From assembly GCA_041485125.1 (NCBI GenBank), contig JBGPIT010000003.1, positions 1-46,221 on the forward strand: DNA of 46,221 nt. Direction: 5' to 3'. Positions 1-46,221 of the stretch are shown here, piece after piece (positions within the stretch are counted from its first letter, which is position 1; each line of letters begins with the position of its first letter). Origin of the DNA: Candidatus Binatia bacterium. Lineage in GTDB: Bacteria > Desulfobacterota > Binatia > UTPRO1. The translations under genes and the position numbers were made by a program. The notes beneath the pieces were generated by a model, which saw nothing but the letters and a program-made list of their open reading frames with translations, made no database searches and was not told the DNA's origin.

Positions 1-413
1 CCTAACGCGCGCCGAGGGACACCCCTCACCACCGCCCCCCGCCCCACCCGCCGGCCTCTGGAAGACGGGCATCGCGACACAACGTTCGCATCACTTCGAG
101 CCGCCGGTGTTCGCTCGCCCGTTGATGCCGGACCGTCGCGCGAGTCAGCGAGCGCGCCGACGAAACGAACGGCGCCGCGTCGACCGTGTTCGCGGCATCG
201 CGTCCCGCCGACGACGCAGCGGGCGCCTCATGCCGAGTGCGGCGACCGCGTCCTCATGAGGGTGGCGCGGGGCGGCGTGGGGGCGTGCCCGTCCGGGCGC
301 GTTAGGGCCGCCTGATGTGGCGACGGCCGCGTTTCATGCGCGATGTGCAATCGACGTAAGCACCGGGCGGCCCTCCGCGCCCGGAGGGGCACGCCCCCAC
401 GCCGCCCCGCGCC
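1..413. repeat. REP/BIME-like array of three ~38-49 bp GC-rich copies in alternating orientation
   Basis: Copy A 1-49 (cctaacgcgc...ccaccc), copy B 260-306 (inverted, ends gcgcgttagg), copy C 376-413. C matches the reverse complement of 264-301 at 37/38 nt. Confidence 0.75.
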
Positions 414-442
414 TACATTGTTTCTTGAAGGACGCCGAACGT

Positions 443-2140
443 TCAGTCAGCCATCGTGATGCGCAGGACTTCCTCGACCGTAGTGACGCCCTCCGCGATC
501 TTGTTGAGACCGCTGCGCCGCAGAGTAGTCATGCCCGCGTCCATCGCCGCGCGCTTGATCTCGGAGCTCGACGCACCCGCCAGCACCGCGTCGCGGATCG
601 CGTCGGCCATCGGCATCACTTCGTAGATCGCGATGCGTCCCTTGTAGCCGGTGGCGCTGCACTGGCTGCAGCCCGCGCCGCGGTAGCAGACCGTGGTGGC
701 GGCGAGGTCCGGCGGCATGCCGATGTCGAGCAACGACTCGAGCGGGATCGCGGCGTCCTCGCGGCAGTTGTTGCAGATCACGCGCACCAGGCGTTGCGCC
801 ATGATCAGGTTGATCGACGATGCCACCAGGAAGGGCTCGACGCCCATGTTGAGCAAGCGATTGACCGTCGACGGCGCGTCGTTGGTGTGCAGCGTCGAGA
901 GCACCAGGTGGCCGGTGAGCGCGGCCTTGACGCCGATCTCGGCGGTCTCGAAATCGCGGATCTCGCCGACCATGATGATGTCGGGGTCTTGGCGGAGAAA
1001 CGATCGCAGTGCCGCCGCGAAGGTCAAGCCGATGTCCTCGTGGATCTGCACCTGGTTGATGCCGACCAGGTTGAACTCGACGGGATCTTCCGCGGTGGAG
1101 ATGTTCGAGGCGACCTTGTTGAGCTCGGCGAGCGCCGAGTAGAGCGTCGTCGTCTTGCCGCTGCCGGTCGGGCCGGTGACGAGCACCATGCCGTGGGGCT
1201 TGTAGATGGCGTCCTTGAAGTCGGCGAGTGGGCGCTCCTCGAAGCCGAGCTTCGTCATGTCGAGCTGGAGATTCGATTTGTCGAGGAGGCGGAGCACGAC
1301 CTTCTCGCCGAAGATCGTCGGCATCACGGAGACGCGGAAGTCCATCTCCTTGTTGCCGGTGAGCTTCAGCTTGATGCGGCCGTCCTGCGGCATACGGCGC
1401 TCGGCGATGTCGAGCGAGGCCATGACCTTGATGCGCGAGGTGATCGCGTTCTTGAGCTTGATCGGCGGCTGCATGATCTCGTAGAGCACGCCGTCCATGC
1501 GGAAGCGGATGCGCAGCATCTTCTCGTAGGGCTCGACGTGGACGTCGCTGGCGTGCTTCTTGATGGCGTCGGCGAGGAGCGCGTTCACCAGCTTCACGAC
1601 CGGCGCCTCTTCGGTCGCGCGCTCGAGCTCCTGGAGATTGACCTCCTCCTCGCCCGAGACCAGCTGCACCTCCTCGCTGCTGCCGCCGATCTCGTTCAGC
1701 ACCTGATCGTAGTTGACGGCGGCATCGTAGTAGCGCTCGATCGCGGTCTGCACGGCGGTGGCGCCGGCGACGGCGATCTTCACGTCATAGCCGGTGAGGA
1801 ACTTGACCTCGTTGATCGCGACCAGGTTCGACGGATCGGCCATCGCGAGCGTCAACGTCGAGCGCACGAGGTTCACGGGGATCAGCTGGTGCTTGGCCGC
1901 CATCGTCGCGGGGACGAGGGAGAGCACCTCGGGAGGAATGTCGAGGTTGGACGGATCGACGACCGGGAGGCGGTACTCCTTCTGCAGATACGAGAGCAGC
2001 GCGTCCTCGTTGATGAAGCCGAGCTTGACCAGATGGCTCGCGAGGGCGCCGCCGTGCGCGCGCTGCTCGTCCATCGCTTTGTCGAGATGCGCGGCCGCGA
2101 TCTGTCCGCGGCGGACGAGAAGATCTCCGAGACGGGACAT
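443..2140 (-). CDS. pilB: Type IV-A pilus assembly ATPase PilB
   Basis: N-terminal MshEN-like RLGDLLVRRGQI, Walker A GPTGSGKT, AEDPVE, LRQDPDIIMVGEIRD, STLHTND and a CxxC...CxxC Zn site. Start placed at the ATG at 2140 rather than the GTG at 2233. Confidence 0.95.
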   Translation of the reverse strand: MSRLGDLLVRRGQIAAAHLDKAMDEQRAHGGALASHLVKLGFINEDALLSYLQKEYRLPVVDPSNLDIPPEVLSLVPATMAAKHQLIPVNLVRSTLTLAMADPSNLVAINEVKFLTGYDVKIAVAGATAVQTAIERYYDAAVNYDQVLNEIGGSSEEVQLVSGEEEVNLQELERATEEAPVVKLVNALLADAIKKHASDVHVEPYEKMLRIRFRMDGVLYEIMQPPIKLKNAITSRIKVMASLDIAERRMPQDGRIKLKLTGNKEMDFRVSVMPTIFGEKVVLRLLDKSNLQLDMTKLGFEERPLADFKDAIYKPHGMVLVTGPTGSGKTTTLYSALAELNKVASNISTAEDPVEFNLVGINQVQIHEDIGLTFAAALRSFLRQDPDIIMVGEIRDFETAEIGVKAALTGHLVLSTLHTNDAPSTVNRLLNMGVEPFLVASSINLIMAQRLVRVICNNCREDAAIPLESLLDIGMPPDLAATTVCYRGAGCSQCSATGYKGRIAIYEVMPMADAIRDAVLAGASSSEIKRAAMDAGMTTLRRSGLNKIAEGVTTVEEVLRITMAD

Positions 2141-2377
2141 GGGCGTCACGACCGAGCTCGCGCGGGGAAGCACGGTCCGTACCGCAGGACGGGGCGAACG
2201 CTGGGGAGCATTTACCTCATCGTAAGAATCCACGCCTCTCCTCTCAACGGGTAAAAAGAGCGACGGGCGCCATGAAAGTGACGATCGCGCTTCGGTGACA
2301 CGTCAGGCCTCGGCTGAGTATCGGCAGCCCGGGTGTCAGGCGTGAGCGTTCGGGCGCCGAGACTCGAGGCCGTGCGC

Positions 2378-3340
2378 TCAGCGCAGCGCGCGTGTCAGGG
2401 CGCGGCGCATGACCTCGATCGGAGCCTTCCGGCCGGTCCACAGCCGGAACGCCAACGCACCTTGATGGAGGAGCATGCCGCGACCATCGACGGCACGCCG
2501 TCCGGCGGCCGCGGCATGACGCAGGAATCGCGATGGTTTGGCGCCATAGACGAGATCGAAGCACAGCGCGTCGGGTCGCGTCCGCGCCCACGCGATCGGC
2601 GGCAGCTCGGTGCCGGCGAGACCGGTGGTCGTGCAGTTCACGATCAAGTCGGCGTGCCCGAGCGTCGCGGCGTCGCGCAAGAGCTCGAGTCCCGCGGCGC
2701 GGACGCGGAGCGGTGCCGGCGTGCAGCCGGCTTTCTCGCCGCGGGTCGCGCGTACGCGTGCGCCCGTACGGACACCGCGCCGCTCGGGCGTGCGTCGGGC
2801 CGCGCGCGACGGCGCGAGCGTTGTGGCGAGCGTCTTGGCGAGCGCCTCGGCGCGGGCGACGGTGCGGTTCAGGACGATCACCTCGGCCGCGCCGGCGCGC
2901 AGCAGCGCGTCGGCGACACTGCGCGCCGAGCCACCGGCGCCGATCACCAGCGCGCGCATCCCGCGCGGCCGGAGCCGCGCATCGGCGAGCGCCGCCAGGA
3001 ACCCGTCGCCGTCGGTGCTGTCGCCGAGCAACCCGCGCGGCGTCCGGATCACGGTATTCACGGCGCCGCACGCACGCGCGCGCGGAAGAACCTCGTCGAC
3101 CAGCGCAAGCATCGCCTCCTTGTGCGGCACGGTGACGTTGAAGCCGGCGAGTCGCGCGGCGGCAAAGCCGCGCACCGCGTCCGGCAACGCCGCCGGCGCG
3201 ACGCGGAGCGCGACGTAGACGGCGTCGAGGCGGCAGGCGGCGAAAGCGGCGTTCTGCATGACGGGCGACAGGCTGTGCTCGACGGGGTCGCCGATCACCG
3301 CGTAGACGCGCGTCGTGCCGCGGATCGCCGGCGCGGTCAC
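2378..3340 (-). CDS. aroE: Shikimate dehydrogenase
   Basis: GDPVEHSLSP, NVTVPHK, GAVNT, TDGDG, GAGGSAR, DLVY and DGRGMLLHQG. GTG start at 3340 with GGGAG upstream. Confidence 0.93.
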   Translation of the reverse strand: MTAPAIRGTTRVYAVIGDPVEHSLSPVMQNAAFAACRLDAVYVALRVAPAALPDAVRGFAAARLAGFNVTVPHKEAMLALVDEVLPRARACGAVNTVIRTPRGLLGDSTDGDGFLAALADARLRPRGMRALVIGAGGSARSVADALLRAGAAEVIVLNRTVARAEALAKTLATTLAPSRAARRTPERRGVRTGARVRATRGEKAGCTPAPLRVRAAGLELLRDAATLGHADLIVNCTTTGLAGTELPPIAWARTRPDALCFDLVYGAKPSRFLRHAAAAGRRAVDGRGMLLHQGALAFRLWTGRKAPIEVMRRALTRALR

Positions 3341-3407
3341 GCGTGCTCCCGGCGCCGCGGATGCGCGCGCGAGCCGGCGTGCGGCGCCCGCGCGTTCATC
3401 GACGACC

Positions 3408-6266
3408 TCAGTCGTCGAGCGCGGCCTGCGCCGCGGCGAGCCGCGCGATCGGCACGCGGTACGGAGAGCACGACACGTAGTCGAGGCCAACCTTGTGACA
3501 GAACACGACCGAGCTCGGCTCGCCGCCGTGCTCGCCGCAGATGCCGATCTTGAGGCCGGCACGGGCGGCGCGGCCTTTCTCGACCGCGATGCGGACGAGC
3601 TGGCCGATGCCGTCCTGATCGAGGACGGCGAAGGGGTCGGCGGGCAGGATGCCGCGCTCGACGTAGGCAGGGAGGAACGTGTTCGAGTCGTCGCGCGACA
3701 GGCCGAAGCCCATTTGCGTCAGATCGTTGGTGCCGAACGAGAAGAAGTCCGCTTCGGTCGCGATCTCGCCGGCGGTGAGCGCGGCGCGCGGCACCTCGAT
3801 CATGGTGCCGATGGTGTAGGGAACGCGCGCGCCGGTGTCGCGGATGATCTGCTCGCACAGCTCTCGCGCCTGCCGGCGGAGGATGCGCAGCTCCTCGACG
3901 TGACCGACGAGCGGAATCATGATCTCGGGGCGCACCTGGACGCGCTCGGCGGCGAGTGTGCACGCGGCTTCCATGATCGCGCGCACCTGCATCAGGTAGA
4001 TCTCGGGATACATGATGCCCAATCGGCAGCCGCGCATGCCCAGCATGGGGTTGACCTCGGCGAGCGCGTCGCGGCGGGCCCGTAGCTCCGCCGGATCGAC
4101 GCCGATCTTGCGCGCGAGATCGACGACGTCCTCGTCGCCGTGCGGCAGGAACTCGTGCAGCGGCGGGTCGAGCAAGCGGATGTTGACCGGCAGGCCGGCC
4201 ATTGCGCGGAAGATCTCGAGGAAGTCGCCGCGTTGCATGGGCAGGAGCTTCGCGAGCGCGCGCTCGCGGCCCGCCGTGTCGCGCGCCAGGATCATCTCGC
4301 GGACGGCGTCGATGCGCTCCGGATCGAAGAACATGTGCTCGGTGCGACAGAGCCCGATGCCTTCGGCGCCGAAGCGGCGCGCGACCGCCGCGTCCTGCGG
4401 CGTGTCGGCATTGGCGCGCACCTTGAGGCGGCGGGTCTTGTCGGCCCAGGCCATGAGGGTCGCGAAGTCGCCGCTCTCGCCCTGCCGCGGCACCGTCGGC
4501 ACGCGGCCGCGGAAGACCTCGCCGGTCGAGCCGTCGAGCGTGATCCAGTCGCCGCGGCCGATCCGCGCGGCGCCGACGTTGAAGACGCCCTCGTCGTAGC
4601 GGATGTCGAGCGCGGCGCAGCCGGCGACGCAGGTCTTGCCCATGCCGCGCGCCACGACCGCCGCGTGCGAGGCCTGACCGCCGCGCGCGGTGAGGATGCC
4701 CTCGGCGACCGTCATGCCGTGGATGTCCTCGGGCGAAGTCTCGACGCGGACGAGGATCACCTTGCGACCTGCGCGTACGGCGTCCTGCGCCGCATCGGCG
4801 CTGAAGACGACCTCGCCGCTCGCCGCGCCGGGCGACGCCGGAATGCCCTTGGCGAGGAGCTCTTTCTCGGCGGACGGATCGAGCGTCGGATGGAGGAGCT
4901 GGTCGATCGAGCCGGCCTCGACGCGCCTGAGCGCGGTCGCGCGGTCGATGACCCGCTCGCGTACCATGTCGACCGCGACCTTCACGGCGGCGAACGCGGT
5001 GCGCTTGCCGTTCCGCGTCTGCAGCATCCAGAGCCGGTCGCGCTCGATCGTGAACTCGAGATCCTGCATGTCGCGGTAGTGGCGCTCGAGCTGGCGCGCG
5101 ATCTTCTCCAGCTGCTTGTACGCCGGCGGCATCAGCTCCTCGAGCGACGGGAAGCGCTGCGCGCGCTCCTGTTCGCTCATGCCCTGCGCCCGCGCGTGCG
5201 CGATCGAGGCCTCGCGGCGGAGCTGCTGCGGCATGCGGATCCCGGCGACGACGTCCTCGCCCTGCGCGTTGCGTAGAAAATCGCCGTACAGCGCGTTCTC
5301 ACCGGTTGCCGGATCGCGCGAGAAGGCGACACCGGTCGCGCAGTCGTCGCCGAGGTTGCCGAAGACCATCGCCTGCACGTTCACCGCCGTGCCCCACGCT
5401 TCCGGGATGTTGTAGTGCTTGCGGTAGGTGATCGCGCGCGCGTTGTTCCACGAGCCGAAGACCGCGCCGATCGCGCCCCAGAGCTGCTCCTGCGGATCGC
5501 TCGGGAACGTCACGCCGAGGCGGCTCTGGATCAGGCCTTTGAACTGGGCGACGAGCGTGCGGAGATCGTCCTCGCGCAGATCGGCGTCGCTCTCGACGCC
5601 GCGCGTGCGCTTCATGGTCTCGAGGATCTCCTCGAACGGATCCTGTTCGTCGTGCTCCGGCTTCAAGCCCAGGACCACGTCGCCGTACATCTGGACGAAA
5701 CGTCGGTACGAGTCCCACGCGAAGCGCGGATTGCCGGAGACCTGCGCGAGCCCCTCCACGGTCTCGTCGTTGAGGCCGAGGTTCAGCACCGTGTCCATCA
5801 TCCCCGGCATCGACGCCCGGGCGCCGGAGCGGACGGAGACGAGGAGCGGGTTCTTGGGATCGCCGAACTTGCGGCCGACGATCTGCTCGATGCGGGCGAG
5901 GTTGTCGGCGACGTGTTTCTTCAGCGCCGTCGGATAGCTCCGACCGTGCGCGGTGTAGTACGTGCACACCTCGGTCGAGATGGTGAAGCCGGGTGGCACC
6001 GGCAGACCGAGACCCGCCATCTCCGCCAGGTTCGCGCCCTTGCCGCCGAGGAGGTTCTTCATCTCCGCGCGGCCGTCGGCCTGACCGGCGGAGAAGAAGT
6101 AGACGTACTTGCCCGCGCGTGCGGCAGCCGCGCGTGGCTTGCTGCTGGACCGCTTTGCGGTGATCACGCGCGACTTCGCTTTGGCGCGCGTCGACTTCGC
6201 GCGCACCTTCGGCGCCGTGCCCCGCGACCGCTTCCGCCCCGCCCCTCGACCTCGTACCGTCGCCAC
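3408..6266 (-). CDS. ppdK: Pyruvate, phosphate dikinase with a basic N-terminal extension
   Basis: [39 protein letters not shown] phospho-His motif, [21 protein letters not shown] and GICGEHGG. Confidence 0.97.
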
Positions 6267-6268
6267 GC

Positions 6269-7621
6269 TCAGCTCACGCTCCCGCCCGCGGCGGCGACCG
6301 GCGCCGGCATGCTCGCCGGTGACAGACGCGCCCGCAGCTCCAAAATCAGGTTGTCGATCGCGAGCCGCACCTGCTGCATCGAGTCGCGGTCGCGCAAGGT
6401 CACCGTGCCGTCCTGCATGGTCTGATGATCGACCGTGATCGCGAACGGCGTGCCGATCTCGTCCTGGCGCCGGTAGCGGCGGCCGATCGCGCCCGCCTGG
6501 TCGTAGGTGACGGCGAAGTGCTGCTTCAGCACGTCGCGGATCTCGAGCGCCTTCTCCGGCTGGCCCGCCTTCCGCAGCAGCGGGAAGACGGCGACCTTGA
6601 TCGGTGCGAGGCGCGGATCAATACGCAGCACCACGCGCTCCTCGCCGTCGGCGACGTCCTCGTCGTAGGCGTCGACCAGGAACGCCAGCAGCGGACGGCC
6701 GACGCCGGCGGACGGCTCGATCACGTACGGCACGAAGCGCTCGCGGGTCTCGTCGTCGAAGTAGGAGAGATCCTTGCCGCTGTACTCGGAGTGGCGCTTC
6801 AGATCGAAGTCGGCGCGATTGGCGATGCCCTCGAGCTCCGACCAGCCGAAGGGAAACTCGTACTCGACGTCGGCGCAGCCTTTGGCGTAGTGCGCGAGCT
6901 CGTCGGAGCCGTGCTCGCGCAGACGCAGGCGCTCGCGGCGGATCCCGTAGCGCTGGTACCAGGCGAAGCGCTCCGCTTTCCAGAACTCGTGCCAGCGCTG
7001 GTCGTCGCCGGGCTTCACGAAGAACTCGATCTCCATCTGCTCGAACTCACGCGTCCGGAAGAGGAAGTTGCCGGGGGTGATCTCGTTGCGGAACGACTTG
7101 CCGATCTGGCCGATGCCGAAGGGCAGCTTGAGCCGCGACGCGTTCAGCACGTTCTGGAAGTTGACGAAGATGCCCTGCGCCGTCTCCGGCCGGAGGTAGA
7201 CCGTGCTCGCGGTGTCCTCGACTGGACCCATGAACGTCCGAAACATCAAGTTGAACTTGCGAGAGTCGGTGAGCTCACCGCCGCATGCGGGACAGCGCTC
7301 GCCCGAGAGCTGGTCGGCGCGGAAGCGCTGCTTGCACGACTTGCAGTCGACGAGCGGGTCGGTGAAGCCCTCGATGTGCCCCGACGCCTCCCACACGCGC
7401 GGGTGCATGAGGATCGAGCTGTCGAGGCCGACCATGTCCTCGCGCGACGTGATGTTGTCGCGCCACCACGCCTCGGTGATGTTCTTCTTGAGCTCGATGC
7501 CGAGCGGCCCGTAGTCCCAGCAGCTCGCGAGACCGCCGTAGATCTCGCTCGATTGGTAGACGAAGCCCCGCCGCTTACAGAGGCTGGTGATCTTCTCCAT
7601 GGTGACGGGACGTGCGGTCAT
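6269..7621 (-). CDS. glyQS: Glycine--tRNA ligase, alpha2 homodimeric type
   Basis: [57 protein letters not shown] and the anticodon domain [14 protein letters not shown]. Start is 7621 or 7600. Confidence 0.96.
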
Positions 7622-7786
7622 GAGGCGAGCCAGAGTCGTTATCACCCGAGGTATGAGGGGTCAATTTATCGTGCCCGCGCGCGAGCATACGACGTCCCGC
7701 GCCGCCGCGTCCGACGCATCTTGGACACAGCGGCACCGATGCGACGGTAGGAAGTCGTCGCGGCGCGTCTGAGCGGCCGAGGACGG

Positions 7787-7802
7787 AGGCATGAGGTTTG
7801 CT
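7787..7802 (+). promoter_or_regulatory. Putative sigma54 (-24/-12) promoter of the histidine kinase gene
   Basis: aGGCATGaggtTTGCT has exact GG-N10-GC spacing and is close to the TGGCACG-N4-TTGCW consensus. Confidence 0.55.
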
Positions 7803-7815
7803 CGCATTCCGGCGA

Positions 7816-9875
7816 ATGGGATCGACGCGCTTCCCGGCCACCGCCGTCGATGCCGCCGCGGCTGCCGTCACGCTCCGCACAGCGACCGAAGACGGTCCGG
7901 CGAAGGCCGGCGAGAGCGGACGCGCCGCGCTCTTCGAAACCGTCTTTCGGGATTCGCCCGACGGGATCGTCGTCGTCGACGCGATCGTCGGGACGATCAT
8001 CGAGTGCAACGGCGCGGTCCGCCAGTTCCTCGGCTACGAGCCGGAGCGCTTGCTCGGCGCGCGCTTCGATCCGCTCTTCGCGGAGGCCGCGGTCGACGAG
8101 TTGCCGCTCGTCGAGCGGGTGCGTTTGCACGGCGGCGTCTTCGAGGAGCGCGACCTGCGCCGCATCGACGGCTCGCGCTGCGCGATGCGCCTCCGCACCG
8201 CGAGCGCGCGGTGGGACGACCACCCGGTCGTCATCATCACCTTGCGCGACGTACGCGAGCGCCGCCGCGCGGAGGCGGCACGCCGATCCGCGGAGGCGAA
8301 GTACCGCCGCATCTTCGAGCAGGCGGTCGAGGGCATTTTCCAAACCACGCCCGACGGGCGGTACGTGGCCGCCAACCCGGCGCTCGCCCGCATCTACGGC
8401 TACGATTCCGCCGACGAGCTCATGGTGCAGCTGACCGACATCGCCGGGCAGCTCTACGTCGACCCGACGCGACGGACCGCGTTCCGCCGCCTGCTCGACG
8501 AGTCGGACGTCGTGCGCGATTTCGAGTCGGAGGTCTATCGCCGCGACGGCAGCGTCACCTGGATCTCGGAGAACGCCCGTGCGGTGCGTGACGCCGGCGG
8601 CACGCTGCGCAACTACGAAGGCACCGTCGTCGACGTCTCGGAGCGCAAGCACGCGGAGGAGGCGCGGCGGGCCGAGGCCGAGGTGGCGCACGCCTTGGCG
8701 CTCGCCGGACGTGAGCTGATCTCCTCGATCGACTCGCCGGCGATCTTCGACCGGCTGTGCGCACTCACCGCGGAGGTGCTGGCCTGCGATTGGACGAACG
8801 CCTGGATGTGGGACGCCAAGCAGGAGCTCTACGTCGCGGTCGCGAGCGGAGGACGTCCGCCCGACGGCGCGCGCGCGGCGCGGCTGACGATGCCGCGCGC
8901 CGGCTTTGCGGATTTGCTCCAGCGTCTCGAGCCCGACGAGATCGCGATCGTCGACGCGACTACGGCAGACGTGCTGGGATCGTCGCTCCGTACGCTGCAG
9001 CGCGACTGCTCGAGCGCGCTCTACTTCGCCGTCCGTCGCGGTGGGGTGTGCGTCGGGCGTGCTCATGGCCGCCTATCGCCGCGGTAGCGACCCGTTCAGC
9101 GCCGGCCACCAGCGCATCGCGCGCGGCCTTGCCCATCTCGCGTCGGTTGCGCTCGAGCACGCCCGCGTCCTCGAGGAGCTCGCGCGCGCGAGCCGGCTCA
9201 AGTCGGAGTTCGTCGCCACGATCTCCCACGAGCTGCGCACGCCGCTCAACATCATCATCGGCTACAACGATCTGCTGCGCGACGACTGCGGCGCGGCCCT
9301 CGATCCCGAGCAGGCGGAGATGCTGGCGCGCATCGGAGCGACCGCCCGTCAGCTCGCCGCGCTCATCAACGCGACGCTCGACTTGAGCCGCCTCGAGAGC
9401 GGCGCGCTGCGCGTCGATCTCGGCGCCGTCCCGCTAGGACCTGGTCCGCCAGCTCGAGCTCGAGACGCACGAGCTGGCGCGCGAGAAGCCGGCGGTCGCG
9501 GTCCGCTGGCGCCTCGCCGACGTCGTCGTGATCCATACCGATCCGGCGAAGCTCAAGATCATCCTGAAAAATCTGATCGACAACGCGGTGAAGTTCACGG
9601 AACGCGGCGCGGTGACGATCAGCGTCGAGCCGCGTCTCGAGGGGATCGAGTTCGCCGTCGCCGATACCGGCATCGGCATCGAGCCGCGGGCGCTGTCGTA
9701 CATATTCGAGGCGTTTCGCCAGGGCGACGCCTCGACGACCCGGCGGCACGACGGCGTCGGGCTCGGCCTTCACGTCGTGCAGCGCTTCACCGAGCTGCTC
9801 GATGGCACGGTGACCGTGACGAGCACGCCTTGTGTCGGCTCGACGTTCCGCGTCTGGCTTCCGCTCCGCACCTAG
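7816..9875 (+). pseudogene. PAS-PAS-GAF sensor histidine kinase with two +1 frameshifts (pseudogene or sequencing errors)
   Basis: PAS/GAF in ORF 7798-9087, H-box SHELRTPLN in ORF 8906-10039, and N/G boxes (NLIDNAVKFT, DTGIGI, GVGLGL) in ORF 9528-9875. Frame switches at ~9056 and ~9437. Confidence 0.85.
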
Positions 9876-10038
9876 TGTCGCGTTTCGGAAATCCCAGGCA
9901 CGGGCGGGCGTCGAGCCGCCCCGCTGGCAAGGCGCGCGACCGAGGCATAGTCGCGTGCTATGCCGCAGGGAGCGCAACGCAGCCAGCGGGGATGGATTGG
10001 CGGCCGGACGTGCCTGCGATTTCCGAGACGCGACACTA
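9873..10038. mobile_element. MITE-like non-autonomous element, 166 bp
   Basis: Terminal inverted repeats 9873-9902 and 10009-10038 match at 28/30 nt and are bounded by TA. Nested IRs at 9919-9928/9982-9991 and 9944-9950/9958-9964. No transposase. Confidence 0.75.
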
Positions 10039-10064
10039 ATGTCCCGGCCCGGCCGACCGGTCGC

Positions 10065-10913
10065 CTACAGAGTGTCGAGCAGCCGCTCCGACGCGAGTGG
10101 CGTACTCAACGTCGCCGAGAGGAAGCCGCGCACGAGAATGCGCGCCTCGGCGGCGACGCCGGGCGCGAGAAAGAACTCGCTGCCGTCCGCCGTGTGCAGC
10201 GGCGTCGATTGCAGCTCGCGCAGGCGACGCAGCGTGTGCGCCGAGGCGACGTAGGTGCGGCCGTCGCCGCGGCACGCGCGGCACGACACGCCGCCGCGCG
10301 TCGGATGCGCGAAGCCCGACGCGTCGGGCGCGAGGACGACGCCGCAGCGGGTGCAGCGATCGAGGACCGCCTCGTAGCCGGTGGATCTCAGCAGTCGGAG
10401 CTCGAAGGCGCGCAAGATCCCCGGCCACGCGCCGCCGTTCACGGTCGATTCGCACACCATGCCGCCGCCATCGAGCCGTGCGCCGGCGGGATCGGCGCTC
10501 GCGGGCCGTGAGCGATCGAGCAACGCGAGGGTCTCGCGGACGAGATCGTAGATCTCGGCGCCCGCTTCCTGGCCGCGTACCAATCGGTCGGTGAGCTCGA
10601 GGACGTAGCTCGCGTGCGCGAACTTCGTCAGGTCGCGCGCGAACGTATGGTAGGCGTCGAGGAGCTCGCAGGCGTTGATGAAGGCGAGGTCGCTGCTGCC
10701 GCGCTCGCGCAATCGCACGTTCACGTGGGTGAACGGCTCGAGCACGTTGACGAAGCGGCGCTTCGAGCGTTTCGCGCCTTTCGCGATGCCGCTCAGCTTG
10801 CCGAGGTCGCGCGTCAGGAAGGTGACGATCTTGTCGGACTCGCCGAACGCGCGGGCGCGGATCACGATCGCGGGCGTGACGGTCTCCCGCGGCGGGACCA
10901 GCGAACGAGGCAC
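10065..10913 (-). CDS. recO: DNA repair protein RecO
   Basis: GESDKIVTFLTRDLGKLSGIAKGAKRSKRRF, FELRLL and a C4 Zn finger (CTRC...CRAC). GTG start at 10913 is approximate. Confidence 0.93.
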   Translation of the reverse strand: MPRSLVPPRETVTPAIVIRARAFGESDKIVTFLTRDLGKLSGIAKGAKRSKRRFVNVLEPFTHVNVRLRERGSSDLAFINACELLDAYHTFARDLTKFAHASYVLELTDRLVRGQEAGAEIYDLVRETLALLDRSRPASADPAGARLDGGGMVCESTVNGGAWPGILRAFELRLLRSTGYEAVLDRCTRCGVVLAPDASGFAHPTRGGVSCRACRGDGRTYVASAHTLRRLRELQSTPLHTADGSEFFLAPGVAAEARILVRGFLSATLSTPLASERLLDTL

Positions 10914-10967
10914 CCTGGTCTTGTAGCGGCCGGTAGGCGGTCCCGCAACGCAAACCGGCGTGCAACC

Positions 10968-10996
10968 TTGACATCGAGATATTCGATTCTTAGCTT
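10968..10996 (+). promoter_or_regulatory. Putative sigma70-type promoter of the grpE-dnaK operon
   Basis: TTGACA-17 nt-TAGCTT in an AT-richer intergenic patch. Confidence 0.6.
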
Positions 10997-11050
10997 CCCG
11001 CGGTCCCCCGGCGGGTGGCAACAATTCCAGCACTAGAGGACGTGGTGAGC

Positions 11051-11683
11051 ATGGCGAACGAGGACCCTCTGCGGCCGAGAAGAGACGCATCGGTCGAGCG
11101 CGGCGACGGCTCCGACGCGGCGAACGATCCGATGCCCGCAGGCGCGTCGGCCGCGGCCGACGCGGCACGCGCCGGCGACGACCGTACGAGCGAGGTCGAG
11201 CGCCTGCGCCAAGAGCTCGCCGATGCGAAAGATCGCGCGCTGCGCGTCCAGGCGGACATCGACAATTTCAAGAAGCGCTCGATGCGCGACAAGTCGGAGG
11301 CGCTCCGGTACGCGAACGAAGGCGTGATCAAGGCGCTGCTGCCCGTCATCGACAACCTGCAGCGGGCGGTCGACCACGCGCGCAGCTCGCGCGAGAACGA
11401 CGCGCTGGTGCAAGGGGTCGAGCTGGTGTTGCGGTCGTTCCTCGACGTCCTCGAGCGCCACGGCGTGAAGACGGTCGACGCGCACGGGACGGCCTTCGAC
11501 CCGAGCCGCCACGAGGCGATCGGCCACGTCGAGAGCAGCGAGCCGGCGAACACGGTCGTGGCCGAGCACCAGCGCGGCTATACGCTGCACGACCGGCTGC
11601 TCCGGCCGGCGATGGTGACGGTCGGCAAGGGTCCGGCCGCCACCGACGGCGGCGACGCCTCGCGTGAGCCGACCAGACATTGA
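11051..11683 (+). CDS. grpE: Nucleotide exchange factor GrpE
   Basis: RVQADIDNFKKR, LLPVIDNLQRA, FDPSRHEA and GYTLHDRLLRPAMVTV. Lies directly upstream of dnaK. Confidence 0.96.
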   Translation: MANEDPLRPRRDASVERGDGSDAANDPMPAGASAAADAARAGDDRTSEVERLRQELADAKDRALRVQADIDNFKKRSMRDKSEALRYANEGVIKALLPVIDNLQRAVDHARSSRENDALVQGVELVLRSFLDVLERHGVKTVDAHGTAFDPSRHEAIGHVESSEPANTVVAEHQRGYTLHDRLLRPAMVTVGKGPAATDGGDASREPTRH

Positions 11684-11701
11684 TCAGAGAGGGGAACATA
11701 C

Positions 11702-13657
<1,956 letters not shown>

Positions 13658-13744
13658 CCGTCGATGCACATTCGCGGTGCGGGCGCTCGATCGTAACGAT
13701 CGCCGGCGAGCGACGGCTGTCGGTGATGGGAGCGGCAACCAACG

Positions 13745-13780
13745 AAGCCGCGGCTCTCAGGGGCCGCGGCTTTTCTTTGT
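13745..13780 (+). terminator. Intrinsic terminator between dnaK and dnaJ
   Basis: Stem aagccgcggc/gccgcggctt followed by a T-rich tail (ttttctttgt). Confidence 0.8.
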
Positions 13781-13822
13781 CGATGGTGCCAGCTTCCGAG
13801 TTCCGATAAGGTAAACGGCCAC

Positions 13823-14935
13823 ATGCCGCCATCGCGACGTGATTTTTACGAAGTGCTCGGCGTCGGACGCGACGCCAACGACGACGAGATCAAGCGCGCC
13901 TACCGCAAGTGCGCGCTCAAGTTCCATCCCGACCGCAACCCCGACGACAAGGAAGCCGAGGAGCGTTTCAAGGAAGCGTCGGCGGCCTATCACGTCCTCT
14001 CCGACGCCGAGCGGCGCACCAGCTACGATCGCTTCGGACATGCCGCGTTCGAGGGTCCCGGCGGCGCCGGCGGATTCGACTTCGGTGCCGGCTTCGAGGA
14101 CATCTTCAGCGGCATCTTCGGCGACTTCTTCGGCGGCGCCGCGCGTGGCCGCGGCCGCGCCCGGCGCGGTGAGGATCTCCGCTACAACCTCGACCTGACC
14201 TTCGAAGAGGCCGCCTTCGGCGCCGAGAAGACGATCTCGGTGCCGCGCATGATCGAGTGCGACGCCTGTCACGGCAAAGGCAGCCGCGGCGGCGCCGCGC
14301 CGAAGGCCTGCCAGACGTGCAAAGGCTCCGGCCAGGTGCGGTTTCAGCAGGGCTTCTTCAGCATCGCCAAGACCTGCGCGAGCTGCAGCGGCCAAGGCGC
14401 GATCATCACCGACCCGTGCACCAAGTGTCGCGGTCAGGGGGCGGTGCGAAAGACACAGAGCCTGAGCGTGAAGATTCCCGCCGGCGTCGACAGCGGCTCG
14501 CGCTTGAAGCTCCGCGGCGAAGGCGAGGCCGCACCGGGCGGCGGTGCCGCCGGCGACCTCTACGTCGTGATCCGCGTCCTCGAGCACCCGCTCTTCCGCC
14601 GCGAGGACAACGACGTCGTCTGCGACATACCGGTCAGCTTTCCGCAGGCCGCCCTCGGCACCGACATCGAGGTGCCGACGCTCGAAGGCAAGATCCGCAT
14701 GCGCGTCCCGCCCGGGACGCAGTCGGGTGCGACGTTCAAGCTCAAGGGCAAGGGCATTGCCGATCTGCGCGGCTATGGCCGTGGCGATCAGCTGGTGCGG
14801 GTGATCGTCGAAACGCCACGCAAGCTGACGAGTAAGCAACGCGAGCTCCTCGAGGAGTTCGCGCGCAGCTCGGGTGAGGAAGTGCACCCGCTCAGCCGCG
14901 GCTTCCTCGACAAGGTGAAGGAGATGTTCGGGTGA
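13823..14935 (+). CDS. dnaJ: Chaperone DnaJ
   Basis: J-domain HPD motif, G/F-rich region and four CxxCxGxG repeats. Confidence 0.98.
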
Positions 14936-14956
14936 TGCGGGGTCGCCCGCGCAGGG

Positions 14957-15928
14957 ATGGCTGAAACGCTGCGTGATCGCGGCGAGCGGGCCCTCCTCGA
15001 CGAGATCTGCCGGCTTCTTCCCGCGACCGCTCGGGTTCCGCTCGGACCCGGCGACGACGCCGCGGTGCTCTCCGCGTTCCGACGTCCCGTGCTCTGCACG
15101 ATCGACGCGCAGGTCGAGCACGTCCACTTCGAACGGGCGTGGCTCGAGCCGCGTGCGCTCGGGCGGCGCGCCTTCGAGGTGAGCGCCAGCGACGTCGCGG
15201 CGATGGGCGGCCGTCCGGTCGCGGCCTTGCTGGCGATCGCGGCACGGCCCGACTTCCCCGTTTCCGATCTGCGCGCGATCATCGCTGGTGCGAGCGCGGC
15301 GGCGCGCGCCGGAGGCGCCGCCATCGCCGGCGGCAACCTGGCGGCGGCGCGCGCGCTCTCGATCACGGTGGCGGTGATCGGCGAGGCGCCGGCGCGACCG
15401 GTGCGTCGCGACGGTGCGCGCCCGGGTGATCGGCTCTTCGTCACCGGTGAGCTCGGCGGCGCCGCGCTCGGGTTGCGCCTCTTGAAGAGGCCCCGTAGCA
15501 TTCGTAACGGGGCACGCGCCGTGTGGCGTTGGCGCCACCCGGTCGCCCGCGTTCGGGCCGGTCTCGCGCTCGCACGTGGACGGCTGGCGACGGCAATGAT
15601 CGTCGTGAGCGACGGGCTGCTGATCGACCTCGGCCGGGTGTGCGAGGCGAGCGAAACCGGCGCCGTCATTCGTGCGGCGAGCCTGCCGATCGCCCCGGCG
15701 CTGCGCGCGCTGCCGGCGCGGACCGCCCGCCGACTCGCGCTCGCCGGGGGCGAGGACTACGAGTTGCTGTTCACGGTACCGCCGCGGCAGGCGGCGGCGC
15801 TCGCGGCCGCGCACGGCGCGCTCGGGTGTCGCGTGACGCACATCGGCGAGATCGTGCGCGGCGCCGGCGTGCACGTGGTCGGCGCTCGCGACGCGCGCGG
15901 TGGTCACCAGCATTTCGCTCCACGATGA
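14957..15928 (+). CDS. thiL: Thiamine-phosphate kinase
   Basis: GPGDDAA, SDVAAMGG, VTGELG, SDGL, GGEDYELLFT and C-terminal HF. Confidence 0.92.
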   Translation: MAETLRDRGERALLDEICRLLPATARVPLGPGDDAAVLSAFRRPVLCTIDAQVEHVHFERAWLEPRALGRRAFEVSASDVAAMGGRPVAALLAIAARPDFPVSDLRAIIAGASAAARAGGAAIAGGNLAAARALSITVAVIGEAPARPVRRDGARPGDRLFVTGELGGAALGLRLLKRPRSIRNGARAVWRWRHPVARVRAGLALARGRLATAMIVVSDGLLIDLGRVCEASETGAVIRAASLPIAPALRALPARTARRLALAGGEDYELLFTVPPRQAAALAAAHGALGCRVTHIGEIVRGAGVHVVGARDARGGHQHFAPR

Positions 15929-17172
15929 CGACCGTCGAGATCCTGCTGCTCCTCTGCTTCGCCGTCGCGCTCGCGGTCTGGACTGCGCTCGCCGGCGCCG
16001 AAGCGACGCTCGCGGAGGCGCGGGTGATCGCGCGGACGCCGCAGGGTCCGCGCCGGCTCGGCCGCCTCTTCGACGAGCTCCACCGGCATCCACGGCGCCT
16101 GCTCATCTCGCTCGCGCTCGGTCGTGAGCTGGCGCTGGTCGCCGCGGCGGCGCTCGGCGTCGTCGCCGGCCATCGCTATGCCGGGGTACGCGGCGCGCTC
16201 CTCGCGCTCCTCGTCACGACGCTTCTGCTGCTCGCCCTCCGCGGCGCCGCCGCCGGCTTTTCCTCCCGCCGCGTCGCGGCCGGCCGGCCGGGGATCATGC
16301 CAGCGCTGATGCTGCTGCTCGCGCCGTTCACCGCGGTCGCGGCGCTGCTCAAGCGAGTGGGGCGCCGCCTCGCGCTGCTCTTCCTCGACGAGGAGCCGAG
16401 CGGCGACAACATCTTCGGGACCGAGGAGCTCGCGGCCCTCACCGAGGGGAGCGAGGAGCTCGCGGCCTCGGAGCGGACGCTCGTCGCCAAGGTCGTGAGC
16501 TTCGGCGACCGTCCGGTGCGCCACATCATGACCCCGCGTCGCGACATCATCGCGGTGCCGGTCGACATCAGTCACGACGAGCTGCTCGCCGTGATCCGCA
16601 GCTCCGGCTGCTCGCGTATTCCGGTCTACCGCGGCGAAAAGGACGACATCATCGGCATGCTCTACGTCCGCGATCTGATCGGCACGCCGCCGCTCGACGG
16701 CAACGTCGAGTCGCGGCTGCGCCAGCCCTACGTCATACCGGCGGAGAAAACCGTCGGTGAGCTCTACCGGGAGTTCCGCACCCGCAAGGTGCACATCGCG
16801 CTCGTGCTCGACGAGTACGGCAGCCCGCTCGGGCTCGTCACCATGGAGGACATCCTCGAGGAGCTCTTCGGCGACATCCGTGACGAATTCGACGACGACG
16901 AGGAGCCGACGATCAAGCGCCGTGGGCCGAGCACGTTCGTGGTGAGCGGCCGGGTCTCGGTGAGCGTGCTGAACGCCCGCCTCAAGCTGCAGATCCCGCT
17001 CTCCGAGGACGAGACGACGATCGCCGGCGTCGTCATCGATCGCCTCGGGCGCGTGCCCGAGGCCGGCGAAAGTCTGCGCATGGACGGCTTCACCGTCACG
17101 GTCGAGAAGCTCGACGGCCCGGCAATCGAGCGCTTACGAGTCGACGTATGGCCATCGCCCTCCTCGCCATAG
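15925..17172 (+). CDS. CNNM/CorC (hemolysin-C-like) membrane protein: TM region, CBS pair, CorC_HlyC domain
   Basis: Hydrophobic N-terminus, IMTPRRD, SRIPVY, VLDEYG and VTMEDILEELFGDI. ATGA overlap with the thiL stop. Confidence 0.88.
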   Translation: MTTVEILLLLCFAVALAVWTALAGAEATLAEARVIARTPQGPRRLGRLFDELHRHPRRLLISLALGRELALVAAAALGVVAGHRYAGVRGALLALLVTTLLLLALRGAAAGFSSRRVAAGRPGIMPALMLLLAPFTAVAALLKRVGRRLALLFLDEEPSGDNIFGTEELAALTEGSEELAASERTLVAKVVSFGDRPVRHIMTPRRDIIAVPVDISHDELLAVIRSSGCSRIPVYRGEKDDIIGMLYVRDLIGTPPLDGNVESRLRQPYVIPAEKTVGELYREFRTRKVHIALVLDEYGSPLGLVTMEDILEELFGDIRDEFDDDEEPTIKRRGPSTFVVSGRVSVSVLNARLKLQIPLSEDETTIAGVVIDRLGRVPEAGESLRMDGFTVTVEKLDGPAIERLRVDVWPSPSSP

Positions 17173-18299
17173 CCGCGTTGCTGCTCGCGCTCCGCGCCGT
17201 CGCCGCCGGCGGCTCGGCCGCGGTCTACGCGCCGCTCGCGCCGCGCACCTCGGCGAGCCTGGAAGCGGGCGCGGCGGCCGCGGCCGTGGTTGCCGCGGGC
17301 ACCGCCAGTCTGGCGCTGCTCCTCACGGTCGGTTCGGCGGCCTTGCTGGTCGTGGTCCTCGCGGCGCCGCTCTTCGTCCTGGTCTTCGACTTGCTGCCGC
17401 GCGCGCTCGCGCAAGCCGACGTCGCGCTCCTGCCGCCCAAGGTGCGGACCTTCGCGCACCATTTCCTCGCCGCCGCGTGCACGCCGTTGCGCATCGTCGA
17501 GCGCGCCATGGCGCGGCTCGCCGGCGGCGCGCGCGACCACGTCGTGCCCGCGGCCGGTCAGATCCTCTCCGATCTCTTGCGTCGCGAACGCCCCGCCGAC
17601 GATTCGCTGCTCTCTTCGGGGCAGGTGATCCACCGCATCTTCGACTTCCGCGACACCCGCGTGCGCGAGGTCATGGTGCCGCTGATCCACATCTTTGCGG
17701 TGCGCGACGACGCCCGCCTCGAGGAGGTGATCGGCTGGATCCGGCGCGAGAAGGTGTCGCGCGTGCCGGTGTTTCACGAGCGCATGTACAACATCGTCGG
17801 CATCGTCCACAGTCTCGACGTGCTGGGCGTGCCGCCCGACCAGCCGGTCGCGAGCGTGATGCGGCCGCCGCTCTACGTGCCCGAGAACAAGCTCGCGCAG
17901 CACCAGCTCCGCTTGATGCAACGGCGCGGGATCAACATGGCCGTCGTGGTCGACGAGCACGGCGGCGCGGTCGGCATCGTGACCGTCGAGGACCTGCTCG
18001 AGGAGATCGTCGGCGAGATCGAGGACGAGTACGACCAGCGCGAGGTCTTGTACGAGACGCTCGCGGACGGCGCGGTGCGGGTGCAAGGCGGGATGGAGAT
18101 CGCGCGCCTGAACGAGATCTTCCCGTGGCGGCTCCCGACCGGCGACTACGAGACCATCGCCGGTCTGGTGATCACCCAACTGGAGCGCATTCCCCGCGCC
18201 GGCCAGCGCCTGCGACTGCCGAACGTGACGATCGAGGTGGCCCGCGCCGATCAGCGCGCGGTGCGCGAGGTGATTGTGCACCCCGTCAGCGAGGGATAG
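17148..18299 (+). CDS. Second CNNM/CorC-family protein with a shortened TM region
   Basis: VREVMVP, SRVPVF, VVDEHGG, VTVEDLLEEIVGEIEDEYD and YETIAG. Confidence 0.88.
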   Translation: MAIALLAIAALLLALRAVAAGGSAAVYAPLAPRTSASLEAGAAAAAVVAAGTASLALLLTVGSAALLVVVLAAPLFVLVFDLLPRALAQADVALLPPKVRTFAHHFLAAACTPLRIVERAMARLAGGARDHVVPAAGQILSDLLRRERPADDSLLSSGQVIHRIFDFRDTRVREVMVPLIHIFAVRDDARLEEVIGWIRREKVSRVPVFHERMYNIVGIVHSLDVLGVPPDQPVASVMRPPLYVPENKLAQHQLRLMQRRGINMAVVVDEHGGAVGIVTVEDLLEEIVGEIEDEYDQREVLYETLADGAVRVQGGMEIARLNEIFPWRLPTGDYETIAGLVITQLERIPRAGQRLRLPNVTIEVARADQRAVREVIVHPVSEG

Positions 18300-18309
18300 C
18301 GTCGCCCTC

Positions 18310-19059
18310 GTGCACCGTCGTGCCCTCGAAGATCTCCTCGGGCGCGTCGAACGGGGCGAGACGACGGTTGCCTCGGCGGTCGACGAGCTGCGCGACTTTC
18401 CCTTCAGCGATCTCGACTTCGCCAAGCCCGACGTGCATCGCGCCCTCCGCACCGGGCATCCAGAGGTGATCTACGGCGCCGGCAAGGCGCCTGAGCAGAT
18501 CGTCGCGATCGCCGACTGCCTGGCGACGCACGGTCAGAACGTACTGGTCACCCGCCTCGATCCACCTGCCGCGGCGCAGGTCGTCACGCTCGCGCCGGAG
18601 TTCCGCTACCACCCCGAGGCGCGCATCGCGGTGCGCGAGGTCGCGCCCGTCGTCGTCTCCGGGAAGGGCGTCGTCCTGGTGATCTCCGCCGGCACCTCCG
18701 ACCAGCCCGTCGCGGAGGAGGCTGCGTGGACGGCCCAGCTCGCCGGCAACACGGTCGAGCGCCTCTACGACGTCGGTGTCGCCGGCATTCATCGCTTGCT
18801 CGGCAACCGCGCGCGGCTCGCGGCGGCGCGCGTGCTGATCGTGGTCGCGGGCATGGAGGGCGCGCTGCCGAGCGTCGTCGGCGGCCTCGTCGGCAAGCCC
18901 GTCGTCGCGGTGCCGACGAGCGTCGGCTACGGCGCGAGCTTCGGCGGCCTGGCGGCGCTGCTCGGGATGCTCAACAGCTGCGCCGCCGGCGTGACGGTCG
19001 TCAACATCGACAACGGCTTCGGCGCCGGCATCGCCGCCAGCCTGATGAACCACCTGTGA
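18310..19059 (+). CDS. larB: Nickel-pincer cofactor biosynthesis protein LarB (PurE-like)
   Basis: HRALRTGHPEVIYGAGK, AGTSD, DVGVAGIHRL, AGMEGALPSVVGG, PTSVGYG, LNSCAAG and VNIDNGFGAG. Confidence 0.92.
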   Translation: MHRRALEDLLGRVERGETTVASAVDELRDFPFSDLDFAKPDVHRALRTGHPEVIYGAGKAPEQIVAIADCLATHGQNVLVTRLDPPAAAQVVTLAPEFRYHPEARIAVREVAPVVVSGKGVVLVISAGTSDQPVAEEAAWTAQLAGNTVERLYDVGVAGIHRLLGNRARLAAARVLIVVAGMEGALPSVVGGLVGKPVVAVPTSVGYGASFGGLAALLGMLNSCAAGVTVVNIDNGFGAGIAASLMNHL

Positions 19060-19075
19060 TCGCGGCCCCGCGCGG

Positions 19076-20515
19076 ATGAGCCGCACACCGAAGAGTCCGA
19101 GCGCGCCGCGGCCGGCGCGCCCGACGGCGCGCACGCCGACGGCGCCGGCCGCACGGCGTCACCAGACCAAGCCGGCGAGCGCCGAGCTCACCAAGGGACG
19201 CGCGCGGCGTGTTCTCAAAGTCGGCGCGCTCACCACCTCGGTGGGCGGCAGCTACATCTGGCACGCGCTCAAGCGACCCTTCCAGTCGGAGGCGCGCACC
19301 GAGCGCGAGCTTCTCGCTACGCACGTGCGGAATGCGATCCGACTGGTGCAGCGCTCGACCGAGCTGAAGGGCGCGTTCATGAAGCTCACCCAGATGCTCA
19401 GCATGCGGAGCGACCTCTTGCCGCCCGCCGCGCTCCAGGTGTTGTCGACGGTGCAATCGTCGGTGCCGCCGATGAGCTACGCCGTGATCCGCTCGCAGCT
19501 CGCGCGCGAGCTCGGCGCGCCGCCCGAGGACCTCTTTGCGCATTTCGACACCGAGGCGTTCGCGGCGGCGTCGCTCGGCCAAGTCCATCGCGCCGTCTTG
19601 CCGACGGGCGAGGACGTGGTCGTGAAGATCCAATACCCGGGCGTCGACGACACCGTCGAGCAGGACCTGAAGAACGTGCGCGCCCTGCTCCAGATGCTGA
19701 TGCGGATCGGTCGCGACGTGATGCGGCAGAAGATCGACGTCGCCGAGATCACGGCGGAGCTCGAGGAGCGCCTGCGCGAAGAGCTCGACTACGTGAAAGA
19801 GGGGGCGAACCTGCGCCGCTTCGGCCAACTCTTCGCCGACGATCCGGAGGTCGTGATCCCTGAGCCGTATCCCGCCTTCTCGTCGCGCCGCGTCCTCACG
19901 ATGAGCGCGCTCGACGGCTATCCGTTGCAGGAGATCCTCGCGCCCGGTGTCGATCAGGAGCTCAAAGACTGGGTCGCGATCAAATACTTCCGGGTGCTGT
20001 GGCGGCAGATCTTCGAGTTCGGGCTGCTGCACACCGACCCGCATCCCGGCAACTATCTGATCACGCATCACCCGCGGCTCTGCATGCTCGATCTCGGGAG
20101 CGTGCGCGCCTTTCCGGAGACGATCCGCGCCGCGTACGTGGCGCTCGCCGACGCCGCCTTGCGCGGCGACGCCGCCGCCATGAGCGAGTCCTTCATCCGC
20201 CTCGGCTTCCTCGACGCCGACGACGATCCCACGCCGATGCTCCGCATCCTTCATCTCGTTCTCGAGCCCTTGCTCGAGGACCGTGTGCACGATCCGCGTG
20301 ACTACCAGGCGGTCGACCGTGCGATGGAGATCGCCCAGATCAGCTTCGAGCACCGCATCTTCAAAGCGCCGGGGCATCGCTTGTTCCTCACCCGTGCGCT
20401 CTACGGGCTCGAGTCCTACGTGCAGCAGTTCGGGACCGTGACCAACTGGCATCGAGTGTTTGCCGAGTGCGTGGCGCGCGCGGCGCGACCGCGCCAGCGT
20501 ACGGCGCGCCGGTAA
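19076..20515 (+). CDS. ABC1/UbiB/AarF family atypical kinase
   Basis: KGAFMKLTQMLS, AAASLGQVHRA, VVKIQYPG, EELDY, HTDPHPGN and LDLG. Confidence 0.92.
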   Translation: MSRTPKSPSAPRPARPTARTPTAPAARRHQTKPASAELTKGRARRVLKVGALTTSVGGSYIWHALKRPFQSEARTERELLATHVRNAIRLVQRSTELKGAFMKLTQMLSMRSDLLPPAALQVLSTVQSSVPPMSYAVIRSQLARELGAPPEDLFAHFDTEAFAAASLGQVHRAVLPTGEDVVVKIQYPGVDDTVEQDLKNVRALLQMLMRIGRDVMRQKIDVAEITAELEERLREELDYVKEGANLRRFGQLFADDPEVVIPEPYPAFSSRRVLTMSALDGYPLQEILAPGVDQELKDWVAIKYFRVLWRQIFEFGLLHTDPHPGNYLITHHPRLCMLDLGSVRAFPETIRAAYVALADAALRGDAAAMSESFIRLGFLDADDDPTPMLRILHLVLEPLLEDRVHDPRDYQAVDRAMEIAQISFEHRIFKAPGHRLFLTRALYGLESYVQQFGTVTNWHRVFAECVARAARPRQRTARR

Positions 20516-20613
20516 CGCGCTCCGCCGCCGCTTCTCCCGCCGCTGTCGCCCTGGCAGGATCGGTGGTGTCTTTGGCCTTGCTGCCAACTGCCGGATCGAC
20601 GATGCTCGTCGGC

Positions 20614-21696
20614 ATGCGACAGCGTCCCCGCCGCCGGCTCCGTCTCGCGACGCCGACCGTCCCGCGCACGCGCGTCACGCCGACGCGGCGGATCGTGATG
20701 GTCGCGTTTCCCTCGGTGCAGATTCTCGACGTCGTCGGGCCGCTCGAGGTCTTCGCGATCGCGTCGCGGCATCTCCGCGGCGACGACTGTGGCTACGAGG
20801 TCGAGATCGTCGCGGCGAGCGCGGGACCGGTGACCGCGTCCTCGGGGCTCGAGCTGGTCGCGCGCCGCGCCTACCGCGACGTGCGGAGCGGCGTCGACAC
20901 GCTGCTCGTCGCCGGCGGCGAGGGCACGGCGCAGGCGATGGCGGACCAAGCGCTGCTCGCGTGGCTCCGCCGGATGGCGCCGCGGGTACGGCGCCTCGGA
21001 TCGGTGTGCACGGGCACCTTCATCCTCGCCGAGGCGGGGCTGCTGCGCGGCAAGCGCGTCACCACGCATTGGATGGGATGCCGGGCGCTCGCCGCGCGCT
21101 ACCCGGACCTCACGGTCGATCCGGATCCGATCTTCGTGCGCGACGGCGCGCTCTACACCTCGGCGGGCGTCACCGCCGGCATGGACCTGGCGCTGGCGCT
21201 CGTCGAGGAGGACCACGGTCGCGAGGTCGCGCTTCGCGTCGCACGCCAGCTCGTCCTCTTCTTGCGCCGTCCGGGTGGACAATCGCAGTTCAGCGCTCAG
21301 CTCGCGGTGCAGGCCGCCGACCGCGAGCCGATTCGAGAGCTGCAGGCGTGGATCCAGGATCACGTCGACGCCGATCTGTCGGTGCCGGCGCTGGCGGAGC
21401 GGACGGCGATGAGCCCGCGCAACTTCGCGCGGGTCTTCGCGCAGCAAGTCGGAATCACGCCGGCTCGGTTCGTCGAGAAGGTGCGGGTCGAGGCGGCGCG
21501 CCGGCGACTCGAGGAGTCGTCGCACGGGGTCGACGCGATCGCGGCGCAATGCGGCTTCGGTGGTGCGGAGTCGATGCGACGGGCGTTCCTGCGCACGTTG
21601 CGCGTCTCGCCGGGTGCGTATCGCAGCCGCTTCCGCGTGCTCGCCGACGATCACCCCCCGGCGCGCGATGCGATCGCAGAAAGGAAGACATCATGA
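20614..21696 (+). CDS. GlxA-family transcriptional regulator (DJ-1 domain plus AraC HTH)
   Basis: LDVVGPLEVF, SVCTG, TSAGVTAGMDL, RRPGGQSQFS, MSPRNFARVF and CGFG. Start is 20602 or 20614. Confidence 0.93.
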   Translation: MRQRPRRRLRLATPTVPRTRVTPTRRIVMVAFPSVQILDVVGPLEVFAIASRHLRGDDCGYEVEIVAASAGPVTASSGLELVARRAYRDVRSGVDTLLVAGGEGTAQAMADQALLAWLRRMAPRVRRLGSVCTGTFILAEAGLLRGKRVTTHWMGCRALAARYPDLTVDPDPIFVRDGALYTSAGVTAGMDLALALVEEDHGREVALRVARQLVLFLRRPGGQSQFSAQLAVQAADREPIRELQAWIQDHVDADLSVPALAERTAMSPRNFARVFAQQVGITPARFVEKVRVEAARRRLEESSHGVDAIAAQCGFGGAESMRRAFLRTLRVSPGAYRSRFRVLADDHPPARDAIAERKTS

Positions 21697-22283
21697 CGAC
21701 GACTGGAATCCTGGTGTTCGACGATGCCGAGGAGCTCGACTTCGTGGGGCCGTGGGAGGTGCTCACCTTCGCGGCACAGATGAATCAGGAGGACTGCGTG
21801 GTCCTGATCGCCGAGCACGACCGGCCGGTACGTTGCGCGAAGGGCCTGCGCGTGCTCCCCGATCACACTTTCGCCGACGCCCCGGCGCTCGACGTCGTCT
21901 TGGTTCCGGGCGGGCAGGGCACCCGCCGCGAGGTCGACAACCCGGTGCTGATCGGCTGGATCCGGAGCGTCGCGCCCCACTGCCAGTGGGTGACGAGCGT
22001 CTGCACCGGCGCCTTGCTGCTGCACGAGGCGGGGGTCGCGAAAGGGAAGCGCATCACCACGCACTGGGCCTTCGTCGAGACGCTGCGCGGCCGCGGCGAC
22101 GCGACGGTGCTGGAGCGCGTCCGATACGTCCGCGACGGCAACGTCGTCACCGCGGCCGGCGTGTCGGCCGGGATCGACATGGCACTCTGGCTGGTCGGGC
22201 AGCTCCGCGGTCCCGACTTCGCACGGACGGTCCAACGAGGGATCGAGTACGACCCGGCGCCGCCCTACGCTGCCGAGGCTTGA
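21693..22283 (+). CDS. DJ-1/PfpI family protein (isonitrile-hydratase-like)
   Basis: EELDFVGPWEV, VPGG, catalytic SVCTG, AAGVSAGID and IEYDPAPP. ATGA overlap with the regulator. Confidence 0.92.
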   Translation: MTTTGILVFDDAEELDFVGPWEVLTFAAQMNQEDCVVLIAEHDRPVRCAKGLRVLPDHTFADAPALDVVLVPGGQGTRREVDNPVLIGWIRSVAPHCQWVTSVCTGALLLHEAGVAKGKRITTHWAFVETLRGRGDATVLERVRYVRDGNVVTAAGVSAGIDMALWLVGQLRGPDFARTVQRGIEYDPAPPYAAEA

Positions 22284-22392
22284 CCGCGCGACTGCCGTCG
22301 ACGCCGACGCGCGAGCTGGCGAGAGGTCCGCGGCGTAGACCCGCCCCGGGCGGCGCGCGATCAGCGCGCCGAGCCGGCGGCAGGCTCCGGGG

Positions 22393-23208
22393 TCAGCGCG
22401 CCGCCGGCTTGGGGCTCGACGCGGCAGCGCTCGCGGCGGGCGGCGGCTCCCACGGAAGGGGCGTCGCGGCGGCGACGCTCGCCGGCGCGAGCAGCTCGGG
22501 TGGGATCGTCGCGTTCTGCGACCAGCGGAGGTGCAGCTTCAGCGTGGCGCTCTCGGGGTAGTTCTGGATCTCGATCGTCGTCGGCCACCACTTCTTCCCG
22601 ATCAGGACGTGGTCGCTGTCGAGGCGGAGCTTGACGAGGTTGTTGAGCGTCTTGGCGTAGAACTGCGTCCGCGACGGGACCTGTTTCTCCTTGTCGATCA
22701 GGTACGCGCGGTAGACGTACGCCGACTCGACGGCGGGATGCATGCCGACGAGGACGGTGTCCGTGCCCTCGTCGGTGATCTGCTGGGTCTTGAAGTCGTC
22801 GGCGATGAACCGGCTCAGGTCCTCGTAGGAGAGCCCGAGCGCGCCGATCGGGGCGCCGATCGGCACCGTCTCGGTCTTCGAGCCGACCTGCTGCATCACC
22901 TTGCGCTCGTTGCCGAGCACCAGCGCGCGCATGGCGGGGTCGCGGATCTGTAAATACCAGCGTGCCTCCTTGCCGGGCGCGAACACCGCGATCGCCTGGA
23001 GCTTGCGCGTCGTCCCTGCGACGTCGACCTCGCCGTCGATGTCGGCACGCATCGCCGTCTGCGGGGTGTTCATGTCCTGCATGGTGAGCAACAGCAGGCG
23101 GAGATTGCCGCCGTCGATCTCGGCCGCCCTCGCCGGCGCGGCAGAGGCGATCGCGAGGAGCACGATCCCGACCAGCCGGTACAGAGTGTTGCTCGAGTTG
23201 ATGATCAT
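22393..23208 (-). CDS. Secreted LolA-like (outer-membrane lipoprotein-sorting family) protein
   Basis: Signal peptide ending APARA, GLSYEDL and LIDKEKQVPSRTQFY resemble the LolA_like family. GGAGG ribosome-binding site. Confidence 0.65.
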   Translation of the reverse strand: MIINSSNTLYRLVGIVLLAIASAAPARAAEIDGGNLRLLLLTMQDMNTPQTAMRADIDGEVDVAGTTRKLQAIAVFAPGKEARWYLQIRDPAMRALVLGNERKVMQQVGSKTETVPIGAPIGALGLSYEDLSRFIADDFKTQQITDEGTDTVLVGMHPAVESAYVYRAYLIDKEKQVPSRTQFYAKTLNNLVKLRLDSDHVLIGKKWWPTTIEIQNYPESATLKLHLRWSQNATIPPELLAPASVAAATPLPWEPPPAASAAASSPKPAAR

Positions 23209-23696
23209 CCGACCTCCAGGGCACCGACCGCGAGCCACCCGCAACGCCGGCACGTTCGGTGCCTCGAACACGGCGCCATCGACGGGGTCGCGGCGCAAGG
23301 GAGCGGTTGCGAGTCGCGCGGAATGGGCGCGACTGTATCTGAATGGGTTCGCGCCTTGTCAAGGTAACGGCGTCCAGTTGGCGCGATCACGCCCTCGCAC
23401 GTCGTCGTCTACCGTACAGTGTCGCCGGCAAGAGGGCCGCACGACGTCCCACGCGACGGATGTTGGTCGGCGCAGCCGCGAGCACCGACGGCGATCGCCG
23501 GCACCTCGGGTAACGCGCCGCAGCGTCGGCAGAATTCAGTTTACAAAAGCAGCCGTCCTGGGTTACAAGCCGCCACGGCTGGACCCCGTCGTTGCCGGCT
23601 TTGCCCACGTGTCAGGCGCGACAATCTCCTCCAGCTAGGTGCCGGTTCCTCATTACAATCACAATCCGCGACTCGCTTGTCCACAGGGAGGATTCG

Positions 23697-25646
23697 ATGA
23701 AACGTCTCGTCGTCTCGACGATCGCCGCGACACTGCTCGCGCCCGCCGTTGCTCTCGCCGCCATCTCATGTCCTGACCGCGCGCCCGCGGCTATCGGCAC
23801 CTCGCTCGACCCCACGGTGGTGAAGTGCCAGCTCACGATCGCCAAGGTCACCTCGAAGTTCGTGCAGACGAAGCTGCAGACGATGGCCAAGTGCCATCTG
23901 AAGCAGCCCGCGGGTGCCTGTCCGATGCTCAAGGACACGCAGAAGATCGAGAAGGACGCGATCAAGGCCGCCGACGCGATCGCCAAGGACTGCGGCGCCG
24001 ATGCCGTTCAATCCGCCCTTCCCAGCTCGTACTCGAGCCTGACCGACGAGGGCGTGATCAGCAGCTGCACGCTGTCGCAGAACAACGCGACCGCCGGGGT
24101 CCTCGACGGCATCCTGCATGGCGTGTCGACGACGTTTCCGGGCCAGCCCAACACGCGCGCCAAGTGCGTGCAGACGATCAGCAAGGCCGGCACCAAGTAC
24201 GCGATCGCGGCTTTGGCGATCGTCAACAAGTGTCTCGCCAGCCAAATGAAAGACGGCACGCTGGGGAACCTGTCGCCGATCTGCGTCGGCTCGTACTCGG
24301 GCGGCGCGTTCGTCCCGCCGACCGATCCCGACGCCGCAGACGGCCTCGCGAAGCTCGCGACCAAGACCCAGGACTCGCTCGCCAAGGATTGCAGTCCCGG
24401 TGAGGGCGGGTTTGGCGCCGGCTTCATCCACTCGATCTTCGCCTGCCAGGGTCCCGTGACCGCCGCCGACGTCCAACAGTGTGTGATCTGCGGCGGCGAG
24501 GACGCGGTCATGAGCCTGGTGAGCGCGCAGCAAGGCGAAACCGGCACGTTCGTCGCCAATGGACCGGTGGGCGCTCTGCAAGCGGCCGTCGACGGCGCGG
24601 CGCCGAACACCAAGTTCCTGATCGGCTCGGGCACGTACGCCGAGCAGGTGCTGCTGCCGTACACGACCGACGGCCTGCAATTCGTCGGCTGCGGCGGCGC
24701 CACCAACAACCGCCCGAAGATCGTGCCCCCGTCGGGTCCCGGCCCGTTCGCGAACGGCTTCACGAACACCTGCACGTCCTTCGATCCGATCATCACGGAG
24801 GCCTGCATCGACGGCGTCGACAACCTGCTCTTCCAGAGCCTCGAGGTGGGGGCGTTCGACGAGAACGGCATCCGCGTGAACGGCTCGAACGGCGTCACCT
24901 TCCGCGACGTCATCGTCGACGGTGGGCTGAACTCGGAGTACGCGGTCTTCCCGGTCCACAGCAACAACGTTCTCGTCGAGACGACGAGCGTGAAGAACGT
25001 GAACGACGCCGGCATCTACGTCGGGCAATCGACGAACATCACGGTGCGTTTCAACCGGGTCGAGCACAACGTCGCCGGCATCGAGATCGAGAACTCGGAG
25101 TTCGCGAACGTCCACAACAATTTCAGCACCAACAACACCGGCGGCCTCCTCGTCTTCAAGCTGCCCGACCCGCCGGTCCAGGTCTCGCACGGCCACGTCA
25201 TCAGCCACAACGTCTCGATCACCAACAACACGACGAACTTCGGCGCCCCCGGCTCGACCGTCGGCGTCATTCCCGACGGGACGGGCTTCCTGGTCTTGTC
25301 GAACGACGACTCGGACTTCCGCTACAACATCGCGACCGGCAACAACTCGTTCGGCTTCGTCTTGATCGACCAAGACGGCGTGAACGCGCTCGCCGGGATG
25401 CCGGTCTTCTCCCCCACCAGCCCCGAGCAGGCGGTCACTGGCAACAAGGTCCGGTTCAACTACTTCCACACCAACGGCGGCGCACCCGACGACACGCCGC
25501 CCAACGACACTGCGGGGCTCTCCGGCGACATCGCGTTCTTCCTGAGCGACCAAAGTGGCGGCAACCACAACAACTGCTTCCTCGGCAACGACGTCGATCA
25601 GTTCGGGTTCCCGAATCTCGGCACCGACTCCGACTGCACTCCCTGA
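23697..25646 (+). CDS. Secreted protein: N-terminal tandem Cys-rich helical domain plus parallel beta-helix domain
   Basis: GGGAGG RBS and Sec signal MKRLVV...AVALA. Two C-x21-C units. Beta-helix motifs YAVFPV, DAGIYVGQS, NVAGIEIENS and NNTGGLLVF resemble the TIGR03805 beta_helix_1 family (from memory). Confidence 0.85.
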   Translation: MKRLVVSTIAATLLAPAVALAAISCPDRAPAAIGTSLDPTVVKCQLTIAKVTSKFVQTKLQTMAKCHLKQPAGACPMLKDTQKIEKDAIKAADAIAKDCGADAVQSALPSSYSSLTDEGVISSCTLSQNNATAGVLDGILHGVSTTFPGQPNTRAKCVQTISKAGTKYAIAALAIVNKCLASQMKDGTLGNLSPICVGSYSGGAFVPPTDPDAADGLAKLATKTQDSLAKDCSPGEGGFGAGFIHSIFACQGPVTAADVQQCVICGGEDAVMSLVSAQQGETGTFVANGPVGALQAAVDGAAPNTKFLIGSGTYAEQVLLPYTTDGLQFVGCGGATNNRPKIVPPSGPGPFANGFTNTCTSFDPIITEACIDGVDNLLFQSLEVGAFDENGIRVNGSNGVTFRDVIVDGGLNSEYAVFPVHSNNVLVETTSVKNVNDAGIYVGQSTNITVRFNRVEHNVAGIEIENSEFANVHNNFSTNNTGGLLVFKLPDPPVQVSHGHVISHNVSITNNTTNFGAPGSTVGVIPDGTGFLVLSNDDSDFRYNIATGNNSFGFVLIDQDGVNALAGMPVFSPTSPEQAVTGNKVRFNYFHTNGGAPDDTPPNDTAGLSGDIAFFLSDQSGGNHNNCFLGNDVDQFGFPNLGTDSDCTP

Positions 25647-25669
25647 CCGTCGGCCGAGGTGAGGACGCG

Positions 25670-28099
25670 ATGAACAGACGGTTCTCGATCGAGTCAGCGG
25701 CGCGGCGTCTCCCGCGCCGCCGACTCGTACCGCTCCTCGCCGCCGTCGTGGTGGTGGCGATGGCGTGGTCGCCGGTCGCGGCCTTGCCGTACCCGACGAC
25801 GCGCGAGGACTTCCGTCTGCCGGGAACGCAGCCTCTCACCGTCACCGATCCATTCGCGCTGCCGAGCGCGTGCTCACCGTGTCATAGCAACTACGGCCAG
25901 CCGTCGGTCGAGCCCTTTCGTAACTGGAAGGGCTCGATGATGGCGCATTCCGGCCGCGATCCGCTGATGCTGGCGGCGCTCGCGGTCGCCAACCAAGACC
26001 TGGAGCACTCCGGCGAGACCTGCCTGCGCTGTCACATGCCGAAAGGGTGGCTCGAGGGCCGCTCGACGCCCGAGGACGGCACCGCCATCAACGCCGGCGA
26101 CCGCGAAGGCGTGCAGTGCACCATCTGCCACCGCCTGGTCGATCCGTTCGCCGCTCCCGAGAACCCTCCACAAGATGGTCCGATTCTCGCCGGCCTCTCG
26201 CAGCCGGTGCCGATCCTGAGCTCGGCGATGATGGTCGTCGATCCGCTCGACCGGCTGCGCGGGCCGTTCGACATCGTCGCCGACCTCGGCAGCGATCCGC
26301 ATGCCCCGACGCGTCCGACGCTGGTCTCGCCGTTCCACGAGAGCGCCGAGCTCTGCGGCGTCTGCCACAACGTCGGCAACCCGGCGTTCACCCGCAACAT
26401 GTCGGGGGAGTACGATCTGAACGCGCTCGACACTCCCGGCGATCCGACGCTCGCCTTCCCGGAGCAGTCGACCTACGACGAGTGGGCGGCCAGCACCTAC
26501 GCGGCGACCGGCGTGCTCGCGCCGCAGTTCGGTCGCAACCAGAGCGTCGTCTCGACTTGCCAGAGCTGCCACATGCCCGACGTGTCGGGCCGCGACGCGA
26601 ACGGCGGCGTGACGCGTGACGATGTCCCGCTCCACGAGTTCGTCGGCGGCAACGCGTTCATTCCGAAGATCCTGCCCTTTCACCCGGCCTTCGGCGCCGA
26701 GGTCGACGCGAGCCTGCTGGCGAGCACCGTCGACAAGGCCACCGCGATGCTCCGCCGCGCCGCGAAGCTGAGCCTCGACCTCGCCGGCGGGACGCTCACC
26801 GTCCGCGTCACCAACGAGAGCGGCCACAAGCTCCCGACCGGCTATCCGGACGGCCGGCGCATGTGGCTGCACGTCCGCGCCTTCGACATGAACCGCGCCG
26901 TGGTCTTCGAGTCCGGCCGCTACGTCTTCTCGACCGCCGACCTCGTCGGCTACGGGGCCGCACCGATGGACCCGGGCTACGATCCGTATCTGCACGTGTG
27001 GGAAGCGGTGTACAGCATCAGCCCCGCGCTCGCCGTCACTCTCGGAGTCGCGCCGGGTTCGAGCCAGCATCTCGTGCTCAACAACGTGCGCGAGAAGGAC
27101 AACCGCATTCCGCCGCTCGGCTTCACCAACGCCGCCTACGAGGCGTTCGACGGCGAGCCGGTCGGCGCGAGCTACGCCGACGGCCAGAACTTCGACGAGG
27201 TCGCGTATCCGGTCGGGGCGAACGCGGTGCAGGCCGAGGTCACGCTCTACTACCAGACCGCGTCGCGGGAGTACGTCGACTTCCTGCGCGACGAGAACCT
27301 CACCAACGCCGCCGGCAACATCCTGCACGACCTCTGGGAGGATCACGACAAGTCGACGCCGATCGCGATGGCGCAGGGCTTCTTCGAGGCCGACCGCAGC
27401 GTCGTCAACAACTGCCACAAGACGATCGCGCAGGAAGAGGACCGCTTCGCCAAGAAGTACATGAAGGAGTGGGACAAGTGCTTCGCGACCCGCGTGCGGG
27501 GCCTGACCTGCGACGCGACCGGCCGCGATGCGCGCATCGCCGCCGCGGAGGCGAAGCTGCGCAGCAAGATCGGCGGACCGAAAGACCGCCGCTGTGCCGG
27601 TGCGAACCTGACCCCGGTCACGCTCGGTCACGGCACCTCGTGCCCGGTACCGTGCGCGAGCATCGTCCTCTTCGACATGACCGACCTGGCGTCGTGCTCG
27701 GTCTGCATGACGACGGCACTCGGCGACGCCGCGCTCGACGCCGCCTACGGTGCCGATCCGCCGGCGCTTCCCGCTCCGCTGCCTGCCGGCGCGCGCTCTT
27801 GCCAGAGCAAGCTCGCGAAGGCCGCGACCGGCCTCGCAACCGAATGGACGCGTGCGCTCGGCCGCTGCGAGCAACAGAACCTCGCGAGCGGCGGACCGCC
27901 CGCAAGCTGCGTCCTCGATCCGGAGGGCGCGATCGCGCGCGCGCAAGCGAAGGCGGGAAGCAAGGTCGCGAGCTGCGGCGCTTTCTCGGGGCTCGCCGGA
28001 TGTGGCGCCGCGGGCGCGCTGCCGGCCGTCCAACAGTGCGTGAACGACGCGTTCACCACCGTCGCGCCCGACTACACGCGCGTGGCGTATCCGAGGTGA
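25670..28099 (+). CDS. Secreted pentaheme c-type cytochrome with C-terminal tandem Cys-rich domain (809 aa)
   Basis: Five CxxCH motifs (CSPCH, CLRCH, CTICH, CGVCH, CQSCH), GHKLPTG..RRMWL, a signal peptide and a 14-Cys C-terminal domain. True start at 25670 after GAGG. Confidence 0.9.
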   Translation: MNRRFSIESAARRLPRRRLVPLLAAVVVVAMAWSPVAALPYPTTREDFRLPGTQPLTVTDPFALPSACSPCHSNYGQPSVEPFRNWKGSMMAHSGRDPLMLAALAVANQDLEHSGETCLRCHMPKGWLEGRSTPEDGTAINAGDREGVQCTICHRLVDPFAAPENPPQDGPILAGLSQPVPILSSAMMVVDPLDRLRGPFDIVADLGSDPHAPTRPTLVSPFHESAELCGVCHNVGNPAFTRNMSGEYDLNALDTPGDPTLAFPEQSTYDEWAASTYAATGVLAPQFGRNQSVVSTCQSCHMPDVSGRDANGGVTRDDVPLHEFVGGNAFIPKILPFHPAFGAEVDASLLASTVDKATAMLRRAAKLSLDLAGGTLTVRVTNESGHKLPTGYPDGRRMWLHVRAFDMNRAVVFESGRYVFSTADLVGYGAAPMDPGYDPYLHVWEAVYSISPALAVTLGVAPGSSQHLVLNNVREKDNRIPPLGFTNAAYEAFDGEPVGASYADGQNFDEVAYPVGANAVQAEVTLYYQTASREYVDFLRDENLTNAAGNILHDLWEDHDKSTPIAMAQGFFEADRSVVNNCHKTIAQEEDRFAKKYMKEWDKCFATRVRGLTCDATGRDARIAAAEAKLRSKIGGPKDRRCAGANLTPVTLGHGTSCPVPCASIVLFDMTDLASCSVCMTTALGDAALDAAYGADPPALPAPLPAGARSCQSKLAKAATGLATEWTRALGRCEQQNLASGGPPASCVLDPEGAIARAQAKAGSKVASCGAFSGLAGCGAAGALPAVQQCVNDAFTTVAPDYTRVAYPR

Positions 28100-28101
28100 C
28101 C

Positions 28102-29553
28102 ATGCGAGCGCGACTCCTCACGATCGTCGGCGTCCTCGGTCTCCTGATCGCGCGCGATGCATTCGCGCGCCCGACCTACTTCGCGGTCTTCACCGGCCGC
28201 TACGGTCTGACCAGCGACGATCGCACCTACGCGTGCGGCAACTGCCACTTCCGCTGGACCGGCACCGGCGCGCGCAACCCGTTCGGCACCGCGGTCGAGC
28301 AGCAGCTCTACGTCGGCAAGTCGATCAACCAAGCCCTGCAGGACATCGAGAACGACGACTCCGACGGCGACGGCTTCACCAACGTCGACGAGATCGTGAA
28401 CTTCAAGACGCTGCCCGGCTACTCGTGCGCCAACTTCCAGGACGCGGTCGGCGCGCCCGCCGACTACCACTCGTTCATCACGCCGATGGTCGCCTCGTGT
28501 CTCGAGCCGCTCGACATCCGGATCGCGCCGAGCCAGCTCGGCTTCCTCACCGACGCGGGCGTACCGGAAACCTTGCCGGTGACGGTCTTCAACAACGGCC
28601 AGGACGACCCGATCATCGTGAACGCGTACGGTCTCCTTCCCGGAGCGCATCCCGCCTTCAGCGTCAGCGGGCCGACGGCGCCGTTCGTGATTCCGGTCGG
28701 GCAGAGCGTCGTGCTGAACGTGACGTTTGCGCCGCCGGGAGGGGTCTTCGGGGCGGCGACCTTGCGGGTCTCATCCAACGATCCCGACGAGGCCGACATC
28801 GACGTGCCGATGAACGGCTTCGGCGTCGTCCACGTCCTCGCGCCGGCGGCGGCGCGCGCCGCGTGCCTGCGCGACCTCGACATCGCGTTCCGGCGTTACT
28901 CGAAGAAGCACCTCAAGGCATGGTCGGAGTGCTACCTCGACGAGGTCGCCGGGCTTGCGTGCGACTCCGGCCAGCGTGATCTCGTCATCCAGCAGGCGGC
29001 GCAGAAGCTGCGCGACGCGATCGGCGGCAGCAAAGACCGCCGCTGTACCGCCGCCGGCATCACCCCTTCGCTCCTCGGCTATCCGTCCACCTGCGGCGGC
29101 TCGTGCGGCTCGATCCAGGTGAACAGCATGGGGCGTCTCGTCGACTGCGTCGTCTGCCGCGAGGACGAGGGCATGGCGGACATGCTGCGCGCCGGCATCG
29201 GCACCGCGCCCCCCGACCTGCCGCCGAACACCGTCGGCTCCGCGCGCGCGCGAGCCTGCCAGAAGCAGATCCTCGGTGCGGCGCAGAAGGGCATCGCCGC
29301 GCTCGTGAAGACCCTCGCCCGCTGCGAGATCGCCAACGTGACCGCGTCGACGCCGGTCGATTGCGCGACGACACTGGCGTCGCAGGTCGCCGTCATCAAG
29401 GGCAAAGCGGACGCGCCGCTCGCCTCGTGCGGCGACACCTCGGGCCTCGACGCGTGTCCCTTCGAGCCGCCGAACGATCCGACCTGTCTCGGGCAGAGCG
29501 TCGAGTCGGTCGGCTCGAGCCTGGTCGACGCGACCGTCGGTTTCAACGACTGA
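28102..29553 (+). CDS. Secreted monoheme cytochrome c with Ca-binding DxDxDG loop, Ig-like domain and tandem Cys-rich domain (483 aa)
   Basis: Signal peptide ending DAFA, CGNCH, DSDGDGFTNVDEI, beta-sandwich segment ending SSNDPDE and a 14-Cys C-terminal domain. Starts 2 nt after the previous stop. Confidence 0.85.
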   Translation: MRARLLTIVGVLGLLIARDAFARPTYFAVFTGRYGLTSDDRTYACGNCHFRWTGTGARNPFGTAVEQQLYVGKSINQALQDIENDDSDGDGFTNVDEIVNFKTLPGYSCANFQDAVGAPADYHSFITPMVASCLEPLDIRIAPSQLGFLTDAGVPETLPVTVFNNGQDDPIIVNAYGLLPGAHPAFSVSGPTAPFVIPVGQSVVLNVTFAPPGGVFGAATLRVSSNDPDEADIDVPMNGFGVVHVLAPAAARAACLRDLDIAFRRYSKKHLKAWSECYLDEVAGLACDSGQRDLVIQQAAQKLRDAIGGSKDRRCTAAGITPSLLGYPSTCGGSCGSIQVNSMGRLVDCVVCREDEGMADMLRAGIGTAPPDLPPNTVGSARARACQKQILGAAQKGIAALVKTLARCEIANVTASTPVDCATTLASQVAVIKGKADAPLASCGDTSGLDACPFEPPNDPTCLGQSVESVGSSLVDATVGFND

Positions 29554-29627
29554 CGGCCGCGATCCGGATCGCGTCGCCTCGGGCGACGGTCGGCGTCGAC
29601 GCCTGACGACGGTCGCGGGCGGCGATG

Positions 29628-30251
29628 TTACGCGACCGCGTCGAGCGCGTGAGCGAGTGCCCGCGCCGCGAGCGCGGCGTCGGGCGCCTCGAGGATCGCG
29701 CGCACGACGGCGATGCCGTCCGCGCCGGCGCGTCGAACCGCACCGGCCTGCGCCCCGTCGATGCCGCCGATCGCGATGACCGGCACGGTCGAGCGGGCGG
29801 CGCGAATCACGTCGGCGCCGAGCGGCGCGCCATAGCCGTGTTTCGACGGCGTCGCGAAGATCGGCCCGAGGATCACGTAGTCGGCGCCGGCCGCAGCCGC
29901 CGCGCGCGCCTCGTCGGCGCCGTGCGTCGAGCGGCCGACGAGGAGCCGGTCGCGGACGAGCGCGCGCGCGTGCACGATCGTGAGCCCGGCGGCGGGGAGA
30001 TGCACGCCGTCGGCGTCCGCCACGATCGCGACGTCGGTGCGGTCGTTCACGAGCAGCGCCGCGCCGTACGCGCTGGTGAGCGCCCGGAGCGTCCGCGCGG
30101 CCGCGAGCAGCGCGCCGCCGTCGGCATCGCGGTCGCGCAGCTGCACCGCATCGACGCCGCCGGCGAGCGCGGCCGCGATCACATCCGCGCGCCGCGCGAC
30201 GTCGCCGGTGGCGACGACGAGCATGCAGCGGAACGCCGCGCGGCGGGTCAC
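29628..30251 (-). CDS. thiE: Thiamine-phosphate synthase
   Basis: [28 protein letters not shown] and AIGGI. Confidence 0.93.
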
Positions 30252-31021
30252 TCGATCAGGCCGCGGAGCGGGCTCGACGCGGTGGCGTAGAGCTTGCGCG
30301 GGATGCGTCCCGCCTTGAACGCTTTGCGTCCCGCCTCGACCGCGAGCCGCATCGCGTCCGCCATCAGCAGCGGATCGGCCGCGCCGGCGATCGCCGTGTT
30401 CATCAAGACCGCGTCGCAGCCGAGCTCGAGCGCGGCCGCCGCGTCCGACGCGGTGCCGACGCCGGCGTCGACGATCACCGGCACCTGGCTCTGCTCGAGG
30501 ATGATCGCGATGTTGTAGGGATTGCGGATGCCGAGACCGGAGCCGATCGGCGCCGCGAGCGGCATCACCGCGGCGCAGCCCATCTCCGCGAGACGCTTGC
30601 AGGCGACCGGATCGTCGGTGACGTAGGGCAGCACCTGGAAACCTTCGGCGAGCAGCTGGCGCGCCGCCTCGATCGTCGCCGGCACGTCCGGGAAGAGCGT
30701 GCGCTCGTCGCCGATCACCTCGAGCTTCACCAGGGTGCCGATGCCGGCCTCGCGCGCGAGCCGGCAGGTGCGCACCGCCTCCTCGGCGGTGTAGCAGCCG
30801 GCGGTGTTGGGGAGAATCGTGTAGCGCGTGGGGTCGACGTAATCGAGCAGGTTCTCGGCGTGCGGGTCGGTGATGTTGACGCGGCGGACGGCGACGGTGA
30901 CGATCTCCGCGCCGGAGCGCTCGATCGCCTGCTTGGTCTCACGGAAGTCGCGATACTTGCCGGTGCCGACGATCAGGCGCGAGGTGTACGAGCGGCCGGC
31001 AAGGACGAATGGATCGTGCAC
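30248..31021 (-). CDS. thiG: Thiazole synthase
   Basis: [37 protein letters not shown] and VDAGVG. GTG start at 31021. Confidence 0.96.
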
Positions 31022-31046
31022 GGCACTGGCTCCAGTTCCGAGCGGC

Positions 31047-31247
31047 TCAGCCGCCGCCCACGAAATTGACGATCTCGACGCGATCACCCGCTGCCAGGCG
31101 CCGCTCTGCGAAGGCCGCGCGCGGCACCACTTCCTCGTTGATCTCGACGGCGACGCGGCCGGCTCGCACGTCGAGCACGAGCAACAGATCCGCGACGCTC
31201 GCGGCGTCGGCGACGTCACGCGTCTCGCCGTTCACGACCAACGTCAT
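31047..31247 (-). CDS. thiS: Sulfur carrier protein ThiS
   Basis: 66-aa ubiquitin-like protein with VNGE and AVEIN, ending FVGGG. Lies upstream of thiG. Confidence 0.95.
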
Positions 31248-31254
31248 CGCAAAA

Positions 31255-31283
31255 ACGCTACCCGCTTCGATTCGGCTTTACAA
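31255..31283 (-). promoter_or_regulatory. Possible sigma70 promoter giving a near-leaderless thiS transcript
   Basis: Minus strand TTGTAA-17 nt-TAGCGT, ending 7 nt before the ATG. Confidence 0.35.
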
Positions 31284-31328
31284 CCGCGGACCCGTGCGTT
31301 ACGCGTGCCCGTTCCCGCATCGCGGTCC

Positions 31329-32444
31329 ATGACGCACGATCCTCAGGCGCGACCCACCATCGTCGAGATCGACGGACGCGCGCTGGCGCGCAACTTCGGT
31401 GAGATCGCCCGCATCGCCGGCGGCGCCGCCGCGGTGCTGCCGGTCGTGAAGTCGAACGCGTACGGGCACGGCCTGGTCGCGGTCGCCCGCGCGTTGCAAG
31501 CGGCCGGCGCCGAGCGCTTCGCGGTCGCGACCGCCGACGAGGGGGCAGAGCTGCGTGCCGCCGGCGTGCGCGGCACGATCGTGGTGCTCGGCGGCGTCTA
31601 TCGTGACGACCACGTCCACGTCGTCGACGACCAGCTGACCGCGGTGGTGTGGGATGCCGCGACCGCGACGGATCTCGCCTCGGTCGCGCGTGCGCGCGGA
31701 CGGGCGGTTGCCGTCCATCTGAAGATCGACACCGGCATGAGCCGGCTCGGCGTCGACGCCGACGCGGCCCCCGACATGCTCGCGAGCCTGCGACGGATCC
31801 CCGGTCTCACGCTCGAGGGCGTGCTGACGCACTTCTGCAACGCCGAGAGCGTCGGCGGTCCCGAGACCGCGCGGCAGCTGGAACGCTTCGGCGCGCTCAT
31901 CGCGACGCTCGCTCGCGCCGGGATGCGGCCGCCGGTCGTGCACGCCGCAAACAGCGCCGCGACCTTGAGCGAGCCCGCGGCTCGCTTCGACTGGGTGCGA
32001 CCCGGCCTTGCGCTCTACGGTGTCTACCCCTCGGCCACGACGCGTACGCAGGCGGCGCTCGTGCCGGTCATGCGCTTCGTCACCCGCATCGTCGCGCTGC
32101 GCGCGGTTCCGGCCGGGACCGGCGTCAGCTATGGATCGACCTTCGTCACGACGCGCCCGAGCCGGATCGCGACCTTGCCGGTCGGCTACGCCGACGGCTA
32201 TCCCCGCGTGCTTTCGAACCGTGGCGTCGTAGTGGTCCGTGGCGAGCGTGTGCCGGTTGCGGGTCGCGTCTGCATGGACCAAACGATGATCGACGTGACG
32301 GCGATCCGCGACGTCGCCGTCGGCGACGAGGTCGAGCTGTGGGGCGGCGCGCTGCCGGTCGATGAGGTCGCCGCAACCGCCGGCACGATCGCGTACGAGC
32401 TGTTGGCGCGGGTCGGACCTCGCGTGCGGCGCGTGGTACGGTAG
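31329..32444 (+). CDS. alr: Alanine racemase
   Basis: PLP-lysine motif VVKSNAYGHG, HLKIDTGMSRLG, HAANSAA, RPGLALYG, GYADG and GRVCMDQ. Confidence 0.97.
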   Translation: MTHDPQARPTIVEIDGRALARNFGEIARIAGGAAAVLPVVKSNAYGHGLVAVARALQAAGAERFAVATADEGAELRAAGVRGTIVVLGGVYRDDHVHVVDDQLTAVVWDAATATDLASVARARGRAVAVHLKIDTGMSRLGVDADAAPDMLASLRRIPGLTLEGVLTHFCNAESVGGPETARQLERFGALIATLARAGMRPPVVHAANSAATLSEPAARFDWVRPGLALYGVYPSATTRTQAALVPVMRFVTRIVALRAVPAGTGVSYGSTFVTTRPSRIATLPVGYADGYPRVLSNRGVVVVRGERVPVAGRVCMDQTMIDVTAIRDVAVGDEVELWGGALPVDEVAATAGTIAYELLARVGPRVRRVVR

Positions 32445-32455
32445 GAGAGCACGAG

Positions 32456-34063
32456 ATGGCACGCATCACACGGGCCTTGGTGAGCGTCAGTGACAAGCGC
32501 GGCTTGCAGGAGCTGGCACGCGTGCTCGCGACCGCCGGCGTGGAGATCCTCTCGACCGGCGGTACGGCGCGCGCGCTCGAGGATTGGGGAGTGCCGGTCA
32601 CGGCGGTGAGCGCGTACACCGGCTCCCCCGAGATCCTCGACGGCCGGGTGAAGACGCTGCACCCGAAAATCCACGGCGGCATCCTCGCCGTGCGCGACGA
32701 TCCCGGGCATCGCGAGCAGACCGCCAAGCACGGCATCGGTCCGATCGATCTCGTGGTGGTGAACCTGTATCCGTTCGAGACGGTGACGGCGCGGCGGGAG
32801 ACGAGCTTCGCGGAGGCGATCGAGAACATCGACATCGGCGGGCCGTCGATGGTGCGCTCGGCGGCGAAGAACCACAAGTACGTCACGGTGCTGGTCGATC
32901 CCGACGACTATCCGGTCGTTGCCGCCGAGATCGCGGATACCGGCGCGGTCTCGCCGGCGACCAACGCCCGCCTGGCGGCGAAAGCATTCGCGCTGACCGC
33001 GCGCTACGACGGCGCGATCGCCGACTACCTCGGCGCGATCGAGGCCGATGGCGGCTTCGCGCCGAGCGCGCGCCTCACGGGCACCAAGGTGCAAGACCTG
33101 CGCTACGGCGAGAACCCGCATCAGGCCGCCGCCTTCTACCGCGACGTCACGCCGAGCGCCGAGCCCGCGATCGCGGCCGCCCGCCAGCTGCAAGGGAAAG
33201 AGCTCTCGTACAACAACATCGTCGACGCCGACGCGGCGCTCGAGCTGGTGAAAGAGTTCGCGGCGCCGACCGCGGTCGCGATCAAGCACACCAATCCGTG
33301 CGGTGTCGGGACGGCGCCGGTGTTGGTCGAGGCGTTCCGCAAGGCCCGCGCCTCGGACCCGGTCTCGATCTTCGGCGGCATCGTCGCCTTCAACCGGCCG
33401 CTCGACGAGGCGACCGCCGCGGCGATGCAGGACCTCTTTCTCGAGGTGGTGATCGCACCGACCATCGAGCCCGCGGCGCTGGCGCTCTTCGGCGGCTCGA
33501 AGCGGCTCCAGCAGGTGCGCGTGCTGACGCTCGACCTTCCGCCCGGCACCGATCTCTTCGTGACGACGCGCGAGGCACGCGCGGGGTACGGCGGCCGGCG
33601 CCGCGATCTGAAGAAGGTCGTCGGCGGCTTCCTCGTGCAGGACGCCGACGTCGCCGAGATCGACGTCCGCGGCTGCACGGTTGCGACCGAGCGCCGGCCG
33701 ACGCCCGAGGAGCTCGCGGCGCTCGACTTCGCCTGGCGGATCGCCAAGCACGTCAAGTCGAACGCGATCGTGCTGGCGCGCGCCGACCAGGTGATCGGCG
33801 TCGGCGCCGGCCAGATGAGCCGGGTCGACTCGGCGCGGCTCGCGGTCATGCGCGCCGGCAATGCCGGTCTCGCGACCGCAGGGACGGTGGCCGCCTCGGA
33901 CGCCTTCTTTCCGTTCCGTGACGGCCTCGACGTGATCGCGCAGGCGGGCGTGTGCGCGGTGATCCAGCCCGGTGGCAGCATCCGCGACGCCGAGGTGATC
34001 GCCGCCGCCAACGAGCACGGGATCGCGATGATCCTCACCGGCCAGCGACACTTCCGGCACTAG
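32456..34063 (+). CDS. purH: Bifunctional AICAR transformylase/IMP cyclohydrolase
   Basis: ALVSVSDK, GRVKTLHP, IDIGGPSMVR, LRYGENPHQ, KHTNPCG, SDAFFPF and terminal RHFRH. Confidence 0.98.
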   Translation: MARITRALVSVSDKRGLQELARVLATAGVEILSTGGTARALEDWGVPVTAVSAYTGSPEILDGRVKTLHPKIHGGILAVRDDPGHREQTAKHGIGPIDLVVVNLYPFETVTARRETSFAEAIENIDIGGPSMVRSAAKNHKYVTVLVDPDDYPVVAAEIADTGAVSPATNARLAAKAFALTARYDGAIADYLGAIEADGGFAPSARLTGTKVQDLRYGENPHQAAAFYRDVTPSAEPAIAAARQLQGKELSYNNIVDADAALELVKEFAAPTAVAIKHTNPCGVGTAPVLVEAFRKARASDPVSIFGGIVAFNRPLDEATAAAMQDLFLEVVIAPTIEPAALALFGGSKRLQQVRVLTLDLPPGTDLFVTTREARAGYGGRRRDLKKVVGGFLVQDADVAEIDVRGCTVATERRPTPEELAALDFAWRIAKHVKSNAIVLARADQVIGVGAGQMSRVDSARLAVMRAGNAGLATAGTVAASDAFFPFRDGLDVIAQAGVCAVIQPGGSIRDAEVIAAANEHGIAMILTGQRHFRH

Positions 34064-34067
34064 CGCC

Positions 34068-35357
34068 GTGCGCGTCCTCGTCATCGGCAGCGGCGCGCGC
34101 GAGCACGCGCTCGCGTGGAAGCTCCGTCAGAGCCCGCGCGTGAGCGCGGTCTTCTGCGCGCCCGGGAACGCCGGCACGGCGACGGTCGCGGAGAACGTCG
34201 ACATCGCGCCCGAGCGCATCGACACGCTCCGCGACTTCGCGCGCGCCAAGGAGATCGGCATCACCGTCGTCGGTCCCGAGCAGCCGCTCGTGCTCGGGAT
34301 CGCCGATGGCTTCGAGCGCGACGGCCTACGCGTCTTCGGTCCGACCCGCGCGGGTGCCGAGCTCGAGGGCAGCAAGGCCTTCACCAAGGAGGTGCTGCGA
34401 CGGGCCGGCGCCCCAACCGCGCGCTACCACGTCTGTGACGACGCGGCGGCGGCGTACCGCGCGATCGACGCGCTCGGCACGCCAGTCGTCGTCAAGGCCG
34501 ACGGTCTCGCGGCCGGGAAGGGCGTGGTGGTGTGCGCGTCGGCCGGTGAGGCTCGTGCCGCCGTCGACCAGCTCATGACCCGGCGCATCTTCGGCGACGC
34601 CGGCCGGCGGCTCGTTGTCGAGGAGTGCCTGCGCGGCGAGGAGCTCTCGTTCATGGCGCTCACCGACGGTGTGAGCGTCGTGCCGCTGGCGTCGTCGCAA
34701 GACCACAAGCGCCTGCGCGACGGTGATCTCGGTCCCAACACCGGCGGCATGGGCGCGTACTCTCCGGCGCCGCTTCTCACGCCGGCGCTCGAAGCGCGGG
34801 TGATGGAGACGATCATGCGGCCGGTGATCGCCGAGCTGCGCCGGAGCGGCATCGTCTACCGCGGCGTCCTCTACGCCGGCCTGATGGTCGACGACGGCGC
34901 GCCGTCGGTCCTCGAGTTCAACGTGCGGTTCGGCGATCCGGAGTGTCAGGTGCTGATGCTGCGCTTGCGCTCCGACCTGGTCGAGCTGATCGAGGCGGTC
35001 CTCGGCGGCGGCCTCGCGGGCTGCGTGCCGGAGTGGGACCCGCGCCCGAGCGCTGGTGTGGTCCTCGCCGCGCCGGGCTATCCGGGCCCGCCCGAGACGG
35101 GCACCCCGATCGGCGGACTCGACGCGGCGGCAGAGGCCGAGTGCGTCGTGTTCCATGCCGCGACCGCGCGCCACGACGGCCGGGTCGTCAGCAGCGGCGG
35201 TCGCGTCCTCACCGTCGCCGCGCTCGGCGACGACCTCGCCACCGCCGTGGCACGGGCCTATGCCGGAGTTGCCCGCATCGACTTCGCCGGTGCACAGTAT
35301 CGGCGGGACATCGGACACCGCGCCCTCGGCGCGGCAGCGCGAGAGGAGAGCACGTGA
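34068..35357 (+). CDS. purD: Phosphoribosylamine--glycine ligase
   Basis: GSGAREHA, LEGSK, KADGLAAGKGV, QDHKR, NTGGMGAYSP and EFNVRFGDPE. Confidence 0.98.
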   Translation: MRVLVIGSGAREHALAWKLRQSPRVSAVFCAPGNAGTATVAENVDIAPERIDTLRDFARAKEIGITVVGPEQPLVLGIADGFERDGLRVFGPTRAGAELEGSKAFTKEVLRRAGAPTARYHVCDDAAAAYRAIDALGTPVVVKADGLAAGKGVVVCASAGEARAAVDQLMTRRIFGDAGRRLVVEECLRGEELSFMALTDGVSVVPLASSQDHKRLRDGDLGPNTGGMGAYSPAPLLTPALEARVMETIMRPVIAELRRSGIVYRGVLYAGLMVDDGAPSVLEFNVRFGDPECQVLMLRLRSDLVELIEAVLGGGLAGCVPEWDPRPSAGVVLAAPGYPGPPETGTPIGGLDAAAEAECVVFHAATARHDGRVVSSGGRVLTVAALGDDLATAVARAYAGVARIDFAGAQYRRDIGHRALGAAAREEST

Positions 35358-35959
35358 AGGGAAACGGCAAGCGCGCCGCCCGCCCGCGGGTGGCGATTCT
35401 GATGGGCAGCGACAGCGATTGGCCGATCATGTCGGCCGTGGCGACGCGCCTCGAGGCGTTCGGCGTCACCTGCGACGCGCACGTGATGTCGGCGCATCGC
35501 TCGCCCGAGGCGACGGCGCGCTTCGCGCGCGGTGCCCGCGACGCGGGCTACCAGGTGCTGATCTGCGGCGCCGGCGCGGCGGCACATCTCGCCGGCGCGG
35601 TGTCGGCGCAGACGACCTTGCCCGTGATCGGTGTGCCGCTCGAGGCGGGTAGCCTCGGCGGTCTCGATGCGCTGCTCGCGACGGTGCAGATGCCCGCGGG
35701 CATTCCGGTCGCGACCGTCGCGGTCGGCAAGCCGGGAGCCGAGAATGCCGCGATCCTCGCGGTGGAGATCCTGGCGCTCGGCGACGCTCGACTGGCCGCG
35801 CGCCTCGACGAGCACAAGGCGACGCTCGTGCGCGGCGTCGAGGAGAAGGACAAGCGCCTACAGCGCGAGCGCGGTGCCGTGCGCCGCCGCAGCGGTGCGG
35901 ACACGACCGAGAAGCGCGGCGGTGTGCGTGAGGGACGGACTGCCCGCGGCGGTGCCTGA
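35354..35959 (+). CDS. purE: N5-CAIR mutase / AIR carboxylase PurE
   Basis: MGSDSD, SAHRSP, AGAAAHL, LPVIGVP and [16 protein letters not shown] overlap with purD. Confidence 0.95.
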
Positions 35960-36578
35960 CCCCGACCGCGTGATCGATCTCGCGCGCGCCGTCGGCGCGC
36001 TTCGCCGCGAGCGCCTGGTCGTCTATCCGACCGAGACCTTCTACGGCGTCGGTGCCCACGCGCTCTCGGACGCCGCCGTCCGCGCCTGTGCCGACCTGAA
36101 AGGCCGCGCCGACCTGAGCCCGATCGCCGTCATCGTCGCCGATCCGACGATGCTCGCCATGGTCGTTCCGCGTCGTCCGCCGGCGGCGGAGAAGTTGATC
36201 GCGCGCTTCTGGCCCGGTCCGCTGACGTTGGTCCTGCCGGCGCGCTCCGGCCTGCCGGCGGAGCTCACCGCCGGAACCGGCATGATCGGCGTGCGCGTCT
36301 CGAGCCATCCGACCGCCGTCGCGCTGTCGCACGCGCTCGGTGCGCCGATCACCGCGACCAGCGCCAATCGCAGCGGCGATCCGCCGGCGCGTGACGTGGC
36401 GAGCGCGACCCGCGCGTTCGGTGCGCGCATCGACGTCTACGTCGACGGCGGCACGCTCGGTGGCGGCCTCGGCTCGACCGTGCTAGTCGTCACGGACGAC
36501 GTGGTGCGAGTGGTGCGGCCGGGCGCGGTTCCAGTCGAGGCGCTACGGGACGTCCTCGGAGCGACGCCGATCCTCTAG
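35952..36578 (+). CDS. tsaC: L-threonylcarbamoyladenylate synthase (TsaC/Sua5/YrdC)
   Basis: [21 protein letters not shown] and ATSANRSG. Start is approximate (35928 or 35952). Confidence 0.9.
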
Positions 36579-37921
36579 TGGCCATTCTCGAACCATTTCG
36601 CGCGCTGCGCTTCGATCCCAAGGTCGTCGGTGACGTGTCGGCGGTGATGGCGCCTCCCTACGACGTCATCGACGCCGCCCATCGCGACCGGCTCTACGCG
36701 CGGAGCCCATTCAACGTCGTCCAGCTGATCCTGAACCGGGAGGCGGACCCGTATGCGGCGGCGGCGCGATCCTACCGGGACTGGCGCGCGAAGGGCGCGC
36801 TCGCGCTCGACGATGCGCCCTCGCTCTATCTCTATGCGCAGCGGTTTCCGGTGCCGGGCGCGGCGCCGCGACAGCGCGTCGGCATCATCGGGGCGCTTCG
36901 TCTGGAAGACTTCGCGAGCGGCAAGGTGCGGCCGCACGAGCGCACGCTCGAGCGCGCCAAGACCGATCGCCTGAGCCTGGTCCGCGCGTGCAAAGCGTCC
37001 TTGTCGCCCATCTTCGGCCTGGTCTCCGATCCGGCCTGGCACCTCGCGACGCTCGTCCCCGCCGCGCCGCCGATCATCGACATCGAGGGCGAGGACGGCG
37101 AGACGCATCGCGTGTGGCGGATCGACGATTCGAAAACGCAGGCCGCCATCGCGGCGCGTCTCGACGGCAAGGACGTCTTCATCGCCGACGGGCATCACCG
37201 CTACGAGACCGCGCTGCGCTATCGCGACGAGACGCGCGCCGCCCTCGGCGCGAGCGCGCCGCCGCCCGGGACGGCGCCGTACGACTACGTGCTCGCGTTC
37301 CTCACCACGCTCGAGGAGCCCGGCCTCGTCGTCCTGCCGACGCACCGGATCCTCACTACGTTGGCGCTCGCTGCGGCCGATCTGCGTCGCGCCCTCACCC
37401 AGCACTTCGCCATCGACGAGCTGCCGTGGACGGAAGCAGGGAAGGCGGAGCTCCGGCGCCGTCTTCGCATCGGAGCGGACGCGCAGGCCGGATCGGGAGC
37501 GCCGACCGATGGCACGATCACGATCGGCGCCGCGGTCCGTGGTGCCGATCGGATCTGGGTGCTCTCGGCGCTGAGCAATGAGCTGCCGTACCCGCCCGAG
37601 CTTCCGGCGCCGCTTCGCGATCTCGACGTGACGGCGCTCCACCAGATCGTGCTCGCCCGCGTCTTGGGCCTGCCGATCGGCGAGCGCGGCGGCACGCCCG
37701 GTCTCAGCTACACGCAAGACGACCAAGCAGCCTTCGCCGCCGTCGAGTCCGGCAGCGCCACGGCGGCGTTCCTCGTCCCGCCGACCGACGTCGACGCGCT
37801 CCGCGTCGTCGGCACCGCGGGCCTCACCATGCCGGAGAAGTCGACGTACTTTCATCCCAAGCTGCTGACGGGCCTCGTGCTCTATCCTCTCGACGGGTCG
37901 GCGGAGCCGAACGCAACGTAG
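36578..37921 (+). CDS. DUF1015 family protein
   Basis: PFRALRF, APPYDVI, PHERT, IADGHHRYETA, PTHR and MPEKSTYFHPK. Confidence 0.9.
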   Translation: MAILEPFRALRFDPKVVGDVSAVMAPPYDVIDAAHRDRLYARSPFNVVQLILNREADPYAAAARSYRDWRAKGALALDDAPSLYLYAQRFPVPGAAPRQRVGIIGALRLEDFASGKVRPHERTLERAKTDRLSLVRACKASLSPIFGLVSDPAWHLATLVPAAPPIIDIEGEDGETHRVWRIDDSKTQAAIAARLDGKDVFIADGHHRYETALRYRDETRAALGASAPPPGTAPYDYVLAFLTTLEEPGLVVLPTHRILTTLALAAADLRRALTQHFAIDELPWTEAGKAELRRRLRIGADAQAGSGAPTDGTITIGAAVRGADRIWVLSALSNELPYPPELPAPLRDLDVTALHQIVLARVLGLPIGERGGTPGLSYTQDDQAAFAAVESGSATAAFLVPPTDVDALRVVGTAGLTMPEKSTYFHPKLLTGLVLYPLDGSAEPNAT

Positions 37922-37928
37922 CTGCGCG

Positions 37929-38792
37929 ATGAGTCTCACGCTCGACGAGGTGCGCGCGGGCATGGACCAGGCGCGCTACATCACCACGGCGCGCGTCGAG
38001 ACCGTCGTCTATCTCGCCCTCACGCTCGAGAAGCCGCTCCTCGTCGAAGGCCCGGCGGGCGCCGGCAAGACGGAGCTTGCCAAGGTGATCGCGGCGATGC
38101 TCGGCACCGAGCTGGTGCGCTTGCAGTGCTACGAAGGGCTCGACGAGGCGCGCGCGCTCTACGAGTGGAACTACCAGAAGCAGCTGCTGCGCTTACAGGC
38201 CGACCGCGACGCGGAGACGCCGTGGGAGGAGCTCTCCAGCCACATCTTCTCGCGCGACTACCTACTCGAGCGGCCGCTCTTGCGGGCGATCGTGGCGCCG
38301 AAGCGCGTCGTGCTCCTGATCGACGAGGTCGACAAGGCCGACGAGGAGTTCGAGGCGTTTCTCCTCGAGGTGCTGGCGGAATTCCAGGTGACTGTGCCCG
38401 AGCTCGGCACGATCCACGCGATCGAGCGCCCGATCGTGGTGCTGACCTCGAACCAGCATCGTGAGCTGTCGGAAGCGCTGGTGCGGCGCTGCCTCCATCT
38501 CTTTCTCGAGTTTCCCGGCGTCGAGAAAGAGCGCGAGATCATTGCCCGCAAAGTGCCCGAGCTCGACGAGCAGCTGCGCGCGCGTGTGGCGGAATTCGTC
38601 GCCGGGCTACGACGGCTCGGGCTACACAAGGCGCCGAGCATCGCCGAGACCCTCGACTGGGCGCGCGCGCTGGTCGCGCTCGGGATCCGCGAGCTCGATC
38701 CCGAGGCGGTGCGCCGGACGCTGGCCGTGCTCCTCAAGCACGAGGAGGACGTGCGCAAGGCGGAGCCGAAGATCGCGGCGCTGCGACGGTAG
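37929..38792 (+). CDS. MoxR-family AAA+ ATPase (CoxD-like)
   Basis: EGPAGAGKT, RLQCYEGLD, YEWNY, LLIDEVDKADEEFEA and RRCL. Confidence 0.92.
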   Translation: MSLTLDEVRAGMDQARYITTARVETVVYLALTLEKPLLVEGPAGAGKTELAKVIAAMLGTELVRLQCYEGLDEARALYEWNYQKQLLRLQADRDAETPWEELSSHIFSRDYLLERPLLRAIVAPKRVVLLIDEVDKADEEFEAFLLEVLAEFQVTVPELGTIHAIERPIVVLTSNQHRELSEALVRRCLHLFLEFPGVEKEREIIARKVPELDEQLRARVAEFVAGLRRLGLHKAPSIAETLDWARALVALGIRELDPEAVRRTLAVLLKHEEDVRKAEPKIAALRR

Positions 38793-38803
38793 GAGCTGCC
38801 GGC

Positions 38804-39106
38804 TCAGCCGATCCAGCAGGACGCCCAGGGCACGAGCGAAAACGCGGTATAGGCGGCGATCGTGAGCAAGAGCCCGACCTTCACGAGCATGCGGTGCGAG
38901 GCGCGGATCAGGAAGAGGAGGAGCACGCCCGCGAAGAGCTTGCTCAGCAGCAGAGTCGGTCCCGCGCCCCACACCTCGAAGCCCGCGCGGAGCAGTGGGT
39001 TGCCCTCACCGCACTGCTCCCAACAAGTGTAGGTTGCGACCCCGTCGAAGAGCTGGAGGGCTAGGTTCAGGATGACGAGGATCGCGGTAGTCACGGACTG
39101 CGGCAC
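38804..39106 (-). CDS. Small membrane protein, DUF5658-like
   Basis: 100 aa with three hydrophobic segments and the pattern LQLFDGVATY...EGNPLL...K. Confidence 0.65.
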   Translation of the reverse strand: MPQSVTTAILVILNLALQLFDGVATYTCWEQCGEGNPLLRAGFEVWGAGPTLLLSKLFAGVLLLFLIRASHRMLVKVGLLLTIAAYTAFSLVPWASCWIG

Positions 39107-39120
39107 GCGAGGCCCGAGTC

Positions 39121-39136
39121 AGCAACGCCGGTGCCA
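39121..39136 (-). promoter_or_regulatory. Putative sigma54 promoter of the small membrane protein gene
   Basis: Minus strand TGGCACcggcgTTGCT is a near-consensus -24/-12 site, 14 nt upstream of the GTG. Confidence 0.7.
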
Positions 39137-39318
39137 GTAGCGACCGAGGAAACTCAACGGCAAACGCGCGTGCGTGGACCGCAGAGCTGCACGACGCCGG
39201 AAGATCCTCGCGTGCACGCATGTCGTCACCGCGCTCGCTACGGCGTCCGCGTTGCGACCACGACGGCGCCCGCGCGTCGCGGCCGCGTGCGTCGCGCCGT
39301 CGGCTTCGGGTGCAGGTC

Positions 39319-40644
39319 GTGAAGGCGCGGCTTGCGGAGCTCGTCGCGGCGCTCCGACGGGGCGGCGTTGCGGTGAGCGTGGCGGAAGCCATAGACGCCG
39401 CCACCGTGCTCGCCGCCGTCGGCGTCGAGCGCACCCTCCTGCGCGACGCGCTGGCCGCGACGCTGGTGAAACGCGAGGAGGATCGCGCGCTCTACGACGA
39501 CGCGTTCGATCGGCTCTTTCCGGCGCGCGTCACACCCGCGCGTGCGCCGCAGCGCCGGCGTCAATCCCGTCCGGCTGCTGCCGCTGAGAGTGGGGCTTTT
39601 GGCGGCGGTGGTGGCGGCGCCGGCGTGCCTGGAGGCAGCGCGCGTCCCGACGACACCGATCGGACCGCGACACCGACGTCACGGCGATCGCCGGCGCGGC
39701 AGGGCAAGATCGATTCCACGAAGATCGCGGGGAAGCCGTGCGAGTCGGATGCGGTCCCCGAGACGTCGCATCCGCCACGACGAGGCGCACCGGCGTCGTC
39801 GCGCGGTGAGACCGCCGGCGCGAAGGCGGAGGCCACTCCGGCGTCGAAGGCCGAGGCGAAGCGCGACACCGTCGGAACGGAGGACGCCGACGCGCGCGCC
39901 CGCGCCGAACGTCTCGACCGCCGGGCGCGCATGCGAGCCCTCCTCGGGATGGCGTTTCGCGCCATGTCGCCGCGTGACGTCGACGACGCGGCCGCGCTCG
40001 TCCGCGCGCTCGCGCGGCGCTTTCGCGGCCGACTGTCCCGGCGCCTGCGTCGTCGCAGCCGCGGCCGCCTCGACTTTCGACGCACCATCCGCAGCTCGAT
40101 CGCGCGCGGCGGGGTGCCGCTCGAGCGCCGGTTTCGCGCCCGCCGTCCGCGCAAGCTCTCGCTGGTCGTGCTGTGCGATCTCTCCGCGTCGACGGCGACG
40201 GCGACGGACTTCTTCTTGGCGTTGCTCGCACCCGCGGCCGACCACTTCGCGCGCGTGCGCCTCTTCGGCTTCGTCGACCGCTTGGTGGAGATCGAGTTCG
40301 TGTCGGGACAGGTGCGCCCGGCCGCGCCGATCGACCTCATGGCGCGATCGGACTTCGGCCGCGTCCTGCAGGACCTCGCCGCCGGACCGGTCGAGCTCAC
40401 CGCCGATACGCTCCTCCTCGTCCTCGGCGACGCGCGCAACAACCGGCGGCCGCCGCGCGCCGATCTCCTCGCCGCCGCGCGCGCCCGGGTGCGACGGCTG
40501 ATCTGGCTCGACCCCGAGCCGGTGGAGCGCTGGAACACCGGTGACAGCGTGATCGCGACCTACGCGCGTCACGCCGACGACGTCGTCTCGTGCGGCTCGC
40601 TCGCCGAGCTCGACCGTGCGATCGCGACGATCGGCCGCGCCTAA
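39319..40644 (+). CDS. VWA-domain protein (CoxE-like), likely MoxR partner
   Basis: LRRGGVAVS, low-complexity linker, GRLDFRRTIR, MIDAS-like CDLSAS, SDFG, LGDARNN and WLDPEP..WNTGDS. Confidence 0.88.
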   Translation: MKARLAELVAALRRGGVAVSVAEAIDAATVLAAVGVERTLLRDALAATLVKREEDRALYDDAFDRLFPARVTPARAPQRRRQSRPAAAAESGAFGGGGGGAGVPGGSARPDDTDRTATPTSRRSPARQGKIDSTKIAGKPCESDAVPETSHPPRRGAPASSRGETAGAKAEATPASKAEAKRDTVGTEDADARARAERLDRRARMRALLGMAFRAMSPRDVDDAAALVRALARRFRGRLSRRLRRRSRGRLDFRRTIRSSIARGGVPLERRFRARRPRKLSLVVLCDLSASTATATDFFLALLAPAADHFARVRLFGFVDRLVEIEFVSGQVRPAAPIDLMARSDFGRVLQDLAAGPVELTADTLLLVLGDARNNRRPPRADLLAAARARVRRLIWLDPEPVERWNTGDSVIATYARHADDVVSCGSLAELDRAIATIGRA

Positions 40645-40661
40645 CGGCGCCCGTGCGACGA

Positions 40662-41885
40662 TCAGCCGCCGCGCGTGTACGCGAGGCTCGCGTACGTCAC
40701 GGCCGACTGCGTCGACGGATCGCAGCTCCGGTCGTAGTGCAGCAGGCGGCCGGCGGCGCCGTCGAGGAGCGCGAGCAGGGTGTACATCGGCGCGAAGCCG
40801 CAGATGCGGGTCCGGTCGCCGTCGGCGGCGAGCTCGCGGTAGAAGCGCTCCGCGTCGCTCGCCTCGAGCGCCACGATGAGGCGACGGTCCTTCGCCTCGG
40901 TCGCGGCGAGGAATCCTTCGGTCAGACCCTCCGTGTCGCCGAACTTGTGTCCGACGTGCGCGAAGTCGACGCCGGCGATGATCGCGGTCGGTACGTCGTC
41001 CTCGGCGAGCGTCGCGCGGAGCGCCTCGACGAAGCCGGCGACGCGCGCGTCGGCGGACGGCGCCTGCCGCGATCGGATCAGCTCGTGGAACGAGCTCACC
41101 AGGATCGGCACGACGCGAAAGGGCCGCCGCTCGCCGAGGACGTGCTGCAACATCACGATCTGGAACTCGACCGCGTGCTCGGTGCGGTGCAGCAGCTCGT
41201 CGCGGTAGAGGTCTTCGGGGACGCGCGCCGCCAAACGCGCGAGGAAGTCGCGGTCGGTCGCGACCGGACCGAGCGGCGTCGCGAAGTCCTTGCGGGTTGC
41301 GGCGAAGAGATGCGTGCCGCCGCAGTGTGCGGTGCCGAGGACGACGAAACGCGACGCCGACGTGCGCTCCGCGACCGTCCGGTAGGCGTGGCCGTAGGCG
41401 GTCCCGCCGACGCGCAAGTCGATGTGGGGTGCGATGACCGCTTCCACCGGCGCGTCGATCGGGCAGGTGCCGATCTCGGTGAAGAAGCCGTCGAGGTGCG
41501 CGCGCAGCGCCTCGGGCTCGGCGGGGTAGCTTCCGCCCGCGTGCGCGGCCGGGCGGAGCGGCGCCGCGTGGTAGGCATCGTCGACGTCGCGCCGGCGTGC
41601 GGCGAACCGTGGCGACTCGAGGTAGTGATGCGCGTCGAGCGTGCTGACGATGGCGCGCACGTCGGCGGCATCGACGATCGTGCCGAACCGCCGCGTGAAG
41701 GCCGCTTGCACGTCGACCATCGTGTGCGCTCCGTCGAGGAGCGTCAGGACGAAGTACGCCGGCAGCGGCACCAGCAAGGGCTCGGCGGCGTATTGCAGCG
41801 GGTCGCGCAGACACACCAGGCGACGGCCGTCGACGTCGACGGGAAAGGCCTCGGCAGGTCGGAGCTTCGGAAGCGGGGAGTCCAT
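40662..41885 (-). CDS. MEMO1-family (AmmeMemoRadiSam protein B) protein with N-terminal extension
   Basis: RPAAHAGGSYP, APHID, GTAH, TPLG, EHAVEFQ, DFAHVG and ICG. Confidence 0.88.
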   Translation of the reverse strand: MDSPLPKLRPAEAFPVDVDGRRLVCLRDPLQYAAEPLLVPLPAYFVLTLLDGAHTMVDVQAAFTRRFGTIVDAADVRAIVSTLDAHHYLESPRFAARRRDVDDAYHAAPLRPAAHAGGSYPAEPEALRAHLDGFFTEIGTCPIDAPVEAVIAPHIDLRVGGTAYGHAYRTVAERTSASRFVVLGTAHCGGTHLFAATRKDFATPLGPVATDRDFLARLAARVPEDLYRDELLHRTEHAVEFQIVMLQHVLGERRPFRVVPILVSSFHELIRSRQAPSADARVAGFVEALRATLAEDDVPTAIIAGVDFAHVGHKFGDTEGLTEGFLAATEAKDRRLIVALEASDAERFYRELAADGDRTRICGFAPMYTLLALLDGAAGRLLHYDRSCDPSTQSAVTYASLAYTRGG

Positions 41886-41923
41886 GGCCGCAGTGGGAGC
41901 CGCATGCTAGGCACAAACCCGTC

Positions 41924-42289
41924 GTGGGACAATCCGGGACGGAGTCGGAGGTCGTGGTCGGATCGGTCGGCGACCTTGCGCCCGGCGAGACGCGAAAGTT
42001 TCTGCTGCCCACCACGGGCGAGCCGGTCGAGGCGTTCGTCGTGAACTTCCGCGGCGAGCTCTACGCGTGGGTGAACCGCTGCCGGCACGTGGCGCTCACC
42101 ATGGACTGGGTCGAGAATCGCTTCCTCGACGAGTCCGGCGAGCTCATCGTCTGCGCCACCCACGGAGCGCTCTACCGTCCCGACAGCGGCGAGTGCATCG
42201 CGGGCCCCCCGCTCGGCCGCATGTTGATCCGCGTTCCACTCCGCATCGACGGCGATCGCCTGATCGCAGCGGTGCCGGACGGGCTGTGA
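41924..42289 (+). CDS. Rieske [2Fe-2S] ferredoxin
   Basis: CRH and CATH ligand boxes, followed by GECIAGP. Confidence 0.92.
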   Translation: MGQSGTESEVVVGSVGDLAPGETRKFLLPTTGEPVEAFVVNFRGELYAWVNRCRHVALTMDWVENRFLDESGELIVCATHGALYRPDSGECIAGPPLGRMLIRVPLRIDGDRLIAAVPDGL

Positions 42290-42338
42290 ATCTACGTTGG
42301 TTGCGTCGCGGCGCGGAAGTGCACGACGCGGGCGCTGA

Positions 42339-42584
42339 TCACTCCGGCTCGTCGCCGAAGTGGGCGCGGATGATGCGCTGCTTCAGGTACTCGAGGGTAC
42401 CGAGGTCCTCCACGATGTCGCCGCCGGTGTCGTAGAAGAAGATCTCGCCGCTCTTGTTCCGGCCCACCGCGACCAGCCACTCGAGCTCGTCCCGGTCCTC
42501 GAGCAGGTAGTTGATGGTCTGCGACACTCCCTTCCCGGAGATGATCGTGACCTTGGCTTTGGCCGTCTTCTCCTCTTTGGGCAT
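42339..42584 (-). CDS. Small hypothetical protein (81 aa)
   Basis: GGAGG RBS before the ATG at 42584, coding-like composition and its own promoter. No family recognised. Confidence 0.75.
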   Translation of the reverse strand: MPKEEKTAKAKVTIISGKGVSQTINYLLEDRDELEWLVAVGRNKSGEIFFYDTGGDIVEDLGTLEYLKQRIIRAHFGDEPE

Positions 42585-42670
42585 CGCATCCACCTCCGCG
42601 TCCCGCGCCGCTCGCACCAGGCCGGGCTGGTTGCGGGACAGGAGCCAAACGTAAATCACTAAGGAAGTCG

Positions 42671-42699
42671 AGAGTATGCGTCGCCAGAATGGCAGTCAA
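42671..42699 (-). promoter_or_regulatory. Putative sigma70 promoter of the small hypothetical gene
   Basis: Minus strand TTGACT-17 nt-TACTCT. Confidence 0.6.
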
Positions 42700-42708
42700 T
42701 AGACTGTT

Positions 42709-43989
42709 CTACGGAGCCGTGCGAACCGCTTCGAGCACGGTCTCGACGTGCTCGGTCTGCGGGAACAGATCGAGGGGCTGGACGCGATCGACGACGTACT
42801 GCGCCGTCGCGAGCGTCCGCACGTCGCGCGCGAGGGTTGCCGGATCGCACGACACGTAGAGGATCCGCGGCGGCCGTAACCGCGCGAGCTGTTGCGCGAC
42901 CTTGCCGGCGCCTCCGCGCGGCGGATCGAGAAGGACGAGGTCGGCACCCGTGTATCCCTGCTGCCGCAGGAAATGCTCCGCGGACGCGGTCTCGAAGCGT
43001 GCCGCCGTGAGGCGACTCGCCGCCGCGCTCGCGACCGCCGCCTCGATTGCGGCGCGCTCCCGATCGATTCCCACGACGGCGGCTCCCGTCGCAGCGAGCG
43101 GCAGGCTCAAGTTGCCGGCGCCGCAGAAGAGGTCGAGGACCTTGCGCGCCGGTGTCGCGAGCTGACGGACGACCTCGACGAGCAGCCGATTCGCGGCGGC
43201 GTTCACCTGGCTGAAGGTCCCGGCGCGCTGGACGAGCTGCGGAGACGCGCCGTGCTCGGCGGTCGTGATGGAGGCATCGCCCCACTCGTGGTGCCAGCCG
43301 CGACCGACGATCCGGACGCCGGCGACGGAGCCGCCGCCCGCCAGCAGCGTCGTGATCGACGTCGCATCGGCAGGGCGAAATGCGCCGCTCGCGCTCATGT
43401 GCACGACGATGCCGCCGCGGCCGTTGGTCGTGAGCTCGACGCTGTCGACCGTCGTGGCGAGCCCGCGCACCAACGCCCGGAGCGCGGGGAGCACCGCCGA
43501 GATCGCCGGCTCCGCGACCACGCAGGCGTCGATCTCGACGACCTCCTGCGAGCGGGGGCGGACGTAGCCGACGCGCCGGTCGTGGTCGACGTGGAGGCGG
43601 ATGCGGTGCCGGTAACGCCATTCGTCGGGCGAGGCGATGATCGGCAGCTCACGCCGTGCCTGGACGCCGGCGATGCGCGCCAGGGCCTCGTGTACGTTCG
43701 CCGCCTTCGCCGCGAGCTGCGCCGCGTAGGTGACGTGCTGCCACGGGCAGCCGCCACAGGAGGCGACCCAGGGGCAAGGCGGCACCCGGTACTCCGCGCC
43801 GGTCGCGAGGCGCTCGACGACCTCGGCGCGCGCGAAGCTGCCGCGATCCTCGACGATCCGCGCGCGGATGCGGTCGCCCGGCGCGGCACCGGCTACGAAG
43901 ATCGCTTGCCCATCGTGGCGCGCGATCGCGTCGGGGCCGTTGGTGAGTGCGAGCACGTCGAGCTCGATCGCGCGGGTCTCGGGGGTCAT
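42709..43989 (-). CDS. rlmD: RlmD/TrmA-family RNA (uracil-5)-methyltransferase
   Basis: TRAM domain, Fe-S motif CPWVASCGGC, FSQVN, DLFCGAGN, LDPPR, catalytic YVSCDP and FPQTEHVE. Confidence 0.88.
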   Translation of the reverse strand: MTPETRAIELDVLALTNGPDAIARHDGQAIFVAGAAPGDRIRARIVEDRGSFARAEVVERLATGAEYRVPPCPWVASCGGCPWQHVTYAAQLAAKAANVHEALARIAGVQARRELPIIASPDEWRYRHRIRLHVDHDRRVGYVRPRSQEVVEIDACVVAEPAISAVLPALRALVRGLATTVDSVELTTNGRGGIVVHMSASGAFRPADATSITTLLAGGGSVAGVRIVGRGWHHEWGDASITTAEHGASPQLVQRAGTFSQVNAAANRLLVEVVRQLATPARKVLDLFCGAGNLSLPLAATGAAVVGIDRERAAIEAAVASAAASRLTAARFETASAEHFLRQQGYTGADLVLLDPPRGGAGKVAQQLARLRPPRILYVSCDPATLARDVRTLATAQYVVDRVQPLDLFPQTEHVETVLEAVRTAP

Positions 43990-44042
43990 GGCGACTCGAA
44001 GCGCCGAGTCTACCATGCCGGCGCGACGTGTGGACCGCCGTG

Positions 44043-44393
44043 TTACTCGGGTCGCGCGGCGCCGGCGTCGTCGTCGGGATGCGGCGTCGCGGCGACCACC
44101 GGCGCGCGGGCGCTCGCGACCGGCTCCGGCCGGCCACGCTGGAGCGAGTCGAAGCGGTCCTGCAGCTCCTCGAAGCGCGACGCCATCTTCTCGGTCACAT
44201 GTGCGACCTCCTCGAGGCGCCGCGTGACGAACGCGCGCTGGTCGTCCGCCTCGCGGATCTTCGCTTCGAGCTCTTGCACGCGCGGGTTCGCCTCGATCAG
44301 GTAGTTGCCCGCGCCCGAGGTGACGAGAAACCCGGTGCCGATCGCGCCGAGGACGAAGCCCAAGAGAAACCCGAACAGCACCTTCAGAATCAT
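44043..44393 (-). CDS. Hypothetical membrane-anchored coiled-coil protein
   Basis: GGAGG RBS, N-terminal hydrophobic helix, then a heptad-like charged segment. Confidence 0.65.
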   Translation of the reverse strand: MILKVLFGFLLGFVLGAIGTGFLVTSGAGNYLIEANPRVQELEAKIREADDQRAFVTRRLEEVAHVTEKMASRFEELQDRFDSLQRGRPEPVASARAPVVAATPHPDDDAGAARPE

Positions 44394-44836
44394 GCGTCTC
44401 CCTCCAGTGGTGTCTGCGCCCGGAGCGCCTGGACCAGCATCCGCGGCCCTGCCGTCCAGCCGTCGGCGGCGAGACGGTCGGCGATCGTCGGCGCGGCGTC
44501 GTCGTCGAGCTGCAGCTCGAGCCGCGTACAGCCCCGCGCGAGCGCGCGTGCGCGCGCGCAATCGACCAGCAGGGACGCGGCGTCCGAAGCGCCGTGCAGC
44601 TGACGGATCACGGCGGTTGGATGCTGCAGACCGCGAGCGTAGGCGATCAGCGCCATCCCGACGAGGGCGCGATCGTCCTCACGCTCGACCAGGTACAGGT
44701 CCTCGCGCAGCGTGGTCACCAATCGGCGGAAGCGCTTGCGATCGGCGCGGGCCGCGGGTGTCCCGGGCGCGAGCAGCGTCCGCACGCGCTCGAAGTCGTC
44801 GCGCCGGGCGCGGCGGACCTTCAGCTCCACTGGCAT
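44390..44836 (-). CDS. Divergent GNAT-fold-like protein
   Basis: VRRARRDDF start and LLVDCARARALARGCTRLEL resemble GNATs, but the acetyl-CoA RxxGxG motif is not evident. ATGA overlap with the next gene. Confidence 0.55.
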   Translation of the reverse strand: MPVELKVRRARRDDFERVRTLLAPGTPAARADRKRFRRLVTTLREDLYLVEREDDRALVGMALIAYARGLQHPTAVIRQLHGASDAASLLVDCARARALARGCTRLELQLDDDAAPTIADRLAADGWTAGPRMLVQALRAQTPLEGDA

Positions 44837-44889
44837 CGCAGCGCGTCTTACCAACTGACGCACGGCCCGGCCAGCCGACCGCGGTGAGA

Positions 44890-44941
44890 GGAGAGAAAAG
44901 CGACCGCCGACTACCAGCCGCGGAAGGCCGGTAGTCGGCGG
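44890..44941 (-). terminator. Probable terminator after the protease gene
   Basis: 12-bp perfect stem (44904-44915/44930-44941) followed on the minus strand by tcgcttttctctc. Confidence 0.6.
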
Positions 44942-44964
44942 GAAGGAAGGAAAGGGCGAGGCGA

Positions 44965-46221
44965 TTACTTCGTCTTCTGCTTGCAGCGGACACGCGTCGC
45001 GCGTGAGTTCATCGAGCAGCCGCTCGCGCTGACGTAGCTGTCGCCGCCGATCAGCAGCTCGATCTCGAGCGCGGGCTCGCGGCCGCCGCTCAAGTCGAGG
45101 CCGTTGGCGGAGGCGGTGAAGTTGTACACGGCGCCGTCGCGCGAGGTGAGCGTCACCGCGGTCAGGCCGCCGAGGACGCCCTGACGGTCGCGATACGCGA
45201 GGCGAGTGCCGCGCTTGTTCGAGACCCAATGACCGCCCGGAACGGTCTGGTGCACCACGACCATCCCGTCGGGGTTCCGTACCGTGATGGTCACGGCGTT
45301 GCCGACGATGTCGGGCAGGGTCATGCGGCCGGTGTGCGACTCGAAGTTGCCGAGCAGGCTGAGCGTGTCTTTGTCGAGGCGCTTGTCGACGTGCAGGCTC
45401 ATGCGCTTCATGTCGAGAAGACCGCACGCATCGGAGGTGCTCTGATCGGCATTGGAGCGCGCGATGCAGTTGTCGCAGGCGTCGCCGATGCCGTCGTCGT
45501 CGAGATCGTTCTGGTCGGCGTTCTGCGTCGTCGGGCAATTGTCGGACACGTCGGGCACGCCGTCGCCGTCCTGATCGGGCGCGGGCGGCGGGGTCGGCTG
45601 CGGGGTCGGAGTCGGGTTCGAGCCGGTCGGGGTCGGGTTCGGATCGCTGCCCTGCTGCGGGTAGATGAAGGTCACGCCCGCGATGTCGTCCGCCTTGAGG
45701 GAGGCGCCACGGCCATCGAAGTGGGCGTAGGCGTACATGGTCGCGGTGGCGTCATCCGAGTGCGCGAGGCCGATGGTGTGGCCGATCTCGTGCGTCGCGA
45801 CCTCCGAGAGGTTGGTCTTGTTCCAGAAGCTGCAGGCCGACCAGCCGTTGTTGAAGACGATGTCGCCCTCGACGATCTGCCGGAAGGAGACGCCGTTCAC
45901 GATCTTGGTCGCGCCGCCGCCGCAGTAGCCGCCGACGGCGAGCACGCCGCCGCAGCCGTTCGGATCCGACACCGAGCTCGAGGGGTCGTTGAAGACGATC
46001 TTGCTGGTGCCGTCGCAGAAGGTTCCCGAGGCGTCGGACAGTCCGGCGACCGCGAGCGTGATCGAGGCGGTCGGCACGTCGGTCCAGGCTTTGAACGCCG
46101 CGGCGATCGCCGCGACCGAGTCGGTGGCCCCGATCTTCGCGTCACCGGTGCCGTCGACGTAGTACTTGACCGGCTTGCCTTCGTCCGGCTCGAACCAGCG
46201 CATGTTGTTGAAGAGCTTGAA
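44965..46221 (-). CDS. Matrixin (M10/metzincin) metalloprotease with Pro-Thr linker and thrombospondin type 3 repeats; 5' end lies outside the window
   Basis: HEIGHTIGLAH, Met-turn ATMY and DQDGDGVPDVSDNCP...DDDGIGDACDNC. The frame is open to the window edge. Confidence 0.9.
   Translation of the reverse strand, partial: FKLFNNMRWFEPDEGKPVKYYVDGTGDAKIGATDSVAAIAAAFKAWTDVPTASITLAVAGLSDASGTFCDGTSKIVFNDPSSSVSDPNGCGGVLAVGGYCGGGATKIVNGVSFRQIVEGDIVFNNGWSACSFWNKTNLSEVATHEIGHTIGLAHSDDATATMYAYAHFDGRGASLKADDIAGVTFIYPQQGSDPNPTPTGSNPTPTPQPTPPPAPDQDGDGVPDVSDNCPTTQNADQNDLDDDGIGDACDNCIARSNADQSTSDACGLLDMKRMSLHVDKRLDKDTLSLLGNFESHTGRMTLPDIVGNAVTITVRNPDGMVVVHQTVPGGHWVSNKRGTRLAYRDRQGVLGGLTAVTLTSRDGAVYNFTASANGLDLSGGREPALEIELLIGGDSYVSASGCSMNSRATRVRCKQKTK

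Follow-up and report, generated by a model that had tools for sequence, protein, structure and literature searches.

A duplicated cysteine-rich helical module on exported proteins of Candidatus Binatia, probably a new lineage-specific anchoring tag

The window analyzed here (46,221 nucleotides of contig JBGPIT010000003.1, Candidatus Binatia bacterium) contains three genes whose products combine different extracellular domains with a cysteine-rich part bearing C-x21-C pairs (Table 1), which raises the question of what this shared part is and what it does for the proteins that carry it. An original prediction, made from the DNA letters alone, had proposed a possibly undescribed, mobile, lineage-specific helical domain stapled by disulfides and serving as an anchoring, sorting or interaction tag. 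The product of g1 consists of a signal peptide, an N-terminal double Cys-rich helical module and a parallel beta-helix domain (residues 294-606; TIGR03805 beta_helix_1, E 1.1e-51, in NCBIfam, with Beta_helix and NosD matched in Pfam). Its first Cys (AIS|C) was ruled out as a lipoprotein Cys, the -1 residue varying among S, V, T, A and Y across orthologues, and falls in the same alignment column as the module's conserved upstream 'CP' Cys. In g2 a signal peptide is followed by a core (residues ~40-570) and a C-terminal Cys domain; five CxxCH motifs (residues 68, 118, 150, 229 and 297) identify the core as a multihaem c-type cytochrome, and its Pfam matches (Cytochrome_C7, C554 and MtrC-like) were all weak, with Cytochrome_C7 just below cut-off (E 2.8e-5). 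The g3 product comprises a signal peptide, one CxxCH haem site with a TSP3-like acidic motif, a choice-of-anchor-D/ASH Ig-like domain (choice_anch_D, E 8.8e-7, and a weak diheme_GEGP match in NCBIfam; ASH in Pfam) and a C-terminal Cys domain.

Table 1. Coordinates of the three genes, their Cys domains and the C-x21-C pairs (positions in the window).
Feature	Position	Strand	Description
gene 1 (g1)	23697..25646	+	ORF, 649 aa
g1 N-terminal Cys domain	23769..24566	+	residues 25-290, two modules
g1 first C-x21-C, C44-C66	23826..23894	+	
g1 second C-x21-C, C157-C179	24165..24233	+	
gene 2 (g2)	25670..28099	+	ORF, 809 aa
g2 C-terminal Cys domain	27392..28096	+	residues 575-809, 8-Cys + 6-Cys module
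g2 first C-x21-C, C582-C604	27413..27481	+	two ends of helix 1, module 1
g2 second C-x21-C, C711-C733	27800..27868	+	helix 1 of module 2 (helix 132-165 of domain model)
gene 3 (g3)	28102..29553	+	ORF, 483 aa
g3 C-terminal Cys domain	28843..29550	+	residues 248-483
g3 first C-x21-C, C255-C277	28864..28932	+	
g3 second C-x21-C, C386-C408	29257..29325	+	

All six C-x21-C strings quoted in the prediction were found letter for letter in g1, g2 and g3, and two further pairs were present (g2 C747-C769 and g3 C421-C443). Judged from the alignments, the pattern exceeds chance; both Cys were invariant in 48/48 modules of the source genome, and among 300 near-full modules drawn from 150 library proteins 99-100% had them. 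Between g2 and g3 the C-terminal domains shared 38% identity across 190 aa (E 3e-36), their 14 collinear Cys occupied the same 14 alignment columns, invariant in 29 sequences and also in 23 + 23 orthologues, and the common motif KLRxxIGGxKDRRC was recovered as KLRSKIGGPKDRRC and KLRDAIGGSKDRRC. The g1 units belong with them, so that a mismatch of g1, which would have counted against the prediction, was not seen: the g1 domain was collinear with that of g2 (hhalign probability 97.3%, E 1.8e-11, 199 columns), matched the 48-module profile of the source genome (98.5%, E 1.5e-15), and its ORF was recovered at iteration 2 of the source-genome profile search (E 4.3e-13); 13 of its Cys were invariant in 13 orthologues. 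Where the prediction went astray was the repeat unit. The C-x21-C spacing is real, but it marks only the first long helix of an actual unit of ~125-135 aa and not a 23-residue repeat. The g2 and g3 domains each contain one full 8-Cys module and one shortened 6-Cys module, and tandem duplication is the rule, with two modules in 147 of 150 library proteins.

AF2 models bore out the helical character of the module, being all-helical apart from a two-residue bridge (pLDDT 91.4 for the module and 97.2, pTM 0.92, for the g2 domain, with helices at 2-35, 42-59, 96-119, 132-165, 180-193 and 203-232). In the module model a helix spanning residues 2-32 (~31 residues) contains both Cys of g2 C582-C604, which by standard helix geometry lie ~33 A apart; they therefore cannot bond to each other, the C-x21-C is not a disulfide unit in itself, and each Cys must tie the helix to some other part of the chain. 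The models point to a bundle of three helices with a Cys-rich loop that would be held by 3-5 disulfides, the pairing of which we infer. Searches of PDB folds, which the prediction had called for, gave best E values of 0.75 and 0.2 with Foldseek and best Z scores of 9.1 (1n81_A, rmsd 5.0, 160 aligned) and 7.8 with VIA-align, for which Z under ~13 is uninformative for helical models. Matches to Pfg27, a cyanophage ejectosome protein, PhoU-like proteins, P-type ATPase helices and helical parts of Cas12 were set aside as generic helical bundles and uninformative, an outcome that is no evidence of a new fold.

The module was detected in ~40 ORFs of the source genome (E<1e-5, iteration 3 of the profile search) and in 2098 clusters of a 50%-identity protein library (E<=1e-3). 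It was found in 111/201 genomes of the source class and in 0/291 elsewhere in the phylum, in agreement with the predicted lineage specificity, and its presence by family within the class was nearly all-or-none (13 families with, 7 without). The suggestion in the prediction that similar repeats are common in Binatia-like secreted proteins fits the operon-carrying records, which are named Candidatus Binatia, delta proteobacterium and similar. The module is also mobile in the sense proposed: it occurred at either end or in the interior of proteins with diverse partner domains, among them PKD, Big_2, FG-GAP, beta-propellers, Peptidase_S8, RTX, an RHS/teneurin shell, Laminin_G_3, Beta_helix and GBD_T9SS_assoc. 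Of the top 150 library proteins 86 had it at the C-terminus, 33 at the N-terminus and 5 internally, and in 26 it made up the entire protein; these counts include fragments, many library proteins coming from short contigs. In the source genome it stood straight after the signal peptide in ~15 proteins and at the C-terminus, behind PT-rich and acidic Cys linkers, in ~10. Modules were mildly basic (mean net charge +3.1, 78% positive, n=306) on carriers whose remainder was acidic (-4.8 per 100 aa), a modest bias that is weak evidence for a docking role.

The g2 core has orthologues in many phyla (37-50% identity), which allowed the position of the module to be compared across lineages. Both g2 and g3 carried the Cys domain at 22/22 Binatia-type loci, and 26 further library clusters of g2 orthologues, full-length or truncated, carried it as well; at loci of other phyla it was found on 0/57 g2 core orthologues. 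The tail behind the core was shorter than 35 aa at 9 of these 57 loci. Of 48 tails that follow the core, 13 matched the T9SS type A sorting domain TIGR04183 (11 at or above cut-off; Bacteroidota, Zixibacteria, Eisenbacteria and Krumholzibacteria), 9 matched the GC-type dockerin dockerin_GC NF041540 (5 above cut-off; Phycisphaerae and Planctomycetota), 7 matched other families and 19 matched none. At 22/57 loci of other phyla a g3-like N-part and the g2 core lie in one stop-free ORF with a single C-terminal tail; in Binatia g2 and g3 are separate genes, each with its own Cys domain, an arrangement of one tag to each polypeptide. Relatives of the g1 core elsewhere had the module in 0/78 cases, with a median of <=50 residues ahead of the core. 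With the query used, no g2 orthologue was found in five module-less genomes of the source class, a result that is uninformative.

The replacement of the module by T9SS or GC-type dockerin domains at the same place, an analogy drawn from one orthologue family, is the indirect evidence on which an anchoring or sorting role is proposed. This analysis makes the module a probable new anchoring tag specific to the lineage, and we give about even chances to the fuller reading that it is a previously unnamed extracellular, position-independent docking or anchoring module. In the Binatia-type lineage numerous secreted proteins have acquired it, directly behind the signal peptide in some and at the C-terminus, past Pro/Thr-rich and acidic linkers, in others; it usually occurs as a tandem pair. 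Exported proteins would be kept by it on the cell surface or on a shared scaffold, in a role resembling that of a dockerin or SLH domain and not that of a cleaved secretion signal. The proteins so held at this locus would be the beta-helix protein, the multihaem cytochrome and the small haem partner of the cytochrome.

A role in folding, stability or spacing alone would give the same module distribution. We consider it rather unlikely that the module is such a generic structural element (a disulfide-stabilised stalk, spacer or self-association domain without addressing), even though its conservation is nearly confined to Cys, Gly and hydrophobic positions, its fold searches yielded only generic helical bundles and its tandem arrangement is so widespread. 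One would not expect a stabiliser to stand where orthologues have sorting or anchoring domains, nor to be present on each of two polypeptides that form one protein elsewhere, and the modules are preceded by PT-rich linkers, which are typical of independently acting binding modules.

We regard as improbable a sorting signal for dedicated export or attachment machinery of the lineage's own, a counterpart of the T9SS C-terminal domain (CTD) that is perhaps removed or covalently processed. The module does occupy the exact place of T9SS type A domains in g2 orthologues, is C-terminal in more than half of the library proteins (86/150) and has the nearly all-or-none family distribution expected with machinery of its own; PF23759 GBD_T9SS_assoc precedes modules in one source-genome ORF and in P0038, though no T9SS CTD (TIGR04183) was matched across the source genome at E<=0.01. 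Weighing against this reading, the module also occurs internally and directly after signal peptides, the g1 module is N-terminal in 13/13 aligned orthologues, and a signal of 250-300 aa with 14-20 Cys would be far bigger than known C-terminal signals. The T9SS type A CTD (TIGR04183 / PF18962 Por_Secre_tail) is similarly lineage-specific and appended to many unrelated extracellular proteins, but is ~70-100 aa long, strictly C-terminal and cleaved, whereas the module is helical, Cys-rich, ~125 aa, usually doubled and also N-terminal. The fold of the T9SS CTD is a beta-sandwich, and g1-g3 gave no TIGR04183 match.

Other known systems that resemble the docking or anchoring module were compared in the same way. 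Dockerins are likewise small, duplicated and attached to many extracellular proteins, and the GC-type dockerin (NF041540) takes the same place on g2 orthologues; no NCBIfam match to it was obtained on the module in g1-g3 and 27 further proteins. Dockerins are position-independent, and classical ones are Ca-binding EF-hand-like pairs without disulfides. SLH domains and helical surface anchors (the SCWP-binding N-terminal region of SbsC) share with the module a helical, repeated build and a terminal place on many surface proteins, and their role is the one proposed for the module. They had no sequence match to it in Pfam (E<=1), and the structural match to SbsC (Z 5.9, rank 48) fell inside the noise of helical bundles; anchors of the SLH/SbsC type contain no disulfides. 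The Cys-rich repeats of Myxococcota type (myxo_disulf_rpt TIGR02232, PF13948 DUF4215 and NF033662 acid_disulf_rpt) are disulfide-rich and extracellular and occur in the same proteins and type of organism, but are ~30-47 aa, acidic and non-helical. They gave weak matches just upstream of type-B modules and none on the module itself, the matches falling beside it (acidic repeat vs module: 643-671 vs 26-151 in P0036, 58-80 vs 100-230 in P0040 and 242-265 vs 285-425 in P0034). Weak matches to the anammox S-layer family NF052345 (E 3e-4 to 0.07) were also seen, mostly on acidic repeats.

A redox-active or metal-binding domain that serves the neighboring cytochromes through CxxC or free thiols is very improbable. 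The CxxC motifs without His noted in the prediction (CVIC, CSVC and CVVC) are present, each at a helix start in g1, g2 and g3, and haem proteins make up two of its three carriers in the window. As a family-wide feature, however, the motif did not hold up: only 13% of 374 modules have Cys at its second column (119), and the main subtype has C-x6-C instead, with Cys at column 123. Redox proteins are a minority among the carriers, the number of Cys is even when upstream or linker Cys are included, and no conserved His or Met was seen in alignments of source-genome modules or g2/g3 orthologues. Cys columns 99 and 116 were lost together in five modules, which points to structural pairs.

The prediction that the domain is undescribed was checked against family libraries. 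Neither a Pfam or NCBIfam family nor a PDB sequence covered the module, and PDB folds gave only the generic bundles described above. Pfam-A had no family over it in g1-g3 (E<=1), 37 source-genome ORFs or 40 + 17 library proteins, and NCBIfam 20.0 had none in g1-g3 (E<=1) or 27 further proteins. PDB sequence profiles gave no credible match; one query returned none and the g2-domain query returned one, a SIS domain at E 0.26 that was taken as chance. The nearest ESM Atlas clusters (0.91-0.93) were unnamed, annotated 'hypothetical protein' and labelled Myxococcota or Binatota, with no common Pfam family, and a search of named entries only gave no usable match. In source records the module proteins are called 'hypothetical protein' or take the name of their partner domain, and literature searches on cysteine-rich or disulfide domains of Binatia/Binatota returned nothing relevant by title or abstract. 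With default filters HMMER returned 4 matches and with filters off 14 (E<=0.01), so its bias filter hides most paralogues. That filter, and a search scope without CDD, PANTHER, SMART and AlphaFold DB clusters, would be the grounds for an already described family that the searched libraries missed through composition filters or because it sits in other InterPro member databases, which we hold to be highly unlikely given that Pfam-A, NCBIfam 20.0, PDB sequence profiles, named ESM Atlas entries and literature titles and abstracts all lacked a match.

Beyond docking or anchoring as such, we offer tentatively, as a possibility with well under even chances, that the module is the address tag of an unrecognised Binatia-type surface-display system in which a dedicated receptor or scaffold would receive dozens of exported proteins per genome, an extracellular multihaem cytochrome complex among them, through the disulfide-stapled helical pair. 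Were this true, the system would do the same job as the T9SS CTD with A-LPS in Bacteroidota and GC-type dockerins in Phycisphaerae, and the near all-or-none distribution among families would mark gain or loss of the whole system.

Binatia are abundant, uncultured bacteria of soil and sediment, and their exported proteins are mostly annotated 'hypothetical'. A single model of the module would annotate part of ~40 proteins of the source genome and of ~2000 clusters elsewhere, marking each as extracellular. The family also shows that the HMMER composition filter can conceal a large Cys/Ala-rich family from routine searches. The g2/g3 pair constitutes a natural experiment in which one cytochrome bears, according to phylum, a T9SS CTD, a GC-dockerin or the module, and the function of the module is thus directly testable. 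If the docking role is true, the module would show by what means enzymes, adhesins, RHS-type proteins and multihaem cytochromes are presented on the surface of these bacteria.

Three co-directional genes, encoding a beta-helix protein (g1), a multihaem c-type cytochrome (g2) and a small haem protein (g3), carry the cysteine-rich domains considered here (table below). All six C-x21-C strings quoted in the original prediction were found in g1–g3, together with two further pairs (g2 C747-C769 and g3 C421-C443). The C-terminal domains of g2 and g3 were 38% identical across 190 aa (E 3e-36), and their 14 cysteines shared identical alignment columns, as had been proposed; these columns were invariant in 29 sequences and also in 23 + 23 orthologues from the same genomes. 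The KLRxxIGGxKDRRC motif common to g2 and g3 and the CVIC, CSVC and CVVC motifs were likewise confirmed. Other flanking genes encoded ThiE, ThiG, alanine racemase and an ABC1 kinase; the genes flanking g1–g3 are unrelated housekeeping genes.

Features of the g1–g3 locus, with positions in the window
Feature	Position	Strand	Description
LolA_like gene (PF17131)	22393-23298	-	outer-membrane lipoprotein-sorting type; divergent, upstream of g1
g1	23697-25646	+	649 aa, signal-peptide-like N-terminus
g2	25670-28099	+	809 aa, signal-peptide-like N-terminus
g2 C-terminal domain (P0001)	27392-28096	+	last ~235 residues
g3	28102-29553	+	483 aa, signal-peptide-like N-terminus
g3 C-terminal domain (P0002)	28843-29550	+	last ~235 residues

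The C-x21-C pattern stood, and profile matches redefined the repeat unit as a ~125-135-aa module that frequently occurs in tandem. BLASTP tied g1 to g2 and g3 weakly (E about 0.01). A profile of the g2 and g3 domains was searched against ORFs from a six-frame translation of the genome to which the window belongs and recovered 4 ORFs under default HMMER filters and 14 at E<=0.01 with filters off (--max). The default filters miss most own-genome paralogues because the composition (bias) filter discards this Cys/Ala-rich family, which may explain its escape from routine family building. Iterated searching with filters off yielded 14, then 35, then 48 ORFs; the g1 ORF joined at iteration 2 (E 4.3e-13), and 41 ORFs, a count that takes in g1–g3 and one shadow frame, stood at E<1e-5 at iteration 3. 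An alignment of 48 modules (A2) contained four invariant cysteine columns, among them the C-x21-C pair, and two nearly invariant ones; the N-terminal domain of g1 had 13 invariant cysteines in 13 orthologues. The grouping of g1 with g2, on which the original prediction depended, was borne out by profile-profile comparison, in which the two domains were collinear (199 columns, probability 97.3%, E 1.8e-11); the g1 domain also matched A2 (probability 98.5%, E 1.5e-15). The module family is real, large and unnamed.

A2 was searched against a library of 1.84 billion representative proteins and matched 2098 at E<=1e-3, 1103 at E<=1e-10 and 412 at E<=1e-30, counts that are probably low because default HMMER filters were used. 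Among the best 150 proteins, 147 had two modules and 3 had four, placed C-terminally in 86, N-terminally in 33, over the whole protein in 26 and internally in 5 (some being fragments of short contigs). Partner domains included PKD, Big_2, FG-GAP, DUF11, SBBP and DUF5122 propellers, Laminin_G_3, Beta_helix, Peptidase_S8, RTX repeats, RHS/teneurin YD shell, DUF7453 and GBD_T9SS_assoc. Within the own genome (G000), the module lay directly behind the signal peptide in about 15 carriers (e.g., '...AQA|DPVKC'), and about 10 carried C-terminal tandem modules after Pro/Thr-rich and acidic Cys-containing linkers. Modules were mildly positive in charge and carriers acidic. One ORF (L028; G000:C189:1955-4597) of 881 codons and 69 cysteines, with an N-terminal type-A module (defined below) and no Pfam match, is an extreme Cys-rich secreted protein.

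Confident AlphaFold2 models agreed with the helical nature originally proposed. A single module (pLDDT 91.4, pTM 0.80) was modelled with helices at 2-32, 39-56 and 93-116, helices 2 and 3 being joined by a Cys-rich loop; the whole g2 domain was modelled at pLDDT 97.2 and pTM 0.92. Both cysteines of C-x21-C lie on helix 1, separated by 22 residues and thus ~33 Å apart by standard helix geometry, and therefore do not bond with each other, which rules out the pair as a disulfide of its own. Among the 374 modules compared, columns 34 and 52 went together (r 0.99), columns 99 and 116 were lost jointly in five, and columns 119 and 123 were mutually alternative. Cysteine co-variation and helix topology suggest core disulfides 5-74, 27-44 and 99-116, the column correlations being confounded by a subtype split. 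For g2 we infer the pairs C582-C642, C604-C614, C658-C676 and C662-C679 in the first module, where CxxxC and CxxC would form a two-rung disulfide ladder, and C711-C769, C733-C747 and C778-C790 in the second.

Two module subtypes were distinguished. CGGxDxxC and CxxC characterise type A, which often forms the mature N-terminus and of which the g2 and g3 modules are a divergent version. Type-B modules have about ten cysteines each: nine lie in the profile and the other in an upstream 'DCP...ADGxG' segment or linker. Each type-B module (e.g., in G000:C66, G000:C406 and P0033-P0039) is preceded by an acidic stretch that contains cysteines, 'CDNCLDDDGDxLVDRDDxDCP...ADGxGxG', which supplies the tenth cysteine and weakly matches NF033662 (acid_disulf_rpt).

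The genome survey agreed with the lineage restriction in the original prediction, and the record titles with its link to Binatia. In a sample of 301 genomes of the phylum, the module occurred in 5, all from the window's class (10 sampled), and in 0/291 outside it. Within the class it was found in 111/201 genomes (110/200 without one genome flagged as unpublished, G473, also counted in f103) and in 87/164 high-quality genomes. Families were nearly all-or-none, with the module present in f1 (18/18), f2 (10/10), f102 (20/20), f103 (13/13), f5 (21/25), f105 (7/8), f107 (5/5), f111 (6/6), f104 (3/3), f109 (2/2), f110 (2/2), f100 (1/1) and f3 (2/3), and absent from f4 (0/24), f6 (0/25), f7 (0/13), f106 (0/11), f101 (0/8), f108 (0/2) and f112 (0/1). 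Operon records were titled Candidatus Binatia, UBP10, delta proteobacterium/Deltaproteobacteria, Polyangiaceae, Myxococcota/Myxococcales and Proteobacteria MAGs.

A search with full-length g2 orthologues (A5) returned 80 loci. At the 22 Binatia-type loci (L054-L072, L075, L078, L079), the domain was present on g2 in 22/22 and on g3 in 22/22, the two being separate polypeptides each with its own copy; a g1 orthologue with 1-2 module matches adjoined them in 17 and was not found within the flank at L062, L065 and L071 (L075 and L078 are cut off at contig ends). At L073 (about 5454-10787), on a long-contig MAG, the operon is split into several frames, g2 is shortened and three other ORFs match the module, a disruption that looks like frameshift errors or pseudogenes.

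At 57 loci of other phyla (including Planctomycetota/Phycisphaerae, Eisenbacteria, Chloroflexota, Bacteroidota, Zixibacteria, Krumholzibacteria, Nitrospiraceae, Verrucomicrobia and Ignavibacteria), the cytochrome core was conserved (query residues ~42-568) and the module was found on the g2 core orthologue in 0/57. Tails of at least 35 aa followed the core in 48/57 and were classified by NCBIfam at E<=0.01 (Pfam was concordant for 13 whole ORFs): a T9SS type A sorting domain in 13 (11 at or above cut-off), a GC-type dockerin in 9 (5 above cut-off), TSP3/Omp28-like, PorU/PorZ/FlgD-type or tandem-95 models in 7, and no model in 19 (L077, L082, L083, L085, L088, L090-L092, L098, L101, L102, L104, L107, L117, L119, L125, L126, L129, L131). 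The unmatched tails come mainly from Planctomycetota or Phycisphaerae, and most measure 60-95 aa (two reach 137 aa); diverged dockerins of the GC type, or a further C-terminal domain that has no name, may account for them. T9SS C-terminal domains (CTDs) and GC-type dockerins thus sit on g2 orthologues in the same place as the Binatia module, which therefore occupies the site of others' sorting or anchoring domains; no T9SS CTD match was found anywhere in the window's genome. GBD_T9SS_assoc (PF23759) immediately precedes tandem modules in G000:C95:1-2868 (L047) and P0038; judged by the Pfam name, the module would there, for a second time, stand where a T9SS CTD is expected.

At 22/57 of these loci (L076, L081-L085, L088, L090, L091, L093, L095, L096, L098, L099, L102, L103, L105, L107, L116, L121, L123, L128), a g3-like haem/TSP3 N-part (query 8-155) preceded the g2 core within a single stop-free ORF, a fusion suggesting that the window's g2 and g3 act together in one complex. 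Among g1 beta-helix core relatives elsewhere, the module was found in 0/78 loci, and the stretch ahead of the core had a median length of at most 50 residues; both Binatia-type loci retrieved by that search had the module.

The best-supported reading, at even confidence, is that the module putatively serves docking or anchoring. In one lineage it has been added to each of the three operon proteins, and every such genome has it on dozens of exported proteins that are otherwise unrelated; it is independent of position and preceded by linkers, and orthologues have T9SS CTDs or dockerins in its place. That the same unit is purely a structural or self-association element is unlikely. A true sorting signal for unknown machinery is distinctly doubtful, as N-terminal copies speak against it, and a redox or metal role is very improbable, the CxxC not being conserved across modules.

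It is equally hard to credit that an existing named family was overlooked. No Pfam-A or NCBIfam model covered the module in g1–g3 at E<=1; Pfam left it uncovered in 37 own-genome ORFs and 40 + 17 library proteins, and NCBIfam in 27 proteins. A PDB sequence profile search gave no credible match, and Foldseek none to the module models at E<=0.001; the best VIA-align scores (Z 9.1 for 1n81_A, rmsd 5.0, 160 aligned; and 7.8) were within noise for helical bundles and neither place the fold nor mark it as new. The nearest ESM Atlas clusters were unnamed, source records titled carriers 'hypothetical protein' or after the partner domain, and a literature search by title and abstract returned nothing relevant to the module.

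Of the original prediction, the structural and lineage parts held with the unit redefined, and an anchoring role is plausible. Positive modules on acidic carriers are weakly compatible with binding to an anionic envelope polymer. As a docking or anchoring device, the module would tether exported proteins to the surface or to a shared scaffold.
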